DNA of 64,000 bases, from assembly GCF_963853765.1 (NCBI RefSeq), contig NC_088858.1, forward strand, positions 10,850,001 to 10,914,000, written 5' to 3'. The notes beneath the pieces are model-generated. The model was not told the DNA's origin. It made no database searches and saw nothing but the letters and a program-made list of their open reading frames with translations. Positions within the stretch are counted from its first letter, which is position 1; the number at the start of each line of letters is the position of its first letter. A program made the position numbers and the translations under genes. Shown here one piece after another: positions 1-64,000 of this stretch. This DNA is from Magallana gigas (taxonomy: Eukaryota).

Positions 1-2383
1 CCAGCCTTTTTTCATTAGTCCGACGGCCTTGGGGGAGTACACCGGGCTCCCATTCATCATTCTGCGTTCAAAATTTCTCAGAAAGTTTGGGTTCCTCCAT
101 TGATTAAAGCGCGGACGCCTTCCCGGGCGTTGTGATGACGAACTTTCTAACCATACAACTGCTAACCAACACACAACCAAAACACTGCCGACGTTCATAG
201 CTGAAATAAATTGTTCCTATACAATCGTCTTTTTATACATCTTTTTTATATAGCTTAAAGATATTCCCCATTTCCGTTGAACTGCGTAATGAATCACATT
301 GGTGAACAATGCAGTTTGATTTACTTTGCAAACATTGCGTAAACATGTTACCATGTGTTTTTCTACTGCTATCTCTGATTGGCTAGAATTCGCTGTCCAT
401 TACAATATTTTTAGAATACGTAAGCATACCAAAGCTTATACTCATTTAAAAAAACTAATATTTTTGGATATAAATTAATACTCTAGGAAATTAATCGTTT
501 TATTAGCTTTGCAGTGTCAGTTTAATTTAAATTCACGGGAAAGACCCTTTTAAATTAAACAAAAATTAGATTTTTAAAAAAAGAATTATGCAATGTAGAT
601 CTTGAGACCTATTAATAACCACCATATAACACGCATGAAAAAAAAATTGCTGTTTCATAATGAAATGAAATTTTAAAATTTACCTTCTTTAATCTTCTTT
701 CATACCTATATTTAGTTTTATATATAAATATAAATTACACAACACACGTGACCCCTTAGTGTTTATATGATCTACAAGGTCCGTCTTACCTGCGTAGAGT
801 GTGGGAGTCCAATGAGGACCGGAGAGAAAGCTTTTATTCATAAATCGTGGCCTACCATATGACGCTAGATTGATGTGTTTACGTCTGACAGATCCTCTGG
901 CAGACCAAGAAGACCATAAGGTATTTCTTATAACATCCCTCAGCTAGGGGAATGGGGATAGAGGCTCATTGATGTTTTAGGGCAAGCCCTAACTGTTATG
1001 GATGTCATCCCACGCTCGACGGATTTACTGATTCATCGATATATTTATTACTATTAATATACTTCTTATTTAATTTTCATATTTTCAAATAACGAATTTA
1101 AAAATGATTAAAGACGACTCAGTGGTCATCAAATTAACCTTCAAATTCACCTCATATTTTTAAAAATTACTTCTTTATCTATAAACTATTATTAAGTAAA
1201 GAAATATTGTATTTATTTTAAACTTTAAGCTTTGAATGTTTCCCTATAATTTTTACTATATATATATATAGAGCTCTTTTTATGGAGATTTATATAGTCT
1301 AAAAATGGCCACGACCGTCACTGGAGACGTCTTGATATTTTATAGATAAAGCTAATATTGAAATTCCGAGGTGTTTAAATCATATTTGGTGAAAGGTCTT
1401 TAATCGACCGAACTTACCATACTTTAATCGACATACTTTTATTTCATTTGCAAGTAAGAATATCCCAGTAGTTACAACACATAAATTTAGAGTGTTATAG
1501 CGTTAGAGTTTTATATATACCCCAGGGGCACAAAAAATAAAATTCCCAAGGTTCTTATATTAAAGTTTGTTAGCGTTGTTTTTTTGTGTTTTTTTTTGTT
1601 CTGTGTGATCTAATATTTTACAAAACGCAATTCCAAGACGTTCATAATTGTGCGCTTTTGGAAGTTCAATTAGAAAACACTTTGTTGTCCAAGATGTAAA
1701 ATATCAAAGTTTAGAGTTCTTGGGTATTTATTTACACCTTTGATATGAAGCCATTAGATGATCATTAGAATCAGACCACAGGCGGTATTACTTACCCGAT
1801 TAACTACATGTATACGATGAATTCATGCTGGAATAAATACTCCAGTACAGTAATAGCTTTAGAAAGCAAGTCTTCTTTATAAAAGTTTTACATACAAGAA
1901 GAGCCTTATTGTCAGAGGCTCCCCTTTCCAACAATATCTGTATCTTTATCTGGTACGTTACAGAATCCAATATTGGTTTTTATGTAACGCAGATTTTTTG
2001 ATACATTTTTATGAATATATTGTAGACGCATTACTTGTGGTCGTGTATTATAATTATCGGTTTTTGTTGGAAGGGAGCTTTCGCTAAACACGTAAATCAC
2101 TGAATGTCTTGCAAAAATGTATATAATGCGCTGATCAAATTTTTGCTAACTTGATGAATAGATCATTTTCCGATAGATTTAACACACGATTCAAAATCCA
2201 TACCACTCCTCCTTACAAACCGTCTCTTTAACAAATTAGCCGATTCTTGCACCACAATAATTTAATAAAACAATAATACAATGAACAAATATATATTTTT
2301 AAAAAAAACAGCATGATAAAGCAAGATTTGTAAATAGTCAAAATGTCAATTTAATTGTAAAATTGTTCTAATATCTCCTAGTG

Positions 2384-5300
2384 CTATTTACACATCGGCG
2401 GATTCACGAACCCGAACACATTGCACTCGATCATGACAGAAATCAAAATGTAAACTGCATACACCAGAAGACAGAAGAAGCCTAGGCGGCGAGTCAGCCT
2501 CCAGCGGGTATACTTCAAAGCTGCAACCTGTGGGGCAGAGAAAACAGGAATTTCACACAACATTCATTAAATTCCAGTAAATGCACACAGAGCAATTTTA
2601 ACAAGACCTTTGACCTTCGGTATAGGACGTAGCTATAATATATATGCACCTCTTGCGTCAAATCAAGTTGAAAATGACACTGGTCTGACGCTAAATATGC
2701 ACAAACTACGTAGGCACAGCTAAAAAGTAAGACAAACTTTGTCAACGTGCTATGACATAATGGCTGACATTGAAACAGACAGGCCCATGACACATTGTGT
2801 TTAACACAACTATTCAAAAGCCACCGTCTTGTTAAAATAGCTCTATCTGAGCAAGAGTATGATGATAATCTAAGCAAATATAAATCCAATATCAAAAGAA
2901 AACAATGCTAGAGAAAATTTAACACAGAATACAAGGATTATGATTTTCGTCAATTTATCATTTAGACACAAGATAAATCTTGTTGGGGGTTAGGGTCATG
3001 TAGGCATCTGTTGTTGTTTGTTTGCTATTGTTGTTGTTGACGTTTTAGTTTGCCGTTCAAATAGAGACACATGGTTGTGACATCAATCTGTAATTTAGAT
3101 TGTTTTTAATTTTAAATTGCACAATCATGATTGTGACTAATGCTTACTTACTAGAATAATAACTGTAAGGAATAAAAGAAGTATTGAGAACACCATTCCA
3201 TTGCTGTTTATATGTACCTGCAATGAAAGAAAAATAATCATGTATATATAAACAATGTTCTGCATTATATTGTTTGAGAAAAAAAGAATATAAACATATT
3301 GGGTGGAATTAAATTAATTTCAATCAAAAATTTTTTATAACAAAGAAACCCAACAAACTTACTGTACGTCAGCAAACTAAGCGTAGTTCCAGAAAAATAC
3401 TAAAAAGTACTATGAATTAACTGTAGTACCAAAAACTTACTGTAGTTTTACAAACACTGTAGTTTTATAGACTTTCTGTACAACCAGAAGCTGACTGCGG
3501 TACTCTAAACATACAGCTGTACCACAAACTTAGCAGAAAGTTGCAGGTAGTAGCAGAATCTCAACTAACTGCAGTACCAGAAACAAATCGTAGTTCTAGA
3601 AAATAACACACGTAAGTCTGTCCCAAGATTTTTATGTACTTTTATATGGCCCATTCTTAATTTAAATATACATACCTGTGAAAGATGTGCAATTGAAATC
3701 GATGAAAGGGAAAATTTCCAAGAGATCTTCATTGACACATTATCAGGGATGGGGTCAATTACAATGGAAAGTAATTAATTAAATTACAATTACTTTCTTA
3801 AATTCTTCAATTAAATTACCATTACCATTACAAGAGTTTTCAAATGTAATTAATTAAATTACAATTACTTTGCAGAAGTAAGTAATTAAATTACAAATTA
3901 CATTTTTATCAAAATGTACTAAAACCATGATTTATCTTCAACACATAAACATTTCAGGAGGTATGTCTATAATATGAATAAAATTTCCTCACAATCAAAA
4001 AAAATTCACTGTTTGAGAATTTGCTAACTACTCTGATACAGTTACAATTTTTGGAAAGAAAAAATATAAATTTGGTTTAATTGTTTATTTCAACACGCAG
4101 GTACTGGTAGTCACAATATGGAGGTGTCCCATACCACCTTGATATTCAATAAACATTTAAAAGTCATTTACCCTAACCTACATCTATCATGTCAACTAAA
4201 ATATTTCCTGCATGCAAAACTATTACATGAAAACTTTCTCCTTTGCATTTTTAAACACTATTTTTTTTCTTTGTAAATACAATGCCAAAGTACAGGTTAA
4301 TCTCAGGTAGAGGGCAGACTATAATTGTTATCAAAACACAATTCACACCTTTTGTTCTCTACCTAATTATCAAAATGTTAGCAATAAGGGAACACACCCT
4401 GTGGACATGTCAGGCACCAAAAACTTAACACCTATTTGAAGCCATGCATTTAGCTCTGTGTATTTAGGGCTATCCATTTCAAAGCATGACTTGATAGTTT
4501 AATATATATAATTTTGATAACACTGATTTTGTTTGTAATTAAACAGTGATGTTTTAAACTAACTCAATGACAATTGACACACTAATTATTCTAATAAGAA
4601 GGAAAATATGGGTTTTTTTAAGCAAAAAGGGATCAAACCAATCATCAAATACATGTACTTAATTAAATTTGTGAAACTTATCATTAAATATTGAATCACT
4701 GAAAAAATATTTTGAAAAATATTTAGTATGATATATATAATAATAGTTCAATGCTTTTTAACTACTCTTCGAACTTGACCTTGTACCATTGTTAGTTTGG
4801 GGGAAAATGGGTAGTGGACAGCTTGATATTTCTATGTACATCAGTGTGTAATTGAAAGTAACTGAAAAGTAATTGGAATTACATGCCTTTTTTTTTAAAG
4901 TAATTAATTATAGTCTGTCCCAAGATATTTATGCAGCACATTTGGACGATTTTTAATAAAAATACACTTACCTGTGAAAGAAGTGCAATTGAAATAGTTG
5001 AAAGGGATATTTTCCAAGATAATTTCATTGACACATTATCATCTTTCACTCGGAAAAATTTACATGAACGAAAACAGATTCCTTACGGAGATTTATAATG
5101 GGGAATGTTTACATCTTTTCTCCATTCGGAATACACTCGGAATACATCGTGCAATATTTCAACGTTATCATCCGGGCTTGCTGCAATACAAAATCTCCGT
5201 AGACATCACATTTTTTAGCATTGTATTGACACCTGATAAGCTAACAGGGGCGTTTTGACTGAGAAATCTTGGAAATTTTTCATACTTTTGAATGAACATC

Positions 5301-8300
5301 GTTTGAATCCTGAGGTATTTATAAATATCAAGCAATTAAGCCAAATGTGAATCCAAAATATCTTGGGACAGAGTATAAATTACCATTACATGTAATTGAA
5401 AATTTGGCCAATTACACATTACTTTCAATTACATCAAAATTTGTAATTAATTACACTCAATTACCATTACAAATTACCTTTACCCCATCCCTGCACATTA
5501 TCATTTTTCACTCATAAAAGTTCACGGTAACGAAAACACATTTCTTACGGAGATTTATAATGGGGATTGTTTACATTTTTTCTCTCCATTCGGAAGTCAC
5601 TCGGGATTATTCGCGCAATTTTTTAACGTTATCATACGGGTCTGCTGCAATACAAAATCCCCGTAGACATCACATTTTTTAGCCGTGTATTGAAACCTGA
5701 TAAGCTATAGGGGGCGTTTCAACAGAGAAATCTTGGAAATTTTTCATACTTTTGAATGAACATCATTTGAACCCTGAGGTATTTATGAATATCGCCTAAA
5801 TAAGCAAAATGTGAATCCAGGATATCTTGGGACAGAGTATAGTGTTAAAAACTTACCGTAATTATATACACATATTTAGTACCATAAACTTACTTTATTA
5901 GCAAAAATTCATTGTATTACCAGAAACTAACCGTAGATCATAAATCTACAGTAGTGCTAAAAACTTATTGTAGTACTTTAAAGGGGCATGGTCACGATTT
6001 TAGTCCAATTTTTATTTTTGTTTTTATTATTTGCAATGCTTTAGGAATGCATTTCTAATGATCAAACAAAATTTGGGTGCCAGTCGTTGAGTTTTAAGCA
6101 AGATATGGGGCTTACAATTCTTCGTCATGTAAACAAGACTCGTGCCCTGTTTTTGTTTACATAGGTTCAATATACCAGTAAAAAATCTTTTTAAAGCTGG
6201 TTTGTCTATCTTATTATTCATTTTGAGCATAAATAAACAGTTTCTAACGATTAACACATTCATTTTAGGTCAAAAAACTGGAATTTGCACTTCAACATTC
6301 AAAATGTAAACAAACGTTTTGTTTACATAGCGAAGAATTGTAAGCTCTGTAACTCGCTTATGACTCATCAAATGACACTCAATTTTGGTTGCCTATTAAA
6401 AATGTCTTACTGAAGCATTGTAAACATTAAAATCGGGGAAATAATTTTTGACCAAAACCATGCCCCTTTAAATATACTGTAGTACCATAAACTTACTATT
6501 GTAAAAGAAACTTACTGTAGTATTAGAAACATACTGTAAAACAACGGACTTTAAAATATAGTACAAGAAACTTACTGTAGTACCAGCATATGCAACACCA
6601 GTTTTCAGAAACCATGGTAACGATAGTCCTAACAAAATGTCAAAGACGTTGCTTCCAAGAGAATTGGAGACAGCCATATCCCCCATACCTAGAGCGACGA
6701 AGAACGGAGAAAAAAGAAAGGCTGATATGTTATAAATAAAAAATAATAACCAAATGTACTTTTACTTCGTATTTTTTTAATATTAGACAACTTGCTTCTT
6801 TTTAAAGAGTTTCTTGTTTCATGAAAGAGGACTTGCCATTTTTAGACAATGCTAACCTCCTTTGGGGCAAAGAGCTTCGTTTAAGATACAGGAAAATATT
6901 AAAATACCTATTACTAAATATAATAGTTTTTCTCTATAAATCAGATTTAAAATATTAAAAGGTAGAAGTGAAGGGTTTATGTTTCGGTATAACCTTGTTT
7001 GGCAACGAAGACACTGGCCATGGCGTCCGGTATACTGGTCCCGGCCGCCAGAAACGTTATCCCCATCACGCTGTCAGGTATACTTAGCGTGTACCCAATC
7101 AGCGTCACCTGTAAATATCACGTAAAAAGACTCAGATTTAAAAAAAAAAAACCAAGAATATTTTGTTGATAAATAAGTAGTTTAATATGCAACTTATATG
7201 ATTGATTAATTCCTAGCTCTCTGATTTGCTTATATCTAATTATCTCGAAAAAACAGACCGTTATATTCACCGGCACGTGACCTAGGAGGTCAATATAATA
7301 ACATTTGATTTTTCTCTACATTGGACTAAAAATAGATCGTTCAGTGAAATATCGCGTTTCTCAATTTGTCCAGCTATGGCTTCATACCAAAATCTTTGCT
7401 TTACACTCAATTTGATATATCTGTATCATTTCGTCGTTGAATCATATAAAAAATTATTATTGCTATTTTTTCGATCAATACGGTGATTAAGCTACCCTCA
7501 AAGTACAATATTCACCTCGCCTCTGACTCGGTAAATATTGTACTTCTCAGGTAGCTAAATCATCGTATTGACCTAAAAAAAAAAACCCCAGCACTGATTG
7601 TATAATATTTTTGGGCACTATTATACATTTATTGCATAACGGTTAGGGAGGTATGAAGATTTATTCCTCCAGGGAAAATCATATTTCCCGAGGGCAAAGC
7701 CCAAGGGAAATATGATTTTTCTGGGGTAATAAATCTTCATACATGTATTAGTATCTCCTGAACGTTCATGCAATAAATCGTTTATTATACCGAACGACAA
7801 CTGATAATTTATTATACATCTGATTCTACATGTAATCGTTTTTCAACTCTTGTAAATCAATAAGTTTTTTAATTCTTTCTTTGACAGTTTTTTGATACAA
7901 AAAGGATTTAAAACGATTTTTGGTAGAATTGATCATTTTTACATCGCATGCTCATCCCCGGGATTTTTCACACGCATGGATCCGGAATGAAAATTTTACG
8001 TGGCTTTCGAAGGGGTGATATATGATGAAAAATATGATGATCACAGGGAAATATGAAGTTTGATTGCCCTGACACGTGATTGCCTATAACCAATCCGATA
8101 ACACGTTACATTGAATTATTACGATGAGGTATAATACGAATTACTCAACTGACTCATCCAGTGAATATGAAATACGTGTAATGATGAATCAATAAATAAA
8201 GCATGCTAAGCATGACTCTGAAGTATGGACGTCAACGAGAATTCGAGTAGGCTAGCTACACGACTACAATCCCTTGGTCACGACGACCATAGACTAACGT

Positions 8301-11300
8301 TTTCTTGCTCGTTATTAACATTTTATTGATTTTCTAAACGCAGAAGTTTTGAGCTACGAATGAAAATACAGTTTTCTTTTATGATCCATCGGTGCCTTTG
8401 GTGCAATTCTTTTAAAATTCTTAAAAGCGGCTATTATTATTACAAATGTCCAAAGTCTCTTATGATTTTGTAGATCAAATTGTTGTTTAGAATAAAAGAA
8501 TACTTGGGCATACTTGTAAATGAGGAGACAATTTGATGTTTCTTTTAGTGATAAATCTTAATTCATTTACATGTAGGTATTGGATTAATTGTTTGTATAA
8601 TCAAAAATCTTAATCATATCATATCAGGGCGTTTGTTTTATAATCATTAAACTGTACTTGTTGGTTAGACACGGGACAATGACTTAGCATGGAACAAGTC
8701 ACGTTTGATTTGCCTAGTGTTGGTAGCTCAATTATGTGTAGTCGTCACAAGAAAAAGGAAAATCTAATTTAGATCATTTGCAAACGGATATTAAGATAAA
8801 TATATTTTTCATTTTAAATCAAATACATTAAGTACATCTAATTATAAGTTTTTAAAAAAATCTTTTTGAGTTAAGACACGGTGTATGTGACAGTTTCTAG
8901 CATTAGAACCATTTTAACAAGGCCTTGGAGTTTCAATAGGATGTAACTATCTATTTCTTGCGTCAAAACAAGTTAAAATGACGCTGGTTTCGAGCGAAAT
9001 ATACACCGATTGCGTAGTCTTCGCTCGAAAGTCAGACAAATCTTGTTGATTTCAAAGAGCCAAGACTGGGTGGCCTAAAGTGAAATAGACAAGCCTACGT
9101 CACATTGCCGATTGACACGGCTACCAAAGTCCAAGGTCTTGTTAAACTGGTTCTGTTTTTGAAAAGGACACACAGTTATATGAATAAATCAATGACTAAA
9201 ACCCCAAATTAAGGGACTAATCTTTCGGAGTAAAATTATCATCCCTAGTCTGAAGTAAAGTCTTTACCATCCAAACCATGACGTAGGAGTATATAACAAT
9301 CCACAGCACGGAACACACGAATGTGGCCATAAACCAATTCTCCCACCTATAATAGAAAATAATTGTGGTCAATTTAGTGAGTGACATAAACATCAAAACA
9401 ACTTTCGATTAAATATATTTAAGAGCAAAATGCAAGTGAAGTTGCAAGTGATAGCGATACGGTCCATTGATCAATCTTAAATTGATTCCCGCTCTGTCAA
9501 CCTCGTGCATCGACTTTCATTTTTTGACATTAGCAACTTCACTATCCCGCAACTTTAATTTAATTTGTGGTTTTTAAATTTTTTGTGCATTTCTTGTACA
9601 TTTTATTTAAATAGATCTTGGTATTTTTTAATCTAATCAGGTGAGGAGTAAATGAAATTTTCCAATTATTTTGTACATCCGTTTCGTTAGTATTTTAATT
9701 AGAATTGAACAGAGTTGTCATGCATTAATCTACTCATTACGAGATAGCGCGTCGATTATTTCTCCCTACCTCTCCTTCCGACAGTCAGGAACAGTGTAAT
9801 ATAACATGAACCTCAATGGATAGATGGCGCCCCATCTGGCAAGCTTCAGAATTCCCTCCTCTGATAAAAAAAAAATATACAAAACCGCTGCTAGTCACAA
9901 TAGTCTCTGTTCCAGGAATAGTTTTTTTGTCATTTGTGATTTTTTTTTTCAAAATACAATTTAATTTGTAAATCTTTTTTCATTGATTTAATTAGTGTAA
10001 TCATTTTTTTTTTCATTTTCCCTGTGTTGTTTGGAATGAGGACGGGGAATGTACCAACCAAAAGGACATTATTTAGTAAACAAAGATAGTCATTGCAGGA
10101 AATGTCTGAATCTATAGAGGTAGCTTTGAATGCATACCCATCTTTGGTGGGGTTTTCCATCCATCCAAGTTCTCTCCTTCCATGGTCAGATTAAACCTAA
10201 AGGAATCGATGAAAAGTTCAGCTCGAGGACAAAAATATAAAGCTAGGGTGCAATAAAGAAAACTGTACCAGAATTTTATATCCTAAAAAATTGACACGAT
10301 TGAGAACAGTAAAATGTCACTCACCAACCTCTTATAGATCTGGTGTAAGACAAAACACTAGACTTCTGGGCCATTTTCCGGAATTGCTGTCGCTTTTGCA
10401 GGTGAGTATCGGTAAGCATGCGTCTCCGCTGGAAAGTTAATTACGGGAAAATTATTAGAAAATGTTAATTAACGAATTCCCAATTCCATAGAATATCTTA
10501 AAATGAGTGATAAAATTAGTTAAAATCATCAAATGAATTTCAAACAAAGTGGAAAGAAGAAAAACGAGTGTTCGAAATGTTATAAATTAAACAAAAAAGG
10601 GGGCTGTTGTTAGCTACAGCTCATTAATGACGGGATGGCTGGTACCTACGTATGATATAATGAGGAAAGCCGCGGCGCGAAATCTCGTTTTGGGTCTGAA
10701 ACGTTTCATCATCATCAGTCGAAAGATAAAATCACAGAACTTTGGTCTGAAAGAGAAAAAAAGCAATTTATCAGAATCACGCAATTCTTGGTGAAATAAT
10801 CACAGCTTGGACTGTTTCGCAGTGTATTATCTGTCTCATTAAGAAGTCTTAAACATATTGTATTGAAAACCCATTCCTAAGGGTCGATAGACGTACTTGA
10901 TTTTGGTTGATTTTGCATATTCGTCAGCTGGGAGATCGGGCTCGGAGTTCTTTGCAGACTTGTGGTCCACTGTGATAAATACATCGTCATCATCTTCGAA
11001 CACCTCTGTCAATATATTGCCTTACTTTAAGTGACGGTTTTGGGATATAATAAGTACATGTGTATTGTAATATATGATACTATTATTTCATTATTTTAAT
11101 TATTTGATATACAGTAATGTAAATACATTATTTAATTAAACTTGCAATTTGGTAAGTGTTTTTATCTATATTTTATATAAATATATATACTTTGAAAACG
11201 TAATCTCCCGTTCTTATAACTTATGTTCTGAAACTTACATGAATAAAGAGAGTTGGTGGTCAACAATTTATACATCATATTTTTGTTTTATAGCTGAAAA

Positions 11301-14300
11301 CTTTATTTCCTTCTAAGAGTGTTTATATAAAAAAAACTATAATACAGTTAAGCTTTTAAAACTTTTTAAATTTTTTCTACATCTCAGTAAAAAGCTCTTC
11401 TTTTTAAAGAGATTAATAGAGTCTAAAAGTGACCACGATCATCCAACCCCCTTAATGACCCAATGATATAGACAAATCACCAACCGTAGTCTTTACTGAA
11501 CGTTTTGACGCCATTGACGGGGAAGATATTTGAGGAGATAATTTTATCGACTTTCTCCGACACCCACGCATGGATCGGAACGTCAAATCTGTTGAAAGTG
11601 AAACAATTGTAATAAATCAATCAGGCGAAAGTTGGATTTATAAAATGCACAAGTTCCAACTTCATATCGATCTACATACTTCATGACAAGAATGTATCCT
11701 CCATAGAAAATCAGCATCAGAAGGGACTCGTACCAAGTCACCTTTCCGTCTTGGACTACCTACAGATACAGGTTTGTTTGCATTCAATACATGTAATTAA
11801 GGTAGACATTTTCTTTTCCATTCGGGACCAGGCAAGAGTGAGATCGGTGCAATGCATCATGGGACAAATATTATTTGGCATTAATAAGGGACACGCAATT
11901 CTCATACAGTTTCGAATATTTAGAAAGGAAAAACATTCTTTTCTTTAAACTATAACAAAACTTACATGTATCACTTAATTCTGATTAACAAATCAGTTTT
12001 TATTACAAAAATCAAAAACATGTATACATGCTTGAAATCCGCAACATTATGGATATTCAACAAAATAATTGATATTATAATAAACAAAATTATATCAGTT
12101 AAGGATTAATAATAAAACGACCAAAAATAATTTTTGATGTTCAGTTTGGATGAGAGAAATGCGTTTTTTATTGCGTTAGCCATAAACCCTTTTTGACAAC
12201 AACAACAATAAAGTCAACACAATGATTCCATTATAGCGATACATTTATACTGTGTGGTAAATTTTACATTGCACATTACTTATGAGGACTATAATGTCTG
12301 ACCAGAATCAGGACAGGATACTATAATGCCTCACCAGAATCAATACAAGGTACCGTTCTGACTTGCAAGAATAATGACAGGGTACCACAAAGTCTTACCA
12401 GCATTAGAACATCTACAATGCCTTATCATAATCAGGACATGGTACCACGATGTCTTACCAGAATCAGGACAACTACAATGTCTTACAAGAATCAGGACAG
12501 GGTACCACAATATCTTACCAGAATTAGTACCACGACTGAGAAGGAGTAGTAGACAGCGTCACGTGTAAACGACCACCAGGTCAGTGCCACCACCTGAAAG
12601 ATTAAAGTTCTAGATCAAGATCAGGCTACTCTTGCTTAAGAAAAGAAATATCCTCACGTGGACGTTAAACACCAATTGGTCAATCGATCAGCATGCATAG
12701 AATATTTAACATATCAATCATGGATGGTGTATTGCAATTTTGTTGTTTTCCTGATCTGAGTTTCTCTTTCATAAGTCATTAACCGATTAGACATCTAGAA
12801 TCGTGTTTTTCAATTTGAAAGGAAAATTGCTTACTTCAGTTACACAGAGTGAGACAATAAATTGTTTGATCTCACGAAACTGTCATATTAGATTTCAACA
12901 ATATTCAACTGATCAATAAGGGCTTTAAGTTTCCCAGATCTAAGCATAGTTTTTCAATTAGATGTGAAGCGACATGTTCATATCTTGCATCGAATTCTAC
13001 AAATAGATCAGGAATCTAAATGTTGGAGCAATTTAATGGTGATTACAGTTTTATCGAAAGCTAGACCCCTAACTCTAGCATAGCGACCAAATGTAATCCT
13101 TTGCAACGGTGATGACACAGCGATCGCCCGCACACGACCGATATTCTCCGATCGATAGAAAAAGTATCGCCTTTATCTAATTTGGGAGCACTCGGGAGAC
13201 CCTCGATTCTATCGGCTGTCACGTTAAATCCAAACAAAACAAATTCACTCACAGCCGACTGTTAAATACTGCTTTACATTAATCAGCCATTACGCCTCGT
13301 TTTCATTATTTTTTAGTCGTCTTAATCATTTGAATTTTGCTTGGTTTACAATTTGCTTGCTCGGTCGTGGATTCGTTAAAATAAAGTCGCACGACTGTAG
13401 CAGAAAATTTTAAACATTAAATACACTAACTTGCGCGTTTTGAAAAGCAAAAACTATATGTTGATATTTTCAAATCAATTGCCTTTTGTGCATCCGTCCA
13501 TCATTTAGTCTATTTGTATATTGAAATGAACTGTAACGATTTTTTATTTAACGGTAAAAATAGCTATTATTGGTATTCTAGGATTCTTGATATATTACGT
13601 TCAGAATGTTGGAGGCGTTTAAACCTTGAGGGATAATTGTAAATCAGCATCAGAACAAACAATAATGGACGTTAATCCATTTAAAAAATATTTGTGGGTT
13701 TTTTTTTTTGTAATCAATGTTTATAGTACATGTAGGTGGTGCTGTCTGTCCTAATCAGGCTTTTAACAATTTAGATCAATATACGCACAATAGCATCATA
13801 ACGTATATAGCCTACTCAAACACTCCATAAAAAGAACAGGAAATAAATCTATTCGAACACTCTCGTCGATTATATATGTACCTCTCCAGCCAGAATCCCA
13901 CACAGCCCGATCACAAAGAGGATGTTAAACACTGCAGATCCAACGATCGTCCCTACTCCCACGTCCCCTTTTGTAATAAATACTCCTGGAAAAAAATGAA
14001 AGTGTTTGAAACATTTGGAATGTGTGTGTCGTTGTATGTTGTATTTTCATAGTTCATAACCTTAAGTTTACCAAATGAAAAAGTAAACAATGGGTAACTA
14101 CTTTTCATAGTTAGATATACATGTATGTTCATTTTAACGTATTTTTTATGTAATTAGTGGTGTCTTTCCTGTTTTGTGCTCTCTGTTTTAAATAAGAAGT
14201 GCATGAAAAGACATAGACATAATGTTAATATATATGCAAACACTGTTCAGCTTTATGAGATGGAAAATCCAAATGTACTGACCGATAATAGCTGTACATA

Positions 14301-16913
14301 GCTCGGGAGCGGAACTTCCGGCAGCCATAAATGTAGCCCCTGCCACATCCTCGCTTAGTCCTAGTTTCTAAACAAAACATTTAAAAACTTAAGTGATTGG
14401 ATTCGAATAACTCCATGTAAATGTATGTCGTTTTAATTAGATATATGAAATTAGTCGAGACAAATTTATGTATGGGTTGTTTTAGAAGTCAATGCAGCGG
14501 CGTTTAATTGGGAGGGAGGAGATGGTTGAGGCCAAAAACGAGCTTTAAGAAAAAGCCCGAAGAGTATAGCTTTTTCTTTTAATGTATGATTGTACTTTTA
14601 GTTTATCATATTTTTTTCTATGATTTTAACATTTCATAACATTGAGAGACTTACCGCACTGATTTTATCAAGAGACGTAACGAAGTATTCGTCACATACA
14701 ATAGCAAGTGCAATAAACATATAGATGACCATGATGAGATGTAGAATGAGGCCGCCATGTTGTCTTTGTTCATTGTTGAAGGCATCTGGTGGAAACTCAA
14801 GGTATGCTGTAATCAATATAAATCAAGATATTTCGAGTTACATAACATTTAATTGCATTACTACTTTGTTCTGTTAAAAATTCCACAAAAATTAATTTGT
14901 TCCAGGTGAAATCAATATAAGCGTTTGTGAATATTGTCTGCTTGTCTGGCTTTGAAAACTTTATTAGCTACTCCTTAATGCACCGTACAAATAGATAGGC
15001 TAAAACATTAAACAGTGCTTGCCTGTGTGAAAAATCAGCTGTATATTGCCTTTGCTATTATAATACTTTGATTTTAATTGCAAGTATGAAAACATCCCAC
15101 AATAATCTGAGGAGCCTATCCTACAAAAAAGGTGTACTTATGAGACCTTATAGCTTAATAACCTTATAGCACCGCGCATAATAACTTAGATTAGAGACAA
15201 ACTTCAGTGTGTCCTTCAGAAATAGTGAATAGTAAAAACAGTGTTTATACAGTATGATTTCGGACGTCTTTATGATCATATACAGTGTATATCAATAACC
15301 AATAAACTTTCTTCCATCAGCTACATGTATGAAGGATGTGGTTTTTTAAAGACACTCTGATTGTGGGGGTTTTGAAAGGATTGAAGAGTTGCGGGGGCAT
15401 TCAATATGGTTCATTATTAATCACCATCTTAAATCATAAGATATTGATCCATAACCTTGAATTCCTTCATTTTTGTATAGAGCACAACAAATTCATCATA
15501 AATCACCCCAAGAAAGCCCCAAACACCACTACTTTACCACGTTCCGTTCTAAATTGGGGTTACTACGATGTCCTTTACAAATATTTGGATTCCTTCTAAT
15601 CGTTTTTTATTACAAAATCGAACTTTTCTTAAGTATACTTACCGTCGAGAAAAAATACGTCATGTTAATGTTAACAAGAATCTGAGGAATTGGGTGGGTT
15701 TTTTTTATTTAAATATGTTTTAGGCGCTAAGAATTGAAGTAAGGATAAAGATACTAGTACTTCATAAGGCCTTCACATTTTTTTCCTTTACTAGTGAATC
15801 TAAACTCATAACTAAAGCAAAACTTTGTTTCATCTTGGGAAGAGGTTACAGATTCGTAGAACTTTTCAATATATCACAGACGTTCATATTGATAACAGTG
15901 GCACAGGATCCACAGATTCTCTGATTCTTCACAAAAAAACGTGTACGTGTAATTTAGAGAGGTTTCACCATATATGTTTCTTTTCTAAAATACGGTTTGC
16001 GTTTGTTTTTTGTTTTGTTTTGTTTGTTTTTTTTTTTTGGCTAATTTCGATGGGGTAAACGGCTATCTTCTCTAATCTTCATCAATTTAAAAAATGTGTT
16101 GGCCGATATTCAGTATAAACCTTGGCTTTCAGCAAATGATACCATTGAAGTATGTATTCCAGCATTTCAAACATATCTCTCTTTTGTTATCAAAACATCC
16201 AGATTCCATATCCTTCGCATGAAGTCAATCTTAGTTTAGCAAATATTGTTTTTATGCAGACTGAAGCCATATTTGCTGTGTGTGCTGCACTACGAAATCG
16301 TTAAATGCAAAACATCCTATCAATGGATTAAAACCAACGATACACAAGCCGAGTTTACCGAGAACTCCTCTTTTCTATTCGCAAAAAGTTTGTACTTAGA
16401 TAAACGACATACACAGGAAATTCCATGTAGGTATGTTCTTTCATCGAATAATTTTACCAATACACAAGAAAAACTTAATATCTCGCTGTCTAGACCTATA
16501 TAGAATTTGCAGATAAGGCGATAAATCTAATTAATAAGTTGAGATTTTGATTTCCCAAACTTTTCATGAGTCACATTTCTACAGTTCATTTTCAATGGCC
16601 CGATGTGAATTTCGCAGTGTTTTGTAGCTATTTGTTTTTATTTTGAAGTAAAATGTTACTTTCCACCAGTTTTACTATCCGTCCATAACAAACTAACACA
16701 AAGCCAAAGCTTACCAGGTTCCGTACAAAACTGCCTTTTCAGCACCGTGATATTTGGAATGACGTTACTGGCAGACGAATTTGTAATATTGGGAGCAGAC
16801 GATGTCAGAAGATGAAGTGTGGTCGTCCAGAAGATGGTGGTCGGGGACTCATAAGAAGGTGTTGTATCGACGGTTGATGGCAAAACTGTCGTCTGATTAG
16901 TTCTGTTGGCCAT
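2384..16913 (-). CDS. SLC24A: K+-dependent Na+/Ca2+ exchanger (NCKX3/4-like), 17 coding exons, 591 aa
   Basis: Exons (minus): 16913-16715, 14806-14655, 14367-14283, 13985-13882, 12593-12519, 11759-11680, 11588-11485, 11005-10897, 10746-10650, 10428-10325, 10196-10138, 9860-9770, 9346-9268, 7108-6994, 6688-6576, 3217-3152, 2527-2384. All are GT-AG and phase-consistent (1776 nt). Motifs: alpha-1 repeat [25 protein letters not shown], alpha-2 repeat [38 protein letters not shown]. The paralogue and the start codon are less certain. Confidence 0.95.
3355..3600. repeat. Degenerate ~19-20 bp minisatellite (AAACTTACTGTAGTACCAG-like), distal part
   Basis: Repeated aaacttactgta/gtaccagaa motifs. The same motif resumes at 5845-5977 and 6472-6590. 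Confidence 0.7.
3744..5493. mobile_element. Non-autonomous hAT-like DNA transposon
   Basis: TIR CAGGGATGGGG...CCCCATCCCTG, perfect 8-bp target duplication CACATTAT (3736-3743 and 5494-5501), and AATTAC subterminal repeats. Confidence 0.85.
4911..5377. mobile_element. TA-flanked MITE, copy A2, nested inside the hAT-like element
   Basis: TIR tagtctgtcccaagatattt / aaatatcttgggacagagta. The body is homologous to A1. Confidence 0.85.
5982..6467. mobile_element. TTAA-flanked non-autonomous DNA transposon (Kolobok-like)
   Basis: TTAA|AGGGGCATGGT ... ACCATGCCCCT|TTAA. A TTAA target with purine-purine termini is typical of Kolobok. Confidence 0.8.
7475..7571. repeat. Imperfect long hairpin, core of a palindromic interspersed repeat
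   Basis: tcaatacggtgattaagctacc...aagtacaatatt pairs with aatattgtactt...ggtagctaaatcatcgtattga. Family not assigned. Confidence 0.6.
7651..7742. repeat. Hairpin core of a palindromic interspersed repeat
   Basis: gtatgaagatttatt...aatcatatttccc-[gagggcaaagcccaa]-gggaaatatgatt...aataaatcttcatac. Confidence 0.65.
8871..9170. mobile_element. Probable MITE remnant with subterminal inverted repeats
   Basis: Inverted repeat at 8905-8929 and 9130-9154 (agaaccattttaacaaggccttgga / tccaaggtcttgttaaactggttct). Begins at a TTAA. Confidence 0.45.
12290..12530. repeat. 28-32 bp minisatellite derived from an NCKX exon end plus 5' splice site
   Basis: About 8 units reading CTGATTCTG|GTAAGACAT on the minus strand. 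The first unit is the real exon 12593-12519 junction. Confidence 0.85.
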
Positions 16914-19726
16914 ATTCTAGCCACTGACCAGTCTCGTGCTGAAATAATGATAACATAATCTCATTGAGTGATATATTGATTGAGTGGAAATCAAATTGGA
17001 AGTGAGAGTCACCGATGTTGTAGCAAGATTGTTTCTTTTAATTTGGACTGCAGAATTCTACAGTATCCCGGCAATTCATGATCGTCTGCGTAAACCCGTG
17101 CTTCATTAATTACAGGAACTTGATAATGGTTGCTCAGAGAAGTGAACACGATGTTTGAATAAGGTCGGTCACTGACAAGACGAATTTCTTGACAAACTGT
17201 ATGGATCTCGAGTAATAAATGTTACATATTTAGATCGTCGTATTTTGTTAAGTCAAAAGGAACATCTGAATGCAATCTTTTAATATATGAATCACTTAAT
17301 AATAATTTTAAGATTCAATTGTTCTTTTTATCCGAAGACTAGAATCAAACAATAATATTTGAGTACCATCTGCTTTTTTGACTTATGTTTATTTTGTTTG
17401 TTTTAAATACAACAGTTTAAAGGGATAATGGTGTTTTAATGCAAGCATTTTAAGAACAAAAATGTCAAAAGAATATTAGTAAATCTTTTCTTTTTAAAAA
17501 CTTGTAGAACAGCGCTAACCACTGAATTCCTTCCAATTAAAATTACAACATAAAAATCTGATCATGAATAATTTTAATTGAACTGGTAAGGGAAGACGAT
17601 GTTCTCATATTGATCATCACCTTTAAATACCAATTTCCTTAAATAAACCAACTACCGGTATCGACTTAATCAGTCATGAAAAAGTCTCTTCTACCAATCG
17701 ATGGCAATGTTGTTAGGTAATTTACACTTTGACCCCCCCCCCCCCTCCTTTTTGACACTCCCTTCCTTTCGCTGACTTGGTGTCGTTAGAAAATCATGAA
17801 GTCTTTAACGTCACAGGGTAACACTGAATTAAAATCAAATCAAAGAAAGACAAAGGGCGAGAGTAGGGCGTGGGAGAACAGTGGTTGGAGATGTTACGGA
17901 GGAAGATCTTCACAGCTTCAAATCGACCAGCAAACGCGGTTACAAAGCCGCAATCTTGCAATCCGATGATTAGAAATAAGTTCTTTATACTATTGGCAAC
18001 CTTTATACTAAGTTCAATCAATGATGTTGGTAGAATATCGAGAATCCGCTATACCACAGAAATGACAGAGCCCACTCTCAGAATCTCTGTTATCAGATGA
18101 TGCAGGGCTTGATGGCATTCTAGTTATCTCTGATCTTCTATAATAAACTTGGTTCATAGAAATTTATTTGGAAAGGATCATTATTAGAAGTCGTTAGATG
18201 AATGTATAATTCTCAGAGATTTAAAAGTACTCTAGCACCAGTGGATGTGGAAATGGAATGTCATTTTACTAACAGTTACAGCTAGGTCCCAATTTCAATG
18301 ATGATGGTTGTTTCTTTTATGTTTGCATCAGGTCGAGAATATTTCCCTCACTTCGAAGCTCAACCATTTCTTCTGGTCGACTTTCAAAAACATTTATGTT
18401 TCATTACAAGTTTTATTTGAATCAAATCTTTTTGAAAACATGAAAAGTTACACTACTGAATATTGCTGCTAATTCATTTCGACATTGAAAACTAGCTTGA
18501 CATTGGTCAATCCAAAAATAGATATACAAATACCTATATTAGATACTAGTAGATACTAAAATTTCAGTAGTGTAACTTTTCACGTTTTCAAAAAGATTTT
18601 ATTCGTTTCTAGTTTTTCCGTAAGTATCGTCAAACCCCTTATAACTACCATTCTTGTTAAAATTTACTGCAATTTGTTGCTGATAAACGTTAGGCTCTTA
18701 CATTCGTGTACATTGTTGCTTGATAGTAAGTACCACAACTGGCGATCGCCGAAGACCTCATAGATATACGCTGTGCAGTACATGATTCTATCGAAAATGT
18801 TATTTCGGTTTGATCAATTATTGTGTATATTGCCACATTTATTCTTTTCTTTTTTTTGAAAGAAAAAACGATTCTGAAGCCAGAGTTGATACAATAGTCG
18901 ATGTAGCGTTGCGATATCCTATTTAATTTGTATTTTGAAATAAGTCAGGTATTGAAATAAGTTCATGGTATTCATACGACTTGATTTTTTTCTTGAAATT
19001 AATTAAAGGGTATTTTGCTTGTCCACGCAGTCTTCGTCACATTTGTTCTACGTCTATTAATAACATCAATTAAGCATCTTTATCAGGTTTCTCCGGTAAC
19101 ATGCATGTTTTTCTTTATAAATGTTTGCATATGTATTGAAGATTTGATATTGTTACAGACGTATAACCATTTTGGTTTTATTTTCAAATGTACGGCATGC
19201 AGACGCTATCTCTTATGTAATAATATGACACAAGACATGAAGGAAAGCATTCCTGTAAGAGACATCGGCTATAACGCTGTCTATCACATTTTCTCTTTGG
19301 CTATTTTTTGGCCTATAAAATTCTTGAATAGTTTCTCAATAAAACCGACGTCAATCATCTTGCAGAAGAAATAACTAGGTTTTTATTGTAAAGGATATTT
19401 CATTTTACTTCCCTTCTCTTTAATAGGAATATGCTTTCTACAGAATTTAACCGTTTCTCGATAAACATTGATCGACCCAGAGGAAATGTTTTTGTTACAC
19501 CGTTAGTTCTTGTCGCGACTGGGTTTTTTTAATTGTCTTTTTTTTTTGTTGGACATACATATCAGTGTGGTAGTACGTTTTGTAAGCAGACGTAAAATTG
19601 ACCTACCAATCCATTCACGTGATAATTTATGGAATCTAAGCCGTTCCCATAACAACGGCTCGATGTCAATGATCTACGAATTAATTACGTCTTATTTAGG
19701 GATTTTAAGTATACTGTATGTATATG

Positions 19727-19729
<3 letters not shown>

Positions 19730-19787
<58 letters not shown>
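19730..19787. repeat. (CT)n microsatellite
   Basis: Directly visible ~58 bp TC run with one interruption. Confidence 0.97.
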
Positions 19788-20341
19788 CCCTTAAATGTAA
19801 GGGGTTTTCCCGGCTTATTACAAATCTGTTGATCTGACTCCTCGCTATGGGATTAAAGGTAACTATCTGCTTCGATCGAGCTAGTTTGCATTGTTTTATA
19901 TAGTATGCGTTAACAAAGTGTACAAAGCAGCATTTATAAAACCAAAGCATCAAAGATCGAGTGATGCAACAAGTATTGGATGGAACGGAATAGTTACTCA
20001 GTTATCTATTTAATCCGTGATTTTCATTTCAAAGCAAAATTATTTTCTCCAAATATTAAAACAGAAATTTTATAAGACCTCTAGATACAGCTTTTGTTAG
20101 ATAGAAATTAGAAAGCGTGAAAAACTTAACGTGACTTGCAGGTGATTTTTACAAAAGAAAATGGTCAATATAACTATGTAAATTTTGATTTCTGTCGATG
20201 ATAACTAGATACAATAAAGATTTTCATTTTTTACAGCTTCACGAATTTCTTTTCAAAATTATTCAAACACTTCTTTCAATTTCATACTATAGTATCTGAA
20301 TAAAAACAACATACACAAATCCTCAAAATTTCTTTTCTTAC

Positions 20342-20880
20342 CGGGGAGTGTTCTTGTTAAATCCGCCGATAATCCAGCGATAATCCAGCGAAAGCTTCGG
20401 TGTCTGCGGCGCCCTACTGCTAGCTTAACTGAGCCCAGGAATGATTGAAAACTCCGGATCGATAGGACAACTCGGAGGCAAATATGTTCGTCAAATGGAC
20501 AACAGACCCCAGTTCATTCCACCCCGACAGTAATATGATGACTGCACGGATAATGGTATCGGGTGGTGATGGGGCACCTGTTATGTCGACGGGTAGAAAT
20601 GAAAATTGCCCTAATAAGGCCCCTGCTGCTGGATCCGTGTAAGGATTTGTTTTTCTCATCCGATTTTGGATTTGATTGACTTCCTGGTCGAGTCACAGTG
20701 TGGCACGCGGGGCTCTGATTGTATACAGCTTATTCTGAGCCCTGTCAGATCTTTACCTCCCGGGAGTCGAGGAGTCGCCGTAAATGAAGCAGGGATAAAT
20801 GAATGCAACACATTTTACGGGACCAAACGGTCGACAACGGAACTAATGAATTGTTTTGTATGTGGGTCCGCGATCTCCAA
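20342..20880 (-). other. Candidate non-coding 5' exon / promoter of the NCKX gene
   Basis: GC-elevated island ending in a strong minus-strand donor CCG|GTAAG at 20342. No ATG-initiated frame reaches the donor. The upstream boundary is a guess. Confidence 0.4.
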
Positions 20881-22067
20881 AGAATCGTATTCCTTTACCA
20901 TTCTTTATGAATGTAATAAACTAGAAATATTGTAATTCTTCCGTTTTTAATGCGACATCATAGCTTCCGTGTCTTAGGTTAGGGAATCATTGGTTTATTG
21001 AATATTTTCCTGACCAGCTATTTAGGTATTGTCCTTTCTAATCACTTTAAGTTTGGCTTAAAGCAAAAAGAAGCGGTAGAATATCTACAAGACTCTGTAT
21101 ATGTGTATCAGAATTGGTGGAATCGATTAATTTTGTATGCTCTTGAGTATGTTAGGTAGTTTAGCAAGATTTCTAGTCGTTGGGTTTAATATTACGTGCA
21201 AAACCCATTTCCAATTGAATTACGAATTCAATTAGTCTGATTTTTGTTTCATAATTTAAGTGAGAAAAAAAATTCACCGAATGTAAAAAACAAAACTGCC
21301 ATGTTAGTCAAAATTGCCATGTTTGGCATTTTATCGTATTTTCTAAGGGAAATAGTAGTCGACTAGACAAAGTGTTTCATTAACACTTCACGTTTAAATG
21401 TAAACTATAACATGAAAAAAATGTCTTTCTCGATGTGTTCATTTTGGTAATGGCGCGGAGCAAAAGGGGATTAGTAAAACTTCTGGTGGGTTAAGACTAG
21501 ATTTTTATCACCATGAGATTTTAAACATCGGATGTTCAGCGTTCAATCAATATTTATATCCTCTGTTACCATTCCAAAGTCTGGGTTCTTCACAAGCATA
21601 AAAGCAGCCCAACGTTAAAAATAGCGAAAAGGGGATTGATAGTTAATAAACTGAATGAGTGGCTGCAAAAAAGGCTTCTAAAAATATAGTAGACAGCGAT
21701 TGCAAATATTGCTGGACGTCAAATTTCACGTGGTTTTTGGAAAATTCCCTGTCATTATTGAGAGCACACAATTAGATTGTGAGAGCACATGACTTTAATT
21801 ATTTGACTTGCATAACAGAGCATGACGTCATGGTTTCAAACACAGTCGGTAATAAAGGTTTAAAATGCAAAACAAAAAACTCCTTATGATATTAATCAAG
21901 ATCTTGATCTCTTGAACATCAGTTTCTTGAGAATAACTATATACTTATCTATTAAGTTCCTCGGTTTCAAATCGTTAAAGTCTTCGTTTCCAACGGAAGA
22001 CCTTGTTGTTTTTGTGGATTCTTATTATTGAGGCCGTCCGTTAGAAACAGAAGACCGTATGATTTAA

Positions 22068-22381
22068 GGTGGAATAACACACCTGGAAAAAGTCACTCAG
22101 ATTAACTGTAAGTTATTTGATTATGAAAGATATAATGATAAATTAACTATACATGTGTCAAATAAGCGAAAAATTTGCAAATTGGGGGAAAAAATGAATA
22201 TCTAAAAAAATTAATTTAGTAAGTAACAGCAAAAGCCCCTGCAGGATTCGAACTCGGTATGTACGGATCACAAGCCCGACACTTTATCCACTCGGATATG
22301 AGTAAGTTATACAATTTTTTTTTATAAAACAAAACGTCGTTTCGATCAGAGGTCAGCCATTTTATGATGTGTTTTTCCACC
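22068..22381. mobile_element. TTAA-flanked Kolobok-like element carrying an internal tRNA-like sequence
   Basis: TTAA|GGTGGAATAACAC ... GTGTTTTTCCACC|TTAA. Internal minus-strand A-box/B-box (GTTCGAATCC) at ~22233-22302. Confidence 0.75.
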
Positions 22382-22489
22382 TTAAGCATTGAATGCTCAG
22401 TCGTCAGTCATAAAGCACAGCAAGGCGGTGCAGACAATCTGAATACTGAACGTTAGCGCAGTATGATAATTTATCATAATATTTGCGTT

Positions 22490-22575
22490 GTGTCAAACAG
22501 GTTACTATGGTATCAACTGTTCTAACTCGTCTCCTAAGCCAAATTATCATGATTATGGCAGACAACCAAAGCGGT
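22490..22575 (+). pseudogene. Degenerate EGF-like (MEGF10/SCARF-type) exon fragment
   Basis: Translates CQTGYYGINCSNSSPKPNY.., resembling the CxxGYYGxNCSxxCxxPNYG repeats, but with cysteines lost. It is followed by a GTAAT donor. Confidence 0.35.
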
Positions 22576-22936
22576 AATGCAATTATTTTTTTAAATTAAA
22601 AATGAATCGTTTTCTTTTTAATGATATAGTAAGGAAAAATGAATAATATATTTAATCCGATCGATGTACTTCAATTAAAAAAATTCACTACTTTGTATTA
22701 CATGCACATTTCTATGAAAGATGAAAGTGAAAGTAATACGCGGATTCTTAATCTGTATTGACCATGACCCTCTGTGACTTAATATGTCAGACATTGCACT
22801 AGTTTTCTTTAATCTAACTTTCCCAGACAAACTGCAAAATTCTTAATTCTTCGTACACATGTATACATGTATGTGCAAGGAATCTGTCCTAGGTATATAA
22901 AAAAGCAGTGCGTAATTTTCTTTCCGGAATGATCCC

Positions 22937-23995
22937 ATCTTCATAACCCACATGAATTATCAAAGAAAGCAGTTTATTATTTATGTTTAATATTAATATA
23001 CCTTTCTTTTAACAAAATAAACAGTAAGTAAAAGTAACTTAATTGTTAATGAACATCAATAAGTTAGATAAAAGAAATGTCCAAATCGTCCTATATAGAA
23101 ATGAGTCAGCCATCATCATGATTATTTCGTGCAGTCCGTGATTTTTCTTGGGTTGCTGAAGGTTTCGACCATCGATAAGTTGAATCTTGTAGATTTCAGT
23201 CCTGTCAGTTTCTGCAGGGCTGTGAACTTCAATCAAATTTCGTAAGAATAGAAGGAATCGTACTTGATGAATGTAAATATGTTGATTTAGATTATTTAAT
23301 TTCGTTCACTCCTCTAATGCAGCGTCAAATAGCATCGTGGTTGAGATGATAAGATGAAAAATCGCTTTTACAAATACTTCATAATCATTCAATTTGATAA
23401 AATGGGGAGTTTGCATCAACTTTCGTTGTTTTCGATAAGTTTGGCAAATATCTAGGACATTTTGACACGATGCGTTCACTTCAACAATAAAATGCTTTCT
23501 TTGATGATTCATGCGGGTTATGAAGGTAGCGAATTGCAGAAAAAATACATAACCCGCGTAAGCAATGATCGCTTCTTTCATAACCCGCATGAATCATCAA
23601 AGAAAGAATGCTGTTTTATATTTACATCCTTCTTTTAACAAATTAATTAATTGATCTTAAAAGTAAGAAAAATTAACCAAATTATTGTTAATGTACATCA
23701 GTACGTTAGGTAGAAGAAACAGCCAAATCGTCTCCTATGGGAATTTGAGTCTGGCATCATCATGATTATTTCGTGCAGTCCGTGACTTTTCTTAGGTCGT
23801 TGTAGGTTTCGACCAATCAATAAACGGGGCGTGTAGATTTCGTTCCTGTCAGTTTCAGTCGCTGTATGTTTCGACCAATCGATAGACGGGGCGTGTAGAC
23901 TTAAGTAAGGCTGTTTCTATAGGGCTTTGAATTACCTACGAGTTTTCGTAAGAAATGGAGGGAATCATACTCGGTGGATGTAAATATATCATATT
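22937..23995. repeat. Diverged tandem duplication (units ~22937-23300 and ~23577-23995)
   Basis: Colinear similarity, e.g. catcatcatgattatttcgtgcagtccgtga occurs in both units. Confidence 0.85.
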
Positions 23996-26467
23996 AAGAA
24001 TGCTATTGTAAATCTACGTTCAATGGCATTTTATTGTAACTTTTTTGCAATGCCGCATTACAATATAATAGTTCTTTAATGTGCTTTAGATATTCATAGT
24101 TTAAAAAGATTTTTTTAAACTCTAAGCTCTCTTTCTTTTATAATACAATACAAACACGAGGGTTGGTTTTTTTTTTTAATTTATCAGGACTAGACACATC
24201 GATTTCATACATAGAAATGCACATGTACGTGTTATAACAAACCCGAAATATTACCCTCAAAACTTATTCCAGATCACCATGGAACATCTATACAAAATTG
24301 TATCAATAAAAGTCTTTGAAAATTAAAAATTTAAATTACTGAAAATTAATAATACAGCAGAAGAATGACTATATGGGAAAATGGAAATATATAGAAATGA
24401 ACCAAATCAATATACATTGTATATGATTGATTGATTGATTGATTTGACGAATCAACAGCTCAATATAAAGGAAAACAGAGACAGAAATGAAATCAGTAAG
24501 TTCTTAGAAAATATGTTGATGATGAAATCATTTAAATAAAAGTATAAAAAATGTTTGTTAGATTCATGCAACAAATATGATCCTCCAAAAGTAATATATA
24601 ATGTTGTGAATGAATTTTGAAGAAGTTGTCTTGTTTATGGGTTTTGACCACAACATTACTTCACAAGAATATTAATGGTTGAATAACCTGAATCAAAAAT
24701 GACAAATCTGGATATGTATGGTAGAAAACTGAATGTTGATGAAGAAGACAATGATGAACAAGAATACAGAAACTGCCAGCATGCACTTAATAAGTTAATG
24801 ACTAAACTTTTATAGAAAATAGAACTTTTTTGTACAAAAAAGTGAATAAAAATCATTCTTTTCCCTTAATTTACACATGGTTAAAAGTGGTAAAAGTAAT
24901 TTCAATTTTACGAAAATTTTATCTCCTTCATTAGTCTAGAACTATTTCCCCATACACATATGCATTAAAGAGCAATCTTCCATACCTGATCACACGACTG
25001 AGAGAAATACCTGTTTATCTGTCAGAGCTCTCTATGATTGTAACAAATGTACCATAATTAAATCAATGATTTCTTTAATATTAAGTACATTATGAAGTTG
25101 ATTTCCATGTACTCAAGAATGATGAAAAAATATCCATATGTATAATGTGTACTTTCCCTAATGACTTGTTTTAATCACAGTATGTATTCATTTTGAACAT
25201 TGAGAAATCTAAATAAGAACAATTATTTTATTGTACATGCATGTGGCCACTGAATGTTACATAAAAATATATCAAATAATAATGGCCAGTAACTGTGACT
25301 TTTATGGAGAGAATTGTTTACTTTTTTATTGAATTTATTCCATATACATGAAATATTGACTTTGTTTATTTCTCTTTCATATACAGGAATAATCAAAGCA
25401 AATACCTGTACAAGCACATATTGTAATTATGATTTTTCCAAATGCACATAACAAGGCCACCGAGTAAGATTAGGTTTGCATATGACTGAGTTTTCCAGTT
25501 TGTAATAAGTCCACATTCATTTTTTCCTATTCATTTTAAAAGCAATATTGTAATAAATTTGGTGTATTTGTATATGTATATTGTATGTGTTTTTTTTAAA
25601 TTTCAATTAACCACTATTACATAAATGTCAGTAGTATTTTGTACAAATCGGTGAGCAACAAAAATGCTCATTTTGGTATCATGAATGCTTTATGCAGGTA
25701 TATTATACATGTAGCAATGAATTCCAATTATTCATTATTCTATTCCTTATCACATGTTCCTTTCATACTATTAAATTTTTAACTTACTAAAAACAAGTGA
25801 AAACTTCTCCCTGACAAAAAAGGGTACATAAATAATTATAAAAAAAAACAATTCACCCAAATGTATTTTACCCTTTCCAAAATTAACACTCAGAAATTCT
25901 GTATGAGCAAAATAATAATGAAAATTTTCATTTAATGAAAACTCTGAGGATAAAACATTTAGTACAAGCACATACATAAAATAAGAGAGTGCAAACACAG
26001 GGGAAGTTATTAGTTAAGGATAAAAGCATTAAATTATTATTATAGCCTGTACATTCATTATATTTTTTATCACTATGTCAAAACCATTCAAACAACTTTT
26101 TTAAAAAGTTGTGCAAATCCCAATTTTTTATTTTTTTTTTACACAAGCTTGAGCTGTATGCATCTTATACCTCACTGTCTGAACAACCGTACACAAACAG
26201 GGCACCAAGTATAGATATACACCCAGCATCATTACAATCAACATAGATAAAATTATTCTGTGTGTTACATTATTTTTTACAGCAAACGCTTGCTTGGAAA
26301 GACATCAAGCATACCAATGAATCTGACTCAGTTGTAGAAAGAATCAAAAACATTAACAGTGCATTCATCATTTTCATTGGCACCATCTTCTCACTCTAAC
26401 TCTGCACACATAAAGCCTTGGGTGAGATTAAATCACAATATCATGGTCCAATCACAGTCTGGGATTT

Positions 26468-29400
26468 CTAGTGTTTATGGCCTATAGAGAGAATGACCGG
26501 CAATACAGCACCAAGAACAATGGCCACCAGGTCTTTGCTTCTAAAGCCCTTGTGTTCTTTGATGACTACACTGCCGTCTGGATTACTGTGCTGAGTTTTT
26601 GACGATGAGACTTCTGGGAGAACATGGACGGTTGCCACGTACAGAAAAGTCCCCGCGCTGAATAGCATGGCGATTCCCGTCGTCTTAGTGTCATGGAGAG
26701 ACTCAACACTTCTCTGTCAATCATAAAACACATTGATTAATATTTACTCTTATGCACATGTAAATTAACTGAAAAGACCTAATAAGTTTGCATTAGCTCA
26801 TGTAATTTTAAAGATGTATTTTTAAGGACAAAAAAACTTTGATTCCATCACATTTAAAAATTATTGGCTATTTAAAATAATTTGGCAAAATATTCACTTA
26901 AATATTTATTATATGTATTCAACTCCAAGAAATGCACCATGTATTGGTGAACTCATTGAAATAAATCATATTATTATTCTCACCTGACTTAGAATTACGT
27001 AAGTAAAAACAGCCAGGACCGGGGCAGCCAAAGCAAAAACAAGTAAGTGTTTTCTGATTCGATTTCTTTCAAATCCTTCATGGAGTAAAAATGAGACAAG
27101 GCCAAAAGCAGCTGGCATCTGAAAATTTAATACAAAATTAAAATTTCAGTCTCATTTCAATGTACTTATATCAAATAATGCAACTTATCTATTCCCAGAT
27201 TACAACAAAAAGATTATGGTAAGTATGAAAACAATTTTTAAAGAAAATAAGCTGAAAATTGGTCTGAGTAAAATATATATTACAGTACATGTACTCTGCA
27301 ATACACAGCTAGGTACTTGGACGCATGATGGCAAATTGAAACTTGTGAACAAACTACAAATGTATATTTCTGCAAAGTAAATCTTTATATGTTTATCAAA
27401 ATAAAGATGATCATCACAGAGAGTCATTTTCACACTGATTAAATACATGCATTGTGTATTTGGCAAAAATTCTCTAGATGCCTGCTACAACAGTAATGTT
27501 CCAAACAACCCTGTGCAGTACTTAACATTCTTTTGTTAATGTTGATACACTTGATTTGACTATTCATTCAATCCTATAAGTATATCAGAACATAGCCTTA
27601 CCTTGTGTAACATGATGGCTATGAACACGATCATTGTTAAGTGAGTGTGAGCTAACACTGTAGCTGCTCCTAAAGCAATGCCATCAGCTGACAAAGACAA
27701 AAACATCACATTTAGATACCCACTCACCACTACCTTACTCATTTATTTGATATTGTATTTACTATCCCTTGTATAATTTTTTTTCATATAGTTAATTTTT
27801 GAGTTTGGGACATTTATATTTTTCCATTGTTTTAATATCATCTGGGATGGGTCATTCATTGTGGCAGGTAATGGTGTTATTTCGCAGGTGAGACCAACAA
27901 AATTGGGGAATTGACAGGTATATTTAACATTTACTTGCTATCATAAGAGCAGCAGGGTCTGGATGACTGAATCACTAATTATTTGGGATCTGAATGTAAT
28001 ACTTATCTTGCAGATGCAAATGTTACAAAACCTGCAGCAATGATGAATCAAAAGCAACAGTTGACTCTGACCTTTTCAGCAGCATTAATCAACATTTCAA
28101 AACATGTAACAATAACTTTTACTGACTACAATACCTGCTGCATGGACGACTAGTCCCAATGTGGCTGTGATTCTGTTTCTGTTTTGTTGAAGTGTTTGCC
28201 CTGCCTCTGTATCTACAAATGTAAAGAAAACTTTATCGATATTACTATATTAAAATAATAGACTCGAATTTTTTGGCTTTAATACCGAGAAATCGGAAGA
28301 GTTCTGTCTTTTGTTTTATATATTTTAAACACAATTGGTACTTGAAGATTACCAATTTGTTTTTATTTTTCAATCAAGCTTCGCCAATTAATAATCAATG
28401 AAAATTCCTTTAAAAAATCCGGAAAATATTTGGATTTTTTATATTTTACAGTCTTGCACATGGACAAGCTAAATCATGGGAGGCTCCTTAGTTTATGTTT
28501 CCACAATATCACATTTGCATAACGATATTACAAGTACGAGTAAATTTTGCATGAAAATTTGTCTTTTATTCTGTTCATCAAGGGAATACGGGAGATTACT
28601 CTAACTCAGTGCATTTAATACAATACGAGAGTTCCGAATGTCAACATGGTGTGTAAATTTGTAGCGAGTAAAAAACGTTGGTGAAAAAGTGTTAAATTCT
28701 TCATTAAAATGAATTGATTTTTTAGATGAAAATTTGATTGTTCAATGAAGCCTCATTAATTTTCTCCAAAATCGTTTCGGAGCAATACTGCATTTTTTTT
28801 TGCTACATTACGGGTAGGCCTATATGGGAGGCATCTTAACTGTAGTGAAGGCCTGTTCCGAGACACAGTTAGATTATTCTTACTAAGAAGAGTGTAGTGA
28901 AATTTATAGCATGATTGTAGTCTTATAGCTTGGTTATGTAAATGTCAACAATACGGTGTGTCAATGTATCTATTTCGTAAAAGTCCGATATCATATGCAA
29001 TGACAACCCGTGCACGCACGGGTCAAAATCTAGTGTGTAATTGATTAATACATGTACCTAGTTTGTTTCTTTTCACACTTGCTGTTGGTGTAAACATATT
29101 TTTCAAGTCTTTACCTATTTACTTTACTCACTATTACAGGGTTTTTTGATACCTGCAGGTGCATGAGCATGAGCGTGAGCTCCACCAATCTGATCCACTA
29201 TTAACATGAAGATGAACCCAGACACAAGCGTGATCCCGATTAGAGAGTGGACGTCCATAGTGCTGTGATGGTGTTCATGATGTTCATGTCCTGTGGCTGT
29301 GTGTTTCTCTGTCTCTTTTGAATGAGATTCATGATGATGGGAATGGTCTAAAAATAAATGTATCTAAACAGTTCAAAGATAATAAATATATCTGACTGTA

Positions 29401-32400
29401 CCAATATACTGGTTGCAATGTTATTATTGCCTTGGGTTTTTTTTCACTCAATATTACATGTTTAAAATTTCATTCTGTTTAAAATTGTGTTTCAAGACAA
29501 CTTAAAGTAAGGCACATTTTAAATTCAGCTACTGACAATATGGGTATATATAAAGAGAACATAAAATTTAAATGTTTGTGGAAAATTCCTTGCATATAGT
29601 AATCTACTAGATAAATGATAAAAAAAAAATTGCAAAAGTCTTTGAAATAAAAGTATGATCCAAATGGCATGTGTCATCGACATAATATTTATCTCTAATT
29701 CATATCTTTCAAAATTAACATCACTGTCATCAAATAACAAGTAATACTGTATGCATGTAACTTTTAAACTACATGCATTAGAAACACCATACATTACAAC
29801 TGTAAAAATTGACACTTCTGGAATACATGTACTGTATTGTAGATGTATAATAGATGCACCTACCACCAGATGTATACATGGCATTGATGCCCTCAGGAAT
29901 TATAACAGCTAGTGCTGTACCAACAAGGAGTCCTGCTCCAAACACTGTCACAGACTTCAACTTGTCCTGAAATGGAAAATAGAAATATCTTACTGGAACT
30001 GTCAATACACTGAAATGTCCTTGGATCATATCTCACACATATCAGTAGTCGTTCTACAATGAAGTTTACCACAGAGTATAGAAATGAGACAAGGTACAAT
30101 GAAGCACATTGAAGTGGTAAAAGTTTGTGTTTGAATGGAATGTTCTAAACTTTGTATCGAACGTCAATTGTTACTTAAGACACGCCCATTTGTTTTGAAA
30201 TTCACTGTTTTGAAGTGTACACCATTTAATACTATAAAAATGATTTAATAAATAACATAAAAGACATAATTACATATAATTGAATATGGGATGCAACTTT
30301 TGTCAACATTTCCAGGGTCCAAGGGCACAACAAGATTTTATGGCATAGAATTACACAATCTAATTAAAATGAGATGTTAGATCTGCTCGCTTACTCGCTA
30401 CACATTTGTGTAGCGAGTAAGCGAGCGGATCAAACATCTCATTTTAATTAGATTGAGAATTACAAAAAATAAAATTTGGAAATTTTACACCTTTTCTCTC
30501 AAAATGTACACGCATCGGATCATTTTTATGTCGATTTTAATACCCAATTTTTTTTCTTTCAAAATGTTATGAGATTCATTGGCATTTCAAATATCAAACA
30601 TAACCCAGTTATACATGGCAAAATGTTCTAAGATTCTTGTTAATTCAAAAACTAATTGAGAAGAACAGCAACAGTGTGGCCGGTAAAGTGCCATGGGGAG
30701 TATTTTCCCTTGTTGCAAGGATTGAAGTTTTGAAAAAAGACGACATCAATCAACCAAACTTGTTGTAAATTTATTAAGACCCGACACTCTAGTCAGTAGA
30801 CCACATTATGAGTACACATTATACACTGATATTGTTATTATGGATGCATAGAGTGTTTCGTCCGTTTTTGTAAGAGTTATGGTTTTAACTCTTAAGGCCC
30901 GCCTCATCAGGGGTCTACCTATTATGATTTTCACATTATTGTAATCGTGATTGAATTATCATTTCACCCATATTCTTGTGTTTACTGTAGGCGATTATAG
31001 GTTCATTGGTAAATAGTTCTTGTTTAAATCACATTTCTTTGTCCTTCTAAAATGTAGTATCAAACTTCCAAAAATATAAAGGATGAATTAAGGAGAGAAT
31101 AATTTCAACACCCTCTCCATTTTCCTAGCTTCGAATTCGTTTTCAAGAATCGAATCAAGTGCCCTCTATTACTTCTGACCGAATATTTTGAGGCAAATTA
31201 ATTTCAAAAATGTACTAGAGGTACATGTTAATAGACTTATAAATGAAGAAAGAAAAATAATTGTGGGAAAATGTCATTTAAACAAATAATATGATCGTTA
31301 TCTTTATCATACCGTTTTCCCGTCAAATTGAAACTGGACTTAAACAGTTTTCATTTGCGTTACTTTATGAAATTGAATTTTCATGAAAACACTCTATAAC
31401 AGTAATTGATGATAAGTAATTGTCATTTGCCTTTGTTTTGCCCGTATATCTAACAATATATCCAGCCAAATAATGCTTCTATTGCAGTGAACCGAAACTA
31501 GGAAAACTACACGTGGTTCTATTTGAAGTCGTAATTTCATTCAACACTCCAATATTATTTAATATGAAGCACTATCTTATTAAATGGATTATAATTACTA
31601 ATTATCCACCAAATATGGGTCAATAACAAACTTATTTTCATAGTTAGGCTTAATTGTTTTCACACTTTCAATTTTTCTGCCTTGCACTTCCTGCAGATCA
31701 TATTTGGGTCACCTTTTTAATTTGTAAACAATTCGGTAAATAATTGTGCAAATGTTAAACAACTTAACACACTGATAGAATATTTATTTCTGTATCATTA
31801 TTACATAGCTAGGATTTTTTAAAACCTTAACTTCGTCTTTCACCAATAATTTTTCTAAAAATTATTTGATACTGGCAAATATTCGTTACCGGTAAAATGA
31901 CTGTATAACGTGTACTCATAATGTAGTCTAGAGTGTCGGGTCTTAATAAATTTACAACAAGTTTGGTTGATTGATGTCGTCTTTTTTCAAAACTTGTAGG
32001 TATTTGAGACCAATCATATGAAAGTTTTGGCAAGATGCAGCGCGATATAATTTTTTTATTTGCTACGAAGCGAGTAGATGGGACGAATTCTATCGTTAAA
32101 CCGGGTCTGTAGGACATCTGTCATTTTAAGGATAGAACATTTTATCTAACTTCAACGTAGAAACAAGTGCATGTCATATGTATCCAAGATCATGTCCAAA
32201 AATTTTTATTTTAAATCATCTTCAGAACTTAATTAAAAGAAAGGAACTTCACGCAGTTTGATTTCTAAGCAACTAAGTGAAAATCGTCATACTAGAAGAC
32301 ATTAGAAAAAATGTGTGAAATCAATGCAGGGGTAGCTATGCCGCGTACACACTGAGTGAGTGTAACACAGAATCAGCTGAGTATGTGACGATACCTCTGA

Positions 32401-32490
32401 CAAGGTAATGGAAAGAGGGATGATTCCAGCTATATAACATCCGATCAGCATAGAAAGTGACAGTAAGATAAGGGTCCAAAGATCATCCAT
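26468..32490 (-). CDS. SLC39A9: Zinc transporter ZIP9, 7 coding exons, 312 aa
   Basis: Exons 32490-32395, 29966-29864, 29347-29153, 28212-28135, 27687-27602, 27118-26984, 26713-26468 (939 nt, phase-consistent). Motifs [69 protein letters not shown]. Confidence 0.96.
28878..29033 (+). mobile_element. Short non-autonomous Helitron
   Basis: 3' hairpin CCCGTGCACGCACGGG followed by CTAG|T. The 5' TCTTACTAAGAAG start is approximate. Confidence 0.65.
30356..30455. repeat. 100-bp near-perfect palindrome in ZIP9 intron 1
   Basis: 49-bp arms with 2 mismatches and a 2-nt loop. Confidence 0.95.
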
Positions 32491-33056
32491 GTTGACAGTA
32501 GATTGTCTTCCGTGAAGAAATAGCAATCAAGGATTGAAAAGAACAGCTGTAGTTTTTCTACATGTCGACGAGTACATGTCAATGTGAAAAGTTTGCTTAA
32601 AATATTTGCGGTTAAGATCCGCGTCTTCAAACGCATTAATGATTGTTACCTTGAAAGTTGACTGTTTGTACCATTAATTACTCGCGAAAAATACCTAATA
32701 GTTAAGTGGATCCTTTTGCACTTGATAAAAGATATTCATCTTGTTAATATATATATAATTATTAAAAAACAAATTTAAGAACAGGTATCCTCAAGTCAGT
32801 CCATTGTAGTTCGAAATGTAAAAAAATAATTTTAAGAATGAGTTAACCAAAAATATTGATAAATATTTTTATTTTTTAAAGAATATAATATATTCTATGC
32901 ATTTATGTTTTAAATGTTTATCCAAATTTCAGAAAATCTTAATTGAGAAAAATTCCACAAATAATACTGGTTCACATTTCTGTTAATTGAACCAGTTTAG
33001 CTGCGTGAGGCCTCGTTTCTTCTCCATCTCAAGTTTCAGTCTTCAAAGAAGTCACA
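32491..33056. promoter_or_regulatory. Bidirectional promoter / 5' UTR region of SLC39A9 and ERH
   Basis: Divergent start codons at 32490 (minus) and 33057 (plus), 566 bp apart. Confidence 0.8.
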
Positions 33057-36000
33057 ATGGTAATGTGGTGCATTTAGTCAAAATTAATTCGCAAAATTTA
33101 GCGAATTGTGTTTGCATATATTTTGATTTTATCAGTTTCCTGGTTAAATATTTGGTTTTGAAATCCTTTCCGAATTTGTTTTGTTCTAACTTGTCTGTAA
33201 AGATTGTGGTAAAGATAAAATCTCATATTCACTTTTGTTTTAAAATTAGTGTAGAAAGGAAAACAGTTTGCTTTAGGAATGAAGGTATATTGACAGATGG
33301 AAAGAGCGTGTTAGCCACTGTACATATTTAACAATATACAGATCAATATACCTTTACACTTAAGTTGTTTTGTGTGATTCTGTAGTAAAAGGAGAAAGTT
33401 TTTATGAAATAATGTAATTTCATGTGTGTAAGACTGGTACATTGCAGCTTATTGTACTTATCTAAGTTTATCCCAACTCCCGTAATCTCTCAATCTCTTG
33501 TCTTGATTCTGTTGGAGCAATGCATTACAGTAGTACAATCCTTGCACATCATTATTGATTATTTGACATAAACATTAAAGATATTCATTTTTGGGGTATC
33601 TTCTTGCTGAGACTTTTTAGAATGAAAAGAAAAGTTTTTTTCAGGAAAATGCACACTACAACAAATAACCATAATGTACTACATCATAATAAAAAATCAG
33701 ATAGTTAGAGTATTACAGTGCTATTTAGAAGTAAGTCAATATCAATTAGGCCAAAATAAAAAGATTGTATGTTTGCCCAAACGCGACCGACCCGAAAAAA
33801 AATCCGCCGACTCAAATTCTTTTTTTGCCGTTTTTTGGAAGAATTTTTTTTTCCGGATATTTTTCAGATGTCGCGCTCTCATTGGTCAATTCAATATTGC
33901 TCAAGATAACTCGTACACGGACTTGTATTTTAGAGGGATTTTCAAACGATATTCAAACTTGCTTTGATGCAAGAAATACATAGTCACGTCCTACCGAATT
34001 TTCGAGGTATGGTTAAACTATTTCTATATAAATATGAAAATTAATACATATACTCACCACCTAATAAGAACTTCTTCACTCATCGTTTGAATATCCCTCT
34101 AAAATACGAGTCACCGTACGATCTTGTTCAACAAGAGCGCATGAATAAATTTGGTGCGCAACATATGATCGAAGAAAGTGTCACCGGAGAGTAAACTGGA
34201 AGAAAATGCGTGACAACTTCTAAAATTGTTGCCGATGTTTAAATTTTGCTGGTATTCCTAAAAACTATGGTCCTTTCCCGATCTAATGATACCTAGAGTG
34301 CAGGGTTTAACGTCCGAGAAGAATTAATACGAGGCGACCGAAATCGGGAGGTAGCGATTTTTTTGAGTTTTGATTCGGGTACGGGATGTTTCGCACCTAA
34401 ACATGTTTCGCGCTGAGATGGTTCGCACCTTTTCTGTTTTGCGCTGAGATGGTTCGCACCGCGATGTTTCGCAGCGAATACATTCTTAACAATGAATGAT
34501 TTATGAAACATGTACATGTAAATGTTAATTTTATGTAGCCGGTGTCGGTAGAATAAACACTGACATATTATGTAAACATAAACAGTAAACACATAGTTTT
34601 TTTTTTATCGTAGATATTACAAGAATATAAGTGAATAAGAAAATAAATTTTAAAAAGTCACTTGAGTAGAGCCATATCTTAATTATTTATTTGTATTTGC
34701 TGCTTAAAATAGTATAAAAATAAATCCGACAATAAATATGTGTGCTATAAAAAATTACTATTATTTTGCATATACGGAATTTGAGCAAACAATCGTTTGC
34801 AAGTTGTTTTAAAAGATACAATTTCCTCTAAACTTATCACTCTGTACAAGTGTGTCCCTGAATATTTATCCCAAATTAGCCTATTCCTTATACAAGGAGT
34901 AATGATTCTGCATATAGAACTATATAACGTTATGTGTTATTTATGTGTATTTTTCAGTAATTAGTATGTCATTCTCCAATGACATAATTATTAATTCATA
35001 AATATATGGGAACGGAAATTAAATTATCCCCACCTTTAGATCTGTGGTACTTAATTACCTGCAATAACACCCCTATTTTCTTTTTTTTATAAAAATATAG
35101 ATCTCAAGTGAAAGACGTGCTATAATTGTTATCACAACTCAAATAATACCTCTTGTTCTGAACCTATATAATAAGGCCATAGCTTCAAAGGCTTCATAAA
35201 AAACCCAACGAAAACGAAAAAATCATTATACTAGCGGCGCATATATAAATGCAAACACCGTTTCAATGGTTTTTAATAACTTATTTCAATTCTTAAATAG
35301 TTTATGATTAATTTTAGAGCAATAATAACACGAGAAAAATATCTTAATACAGCGAGATGTTTCGCTCCGAGGGAGGTGCGAATCATCTCAGTGCGAAACA
35401 GAATAGGTGCGAACCATCCCGGATTCTTTGATTCCTCCCTTGTGTATTTTATTGTATAGAGGTGGTAGATATAAAAGGTTGGAAAAACTTCGTGACGAGC
35501 CCCCGTGTGTTAACAAAGAAAAATCATACTTGGATGTATTGATGTCCAACGCCAGGCATTTGGCATGCACTAAAAACCCAATTTATTGTTGAATGATTTA
35601 ATTCAGTATAATAGACTAATACATGTACATACAGGTCTTAAATTCATGGCTTTTGATTGTCTCTACAAAGGTATGATGGTGAAAAAGATATACTCAGTGT
35701 TTTAATATCTTCATGCAAATTCTGAAAAAAAAGAAAAAAAAAGAATTTGCCTACCTACCTACCCACACCCAGTCATCATGGGTCGGGTTTGGACAAACGG
35801 AAATATTTTTAATTGTGGCCTTACATATAATTTACTGTATACAGGGAAATATTCGCCTCTGTTTTATTTTCATCCATTTTTCCCTTGTTGTAAACGAGTG
35901 AATCCAAGACTGTGCAAATTCCAAAGTCTGAATTTATCTCACTTTTAACAACTTTGGGCGAATTCAAGACAAGGCAAAACCACTGCAAGTCGAGAAGGGT

Positions 36001-39000
36001 GAAAATATCATAGGGTGAAATTCACCCTTTTACAGTATCATTGAATAGTAATGGAATCAACCCTGGGATTGCTGCAGATGATTTGTTAACTGCCATGTAC
36101 ATTGTACAGTGGGCAGCACAAGTTTGACTCAATGTTTATATTGTAGATAGATGTTTTTATTGTAGATGAATTTTAATATTACATTTTTTTTTCTCTCTGT
36201 TTTCATGAAATCATTGTTGACAGATAAGAAAAAATGTTTTTAATTTTAAGGTTTCACTTGAAAAAAAAAAATGAAAAACACAGACTTTTAATTATTTTTT
36301 TATGTTTCATAAATAATTTCAATTTGTTTTAGTCTCACACAATTTTGCTGGTGCAACCCAACCCACGACCAGACACCAGGACATACTCTGACTATGAGTC
36401 CCTGAATGAATGTCTAGAGGGTAAGAAACCTTCGTTAGATATTGAATTCATTTCCATTTATTTTAGAAACAAAATTAACTGAAGCTTTTGATGTCCGATT
36501 CATTATATATTGGATTGAACCAAACATGTGGATATTTTGTCCAAACTTTGCTAGCCAGCTGTTTAGGATTCCCTCCACTCCTGAGAGTAGATTGTAAACC
36601 CTTGGCAAGCAAAGGTGATATTGCTTAGAGCCATTATTATTTTGACAAGGGCTTGGACTTGCAGTAGGATGTTACTATTCAGTTTGGTCATCAAAACAAG
36701 ATGTAAAATATTTAAAGCTGCTTGGTCCAATTTCTTTGTTATTATAGTATCAAATAATTTTCCATACAAACCATTTATCTTGGATAGTTATGGACTTTCT
36801 CCTATTTACACCAGCAGAATCGGTCTTCTTTCAAAGTTAGAGATATTCAAAGTAAATAAAAATAATTTTTCTTTGAGCAAACGAAAAAACAAACCAAAAT
36901 GCAAAATGGTATGTTTAGAAAAGGGAACTGTTTGGTTTCGTCCCCCTAATGATTAGGGTTATTCAACCCGCATGCTATGCATCGATTGTAAACAAAGCAA
37001 ACTTCAGAAATATTAGCGAACAAAACATACACAGGTTTATTTGTAATTTGTCTGAACATTATGACATTTATTTATAGCGATGTCAAAGTCATAATACAAC
37101 CATACCCGTCTTGAAGTCAGGGGTGAATTTTAACATGAGGCGAAATGACGCGATACCCTATTTATGTCCTTTGTTTTGTTAACAAATTTTGTGCATAATT
37201 TTTTTCATTGAAATTTGGCTTAATTGACTAAGCAAACTACTGCAATGTCTGTTATTATACATATACTTAGCAGAACCATCGTTTAAAAACGTGCACAAAA
37301 TTTGGCATAAAATCGGACCGAGCAGCTTCAACTCATTTCTTCTAATTCGCTAAGAGAAGCTCACTAATATTCATAGACTGTCAAAATTTAGAAGTTTTTT
37401 GCCAAAATCTGCTCTGTTGTCTAAATTGACACTATTTATACCCCCGCAAACGAAGTTTAGGGGGGTATATTGGTTTCACCCTGTCCGTCTGTCCGTCTGT
37501 CCGTCTGTCCGTCTGTCTGTAGACGCAACTTTGTCCCCCCTATAGAATTTTTTATTACTGCATGGAACAGTTTGAAAATTTGTACATATGTTGAACACCA
37601 TCTGAAGATGTGCACCTGCAATTTTTTTTAAGATCAGACAAGATTTAATGATTTTATGACAGTTTTCATTTTCCTTATTCTATATATTGTACACTAATGT
37701 TGAAAAGTAAGGGAGGTAATCCTTACAGATTTTATTAATTAATTAATAGAAAACACTCTAAAATATATTTATATAAATACATCCAGATGGAGTTTTTTGT
37801 CTTTATGTCTTAATTAATAAAAAAAAAATTATTTTTTATAAGTATTCTATCAACTGACAATGCAAAGTTTTTGTTTGTCAGTGATAAATTCTTAGGAGCT
37901 AATGAGAACATCAAAGACAAGTGTGGCTGAATTCATTTGTCCCAAGGGAGCCATTATCTGAGCCATGGCTCAGATGGAGCATGTGTTTAGGGGAAATTGA
38001 TAATCTGTAAAATGGGTGATGGTTTTGGGGCTATTTTAAAACTGTTTCATGTAAACCAAAAGGTCTATCATTATAAGGAAATAAATAATATAATTATTAA
38101 TAAAGAAGTTAAACTATTTTTAGAGGTTGTTGAAATTTATTTGTCAAGTAATTTGATGTAGTGACCCTATTGGGCATTAATTTAAATGAAATTCAAAATT
38201 ACTGATATGATTGTAGTGTTTTGGCAATTTTAAAATTGTTTGTAATATTAAATTTTCTTTTTTACATATTTTTACATAGTATGGTAATTATGGTAATGTT
38301 TTGGGAGTTTATTAAATTTAACAAACTCATCAAAGAAAATCATAGTCCTATGGGATCAATTTTCTGATATGGAGTTCAATTGTGCCATAGGAGAAAATGA
38401 GGAAAATTTGAAACAACTAATTGCATCTGTCAAGACTCTTATTAGAAAGATATTGAAAGTTTTATCAACAGAAGAGCATTGCTTGGCTACCGGTATTTCT
38501 ATTCACTGCAAAGGGAGGGGTTATTGTCATTTTGTTGGTTTTTCCTTAAATCAATTAAATTAAAAAAATATATCATCAAAAACATACATTTGTAAATGTA
38601 TTGCTGTTATAGATATGTTTTTACAGTGAAATTCTGACAATTTTGATTTTAATTTTTCTTTGTTAACTTTTTTTTTTTTTTTTTTACAATTCTAGAATTT
38701 TTTTTTTTATGTGTTCCAAACTTTAATTATTATTCAATTCAATTATTTGTCCCATTTGAAATTAGCCTAGCGGGGGTATTAGTCCCATTAGGACAGTTCT
38801 AGTTTTCAACTGAAATATACTTCCCTTGATAAAGCCGGACAAGTGTCATTGTGGTAATTAAATTTATTCATATCTATTAGCCAATGACTGGACAGTCAAC
38901 CATGACCCGCCTTAATCATATCAATGGTTATCACATACTGGCAAAAAATCCATGCTCTAAATCAACTTGATCCAAGACAAGTGAAGAATTTCAAGTAAAA

Positions 39001-39549
39001 GGAGAACTAGCATAAAATTTATTAAATTGATAGGTTTACAGGTTATAATTAGGTATGTATGCATCATGAATTGCAATTTTCTAATTTTCAAGGCATCTGC
39101 AAGATATACGAGGAGCATCTGAAGAGGCAGAATCCTGATTGCCCCTCAATCACTTACGACATTTCCCAGCTGTTTGACTTTGTTGATCAGCTGACAGACC
39201 TGAGCTGCTTGGTGTAAGTTTCTTTTTTAATCCAATACCTTTCCAACTGTACATGTACTCTGCGCTGCCTGGTATAATATGGTGCATCTATTCTTTACTG
39301 CCTGGTGTAAGTTTTATGTATCTGTAAATGTTCACTGCGTTGCGTGGTGTGTCATATACCTTTACATGTACCGTACTTAATGCTACAAATCAGTTGCTGA
39401 AGATTTACATCTACAATTTATGAATTAAAAAGATATGTGCTTTTCCTTATTGCAGTTACCAGAAAAATCAAGGCAGCTATGCTCCCCACAACAAGGACTG
39501 GTTAAAAGAGAAGATCTACATAATGCTGAGAAAGCAGGCAGGTCGCTAA
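33057..39549 (+). CDS. ERH: Enhancer of rudimentary homolog, 101 aa
   Basis: Exons 33057-33059 (ATG only, then GTAATG), 36333-36420, 39093-39213, 39456-39549. Translation: [101 protein letters not shown]. Confidence 0.96.
33747..34150. mobile_element. DNA-transposon remnants in ERH intron 1
   Basis: Internal inverted repeat ttgtattttagagggattttcaaacgat / atcgtttgaatatccctctaaaatacga. The left end taggccaaaat..tttgcccaaacgcgacc resembles the reverse complement of 35780-35823. Confidence 0.45.
34382..35421. mobile_element. Non-autonomous DNA transposon with subterminal repeat arrays
   Basis: TIR cgggatgtttcgcacct / aggtgcgaaccatcccg, with repeated GATGGTTCGCACC units in inverted orientation at both ends. 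Confidence 0.75.
35833..36037. mobile_element. TA-flanked MITE
   Basis: TACTGTATACAGGG ... CCCTTTTACAGTA. Confidence 0.7.
37435..38802 (+). mobile_element. Helentron-associated non-autonomous element (HINE/DINE-1-like)
   Basis: 5' subTIR TTTATACCCCCGC with nearby inverted GGGGGTATA, a (GTCCGTCT)n microsatellite, 3' subTIR GCGGGGGTATTA, and a short hairpin gtcc-cattag-gac. Confidence 0.85.
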
Positions 39550-40259
39550 TTCCACTAGGAATGTGGTGCAGTAATGACAGAGACATTATGATTTCATCTA
39601 CCATTATCATAGTTACCCATGTAGTATCAATTTATGTTGACATTGCCTTGTTGTTGCAACACATTTCTTCATTGATTTTACAAACTTATAGTGAAGCATT
39701 ATTTTGTTTATGATTTAGTTTTAAAGATGAGGTACTGTAATTATGTGTATACTGTAGATTTCATGTTTTGTTATTTTGTTGATTTTGCAACACAGGGGCT
39801 GAGGGATAGTCATTACCATTGAATGTCTGGTAGAATCAGCAATTTTTAGTCTTAACAATTCTGTAAAATTTCATCATGTTTCAGACATAAAAAGATGATA
39901 CTCTTTCTCTTGAAAAATATTAAATTTGCAAATTACATTGAAATTAATTTACCTTAAAATCAGTTGATTTATTGTACAATTCTATGTCATTGTATTTAAA
40001 TGAACTGGCATCAATTTGGATGAAGTGTATGGGTGTTTTGAAAGAATTTTACTTTGTGAAGCAGTTACTGTTTGGAAAATATGTTTCAAAATAAATTTTT
40101 TTTCTTAAGGCCTATTTTGATTATTATTCAAACAATAAAACGATTTCCTTAGTAGTTTATCCAGGCATGAAAGTAGTAAGCATTGTAGAAAAAATGCAGC
40201 TACCTTTAATATACATGTATTCTATTTAAACTACTGTTACTGATAGAAACATATTAGTT

Positions 40260-40547
40260 ATTATGCCCCCCTCTTCCAAGAAGGGAGGGCATATTGCTTT
40301 GCTGCTGTCGGTCGTCCACCTAGTTTCCATTTATTTTCTTCGCAGAGGATAAACATATTGAAATGAAATTTGGTATACAGGTTTATCATGATAATATCTA
40401 GGTCAAGTTCGATATTGGGTACGATTGAGCCATTTTCGACAGAGTAATGGCCCTTGGACGTAGAAAAATTCCAGTTATTTACGTTCATTTTCTTTGTGAA
40501 TGTTTCCAAGGGAGGGGGGCGTAAGTGTTTTACAAACATCTCATGTT
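40260..40547 (+). mobile_element. Pearl/CvA-like HINE (Helentron-type MITE)
   Basis: TTATGCCCCCTC..GAGGGCATA 5' structure, a gtcggtcgtcc micro-repeat, and a 3' GAGGGGGCGTAA subTIR with hairpin. Confidence 0.75.
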
Positions 40548-40571
40548 AAATAATGTACTAGTACATGTATT

Positions 40572-40768
40572 TACTGTAAAAGTGGTTATTTACCAGTGGG
40601 GAAATTTACACTAGTTACCTGGTAGGCTTAAAATCGTGCAAGATACCGTAAAAAAAAATCAAAACATTAGTATGGTAAATCACGCATCCAATTATTTAAA
40701 ACCCATTTGTATTGTTTTACAGTAGAAATGGTACTTAACCTCTTTTGTAAATAACCACTTTTACAGTA
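40572..40768. mobile_element. TA-flanked MITE
   Basis: Perfect 22-bp TIR TACTGTAAAAGTGGTTATTTAC / GTAAATAACCACTTTTACAGTA. Confidence 0.85.
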
Positions 40769-41279
40769 AATTTCTTTTCGAAAGTCTTCTTAAGATTATT
40801 TATCCTGGAGGAATAAATTTAGTTGCTATCCATTACATTTAAGTGTAATAATTTAATGAAAGAACTTGAATATAAACTTAAAAGCAATTTATACATGTTT
40901 ATATACAAATCAAAAGTCCCATCAATTCAAAGAAATGTAGCACTATATATATATGTATGCATGTATATGATCTATAAAACTGGTCTTTACTGACCACCTT
41001 TTTCAAAGCTACATCATGCAGTTAATAAGGGCTCCACTCTGCAGGCGCCCTTATAGCGACAAAATGTTTGTTCACCACAATAAAATGAGGCAATGTTATG
41101 TGACTGCCATCTATATTTTTTTTGTTATCAAGTAGCAAATTATAGACAGCAAAATGACAGCCATCATGTCTTTTCCATATTTCTTTTTTCCATCTATTAA
41201 TATACAAAATGAAGGTTTACCGGTATACTTTGCCATATCTTCAATGAAATAGTCCATAACAAGGCCAATATGTAATGTT

Positions 41280-42000
41280 ATTATCTCCCACTGACCCTAT
41301 CTGGCATATACTTCACATAAAAAGTGATCATTGGGTTAAGACTGTGCGATGACCTTTAACCAAGGTTTGATGTCAAAGGTTGGGGTCATCAAAAATCTAT
41401 AAATCTGGTTTTTGGCCATTAACCCAATCTTGCTAAGACTATAACAAAAGTTTGCCCATGTGAATCAGCTGTGCAGTGACCTTGAGTCAAGTTTATATGT
41501 ACCATGGGTCAAGGATGTCTGACATAAGTTTGAAATCCTTGTAAGGACCCTCTTTTTAGCTCACCTGAATTGAAGGTTCATGTGTGCTATTTAGCTTCCC
41601 TAAGCTGAAAGCTGGTGACATCGTCTGATCACATTTTGTCTGTTGTCTATGTGTCCGTAAGATTTTTAAATATTCAAAATAAGTCTGTAGCTGTGCAGTT
41701 AAACAACTGTTGTAAGAGATTAAAATGCATTGTCCTGTTCTTGTATGCTTACTTTTCAAATAAAATGACATGTAGAATGTCATACCATGGTATTTTTTGC
41801 TATCTGTTGGCACCATTTTAGGCAAGTTTAAGGCAGAAACAAGCCAGTTCAAGAAATTTTTACATTCTTATCCTCAAATATACTAGATGGCAAATTTCCC
41901 CTTAAACTTTCTTTCAAGTTCTTTTCTGGACAGATATCAAAGAAACACATGTATATCTGAAAAGATCATTCCTAATGAATTTCAGATCACCAGGTCAATA
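41280..42000. mobile_element. Degenerate Helitron/HINE fragments
   Basis: TTTTTAGCTCACCTG start at ~41553 and tgacctt/aaggtca-type core motifs. Confidence 0.5.
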
Positions 42001-43678
42001 CTCTAGCTATACTTTTAGATGTTCTCTCATTATTATGAAAAAACCTTGATAAAACTTGCAGTGCCAATAAGACCAAACCGGACAGAAAGTTAACTCAACT
42101 TAACCCTGGGCTTACTTTCGAGGTTTACCAGAGTAAACTCAAAATTCATTTTGACACAGAGTAAATCCGATCTAAAGTATACCTCTGAAAGCAGATGTTA
42201 CATGTGTTTTTGGAATATACATGGGGTAGCCAGGAATTCCATGCATTAAGATGGTAGTGCATAAAGTGAACCCCAAAAACAAACCCCGGGCAAGATGGCA
42301 AGTTTATGCAAATCAAGATACAGGTGATAAACATAACTGTATGTGTGAATTTGTCAAAAGCTTCATCACTTGAAAGTTTGTGTTTCTTAATCACTGCTGG
42401 TATCATTATAACTGAAAATGGACCATTTTGATCAGACTGCATTTCAATGCATTTGACACTAAATATTGGATTTAAAGAGGCTATAAGAGGTTTTTTTTTT
42501 TAAATTTCTTTGTGATCAAGCATAAATTGTACCTTCAAATGATGTTACCAACTACTCCATCAAGTATAACACTAAGTTATATATGTAACCAATGACTTTT
42601 ATTTATACAAGACATGAATACAGTGTACTGCAAGCATATTTTCTCTCTTTTTTTTTTATCAGAATGATAACTAAAATATGTACACTTCAGACCAGTTTAC
42701 TAAAAAAAACCATAATACACTGTATTAGAATTTATATAAAGACTGTAAGGTTCATTTTTAGTGGGAAAAAAAAATCTTTCCAAACTACATACACGAACAT
42801 GTAAATTAAAACATGCATTTCCTTATCAACATGTGATTCAAACCCATAATGACCTTTAAAAATACTATTGATGGTTTAAATTTAATAGCTTTTAATATCA
42901 ATAAATTCATGATTTTATTTATCTGGTATTTTTTTTTAGCTATTAACATATTATGACCATTTTTTAGATACAAAAGTATGACAAAATTGCACATAAATCA
43001 TAAGTCTTGATGAAATACTACAAAATCATAATACATGTACCGGTAGTATTAAAACTGGCCTATTTACATGTACCTTACACGTGAATGTAAAATACATATC
43101 AACATCAATACACGATTTCTTCAATAGAAAAAAAAAATGAAAATCTATTATTTTTTTTTTCAATAAAAAAACCCCCATAAAACAATTCTCAAACTTGCAA
43201 AATTTAAAATTTATGTTCATGCTGTACAATCTCATAAAACCTGCAAAAAAGTTTTAAAAAAAAAAAAAATCCCAGTTTAGAGAAAGAGCCAAAGCTCAGT
43301 TATTAATGGAAAAAAAACATCCATTTTTATTGATTATTCATTATAAAAGCTCTAAATTGTCCAAAAGTAGAATGACAGAAGTTCAATAAAGCTGACATCT
43401 TAATCCAATATAATTAATTCACAACCAGAAATAATTGTTCATTAGCTTTTCATGGAATTAAAGAGAAAAATTTGCTCTGATTTTTTTCTTCATACAAATC
43501 ATTTACTAAGTAATTCCTAAAGTATGCAAGATGTTATTTTTTTTCTTCTTCTTACCAATGGTTTCTAGCAAAACATACAGCTTTAAGTAATTCATGCCCA
43601 TAAAAAAGGTGGGGAATCAACAATAAATGCTCCATTTTGTGATCATCTACATGTACAATTATTTCAAACACCCATAAC

Positions 43679-46600
43679 TTATGCATTGTCTTCAATGCTT
43701 AGCTCAAATCCCTCAATTTCTGAAAACTCTGTGTTCATCTTTTCCATCCACTCATCAACTTTGGCATTCTGAAATAAACAGCAAAATTAACTTAACTCTT
43801 GAGGAATAAAAGGATATATATCTTATTTATCAAATATACTAATTAAATCCAATAAAGGGTCTTACATTGTCAAAAAAAAGGCTTTGGTAGACAGAGCTCT
43901 ACATGTTTTTGTAAACAAATTGAAAATTCATGATACAATAGGTTATGTTTATGAGCAAAAATATTTGGAACTATACTTTGATATAATTCTATCGAGTACC
44001 AAGTCAATGCAAAGTATATGATGACAAGACACAGTAATCTATACATGTACTTGTACATACTGCTTTCATTGTTTTCTTTTTCTCCAGTTTCCTTTTTGCA
44101 GGTTTGTATGACTTCTGAAAACTCCTGTTGACAGCTAAATCTGAGGGAGAAAATGTTAAACATTGAACTTGAACTCTAGCCATATAGATTTTGTTGTATT
44201 TTAAATTTATATAAGAAAATAGTCCAAAATACATTTCATCAGGTCAATAACAGTTGAATCTAAACTGAACAGAAAGTCCAATGTCTTTGACCATTTGACT
44301 GAACATATCATTAGGGGATTTAATTTTTACCAAAACATTATCATTAATCAGTATCAAAATGATTCATTATAAACTACAAGCTTTAAGGTATCGAAATAAA
44401 AGTAAAACTCTGTCCAATAAATAATGCATATTAATATGGAAAACAACATTTAAAGTTAAACCAACCTTCCTCTGTAGTAAATAACTCAATGTTCTGGGCT
44501 GTATTTTTGTCAATGTCTGTCATGCTGTCATCAAACGTCAGTTGGTGGGTAATGGAGTCCATAGAGGCGTAGTCAGAGAGGGGAGTAACAGGACCACTGG
44601 TGGAAGTCTTCTTCACAGGGGACACATTCAGTGAGGCTGGGTCACGATACGCATTCAGAGAAGTCTGAATGGGAACCATTGAAGGGTTAAATGGAGTGGA
44701 CACAGCCCGGGCCTTGAAATCTTTCTCTGCCACAACGTCTGGTGAAAGAAACATTCCGCTGTCTCTCGACTTTTCTTTCTTCAATAGCTTGTCTTTTGAA
44801 GTTGGAGTTACCTTTTTAATCTTTGGGGATTTTACAGATTGTGTTGGAGGAGGTTCTTGCTTTCTCTTTCTAAGCTGTCTCTGGGAACCTTCAACATTGT
44901 CAACTTCAAGTCTCTGTAGGGAAACCACTGGTGTAAAACTTGCTGGAATTATTTCAGAAACATTTGGAGAAAACGAAACATTCTTTCCTTTCAAGCTTGA
45001 TCTTATAATTGGACTTTCAATACTGTTTGTATGCAATACTGGACACGTGTCCATGGGTGAAGACTGTGACGGCGGTACTTTCTTATTTCTGGCTTTTTTG
45101 GGGACACTACTTTTGTTTTCAACTTTAGATGTGATTTTGGGAGGTGAATTTTTTGATTTGGCTGATTTCGACTTTGACACTGTAGTCTTTATTGGAGGTG
45201 ACCGTTTCCTCTTGGTTTTTGACTGTTTGAGAGATGATGTCATGGGTTCTGGATCCTCCTCATCGAAGTCATACAGACTGCTTTTGCTCTTGGAGGAGAC
45301 ACTGGTTGTGGTGTCTGATCCATCAGGACTGGTATTTTCCTCATCTCCATCATAAGCTTTATCTGGACTCTAAAATTGATGGATTTACATGTATATCAAA
45401 ATAGATTCAAATATAGAGTTAAATTATTCAAGAGCACAATAATTCATTATTTTTAGCATATCCTCATTAGCATAACGAACATGTGCAACCATTAACAACA
45501 TTAAGATGAGTTCCTGCTGTTGGGATTAAACTGTTTCTCTTTTCAAATATAACTTTGCATATTAAAGACATGGAACTTTTACATTACAGTAAGAAATGTT
45601 TTTATAGTCTGTCACAAGATATATGGATTTATGAAGCACATTTGAAAGATTTTTAATAAGAATACAAATACCTGTGAAAGAAATGCAATTGAAATCAATG
45701 AAAGGGAAAATATTTTGGATATTTTTCATTCACACATTATTTTTCATTCGGAAAAAGTCACAGGAACAAAAATTGATTTCTTGAATATGGAGATTTTTAA
45801 TTGGGAATGTTGACATTTTTTTTTCCATTCCATTTCCTGTGGTATTTACAAATATCTTGGGATAGAGTATAGTTTTAATCTGCTCGTATGAATGAGCCAA
45901 ACACAGAGATTTTGACTGTAAGCACCCTTTTTCTCTATATTTTTTAAAATCGTGATCATTTTTCACTCTTTTTAAATGCTATCTTGATTTATTATTGTTC
46001 TGCTATGCAAAGTTGGTTGTCAAATCTTTTTCATAGCAATAACAAAAACTATAGTCATACCCTTTTACTTCTTGCTTTGGTACTTGCAGGTTTCTTTTTG
46101 GGGTCATCTGTACTCTGTTGACAAAAAGTTTTTATAAAAAATGATATTCATCCATAATTTAAAACTGAATTTTCAATGTATAAAACACAACCTTGATATA
46201 TCATGTAATAATCAGTAATATAACAAAATTTAAACATACCAGGTATTTTTGGGACAACTTTGTTATAATTTTCAGTGTTTTTGAGTACTCTGATTCACTG
46301 GAGGAGGATTCTTCTGAAAAATAAAATTATCATCATGATCAACGGTATAAGTTTAAGGTCACAAATAGCTGCAGATCTGTGGCTCTCTGGTTGAAAAACC
46401 AGATCACAGTGTGCACTTATGTAACCAATTTTTCACTATTTGTGTAGATTAATTCACCCAAATTAATGTGGTATGAGACATTTGTTGATATAAATATGAA
46501 TGAAAGTACATTATAATCAAATTACTTTCACTGGTTTAGAATTTTTAAATTTGACACAAAGCATATGTTTTAAAAATTTTTGTAAACATAAAAATTGTAA

Positions 46601-46845
46601 AATCCCAGGCCAGATTAAAACTCATGACCTAGTTACAGATTCGTAGCTAACCGTCTAACCCACCGTGTTACACTGTTAGGTAGCAATTCTGGGAAAGGAC
46701 CTATTTATAAAATTACACTCTATTTTAATGTTTATTTCGATAAATAGTTTGCCATAACCTGGAAGTGTCCCACCTTAAATAATACAGGTTCAACCTGGAA
46801 ATGCGTTTCTAACAAATTTAGAAGGTATACAATGAACATTGTCAT

Positions 46846-46879
<34 letters not shown>

Positions 46880-46976
46880 GAAGGATAATTGTGTTTGCCA
46901 GGGGGGGTCCGAGGCATATTTTCGTGATAATTTTACTATGTAAATTTAATAAATTTTCATTTTCCAGGGGGGGTCG

Positions 46977-47011
<35 letters not shown>

Positions 47012-47568
47012 ATTGTTAAGTTAACATTTTATCACTGGGCTATAAATTTCTATCTATAACTAAATAAGCCAGTAAACAGGTACAAATGTAAATGTATGGC
47101 TAGGGAATGTAAGGCATGTACATATATATGTGTATCTATACATTACACTTAACATTTCTTCTGAGCCTATGTTATAAAAAAAAAAAATGATAAATGTGTC
47201 AATGAAATTATCTTGGAAAATATCCCTTTCAACTATTTCAATAGCACTTCTTTCACAGGTAAGTGTATTTTTATTAAAAATCGTCCAAACGTGAATCCAA
47301 AATATCTTATTAGAGAAGTTTCATATCATCCTAGCCGTACATTGCATTTACTTGTTCATTGATAGAAATTTAGAGGCCATGTATTGTGAACTTCACAATG
47401 CAATGTTTACTGATATGCATTGATAATCTGGTTACGGGATGTTCTATGCATAATGAGAGCAAATATTTTTTCTGTCGCATTATTACGCTAAATTAAACTT
47501 CGCTGAAGTCACGTACCTGTTTTGTTACCTTTGAGCGTACTCTGTCTGGTCTTTCTCCGCGTTGTCAT
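43679..47568 (-). CDS. CDCA5: Sororin (CDCA5) homologue, 6 exons, 417 aa
   Basis: Exons 47568-47517, 46313-46240, 46114-46061, 45369-44466, 44140-44061, 43768-43679 (1254 nt, phase-consistent). The body is low-complexity S/T/K-rich with many S/T-P sites. The C-terminus VDEWMEKMNTEFSEIEGFELSIE matches the Sororin C-terminal motif (human LDEWAAAMNAEFEAAEQFDLLVE), preceded by a basic patch. Confidence 0.85.
45605..45868. mobile_element. TA-flanked MITE, copy A3 (internally shortened)
   Basis: tagtctgtcacaagatat ... atatcttgggatagagta. The body is homologous to A1/A2. Confidence 0.75.
46357..46774. mobile_element. TTAA-bounded repeat with a decayed tRNA-like segment (Kolobok-like)
   Basis: Ends ...GTGTCCCACC|TTAA and starts TTAA|GGTC. 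The TIR match is weak. Confidence 0.4.
46843..47011. mobile_element. Short GC-rich MITE
   Basis: TIR CATGCGCGGATC / GATCCGCGCATG, flanking ATTGT duplication, and internal CCAGGGGGGGTC repeats. Confidence 0.85.
47190..47310. mobile_element. Fragment of MITE family A (reverse orientation)
   Basis: Near-identical reverse complement of ~4945-5040. Confidence 0.75.
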
Positions 47569-47580
47569 TTTGCACGGACT

Positions 47581-47624
47581 TCGCGTTTGTTTTGAAACTT
47601 CCGCGCTCCTATGATGCGCATGCG
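47581..47624 (-). promoter_or_regulatory. Sororin proximal promoter: CHR-like TTTGAA, ETS CGGAAGT, NRF1 TGCGCATGCG
   Basis: Motifs at 47591-47596, 47597-47603 and 47615-47624, within 60 bp of the ATG. Confidence 0.6.
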
Positions 47625-48449
47625 TAAGATCGCATACTAAACAAGTCATTCGTATAATATTTCGAACAAATTCTCAATGCACAAACAAAACTGATAATTT
47701 AGAGAAAAAAAAATTTATTTATCAAAATTTACACATATTTTATGACATCTTTACACAAATATATACACTTTAAAACTCTTGATAACCATTTCTTATATTA
47801 CAATCTTTCTCATAAATACCAATACTTATATGACAATGAATCTATACATTACATTTAACATTTCTTCTGAGCCTATGTTAATTCTTTAATCTTTACAACT
47901 TTTAATGATTCGTTCTCCGAAATCAAACAAAAGTTTAGACAAACTATGGCTCAATTTAGATTTAACCTAACAGTCTTTATTATCAATTGAAGCAATGTTG
48001 AGCTTCTTGTTTCTTTATCTTTCATAATAACAGACATTATAGTGAAAAATTAAATTTAGACCCCTGGTACATTCACAATGATTCAAAATGAGAATATGGT
48101 ACATGAAAACTCTCATCTGTGATTCTTACCACTTTTTTCTTATTAACAGCACAATATGTTTCACCCAAAGTTCTTTGATCTAATCTTAAATTTGCACTAT
48201 TTGTGTGAAAACAATATGATCTAGACTAAATGTTCACTTCTATATTATTTATTTGACTTTATTTTTTTTTTTTTAAATGACGATTGCTTAAAACACATTT
48301 TAAAACACATTAACATTTCAAAAAGTGCTCATACAGTGATGAAAATTATTCACAAACAATAGGCAGACATTTTAGAAAAAAGTTATGTTTGTAGAATTAT
48401 CCCTCCAATAATTCTTTTCATTCTATGCTCTGTAAACTGTCCTTTTCTT

Positions 48450-51400
48450 TCAAACTGATGTTTGTCTGTAGTTCTTGGTCTCAATGATCTTCTTGCCACA
48501 CATGGCACATATTCCTGAAACATTGATTATTCTATCTCATAAACACATTACCAAACACTTGATCAAATTTAGTTCTTGCTTCAAAAAATTCTTATGTATG
48601 AATCATATATATCTTCAGGCCACAAACTTATACAAGTTTCAGAGTTGGACCTAGATCTAGATGTTTAGACATAATTTTTGCAATTGAAGAAAAAGGAAAA
48701 AAAAAGGGGGGGGGGGATAAAAAACAAGTTTTCAAGACATTTCCTTATAAAATGAATTCAACTATTAAAACAACTTTTTCCAAAAGCAATAAAATATGCT
48801 ACCTTTCTTGTAGGCACATCCTAAAAAGAAAAAGACAGAAATTGTTAAGATATTGAAAAGTGAACATACATGTATTTTAAATAGTTTGAGTATACAAAAA
48901 TTAAAACATAAAACTGTTTACCTGAACCTAGATCTATAGCAAATATACATTGTAGTGTGTACACAATTTGTAAAGAAAAAATTTAATAAGCTAATAATGT
49001 GTGGTAATTTTGCACGTGACGTGAATTCATAACAATCACGAAAAAGTGTTTTGAAAAATTTAAAGTTTTATAAAAGGTAAAATAGTAATATGTAAAAATA
49101 AAAAAACAAAAAAAAAACACCCTAAAGCAGTACAACACCCAAAAGGTTTTAATAAATGTACACACAAGAATATGAGAATAATTAAAAAGTTATGGCATCA
49201 AAGAATTATAATCGAAAAGTATTACTTTGACATGTACTTAAAAATTGTTCTTGAAGATACAATCAGAAGTGTACAGAACAGGCCCCCATTCCCCTTGGCA
49301 ATGTTAAATCATCTTTTTATGACATCATGTATTTCTGAACAAACTCAACTGTACTTGTTGTAATAGATGAAGGGAATTATAACAAGTAGGCTAAAACTTG
49401 AGACCTTATGGTTTAAAACCAGTGTTCTTCCAACCTAGCTAGATGGTTAACCCATAGGCTAGGGCTTTTAAGAGTGTGACAGTACTAAGCTTATCATACA
49501 CACTATAGCTAATATACGTTTTCTTTTGAGATTTCTATCCCTTAGAAATCTCACACGAGACTCTTCAATCCACTCCACGTGGGTTATTTTGTTAGACACT
49601 AAGAGATTAGAAGAATGTCCACAAGTAAGCTCAAACTTTATCCCTTCTATGTTAAAACTCAATGCTCTAGCAATTAAACCAATGCCTTAGGGGGGTTAGG
49701 CCTGTCCTCTTACATATGTGGATGCAATATTTCTTTCTTTAATTTTTTATAAACTTACCTTGACAATAATGTGAGCCAGATTGATGTACAGAAGACTTAC
49801 AAATCCTGCATTTAGTGAAAGTCTGGTATGGAGTAAACCTAGAAAATTAATACAAACACTTGTACTAAAAGTTATCACAAATCTTTTCTTTTTATTCATA
49901 AGATCATTAAATACATGTATTTATTATATATCTTTATTCTTAATGTATTTATACATATATACCACACTCAAATAATACCTGTTTTTCTTTGATGTCAAAG
50001 CTTTGTTTTCATTGACCACTCTTCCTCCGCTTTCTGTAAATTGATGAAATATTAAACTGAATATATTATATATAATAAATATATATATCATACTCTGTCC
50101 CAAGATATCCTCACATAATGCTTTACTTTATTATTTGATATTCATAAATATTGATATCTCAGACCTCTAACAATGTTCATTCAATAATTCATAAATATGG
50201 AAAAACGAAAGATTTCTTCTTTGAAATGCACGAACATTCTAGCTTGTCAGATTTCAAAACACAACTAAAAATAAATGGTCTGTGGAGGTTTATATTACAA
50301 CAAGGACATAAATAATAATGAGATAGGCAACTCCTGGTGAAATCACCCCTTATCTGATTTCGTAGGTTAATTTCAACTTCATATATCTGTGATGTTACCA
50401 GATACAGTAAAATTCGGTTATAGCGAGGTCCTACAGACTGATGGATTTACTTCGTTATATCCGCAATTCGCTATTCCGTATAACAAATTTGTAATAATTT
50501 CTACATGTATAGCAAATTTACTATATACATGTATTCTTAGACCAGACCATAATTTTTGCTAATTGAGGCTTAGAATAAAAATACATTACTTTGATACCTT
50601 TAATAATTGGATTGTAAGTAAAAAAAATTATATGAAAATAAATTCATTCTTGAACTATTATGTTAAAGGGTAGTGCAAACTTTTTTAAATTGTAAAAACA
50701 TTCGTTATAAAAGAGTTAAATTTTGTTATAATTCACATCTAGGTGACTCAAAATAAGTTCGCTATATCCATAAATTCGTTATATCCAAATTTGTTATAAC
50801 TGTAAAAATCTGCAAAGATTTGTTAAGAATTTTACAGGGGACTCAAAAAGACTTCGCTATATCCAAGAATTCGCTATATATCCGTGTTCGTACTAAACGA
50901 GTTTTACTGTATATGAAATGAAATGTACCTTTAACAAACTATCTTAAAATTATTCTAGAATTTTTATCTATACTATATAACCCTAATCTGATCATAATTA
51001 CATGTACGACAGGGTGCTTAAAATCCCAACACCCATATTTGCTCCATTTCCGTGATTCCCTGAAAATTGATGTTTATTTTCTTTATATCTAATTTATTTT
51101 ACAATTACATGTAGATGATTAAAATCTTATGAAAATATCCCTTTTGCCAAGAGGAAATAATTAATTTTATCTAATCAATACCTTATACAAATAACAAAAT
51201 GACTCTCAATTATTTCCTTTGAGACAGTCCGAATGGTTTGATCACCACACAAGATAGCTTAATTAGTAAAACAAATGACTGCAGATTTAGAGGCTTGGGT
51301 TCGAATTCTGGTCAGATCTGATATTATTTCTCCAATCCAGTTAAACTTGTGTCAAAGAAGAAAAGTGATCATCAATATAAAATATGAATAACAATTATGA

Positions 51401-51722
51401 ACAAAATATACCTGTTGTATTTCTGGCCCCTGATTTCCATGGATCAGGTGTAATAACTTTCCCAAGCTTCTTTTGACCTACAAATACATCATACTATCTT
51501 TTCCAAACAAATATTTTACTACAATAATCATTTTATAAACAAAACATACCAAGAACTTTTAATCATTTTTGTTTCGTACAAATAACATAATATCTGTTAT
51601 TCTTTAATTATGTCGATTTCAAAAATATAAGCCAATACTAATTAGTTATTGCTACAAAACGTTTTACCTACATTTTTCACAAACAACTACAAAACGTCTT
51701 ACTTACATTTTTCACAAACCAT
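48450..51722 (-). CDS. CRIPT: Cysteine-rich PDZ-binding protein, 6 exons, 99 aa
   Basis: Exons 51722-51707, 51477-51412, 50033-49979, 49838-49759, 48820-48803, 48514-48450. Translation: MVCEKCQKKLGKVITPDPWKSGARNTTESGGRVVNENKALTSKKNRFTPYQTFTKCRICKSSVHQSGSHYCQGCAYKKGICAMCGKKIIETKNYRQTSV, with the C-terminal QTSV PDZ ligand. Confidence 0.97.
50405..50909. mobile_element. Tc1/mariner (pogo/Tigger-like) MITE
   Basis: TA|CAGTAAAATTCG ... CGAGTTTTACTG|TA, with internal TTCGTTATATCC repeats. Confidence 0.85.
51245..51345 (+). mobile_element. Decayed tRNA-derived SINE head
   Basis: TAGCTTAATTAG A-box and GGTTCGAATTC B-box. Similar to 58242-58331. Confidence 0.5.
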
Positions 51723-51818
51723 TTTCACAACAATAATAAACAGCAGGAAATGTCAAGTAGAAACATAATATAAAAATTGGGAAATGTAAAATGCGATATT
51801 CCGGGAGATAACTACATA
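51723..51818. promoter_or_regulatory. 96-bp bidirectional promoter between CRIPT and the asparaginase gene
   Basis: Divergent ATGs at 51722 and 51819. A TACATTTCCCA (ZNF143/SBS-like) motif lies on the minus strand at 51778-51788, plus an AACTACA and a GGAA core. Confidence 0.7.
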
Positions 51819-54175
51819 ATGTGTGAACCTGAAGCAGTTCTGATTATACAAACAGGAGGTAAAACATTTTAAATCTAATCTGAAATTTTATTTTTTGCTA
51901 GTGCAGCTTAGTCGGTAGATATTAAAGCCAATTTTATTCCGTAATTCATATTAGAGTATTTTAGAATAGGGCACATGTCACGTGCATAGTCATGTGTCTG
52001 AAATGAATGAGGGCGGATAGGTTCTGTCAAATCACTGGAATCGGAATGTGTAATTTTCAGAATTTTTTGAGTGTGCATGGGTACATTATATATTTCTCAA
52101 GTTATTTAACATTATAAAAGTAAATTTCAATACAGTTCCAGCACTTTTTTCTCCTCTCTTCTATAAGCTGTTTTCTATAAAAAAAAAAATATGCATGTCT
52201 TTGACTGACCTACGCTGTACACCGTCTCAGTGCCGACAGAATTTAAATTACTTCATATAAAAAAATCAATCGCGGTTTGTTTTTTTCAAATGACCTGTTT
52301 TACAAAGTTGTATTTTAATTAATAGCCGTGCCTTTAAATTAAGTCAAAATATAAATGTTTAGTTCTTTTTTAAACATAAAAAACACAGTACAATCGAACA
52401 CTCTCTCAGTCGAGAAATCGAGTCCACAAATCAACGAGGCACACACGTATACTACCAAGCACGGTATGACAATATGATTTGTGATATCAGTACAGAAAAA
52501 TACACACAAACAAACATTTTTCCCCATCAGATACGGATTTATCAGACCGATTTATAAAATGAAAAATGTGTTAAAATCGGAAACATTTTTTTTTTAGAAA
52601 GTAAAAAATAATATTTTGTTCAAACGAGTTAGAATATCTCGTTATGTAACTTGCCATAACGAAGAAGATATCTCGTAGGGACGATTTAAAAAAGTGCATG
52701 TATATGTATATAACTATATATTCTCTTTTTTAATAACTTTATCAAAGTGTTAATTTTTCGAATAATTAAATATTATATGGTGATTTTGGCCGTAGTGTGG
52801 TCAAATCTAATAAAGCCCTTCGTAATTAAATTATGTAAAATAAGTAATAAGGAATTATTCTTGAATACAGTATTATGTGATAATTTCGGCCGTAGCATGA
52901 TCAAATCCAATCAAGCCTTTCAGGCTTGATTGGATTTGACCACGCCCCCACCAAAATTATAACCTCATGCAAAGAATGATTCCTTATTCCCTAATCAATC
53001 GTTATATAGAAAGATTTATTCAACGCGTTATATAGCAAGTCAAACACGCATAAGTTAGTCGTTTAACATCTCACAAAATTATTTTATTATCTCATTATAA
53101 TACCGCCTCAAAAATGAATTTATCTTGCTTAACTTTAAGCATATATAGGAAGACCTTTTCTCTTGTTAAACTGTTTTATATATAAATATACAATATTTTC
53201 TAGATCTGCACATGTTCAAATCCTGGTAAAAGAAAGTATTACATGTATCGTTTGAATGATGTATATGCTTACAATTTAAATATTTCCAAGTTAGTATTAC
53301 CATTGCAAGAAATTCAAAAGAAAATCATTTTCATTGCACAACACAAGTATACAATATCTATTTTTTTTTTCAAGGAACAATAGATAAGGACTATCCTAAA
53401 ACCAACCTGGGGTACGCATTTGAGATCGCGCAGCCTGCCGTGCAGCGGATTCTCCCCCGGGCTAGGGTGGGGCCTGACTCTTGTCACGTGATGTCTGTGT
53501 GTCGGAAAGACAGCCAAGACCTAAGGGATCATGACAGGTACACGCCAGTATATGTGAAATATACACGTATTTGGTGAGGATCAAACCTGCATGCAGTGAA
53601 AGTGGGATTTTATTATGGTCATTTAACTTGAAACGTGCGTTATCGATAACACAAGTTTGCAATAACACCAGTTTGCAATTAAAAAAAAAGATGACATATA
53701 TATTTGCATAGTATATTTTTTGTTCCATCTAATACTTGCATATACTTGCATATAATACAAAATAATACAAATACACATGACAGTGTACGTTTAAGTATGT
53801 TCAATCATGTTTTCAAACAAAGTATACGTGAATGCAAATACCGGTATTTCTTTTTTTATCCTCAGAGAGAAGTTAGCGAGCACGTGCATCGATGCTCGTT
53901 CGACGAGAATTCTTATCACCCACGGAACGGATTCTATGATAGAGACAGCAGCCTACCTGTCCAAGAGGGTCACAGACAAAACCATCGTCATCACCGGAGC
54001 CTTCCTCCCCGAAACCTTCAAAGCGACGGACGCCGATTTCAACGTGGGCTTTGCTCTGGGAGTCCTCACTACGCTGTCGGTGACCGGGGTGTTTATTGCG
54101 ATGAATGGACAGGTTTCACTGTGGTCTAAATGTACGCGGAATCCAGACACTGATATGTTTGAGGGAACATTATGA
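51819..54175 (+). CDS. Short-chain (single-domain) bacterial-type L-asparaginase-like protein, 3 exons, 170 aa
   Basis: Exons 51819-51858, 53375-53537, 53866-54175 (513 nt, phases 1 and 2 consistent). Motifs QTGGTIDKDY, CRKDSQD, ILITHGTDSMIETAAYL, KTIVITGA, DADFNVGFA, GVFIAMNG. Confidence 0.93.
52845..52993. repeat. Palindromic MITE-like repeat with a perfect central hairpin
   Basis: 18-bp arms tcaaatccaatcaagcct / aggcttgattggatttga (52901-52939), with aataaggaat..attccttatt ends. Confidence 0.75.
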
Positions 54176-56740
54176 AGATGTTGAACATAATGTATTTTAT
54201 GCAATGGATGAAACAGTAATGAACGATGATATACGATAATTTTAAATTCGAGCGTTAAATTCTACGCAATATGATGCAAGTGCTGGACTTTGTTGATCAT
54301 TTGGTAAAAATCTATTATTCTGTTAAAGAAAAATTCAAGAGGGCTGGGGAATAGGTTCTATTGTTAACTGTGATTCTACTTACCATGTATGGAAAATACA
54401 TTAATAATGTTATATTCTTTAAAGAATTTATTTAAGTACTAGGAAGTTTTTGAGATATGGGGCATGTTTTTCATTATAGCAGCCCTTTCCCCCAAAAATC
54501 CTTTTTTTCTGTCTAATATATCTTGAATACTCTCCAGACCCAAAATCCGTATACTTTCATTCATATGTGATTTACATGCATGTCCTACTGAAATGCATTT
54601 AAAGTGTTACCCCTTTCCATCTTTTTTGTCATAATTAATCATTAAATAATCATAATTTCCCCATAATTAATGCTTCCTTCAGAGGCATTTTCAATTTTTT
54701 TCAGATATGGAGCTCAGTTGTGTATATATCTTTTTACTGATCAGCTAAATCAACCTATCTCAGAAGAATTATATGAACTCTCAGTAGGTGTTATTCCTTT
54801 TAACATTTACCTACGATAAATAACCAAAACGATAAGGCTTTATACACGTGTATGAATAGAATGACTGCATATTAAAATTGTACAAGAATTATAATGAACA
54901 ATTTATAAAATATTCTATTCTGAATTTTGAGGATCCTTTACAGGGTTGTGTTTTATACTCAGGTGACCACTAAGGCCTATTGGCCTCTTGTATACAAAGT
55001 ATAGTACTTGCATAAATGAGAACAGAACTTCGTTTTCAGTATAAATATTTATATAAATTTATATATGTATATAATATAATTTGAAAATAAAATAATTGAT
55101 GTTAGTTGAATAGTGATATACATGACAACACAATAACATATGTAGCAAGTATTGATGTGTGGTTTATGAGGCAGCATTTTGTATTATACACCAATTTAAG
55201 AGTTTTCTAATGAGTCACTCTATAATATTATATTATATAACTTCTACAATCTGTCTGCTATTAACTGATGGATTTTCCATTCTGATTTCGTATAAAAAAA
55301 ACCAATTGTCTACCATCAAACTACAATATAACAAGACCCCATGGTCTCTTCATTTTGGCTTTAACATTCACTATGAAATAATTCTATTTACATGATAGAT
55401 ACTGGCTTTATTGATAAAACCTACTAACAAAACTGTACAAATGTACACATGTATTGCTCTGGACTATCATATTTACAACTTCCTCCACACAGTCAATGCC
55501 GAAACATACGAAGCATAAACAGAGTATTTTTACAAACATTTATCTTAATGGAAGTTCACAGAACAAAATCAGATCTCTAAAAGTTTGCATTGCACACCTT
55601 TTTAACAATTTGTTCTTGAACTGTAACAGACAACACAGTTCTGTTGCATGTTCCCAGAATTCTATTTTTGTGTTCAAATTCAGCAGTTATGTAATTGCAA
55701 TGCAAGCCGGAAGCACTTTGTGGAGACATTCAATGTTTGGATATGCATCAATGAGACGATTAATTCTTGCGACCATTCACGGCAGCCAATATAACTACAA
55801 TGTATTTGTCTAATACATGTATTATAGAAAATTAACATGTAACAGAATGATAATAAAACAAAATCATACTAAATTTTGCATATATATGAATTCTTAACAG
55901 ACAACCTCATCAAAAACAAAGAATTTTTCAAAAAATGGAAGCACTATAATGCTGTATATAATATATTTATATTCAATTTGATTAACATAACAAAACAAAG
56001 ATTTCAGAAAAGAACTGATTCATAAAATAAAGGTATTCTAAGTAAAAATGAAACTATCGATAACTGACAATCTGTTCCAAACACCATGTCATTCATGATG
56101 CAGTACATACATTTTAGTATAGAAATGGACTGAAGTATTTTTGGATATTCATCCTGAATATACATGTACAGTAGTTTCTTGCTTTTGATTTAATGAATAT
56201 ACCAGTAATTACAAGTTACAAAACATGGATGGTACAATAAAATGATATGTATTTAAGAAAGCCAGTATATTTGAATACATGTTGGTTAAGCTTCATGTGT
56301 TCTACCAAAACATCAGTAAAAATCAGAGCATTTGTAAATGGTCCATACCAAAATCACAAGGTAGATCAACCAACCCGAATGTCAATGATCACAGATAGGG
56401 TACATGAGATCTTGGTCAATATAGAGGTGTTGTAAGTACAAATGTAAACATCGGTTACTTTTGTAGAAATGGACATTCGTAAATGAGTCGACTGGTTTGC
56501 CCACTAAGTAATTCACTGTACTAGTGTATAGATTTTGTATAAACGCAATAAGAAGCAAACCGAACATTTTGTGCATGTTTAACTTAGCCTCGTCAATTTT
56601 GCTTTGAATATTTGTGTTTGTCTTTCTGTTTGGTCTGAAACTGCCTTTAGTCATCATATTTCAGGTCAAAGTTTTGAAGATGGACCTGTCACTTGAATCA
56701 ATTGTTTGGTAGCAATTTGGATTCTTTGTCTCTGAGAATA

Positions 56741-59700
56741 CTAATGGGCCTCGGATTTTTTGTCTTTTTTATGTTTTTTATGTTCTTCGTGATCCTTGTC
56801 CTTCTTCTTCTTGAATCGACTAAACATGCCCTTCTTTTTCTTCTCCTCCCTGTCCCCCCCATCATGATCCTCCATCATCATGGCGGGCTCAGACATCGGA
56901 CGCTCCTTCATCGGAGAGCTCTTTGTTCTTTTCTAAATGATAGTAATTACCAGGAAAAATTAAAATGCATATCAAATCTATTCAAGAAGTAAAAGATTTA
57001 ATCAAAATGGCAAATGCATTAATCAACCTTAATTAATGGTAAACGGTAAAATAATTAATCTTAACAATTTCAAAAATGCTTACCTTAATGTCATCTGTGA
57101 ATTGATCTGAAAAATAAAATAAAGGATTAAATTTTGTAATATAAGGATAAGAAAATTAAGCTTAAACTGATACATACTGCATTTCTCTCTAAAAAAAAAA
57201 AAGTTGTACATTTGTATTCTCAAATCCCTACACAACTCTATTCTATATGGGGATTCCATGGGTTGTTTTAAAACAGTTTGTTCTGTGGTGCAGTGACTTT
57301 GCTCTGAAAGTTTTGTGACAAGTACATGTATACCGCATGCGATGGTGACATACACTGTATTACTGGTATCATCTGTGACAAAATCGTGAACATAAATAAG
57401 GCCCACCTACTTTACCTCAATTGTTGATTCTAAATAGAGACATGAAATGTAGTTTTAACTTTTAAATCCCTTTCCAAAATGTTTACATCATCACTTAAAG
57501 GAAAATATGAACACCGTCAAGATTCACATGGGTTTCCTTTATTACAACTCAATTGAGGATTTAAAATTTTTAATTAAAACTTCCGGTATAAATATTAAAT
57601 TGTTTATTAGAGAGTTGAACACAATTAGCATTTATTGATTTAAAAAAAATCTAAATTGAGACTGGCCGCAAAACCATAAGTTCCCCCTGCAATTGCTCAG
57701 TAGTTTCTTGAAAATTTAAACTGCACTGAATTGACTAGCACTAAACATATTTATACATATATATAAAAAAGAACACATCACAAGCTGGTACTGAACACAA
57801 GACAAATCAGACAGTTGACTCAACTATGCAGTAAATAGTGTAACTCCTACAAGAATGCTTGAATATTTTATATTATGCAAGTTTCCACAATAACTGTAAG
57901 TTATTATGAGTTGAGCTTAATTATAGCTAATGGATGAAAAGATGATTTATATAAAAATTAAACCAAATGTACAGCAAAAATTCAATACATGATCCCATAA
58001 ATGTCACCAGGTAACTAACTCACCTGTAACCATATACCTTTTATGACAAGAGTGAGAGTAACTTACCTTCATCCCCGTTCATTCTTCCATGTCCCCCATT
58101 GTGTGGAGGGGAAACGAAGGAATGGTCCGTCAACTCCTCTTCACCTGTGTAAGTAAAATTCATGAATTAAAGAAAAAGACAGAACCAATTATGAAAATAA
58201 ATGTGTGAAAATTGTTTTTCCTAAGTAATACATGTGTAACAGGATGGGAAATGATGGACCAGACCAGGATTTGAACCCAGGCCCCCTGAATCTCTAGTCA
58301 GGTGCTCTACCAATTAAGCAATCTGGCACCGATATTCAAACTAGTCTGACCGTCACACGTGTATCATCATACTCCGAGTCTTATCTGTTCAACAGCAAAG
58401 ACACTGCAGAGCATGATTAGGAATTATAATCACAATGCAAGTAAATCAATCTCTAAAGCAAAATGTAAGAGGAAAAAATATTTGGCTGAAAAAAAAACAC
58501 CCCAAATCTAAATAAATTACTGCCTCACACATACCTGAGGATTGGTGATAACTCCCTCCACTAGTGGTTCGTTGTCTTACAGGGGTCGTGTTGTTTTCAG
58601 CATGGAAGCTTCCCGAGCGGTCCACACTGTCGTTGTGGGCTTGGTGGCTGGGTATTGGAGATCCTTTGTCGGGGGAGGGCTTTCCTTGCATGATCTGGGC
58701 TACATCCTCCTCGTGGAATTCCTGAGATTCTCTGTGTGCTGCCATGGGGGACACACTGCGTCCCCGCTCTCCCTCCGGACTGGCCGATCTGTGTAACACA
58801 GCCGCATGATGTTCATCAGGTGCTTGTGCTGTGTAAAACAAAATATCGAAAATCAGTATTATTATACGTACATGAATAAATAAAAAAAAAAAATTTCCTT
58901 TATGTAAGACCTTGAAGAATTACCAAATTGATGTCAAATATCAACAGTTGAATTAAATTCAATATATAATTAGTTTAATGTTATTAAAATTCATAACAAT
59001 TAAATTAGTTAAATTTGAAGTCACTCCAAAAATTAGACCAGGAACAAGCTCACTCCAAGCTGTGTGATGGGATGGGAACAAAAACAAAGCATGTAGAGCA
59101 GCATCTTTTATCTCCATATTGGCCCTCCATTATTACTTGCCTCTGTTCCAAAGCGACACCGAGGAGGTTCAAAGCAAGCCAATGCAAACTTATATGCAGT
59201 TATCCAATCTTATTATCCATACCAATATTACCACGGGCTTTTTCTTTTCATATCAACATGCATGATAGTTATATGGCTTGATAAAAGTCATTCTTCAAAA
59301 TTGTTTATATCACTAAAACAATTAATTTCTCAGTTTTTTTTCTCAGTGCTTTTTATGTGTGCAATGTACAGGGAAATTCAAAATAATTGTTCATACTATG
59401 AAGGAAATTCTAAGGAAATATTCTTTAATATAGGACTGTGTTCACAATGTTGTGTTTATGGTTAAACAAGGTGCACTGTACTGGGTATGAAATTCCACTT
59501 AGTCCTTAGGCTAAAAGATTTCTAACAATTATAAACTACAAACAGAGATACAGTTCTGTTACTATATTTATAGTAGTTGAGCCTCTAGTTTTAATGCATT
59601 AGTTCTACCTAAAAAGTCTCAGTTTTTTTTTTAATCCTTAACCCATAGGACAGATTAAGAGCAAAAGATTGCTTCAAAATGTTGGAAACACACATATCTA

Positions 59701-62465
59701 AATGAAAAAGCTGCAAAGAGAAGTTTTCTGACGATTTTGTGTTATAGTTCAATTAATAAAAGCTGAAAACAAAGAAATTGGTTGAAAATTAAAGCTTGTT
59801 AGTAAACAAGTAAGAAAAGCAGCAAACATTCCCAGAATTCCATACCCGTGAATGGAAAATGACGGGGAAAAATACCACAAACAAAAAGAAACATCCAAAA
59901 GTAATGGAATGGAATCAGGTGCAATCTGAAAAGCTGTCTAAAACCAGAAAAACTTGTGTAGCCTTTTACTTGATGTCTAAATCAATACTATAGACATAAA
60001 ATATGTATGCATTTTCTGCACATTTAATATTAGTCCCATGTTTTCTATCACTACTCAGTCTACTTAATTCTAAATTGTACTGATACAGTTGAACAATTAA
60101 GAAAGTGTAGCATGAGAGCCAATTTGACCAGAAAATGTGGAAAGCAGGTTCCTGGCAACATATTTTGTTAAAAATTAAGTTTAAAAAAGAAAACCATCTC
60201 ATAAAACATATGTCAATGAATTAGCAATTTAATAATGTGTCAAGTTACAAAACAAGCTGAAACTACTGAATTAAGTGCTGGCCACACAAGTTTTATTTAG
60301 GAAAAATGCAAAAAGTGACGAAAAGCATTGAAAGGCACAAACTCTAACGTGAAAATTCACCTCCTCCTTCGTCAACCGCTAAATCCTCGGGCGGTTGTTC
60401 AGAACTACGAAAAAATTCCAGGTCAGCATGGGATGGAGATTGAACTGAAAGCAACCGTACACATTATGGGAGCAGTGTGATATGGACCAGTGTATATAAA
60501 AGAATTGACGCCACACTCGTTCTTTGTGCAGTATGTCTTTTATATTATTCAAAATAAAGTTTGCTGATACATGTAGCAGGTTTTTGGAAGCTTTTCTCCA
60601 TGAGAATTGCTTCAATTGCACATGCGCTATTATCATTTAGAGCAGCACAAGGAAAATCATAACTGCTAGAAAGAGAGGAAAGATCGATATTTGTAATGAA
60701 TTTAAATGAAGAAGTACTATTCAGATATTTCTATAGAAAATGGATGGCTATCTTTGACTAATTCATATCATGGGATATCACTGCATGTTTCTAACATCAC
60801 ACAATCTGTGCAAGTTAATTAGCTCATTAAGCAGTCAACTATTCCAACAGATGTACAGATTTAGCCTCGTTAATAGTATTTTGCTTATTTATACTCTGTA
60901 TTTCCTACAGGTATATATATGTATATAGTAGAGTTAGTGTGTGAATCACATCAGGTATGACCCCTCTGTCAAATATCGTGAAAAATTAATTTACATAGTA
61001 TATATATATATACACAATACAAAAAGATATAGTTTACCAAGTACACAAAACACTTCTACTGAAGTTTTGAATTTACACTTCAAAGATTAGATTTGTACAT
61101 TATATATATATATGGTGTGTGTGGCTAAATATATCCAGCTGGTAAATACGCCTCTACATGTCTATATACCTGCGTAATGATTAACTTTGGCGATCCATTC
61201 CTTCATGTCGGATGCAGAGGCTGCCTCTAACAGTGACTCAGCGTTATCAGCACTCTTTAGTCTGAGAACGTTCTTCTTTTTATGATAATCAGAGGCCACA
61301 TCACAATAGGCATTGTAGATGAACACAGGAGGAGTAGCTGGAATTTTCTCTGCTGCAGCTTTAAAAAGAAAAAATTGCCCGTTTTTTAATTTGTTCCGAG
61401 TTTTTAATAGTCTCCTCGTGAGTATCCTATGCAATAATTTTTGATGCACATGTTGATTGTAAATGCATACAGCTATTCATAGGTTCCTTCAAAATCTAAT
61501 AAATGTATTCTACCAATATCTGGCCCTCCAAAATATAAAGAATCATAAATATATTACAAAATCTGTTCATTTACTATCATCATCTTTTGAAGACTTCAAC
61601 AAACTTTAAAATCCAGAGCACCAAGTAAATTCCCAGAATACTTACCCTCCTTGTCTTTGTAGAAAACTAGAACCTGTCCGTATAACACCATGTAATAGTT
61701 CTTCCACGATCGTATCGTCGCACGCTTTCCACCACTTTGTAATTCTACCTTCCTCTCCACAAACCCCTCAAAATCAGGGGGAGGTAAGTTCTCCGGAAGC
61801 TTGTACTTATCCTTGAAACTCCTTGTTCTTCTTCTTAAATTAAAACTAGGAGTCCTCTTTTTCTTTTTATCTTCATCTTTTAAGTGTTCTACACGTGATT
61901 GCTTTGGACTAACAGGGGGAGTTAACTTCTCCTTTTTATGTAAGTCACTAGATGGCGTAACAGGCGCCACCTGAATTTCGGGAGGAGGCATATGTGGTAA
62001 GTGTGGTGCATCCTCATCAGTCGGAGTCACAGTTTCAACATTCGCTGATGTAACATTTTCGTTTGGATTGACAATGCCCTCGCCTTGTCTGAATTCATAG
62101 GCCTTCTGTAACACAGGCGGTGGGGATATAGCCCCATCTCCTCGCTGCTTGAAACTTATTGCTCTCTTCACTTCAGCTCTACTGGTTGATCGACCAATCA
62201 AGTTTTTAACTGTGTTGGTGTCCAAACGTTCGTCCCTACAAAGAAAATGGTCAATAGTATAAACAAATTCTATTGAACTGTTTTTGTGATGTGTGGTGTT
62301 ATATGAAATTTAAAACACCTATATATATGCTAGCTAATAATCCATCGTCTATTCAATGAGCAAGTCTTACTTTTTGTCCTCATCACTTTCTGATGAGTCG
62401 GCACCTTTCTGTCTCCTTAGCAACACCTCCCTAGCTTTGCGTTGCTCTTCTTCCCTCTTCCGTTC
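56741..62465 (-). CDS. SPTBN5: 3' end of beta-heavy spectrin (SPTBN5/karst-like), including the PH domain; upstream exons not located in the window
   Basis: Exons 62465-62371, 62235-61646, 61358-61170, (60444-60361), 58828-58535, 58144-58067, 57106-57084, 56932-56741, all phase-consistent. PH domain FEGFVERKVELQSGGKRATIRSWKNYYMVLYGQVLVFYKD...YHKKKNVLRLK...LLEAASASDMKEWIAKV is of the beta-H type, and the tail KKKGMFSRFKKKK is basic. Confidence 0.85.
58242..58331 (-). mobile_element. tRNA-derived SINE head
   Basis: The minus strand reads gccagattgcttaattggtagagcacctgactagagattcagggggcctgggttcaaatcctggtc, with A- and B-boxes but no proper acceptor stem. Confidence 0.7.
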
Positions 62466-64000
62466 CTTTAAAACAAATACTCCAAATATTACCTCACAAT
62501 ACAACATGATAAAAGTGTAAAGCACACAATTGGTTATGATATGTCCAAGACATAATTATATTAAACAACAATCAGAGTTAAGTCCTCATAGACAAATAAG
62601 CTATTTTGCCGATTTCAATTCTTTATTTTTCAGTTATTGAGTAGGTATAACAAGGACCCCAGAAATGGGTTTATTTTCTCACCACCACTGAAACCAGATA
62701 TGATATTCCCTAATTAACATGAAGTTTTCCACCAAACGCATCACCTTCACACCTGACTATCAATACTGGTACTGCTGTATATTCTAAGACACTGTGCCAT
62801 TCATTTACTACTAATTATTTAGCCTGCTCTTTTTTCTGTAGAAGTAAAGCCATGTCCTGCTCTAAACTAGCTGCGCATTTGTCTCCCTTAGATAGAGCCA
62901 CTTTGATTTAAACAAAATTCAGTTAAAGGAGGATGCAGTGACAATGTGATAGTGCTCCGATGCCAAAATGATGCAGTGGTTGCATGACAGTGAAAGGTTT
63001 CATTTAAAATCATAATGTTGAAGGTATGATGCGCTTTTGTACATTTTTGTGATGTCGAAGCATTCTTGCATTATCACATCTTACTACATATTTTGTACAA
63101 TGATATACCACTGTCAGAGTGGCCCCATCTTAATTCAGCTCTCCCTGAACAAACTACATATAAAATGCCGATACATGTATCACATTTCTTTAAATTGAAT
63201 TCTAACAAATGCTCCATGATCAATATTATTTTCATCATTAATTAAAGTATTATCAAAAGTAATAAAATTATGTGCATAATCATACAGCAATAAACAGATT
63301 TTGTATATGGTAATTCATTCAAAACAAAAAAATAAAATCAATGGTTTAAAATATCAAATAACAGAAGTAAAATTACACTGACTCTAAGTGCAAATTTAAG
63401 TTGAGAAAATGACCCCTCCCCAAAATCTCGGTCACCAGATAGATCTTTAGTTGTTACGATAATCAAATAGTTTTTGCTTTAAAAACTTTACTTTTGCATC
63501 AATTAAAGTAAGACCATAAATTTCTTCTTTCATGACAGATAGACTAAATAGATGTTTCTTTTGAATTAAATGACTAGAAAATCTCCTTCAGACTAGAATA
63601 CTAAGCCTAAAGAGAATTCCAAGAATCAATAACTGAATGTTAAGGACAGTCTAATTTTGAGTTAACATGATACAAAGTAAGATTTGTTAAATGAGAAAAA
63701 TTCAAATCTAATTTAATTAAGTTTAATTCAAATGTTAATTTTAGATAGGAACTATCAGAGTCTGTTAAATTCATTGAAAAGTTTATTTACTGACCAATAC
63801 TTCATAAATATCATTATAATTTGATATTACATTGTATTGATTACTAGTATCTGGTAAATCTGAATATAAAACTGCATGTCACTTTTCAAGCATTAACGGC
63901 CAAGAAGCTAGCATTAGAGCCTGCTGATTAAAGCACAATCTTTCTTAATTGCCAAAATTTCACCCTATTTCATACTTTAACTATTACTTTGAAATTTTAA

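What the first reader, a model, noticed from the sequence alone, without database searches (positions are those of the whole stretch)
51819..54175. Intron-containing, bacterial-style short-chain L-asparaginase in an animal genome (HGT candidate)
Seen: a complete 170-aa spliced ORF with class 1 asparaginase motifs (GGT T15, DKDY Y20, KDS 58-60, HGTD T89/D90) that stops without the C-terminal domain. Established: animal ASPG/60-kDa lysophospholipase has both domains plus ankyrins, and ASRGL1/AGA are Ntn hydrolases. The ~170-aa architecture with GGTIDKDY / RKDS / DAxFNxGFA / GVxIAMxG is that of Rhodospirillum rubrum RrA-type short-chain asparaginases, which I recall as mainly bacterial. Inference: an old bacterial acquisition that has been domesticated (two GT-AG introns, one splitting the GG of the catalytic motif), or a patchily retained ancestral gene. 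The flanking animal genes argue against contamination.
Basis: partly seen in the sequence, partly recalled or inferred. Interest (0 to 1): 0.85.

Follow-up and report, generated by a model that had tools for sequence, protein, structure and literature searches.

The report
Ancient animal short-chain asparaginase gene
The oyster gene is real, spliced and transcribed, and encodes a 170-residue asparaginase of the type so far described only in bacteria, but it is an old gene shared by many animal phyla, not a recent bacterial import.

Summary
Three exons (51819-51858, 53375-53537, 53866-54175, + strand) join through two GT-AG introns into a 170-aa ORF. It has only the class 1 asparaginase N-terminal domain (PF00710). 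Its closest solved relative by sequence and fold is RrA of Rhodospirillum rubrum (TM 0.89-0.92). RNA-derived contigs carry both junctions. It lies between CRIPT and a beta-H-spectrin gene, and RefSeq annotates the same model in Crassostrea angulata (169/170 identical).

The lineage-specific HGT reading is not supported. Orthologues occur in at least 11 animal phyla and in a few protists. Both oyster introns sit at the same alignment column and phase in abalone, Lingula, an acorn worm, amphioxus and a tunicate. The gene with its introns therefore predates the protostome-deuterostome split. AU tests do not reject a single animal or eukaryote clade. That clade lies inside the bacterial short-asparaginase radiation, next to CPR, DPANN, Ignavibacteria and Flavobacteriales sequences, so a very old bacterial origin stays possible but unresolved.

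The likely function is a cytosolic homotetrameric L-asparaginase. One caveat: the catalytic Lys (RrA K158) is Arg in nearly all eukaryote copies.

Verdict: new member of a known kind, moderate interest.

The parts
51819..51858 (+). Exon 1 (coding part): ATG, residues 1-13 and the first base of the G14 codon
   Evidence: An X1 RNA-type contig covers 51823-51856 and joins to exon 2.
51859..53374 (+). Intron 1: 1516 nt, GT..AG, phase 1, splits the GG of the TGGT nucleophile motif. Contains a MITE-like hairpin at about 52783-52993.
   Evidence: joint 51856>53373, skips 1516, GT..AG. Same column and phase in 7 bilaterian genes. Hairpin.
53375..53537 (+). Exon 2: residues 14-68 (part), carrying T15, K18, Y20, D59 and S60
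53538..53865 (+). Intron 2: 328 nt, GT..AG, phase 2, inside the R68 codon
   Evidence: joint skipping 328 nt in contigs of X9, X1, X8. Same column and phase in 6 bilaterian genes.
53866..54175 (+). Exon 3 (coding part): residues 68-170 and stop TGA at 54173-54175. Carries T89-D90, K106, DADFN and R159 (the position of RrA Lys158).
54176..54500 (+). 3' UTR, at least this far
   Evidence: The X8 contig runs uninterrupted from exon 3 to beyond 54500, and the X1 contig reaches 54334. The true end was not determined.

Best explanation
This is a vertically inherited, single-copy nuclear gene of a Crassostrea oyster. It encodes a short-chain class 1 ('type s', RrA-like) L-asparaginase. The gene, already carrying both present introns, existed in the common ancestor of protostomes and deuterostomes. 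Related copies in sponges suggest it is as old as animals, and it was later lost from many lineages. The protein has no room for a signal peptide (strand 1 starts at residue 7), so it is probably cytosolic. It most likely assembles as a dimer of tight dimers, as RrA does. In that arrangement the T15/K18/Y20 hairpin of one protomer completes the active site of a protomer of the other dimer. There it would hydrolyse L-asparagine to L-aspartate and ammonia through the T15 nucleophile and the T89-D90 pair. Shown here: gene structure, splicing, family membership by sequence and fold, wide animal distribution and shared introns. Inferred: enzymatic activity, cytosolic location, tetramer and ultimate origin. 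The whole eukaryote clade lies inside the bacterial short-asparaginase radiation. A transfer between bacteria and a very early eukaryote or animal ancestor is therefore plausible, but its direction and date are unresolved.
For: Gene model and splice sites. Both junctions in RNA-type contigs. The RefSeq model in C. angulata is 169/170 identical, and the locus is colinear at 97% with CRIPT, sororin and beta-H-spectrin neighbours. PF00710 only, with no C-terminal domain nearby. Single copy of this type in the genome. Closest solved relative is RrA by sequence (2.3e-15) and by fold (AF2 pLDDT 95.2; Foldseek TM 0.89-0.92, rmsd 1.5-2.0, 36-38% identity). T15, K18, Y20, D59, S60 and T89 are invariant in 26 eukaryote sequences, and D90 is conserved in 25 of 26. 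Homotetramer model: ipSAE 0.91 against a best control of 0.00. That mark was reached by 20 of 30 proteins solved as pairs of one chain and 1 of 23 solved as single chains. The runs agree in at least 89% of contacts and pLDDT is at least 89. One interface is the 123-139 helix and the other is the 15-29 active-site hairpin. Orthologues in at least 11 animal phyla. Identical intron columns and phases in oyster, Haliotis, Lingula, Glandiceps, Branchiostoma and Clavelina, with intron 1 also in Schistosoma. Within the tree, oysters plus scallop group together, as do urchin plus hemichordates plus amphioxus plus crinoid. AU tests: animals as one clade p=0.40; all named eukaryotes as one clade has lnL 1.17 better than the free tree, p=0.51.
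Against: The backbone of the 57-row clade holding the eukaryotes is a polytomy. Animal monophyly is therefore permitted, not demonstrated. Sponge and tardigrade copies are intronless, so they could be separate acquisitions. Plectus groups with Flavobacteriales at 98/96. The catalytic Lys of class 1 asparaginases (RrA Lys158; K158M is inactive, PMC10949315) is Arg159 here and in 24 of 26 eukaryote sequences, so asparaginase activity is not assured. The tetramer model may reflect memory of the solved RrA tetramer. Apparent absence from vertebrates, arthropods and cnidarians rests only on truncated hit lists.
Confidence: 0.75

Rival explanations
1. Ancient horizontal transfer. A bacterium carrying the Arg-type short asparaginase donated the gene to a stem animal or an earlier eukaryote. 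Introns were then gained on the bilaterian stem. This concerns ultimate origin only and is compatible with vertical descent since then.
For: Rooted on long class 1 asparaginases, the eukaryote-containing clade (90/99, stem 0.49) nests among bacterial short asparaginases. The closest prokaryote copies are 48-57% identical to the oyster protein. Sponge copies are intronless. The family was described as patchy and HGT-prone in bacteria (PMC10949315).
Against: Direction cannot be read from an unresolved backbone. The prokaryote members of the clade (CPR, DPANN, Ignavibacteria, Flavobacteriales, an abalone-associated Agaribacterium) are scattered and could be recipients. Non-animal eukaryotes also have it (a diplonemid and MMETSP transcripts), so the gene could be older in eukaryotes.
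Confidence: 0.45
2. Lineage-specific (oyster, bivalve or mollusc) acquisition from bacteria, as the finding's title suggests.
For: Only the bacterial-looking architecture and the bacterial focus of the literature on this family (PMC10949315).
Against: Orthologues in at least 11 phyla. Both introns are shared with deuterostomes and a brachiopod. Non-mollusc animal hits score as well as the best sequences of the prokaryote clade. Animal monophyly is not rejected.
Confidence: 0.02
3. Several independent transfers into different animal lineages. For example, sponges, tardigrade and Plectus may each have acquired the gene separately from the bilaterian intron-bearing gene.
For: Intronless genes in Oscarella, Corticium and Ramazzottius. 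Plectus plus one Logan sequence are sister to Flavobacteriales at 98/96. The backbone is unresolved.
Against: The tree with all named eukaryotes constrained to one clade is slightly better than the free tree. Intron loss is common in tardigrades and compact genomes. The intronless genes lie among eukaryote genes.
Confidence: 0.15
4. The protein is not an L-asparaginase in practice. With Arg in place of the catalytic Lys, the eukaryote-type subfamily may act on another amide substrate, or have very low or regulatory activity.
For: R159 aligns with RrA Lys158 in both HMMER and MAFFT alignments. K158M abolishes RrA activity (PMC10949315). Arg is near-fixed in eukaryotes (24/26), while Lys dominates in the other prokaryote short asparaginases (37 of 54) and is present in both long ones. 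Q61 is typical of eukaryotes, L of prokaryotes.
Against: All other catalytic and substrate-binding residues are strictly conserved across about 600 My of animal evolution. The fold and predicted oligomer match RrA. Arg conserves the positive charge. The RrA paper notes that Lys158 is only moderately conserved in the family.
Confidence: 0.2
5. Bacterial contamination or assembly artefact.
For: None found.
Against: Spliceosomal introns confirmed in RNA contigs. The gene sits in a 564-Mb assembly of 29 contigs between CRIPT and spectrin. The same locus exists in C. angulata. GC content of 33% is typical of the window.
Confidence: 0.005

Closest known systems
RrA, the short-chain L-asparaginase of Rhodospirillum rubrum (PDB 8uoo and mutants; scASNase family, provisionally 'class 1 type s'; PMC10949315, PMC12951835)
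   Same: About 170 residues. N-terminal class 1 domain only. 36-38% identity over the whole chain, TM 0.89-0.92. Equivalents of Thr16, Lys19, Tyr21, Asp57/Ser, Thr87 and Asp88 are present. No signal peptide. The predicted dimer-of-dimers uses the active-site hairpin as an interface.
   Different: Encoded by an intron-bearing animal nuclear gene. Arg159 replaces the catalytic Lys158. Gln61 stands where most bacterial members have Leu. It belongs to a distinct subclade shared with CPR, DPANN and Ignavibacteria sequences, not the RrA-like proteobacterial ones. Activity is untested.
Short asparaginases (about 162 aa) of Saccharibacteria, Peregrinibacteria, Ignavibacteria, Flavobacteriales and DPANN archaea (MAG sequences)
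   Same: Closest non-animal relatives, 48-57% identical. Most share the Arg at the Lys158 position and the QTGGTIDKDYP..GYAFEI N-terminal motif.
   Different: Intronless genes in dense prokaryote gene arrays. None has been characterised.
Animal ASPG / 60-kDa lysophospholipase and typical type I/II class 1 asparaginases (EcAI, EcAII)
   Same: Homologous N-terminal catalytic domain and catalytic Thr/Tyr/Thr-Asp residues.
   Different: Those have the C-terminal domain (plus ankyrin repeats in ASPG). The oyster keeps four such long genes elsewhere, at C6:13.965-14.023 Mb. The short gene has none.

Membership tests
Short-chain class 1 L-asparaginases (scASNase, type s; prototype RrA) | Chain of about 160-180 aa consisting only of the class 1 N-terminal domain, with no C-terminal domain in the gene or nearby | tested here: met
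   170 aa. PF00710 is the only significant domain match. The PF17763 matches in the genome are all about 3.1 Mb away.
Short-chain class 1 L-asparaginases (scASNase, type s; prototype RrA) | Closer in sequence and fold to RrA than to typical class 1 enzymes | tested here: met
   phmmer: RrA 2.3e-15 against the next best 9e-11. Foldseek: the top 25 hits are all RrA chains, TM 0.86-0.92. In the tree it falls inside the short clade, apart from the long outgroup (100/98).
Short-chain class 1 L-asparaginases (scASNase, type s; prototype RrA) | Catalytic Thr16, Tyr21, Thr87 and Asp88, plus the substrate-binding Asp/Ser | tested here: met
   T15, Y20, T89, D90, D59 and S60 are present. All but D90 (25 of 26) are invariant in the 26 eukaryote sequences.
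Short-chain class 1 L-asparaginases (scASNase, type s; prototype RrA) | Lys19, the residue stated to be unique to scASNases and highly conserved in them (PMC10949315) | tested here: met
   K18 is invariant in eukaryotes and present in 51 of 54 prokaryote rows. The long enzymes have Ser.
Short-chain class 1 L-asparaginases (scASNase, type s; prototype RrA) | Catalytic Lys158 of the Thr-Lys-Asp triad. It is essential in RrA but, per the paper, only moderately conserved in the family. | tested here: not met
   Arg159 stands at this column in the oyster and in 24 of 26 eukaryotes. Lys is present in 37 of 54 prokaryote rows and in both long enzymes.
Short-chain class 1 L-asparaginases (scASNase, type s; prototype RrA) | Homotetramer (dimer of tight dimers) with the active site completed across dimers | tested here: met
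   In silico only. The four-copy model scores ipSAE 0.91 against a best control of 0.00. That mark was reached by 20 of 30 homo-pairs and 1 of 23 single chains. Runs agree in at least 89% of contacts, pLDDT at least 89. Interfaces are 121-139/146-151 and 15-29/59-61/115-121. The result may be memory of the RrA structure.
Short-chain class 1 L-asparaginases (scASNase, type s; prototype RrA) | Cytoplasmic, with no signal peptide | tested here: inconclusive
   Only 6 residues precede strand 1, which leaves no room for a signal peptide. No predictor was run.
Short-chain class 1 L-asparaginases (scASNase, type s; prototype RrA) | L-asparagine hydrolysis with little glutaminase activity | not testable with these tools
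   Needs an enzyme assay.
Horizontally acquired bacterial gene in an animal lineage | Absent from related animal lineages, restricted to the recipient clade | tested here: not met
   Present in at least 11 animal phyla.
Horizontally acquired bacterial gene in an animal lineage | Recipient sequences nested with support inside a donor clade | tested here: inconclusive
   The eukaryote-containing clade nests within bacterial short asparaginases (90/99). Inside it, the relations between eukaryotes and prokaryotes form a polytomy. One eukaryote clade is not rejected.
Horizontally acquired bacterial gene in an animal lineage | Integrated in host DNA rather than contamination | tested here: met
   Introns, animal neighbours and a colinear locus in a sister species.
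ASPG / 60-kDa lysophospholipase | N- and C-terminal asparaginase domains plus ankyrin repeats | tested here: not met
   No PF17763 near the gene. The ORF stops at residue 170, and the transcript contig continues into the 3' UTR.

The most novel reading that the evidence does not exclude
Animals (and a few protists), together with CPR, DPANN, Ignavibacteria and Flavobacteriales lineages, share a distinct 'Arg-type' subfamily of short asparaginases. In it the canonical catalytic Lys is replaced by Arg. This subfamily may have a substrate or mechanism different from RrA, and it has moved between eukaryotes and prokaryotes at least once, possibly from eukaryote to prokaryote.
Probability: 0.15. 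Interest if true: 0.6.

Novelty: new member of a known kind. Interest (0 to 1): 0.42.

Why it matters
Short-chain asparaginases were defined in 2024 from a survey of bacterial genomes, and only one protein, RrA, has been studied (PMC10949315, PMC12951835). I found no paper in the held library that describes animal members. Databases label them 'uncharacterized' or misleadingly 'periplasmic'.

Showing that this enzyme type is an old, intron-bearing gene of many marine invertebrate phyla and of parasitic flukes has three consequences. It extends the family to eukaryotes. It gives a natural Lys-to-Arg variant of the class 1 catalytic triad to test. It also removes this gene from the list of candidate recent bacteria-to-mollusc transfers. 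It adds a second, unstudied route of asparagine breakdown in animals that also keep ASPG-like enzymes.

Tried and rejected
- **Microsynteny.** Six-frame pieces of the 6-kb flanks of seven other animal loci were run by tblastn against the window. Only the asparaginase itself matched.
- **Selection from the sister species.** The CDS differs from C. angulata at 1 of 513 sites and the introns at 19 of 1839. This is too little divergence for dN/dS.
- **The search of earlier findings near the place.** Nothing returned.
- **ESM Atlas by features.** It returned only bacterial PF00710 clusters and gave no information on eukaryote range.
- **Metazoan HGT compendium (PMC13342648).** No supplements are held, so I could not see whether this gene is listed.
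- **Preprint on V4R-asparaginase conflict systems in prokaryotes.** It concerns other architectures and is not relevant here.
- **Raw poly-A reads of X19.** Only about 1% of the run was read and none fell on the exons, so nothing can be said about strand or expression level.
- **Exon 2 alone.** It gives no Pfam or NCBIfam hit, being too short. This is not evidence against the model.
- **Contamination and a long isoform with a C-terminal domain.** Both were considered and rejected.
Full report
**1. What is in the sequence**

On the + strand an ATG at 51819 opens a 40-nt coding exon that ends ...ACA GGA G|GTAAAA. After a polypyrimidine tract and CAAG|, a 163-nt exon starts at 53375 and ends ...GAC AG|GTACAC. 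After TCCTCAG|, a 310-nt exon starts at 53866 and runs to TGA at 54173-54175. The three exons sum to 513 nt and give a 170-residue protein. Intron 1 is phase 1 inside the G14 codon. Intron 2 is phase 2 inside R68.

Contigs assembled from RNA-type runs carry exactly these joints. The 328-nt skip is in three runs of three different studies, one of them an RNA-seq library on record. The 1516-nt skip is in a 668-nt contig that spans all three exons. Another contig continues at least 325 nt past the stop codon, so the ORF does not continue into a further coding exon.

**2. Genomic setting**

The window is G000:C6:10850001-10914000 of a 564-Mb, 29-contig assembly. The gene is single copy.

The protein differs at one residue (G168R) from RefSeq LOC128177139 of Crassostrea angulata. 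That locus is colinear with the window at 97% identity over 15 kb. It is annotated with CRIPT head-to-head about 100 bp upstream, a sororin-like gene beyond it, and a 4136-aa beta-H-spectrin downstream on the other strand. An ORF with the spectrin PH domain is present in the window. So the host is a Crassostrea oyster, the context is animal, and the gene model is already in public annotation as an 'uncharacterized protein'.

The genome also has four tandem long asparaginase genes, with N- and C-terminal domains, about 3.1 Mb away. There is no C-terminal-domain match near this gene.

**3. Family**

- Exon 3 alone hits Pfam PF00710 (3.4e-15).
- The best solved relatives by sequence are the RrA entries (2.3e-15, against 9e-11 for the next protein).
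- An AlphaFold2 model built on a 100-sequence alignment has mean pLDDT 95.2. Its 25 best Foldseek matches are all RrA chains (TM 0.86-0.92, rmsd 1.5-2.0 Å, 35-38% identity). Typical class 1 enzymes match only through their N-terminal half.
- RrA is the prototype of the short-chain asparaginases. They were defined from a survey of 1554 bacterial species and found in about 7% of them. They are cytoplasmic and tetrameric, with millimolar affinity for L-Asn and almost no glutaminase activity (PMC10949315). They are now provisionally called class 1 type s (PMC12951835).

**4. Distribution**

Profile and single-sequence searches of the 5.8-billion-protein collection returned named orthologues of 160-200 aa from the following groups:

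- Bivalves: Crassostrea, Saccostrea, Mytilus, Pecten, Mizuhopecten, Argopecten, Ylistrum, Tegillarca.
- Gastropods: Lottia, Haliotis (three species), Aplysia.
- Brachiopod: Lingula.
- Nemertean: Lineus.
- Annelid: Owenia.
- Flukes: Schistosoma, Paragonimus, Fasciolopsis.
- Nematode: Plectus.
- Tardigrade: Ramazzottius.
- Echinoderms: Strongylocentrotus, Lytechinus, Diadema, Acanthaster, Antedon.
- Hemichordates: Glandiceps, Ptychodera.
- Amphioxus: three species.
- Tunicate: Clavelina.
- Homoscleromorph sponges: Oscarella lobularis, O. pearsei, Corticium.
- Protists: a diplonemid and two MMETSP transcripts.

I saw no vertebrate, arthropod or cnidarian. The lists are cut at 120 rows, so that absence is only suggestive.

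**5. Shared introns**

I fetched seven other animal loci and threaded each annotated protein exactly through its DNA, allowing GT/GC..AG jumps. On a common alignment:

- Intron 1 (phase 1, second Gly of TGGT) falls at the same column in oyster, Haliotis, Lingula, Schistosoma, Glandiceps, Branchiostoma and Clavelina.
- Intron 2 (phase 2, the Arg of D-R-E) falls at the same column in all of these except Schistosoma.
- Exon 2 is 160 nt in five of them and 163 nt in the oyster.

Two introns shared in position and phase between lophotrochozoans and three deuterostome phyla put the intron-bearing gene in their common ancestor. Oscarella, Corticium and Ramazzottius have intronless genes, but these lie among eukaryote genes on large scaffolds.

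**6. Tree**

I built an IQ-TREE (LG+C20+F+G4, PMSF) of 89 sequences, rooted on the N-terminal halves of two long asparaginases. It included 31 named prokaryote loci from GTDB genomes.

- It recovers a clade of 57 rows (UFboot 90, SH-aLRT 99, stem 0.49) that nests among other bacterial short asparaginases.
- This clade holds every eukaryote sequence plus three prokaryote sets:
  - a 20-row group of Saccharibacteria, Peregrinibacteria, Paceibacterota, Ignavibacteria, DPANN and other archaea (96/85);
  - three Flavobacteriales sequences joined to Plectus (98/96);
  - Agaribacterium haliotis.
- Its backbone is unresolved.
- Inside it, the resolved groups mostly, though not always, follow taxonomy: oysters with scallop, flukes together, sponges together, urchin with hemichordates, amphioxus and crinoid.
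- AU tests do not reject animals (without Plectus) as one clade (delta lnL 4.0, p=0.40).
- With all 28 named eukaryotes held together, the constrained tree is 1.17 lnL units better than the free one (p=0.51).
- The prokaryote members sit in dense prokaryote gene arrays.

A single old eukaryote lineage is fully compatible with the data. Whether it came from bacteria, or seeded the scattered prokaryote members, cannot be decided here.

**7. Function and mechanism**

Against RrA's critical residues (Thr16, Tyr21, Thr87, Asp88, Lys158, plus the family-specific Lys19; PMC10949315), the oyster protein has T15, Y20, T89, D90 and K18, together with D59 and S60. Across 26 eukaryote sequences these are invariant, apart from D90 (25 of 26).

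The exception is the catalytic lysine. In both the HMMER pairwise alignment and the MAFFT family alignment, RrA Lys158 aligns with Arg159. Arg occupies this column in 24 of 26 eukaryotes and in most of the sister prokaryote group. Lys is present in 37 of 54 prokaryote rows and in both long enzymes. K158M inactivates RrA, and the authors note that this Lys is only moderately conserved in the family.

A four-copy model passes the complex test. ipSAE is 0.91 against a best control of 0.00. That mark was reached by 20 of 30 proteins solved as homo-pairs and 1 of 23 solved as single chains. The runs agree in at least 89% of contacts, and pLDDT is at least 89. The model has two interfaces: the 121-139/146-151 helix face, and the 15-29/59-61/115-121 active-site face. 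This is the RrA arrangement, though the model may be drawing on the solved RrA tetramer.

With only six residues before strand 1, a signal peptide is unlikely.

I therefore read the protein as a cytosolic, homotetrameric L-asparaginase. I put about one chance in five on the Arg variant reflecting a different substrate or much reduced activity.

**8. Verdict**

The gene is a new (eukaryotic, uncharacterised) member of a recently defined enzyme family, with a noteworthy Lys-to-Arg change. Interest is moderate.

Noticed in passing
window 52783-52993 (inside intron 1): MITE-like hairpin: 47-nt arms at 52872-52918 and 52922-52968 (79% complementary), plus outer inverted pairs. RNA reads and short contigs from other copies pile up here, with 'opposite strands' joints and loose ends. 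It therefore looks like a dispersed, transcribed repeat.
   Followed up: partly
G000:C6:13965000-14023000 (outside the window): Tandem array of four long class 1 asparaginase (ASPG-like) genes with both PF00710 and PF17763 matches. Several matches contain stop codons, which may reflect introns or decayed copies.
   Followed up: no
window ~51700-51818, and L014:4196-9904: CRIPT is annotated head-to-head with the asparaginase in C. angulata, about 100 bp apart. A high-depth minus-strand RNA contig ends at window 51705-51747. This suggests a shared bidirectional promoter.
   Followed up: no
L003:12598-12780 and L004:5552-5731: A thioredoxin-domain gene lies next to the short asparaginase in both the acorn worm Glandiceps and the brachiopod Lingula, with a weak 22-aa match (59%, 5e-7). 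This may be a remnant of ancient linkage. It is not present in the oyster window.
   Followed up: partly
P0077 (Plectus sambesii); L016, L021, L030: The Plectus protein and one Logan sequence group with Flavobacteriales at 98/96, not with other animals. This could be contamination of that assembly or a separate transfer.
   Followed up: no
P0126 (Agaribacterium haliotis): A gammaproteobacterium named after abalone carries a eukaryote-type short asparaginase on a long branch inside the eukaryote-containing clade.
   Followed up: no
P0073, P0331, P0086, P0089, P0090, P0136, P0138 (metagenome proteins): Proteins of 276-619 aa contain a short-asparaginase-like domain at 47-56% identity to oyster exon 3. 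These are possible fusions with other domains.
   Followed up: no
L005 (Schistosoma mattheei), L006 (Clavelina): Schistosoma has lost intron 2 and has three lineage-specific introns, two of them only 37-44 nt long, and its annotation ends in a 4-nt terminal exon. Clavelina has one extra phase-0 intron.
   Followed up: partly
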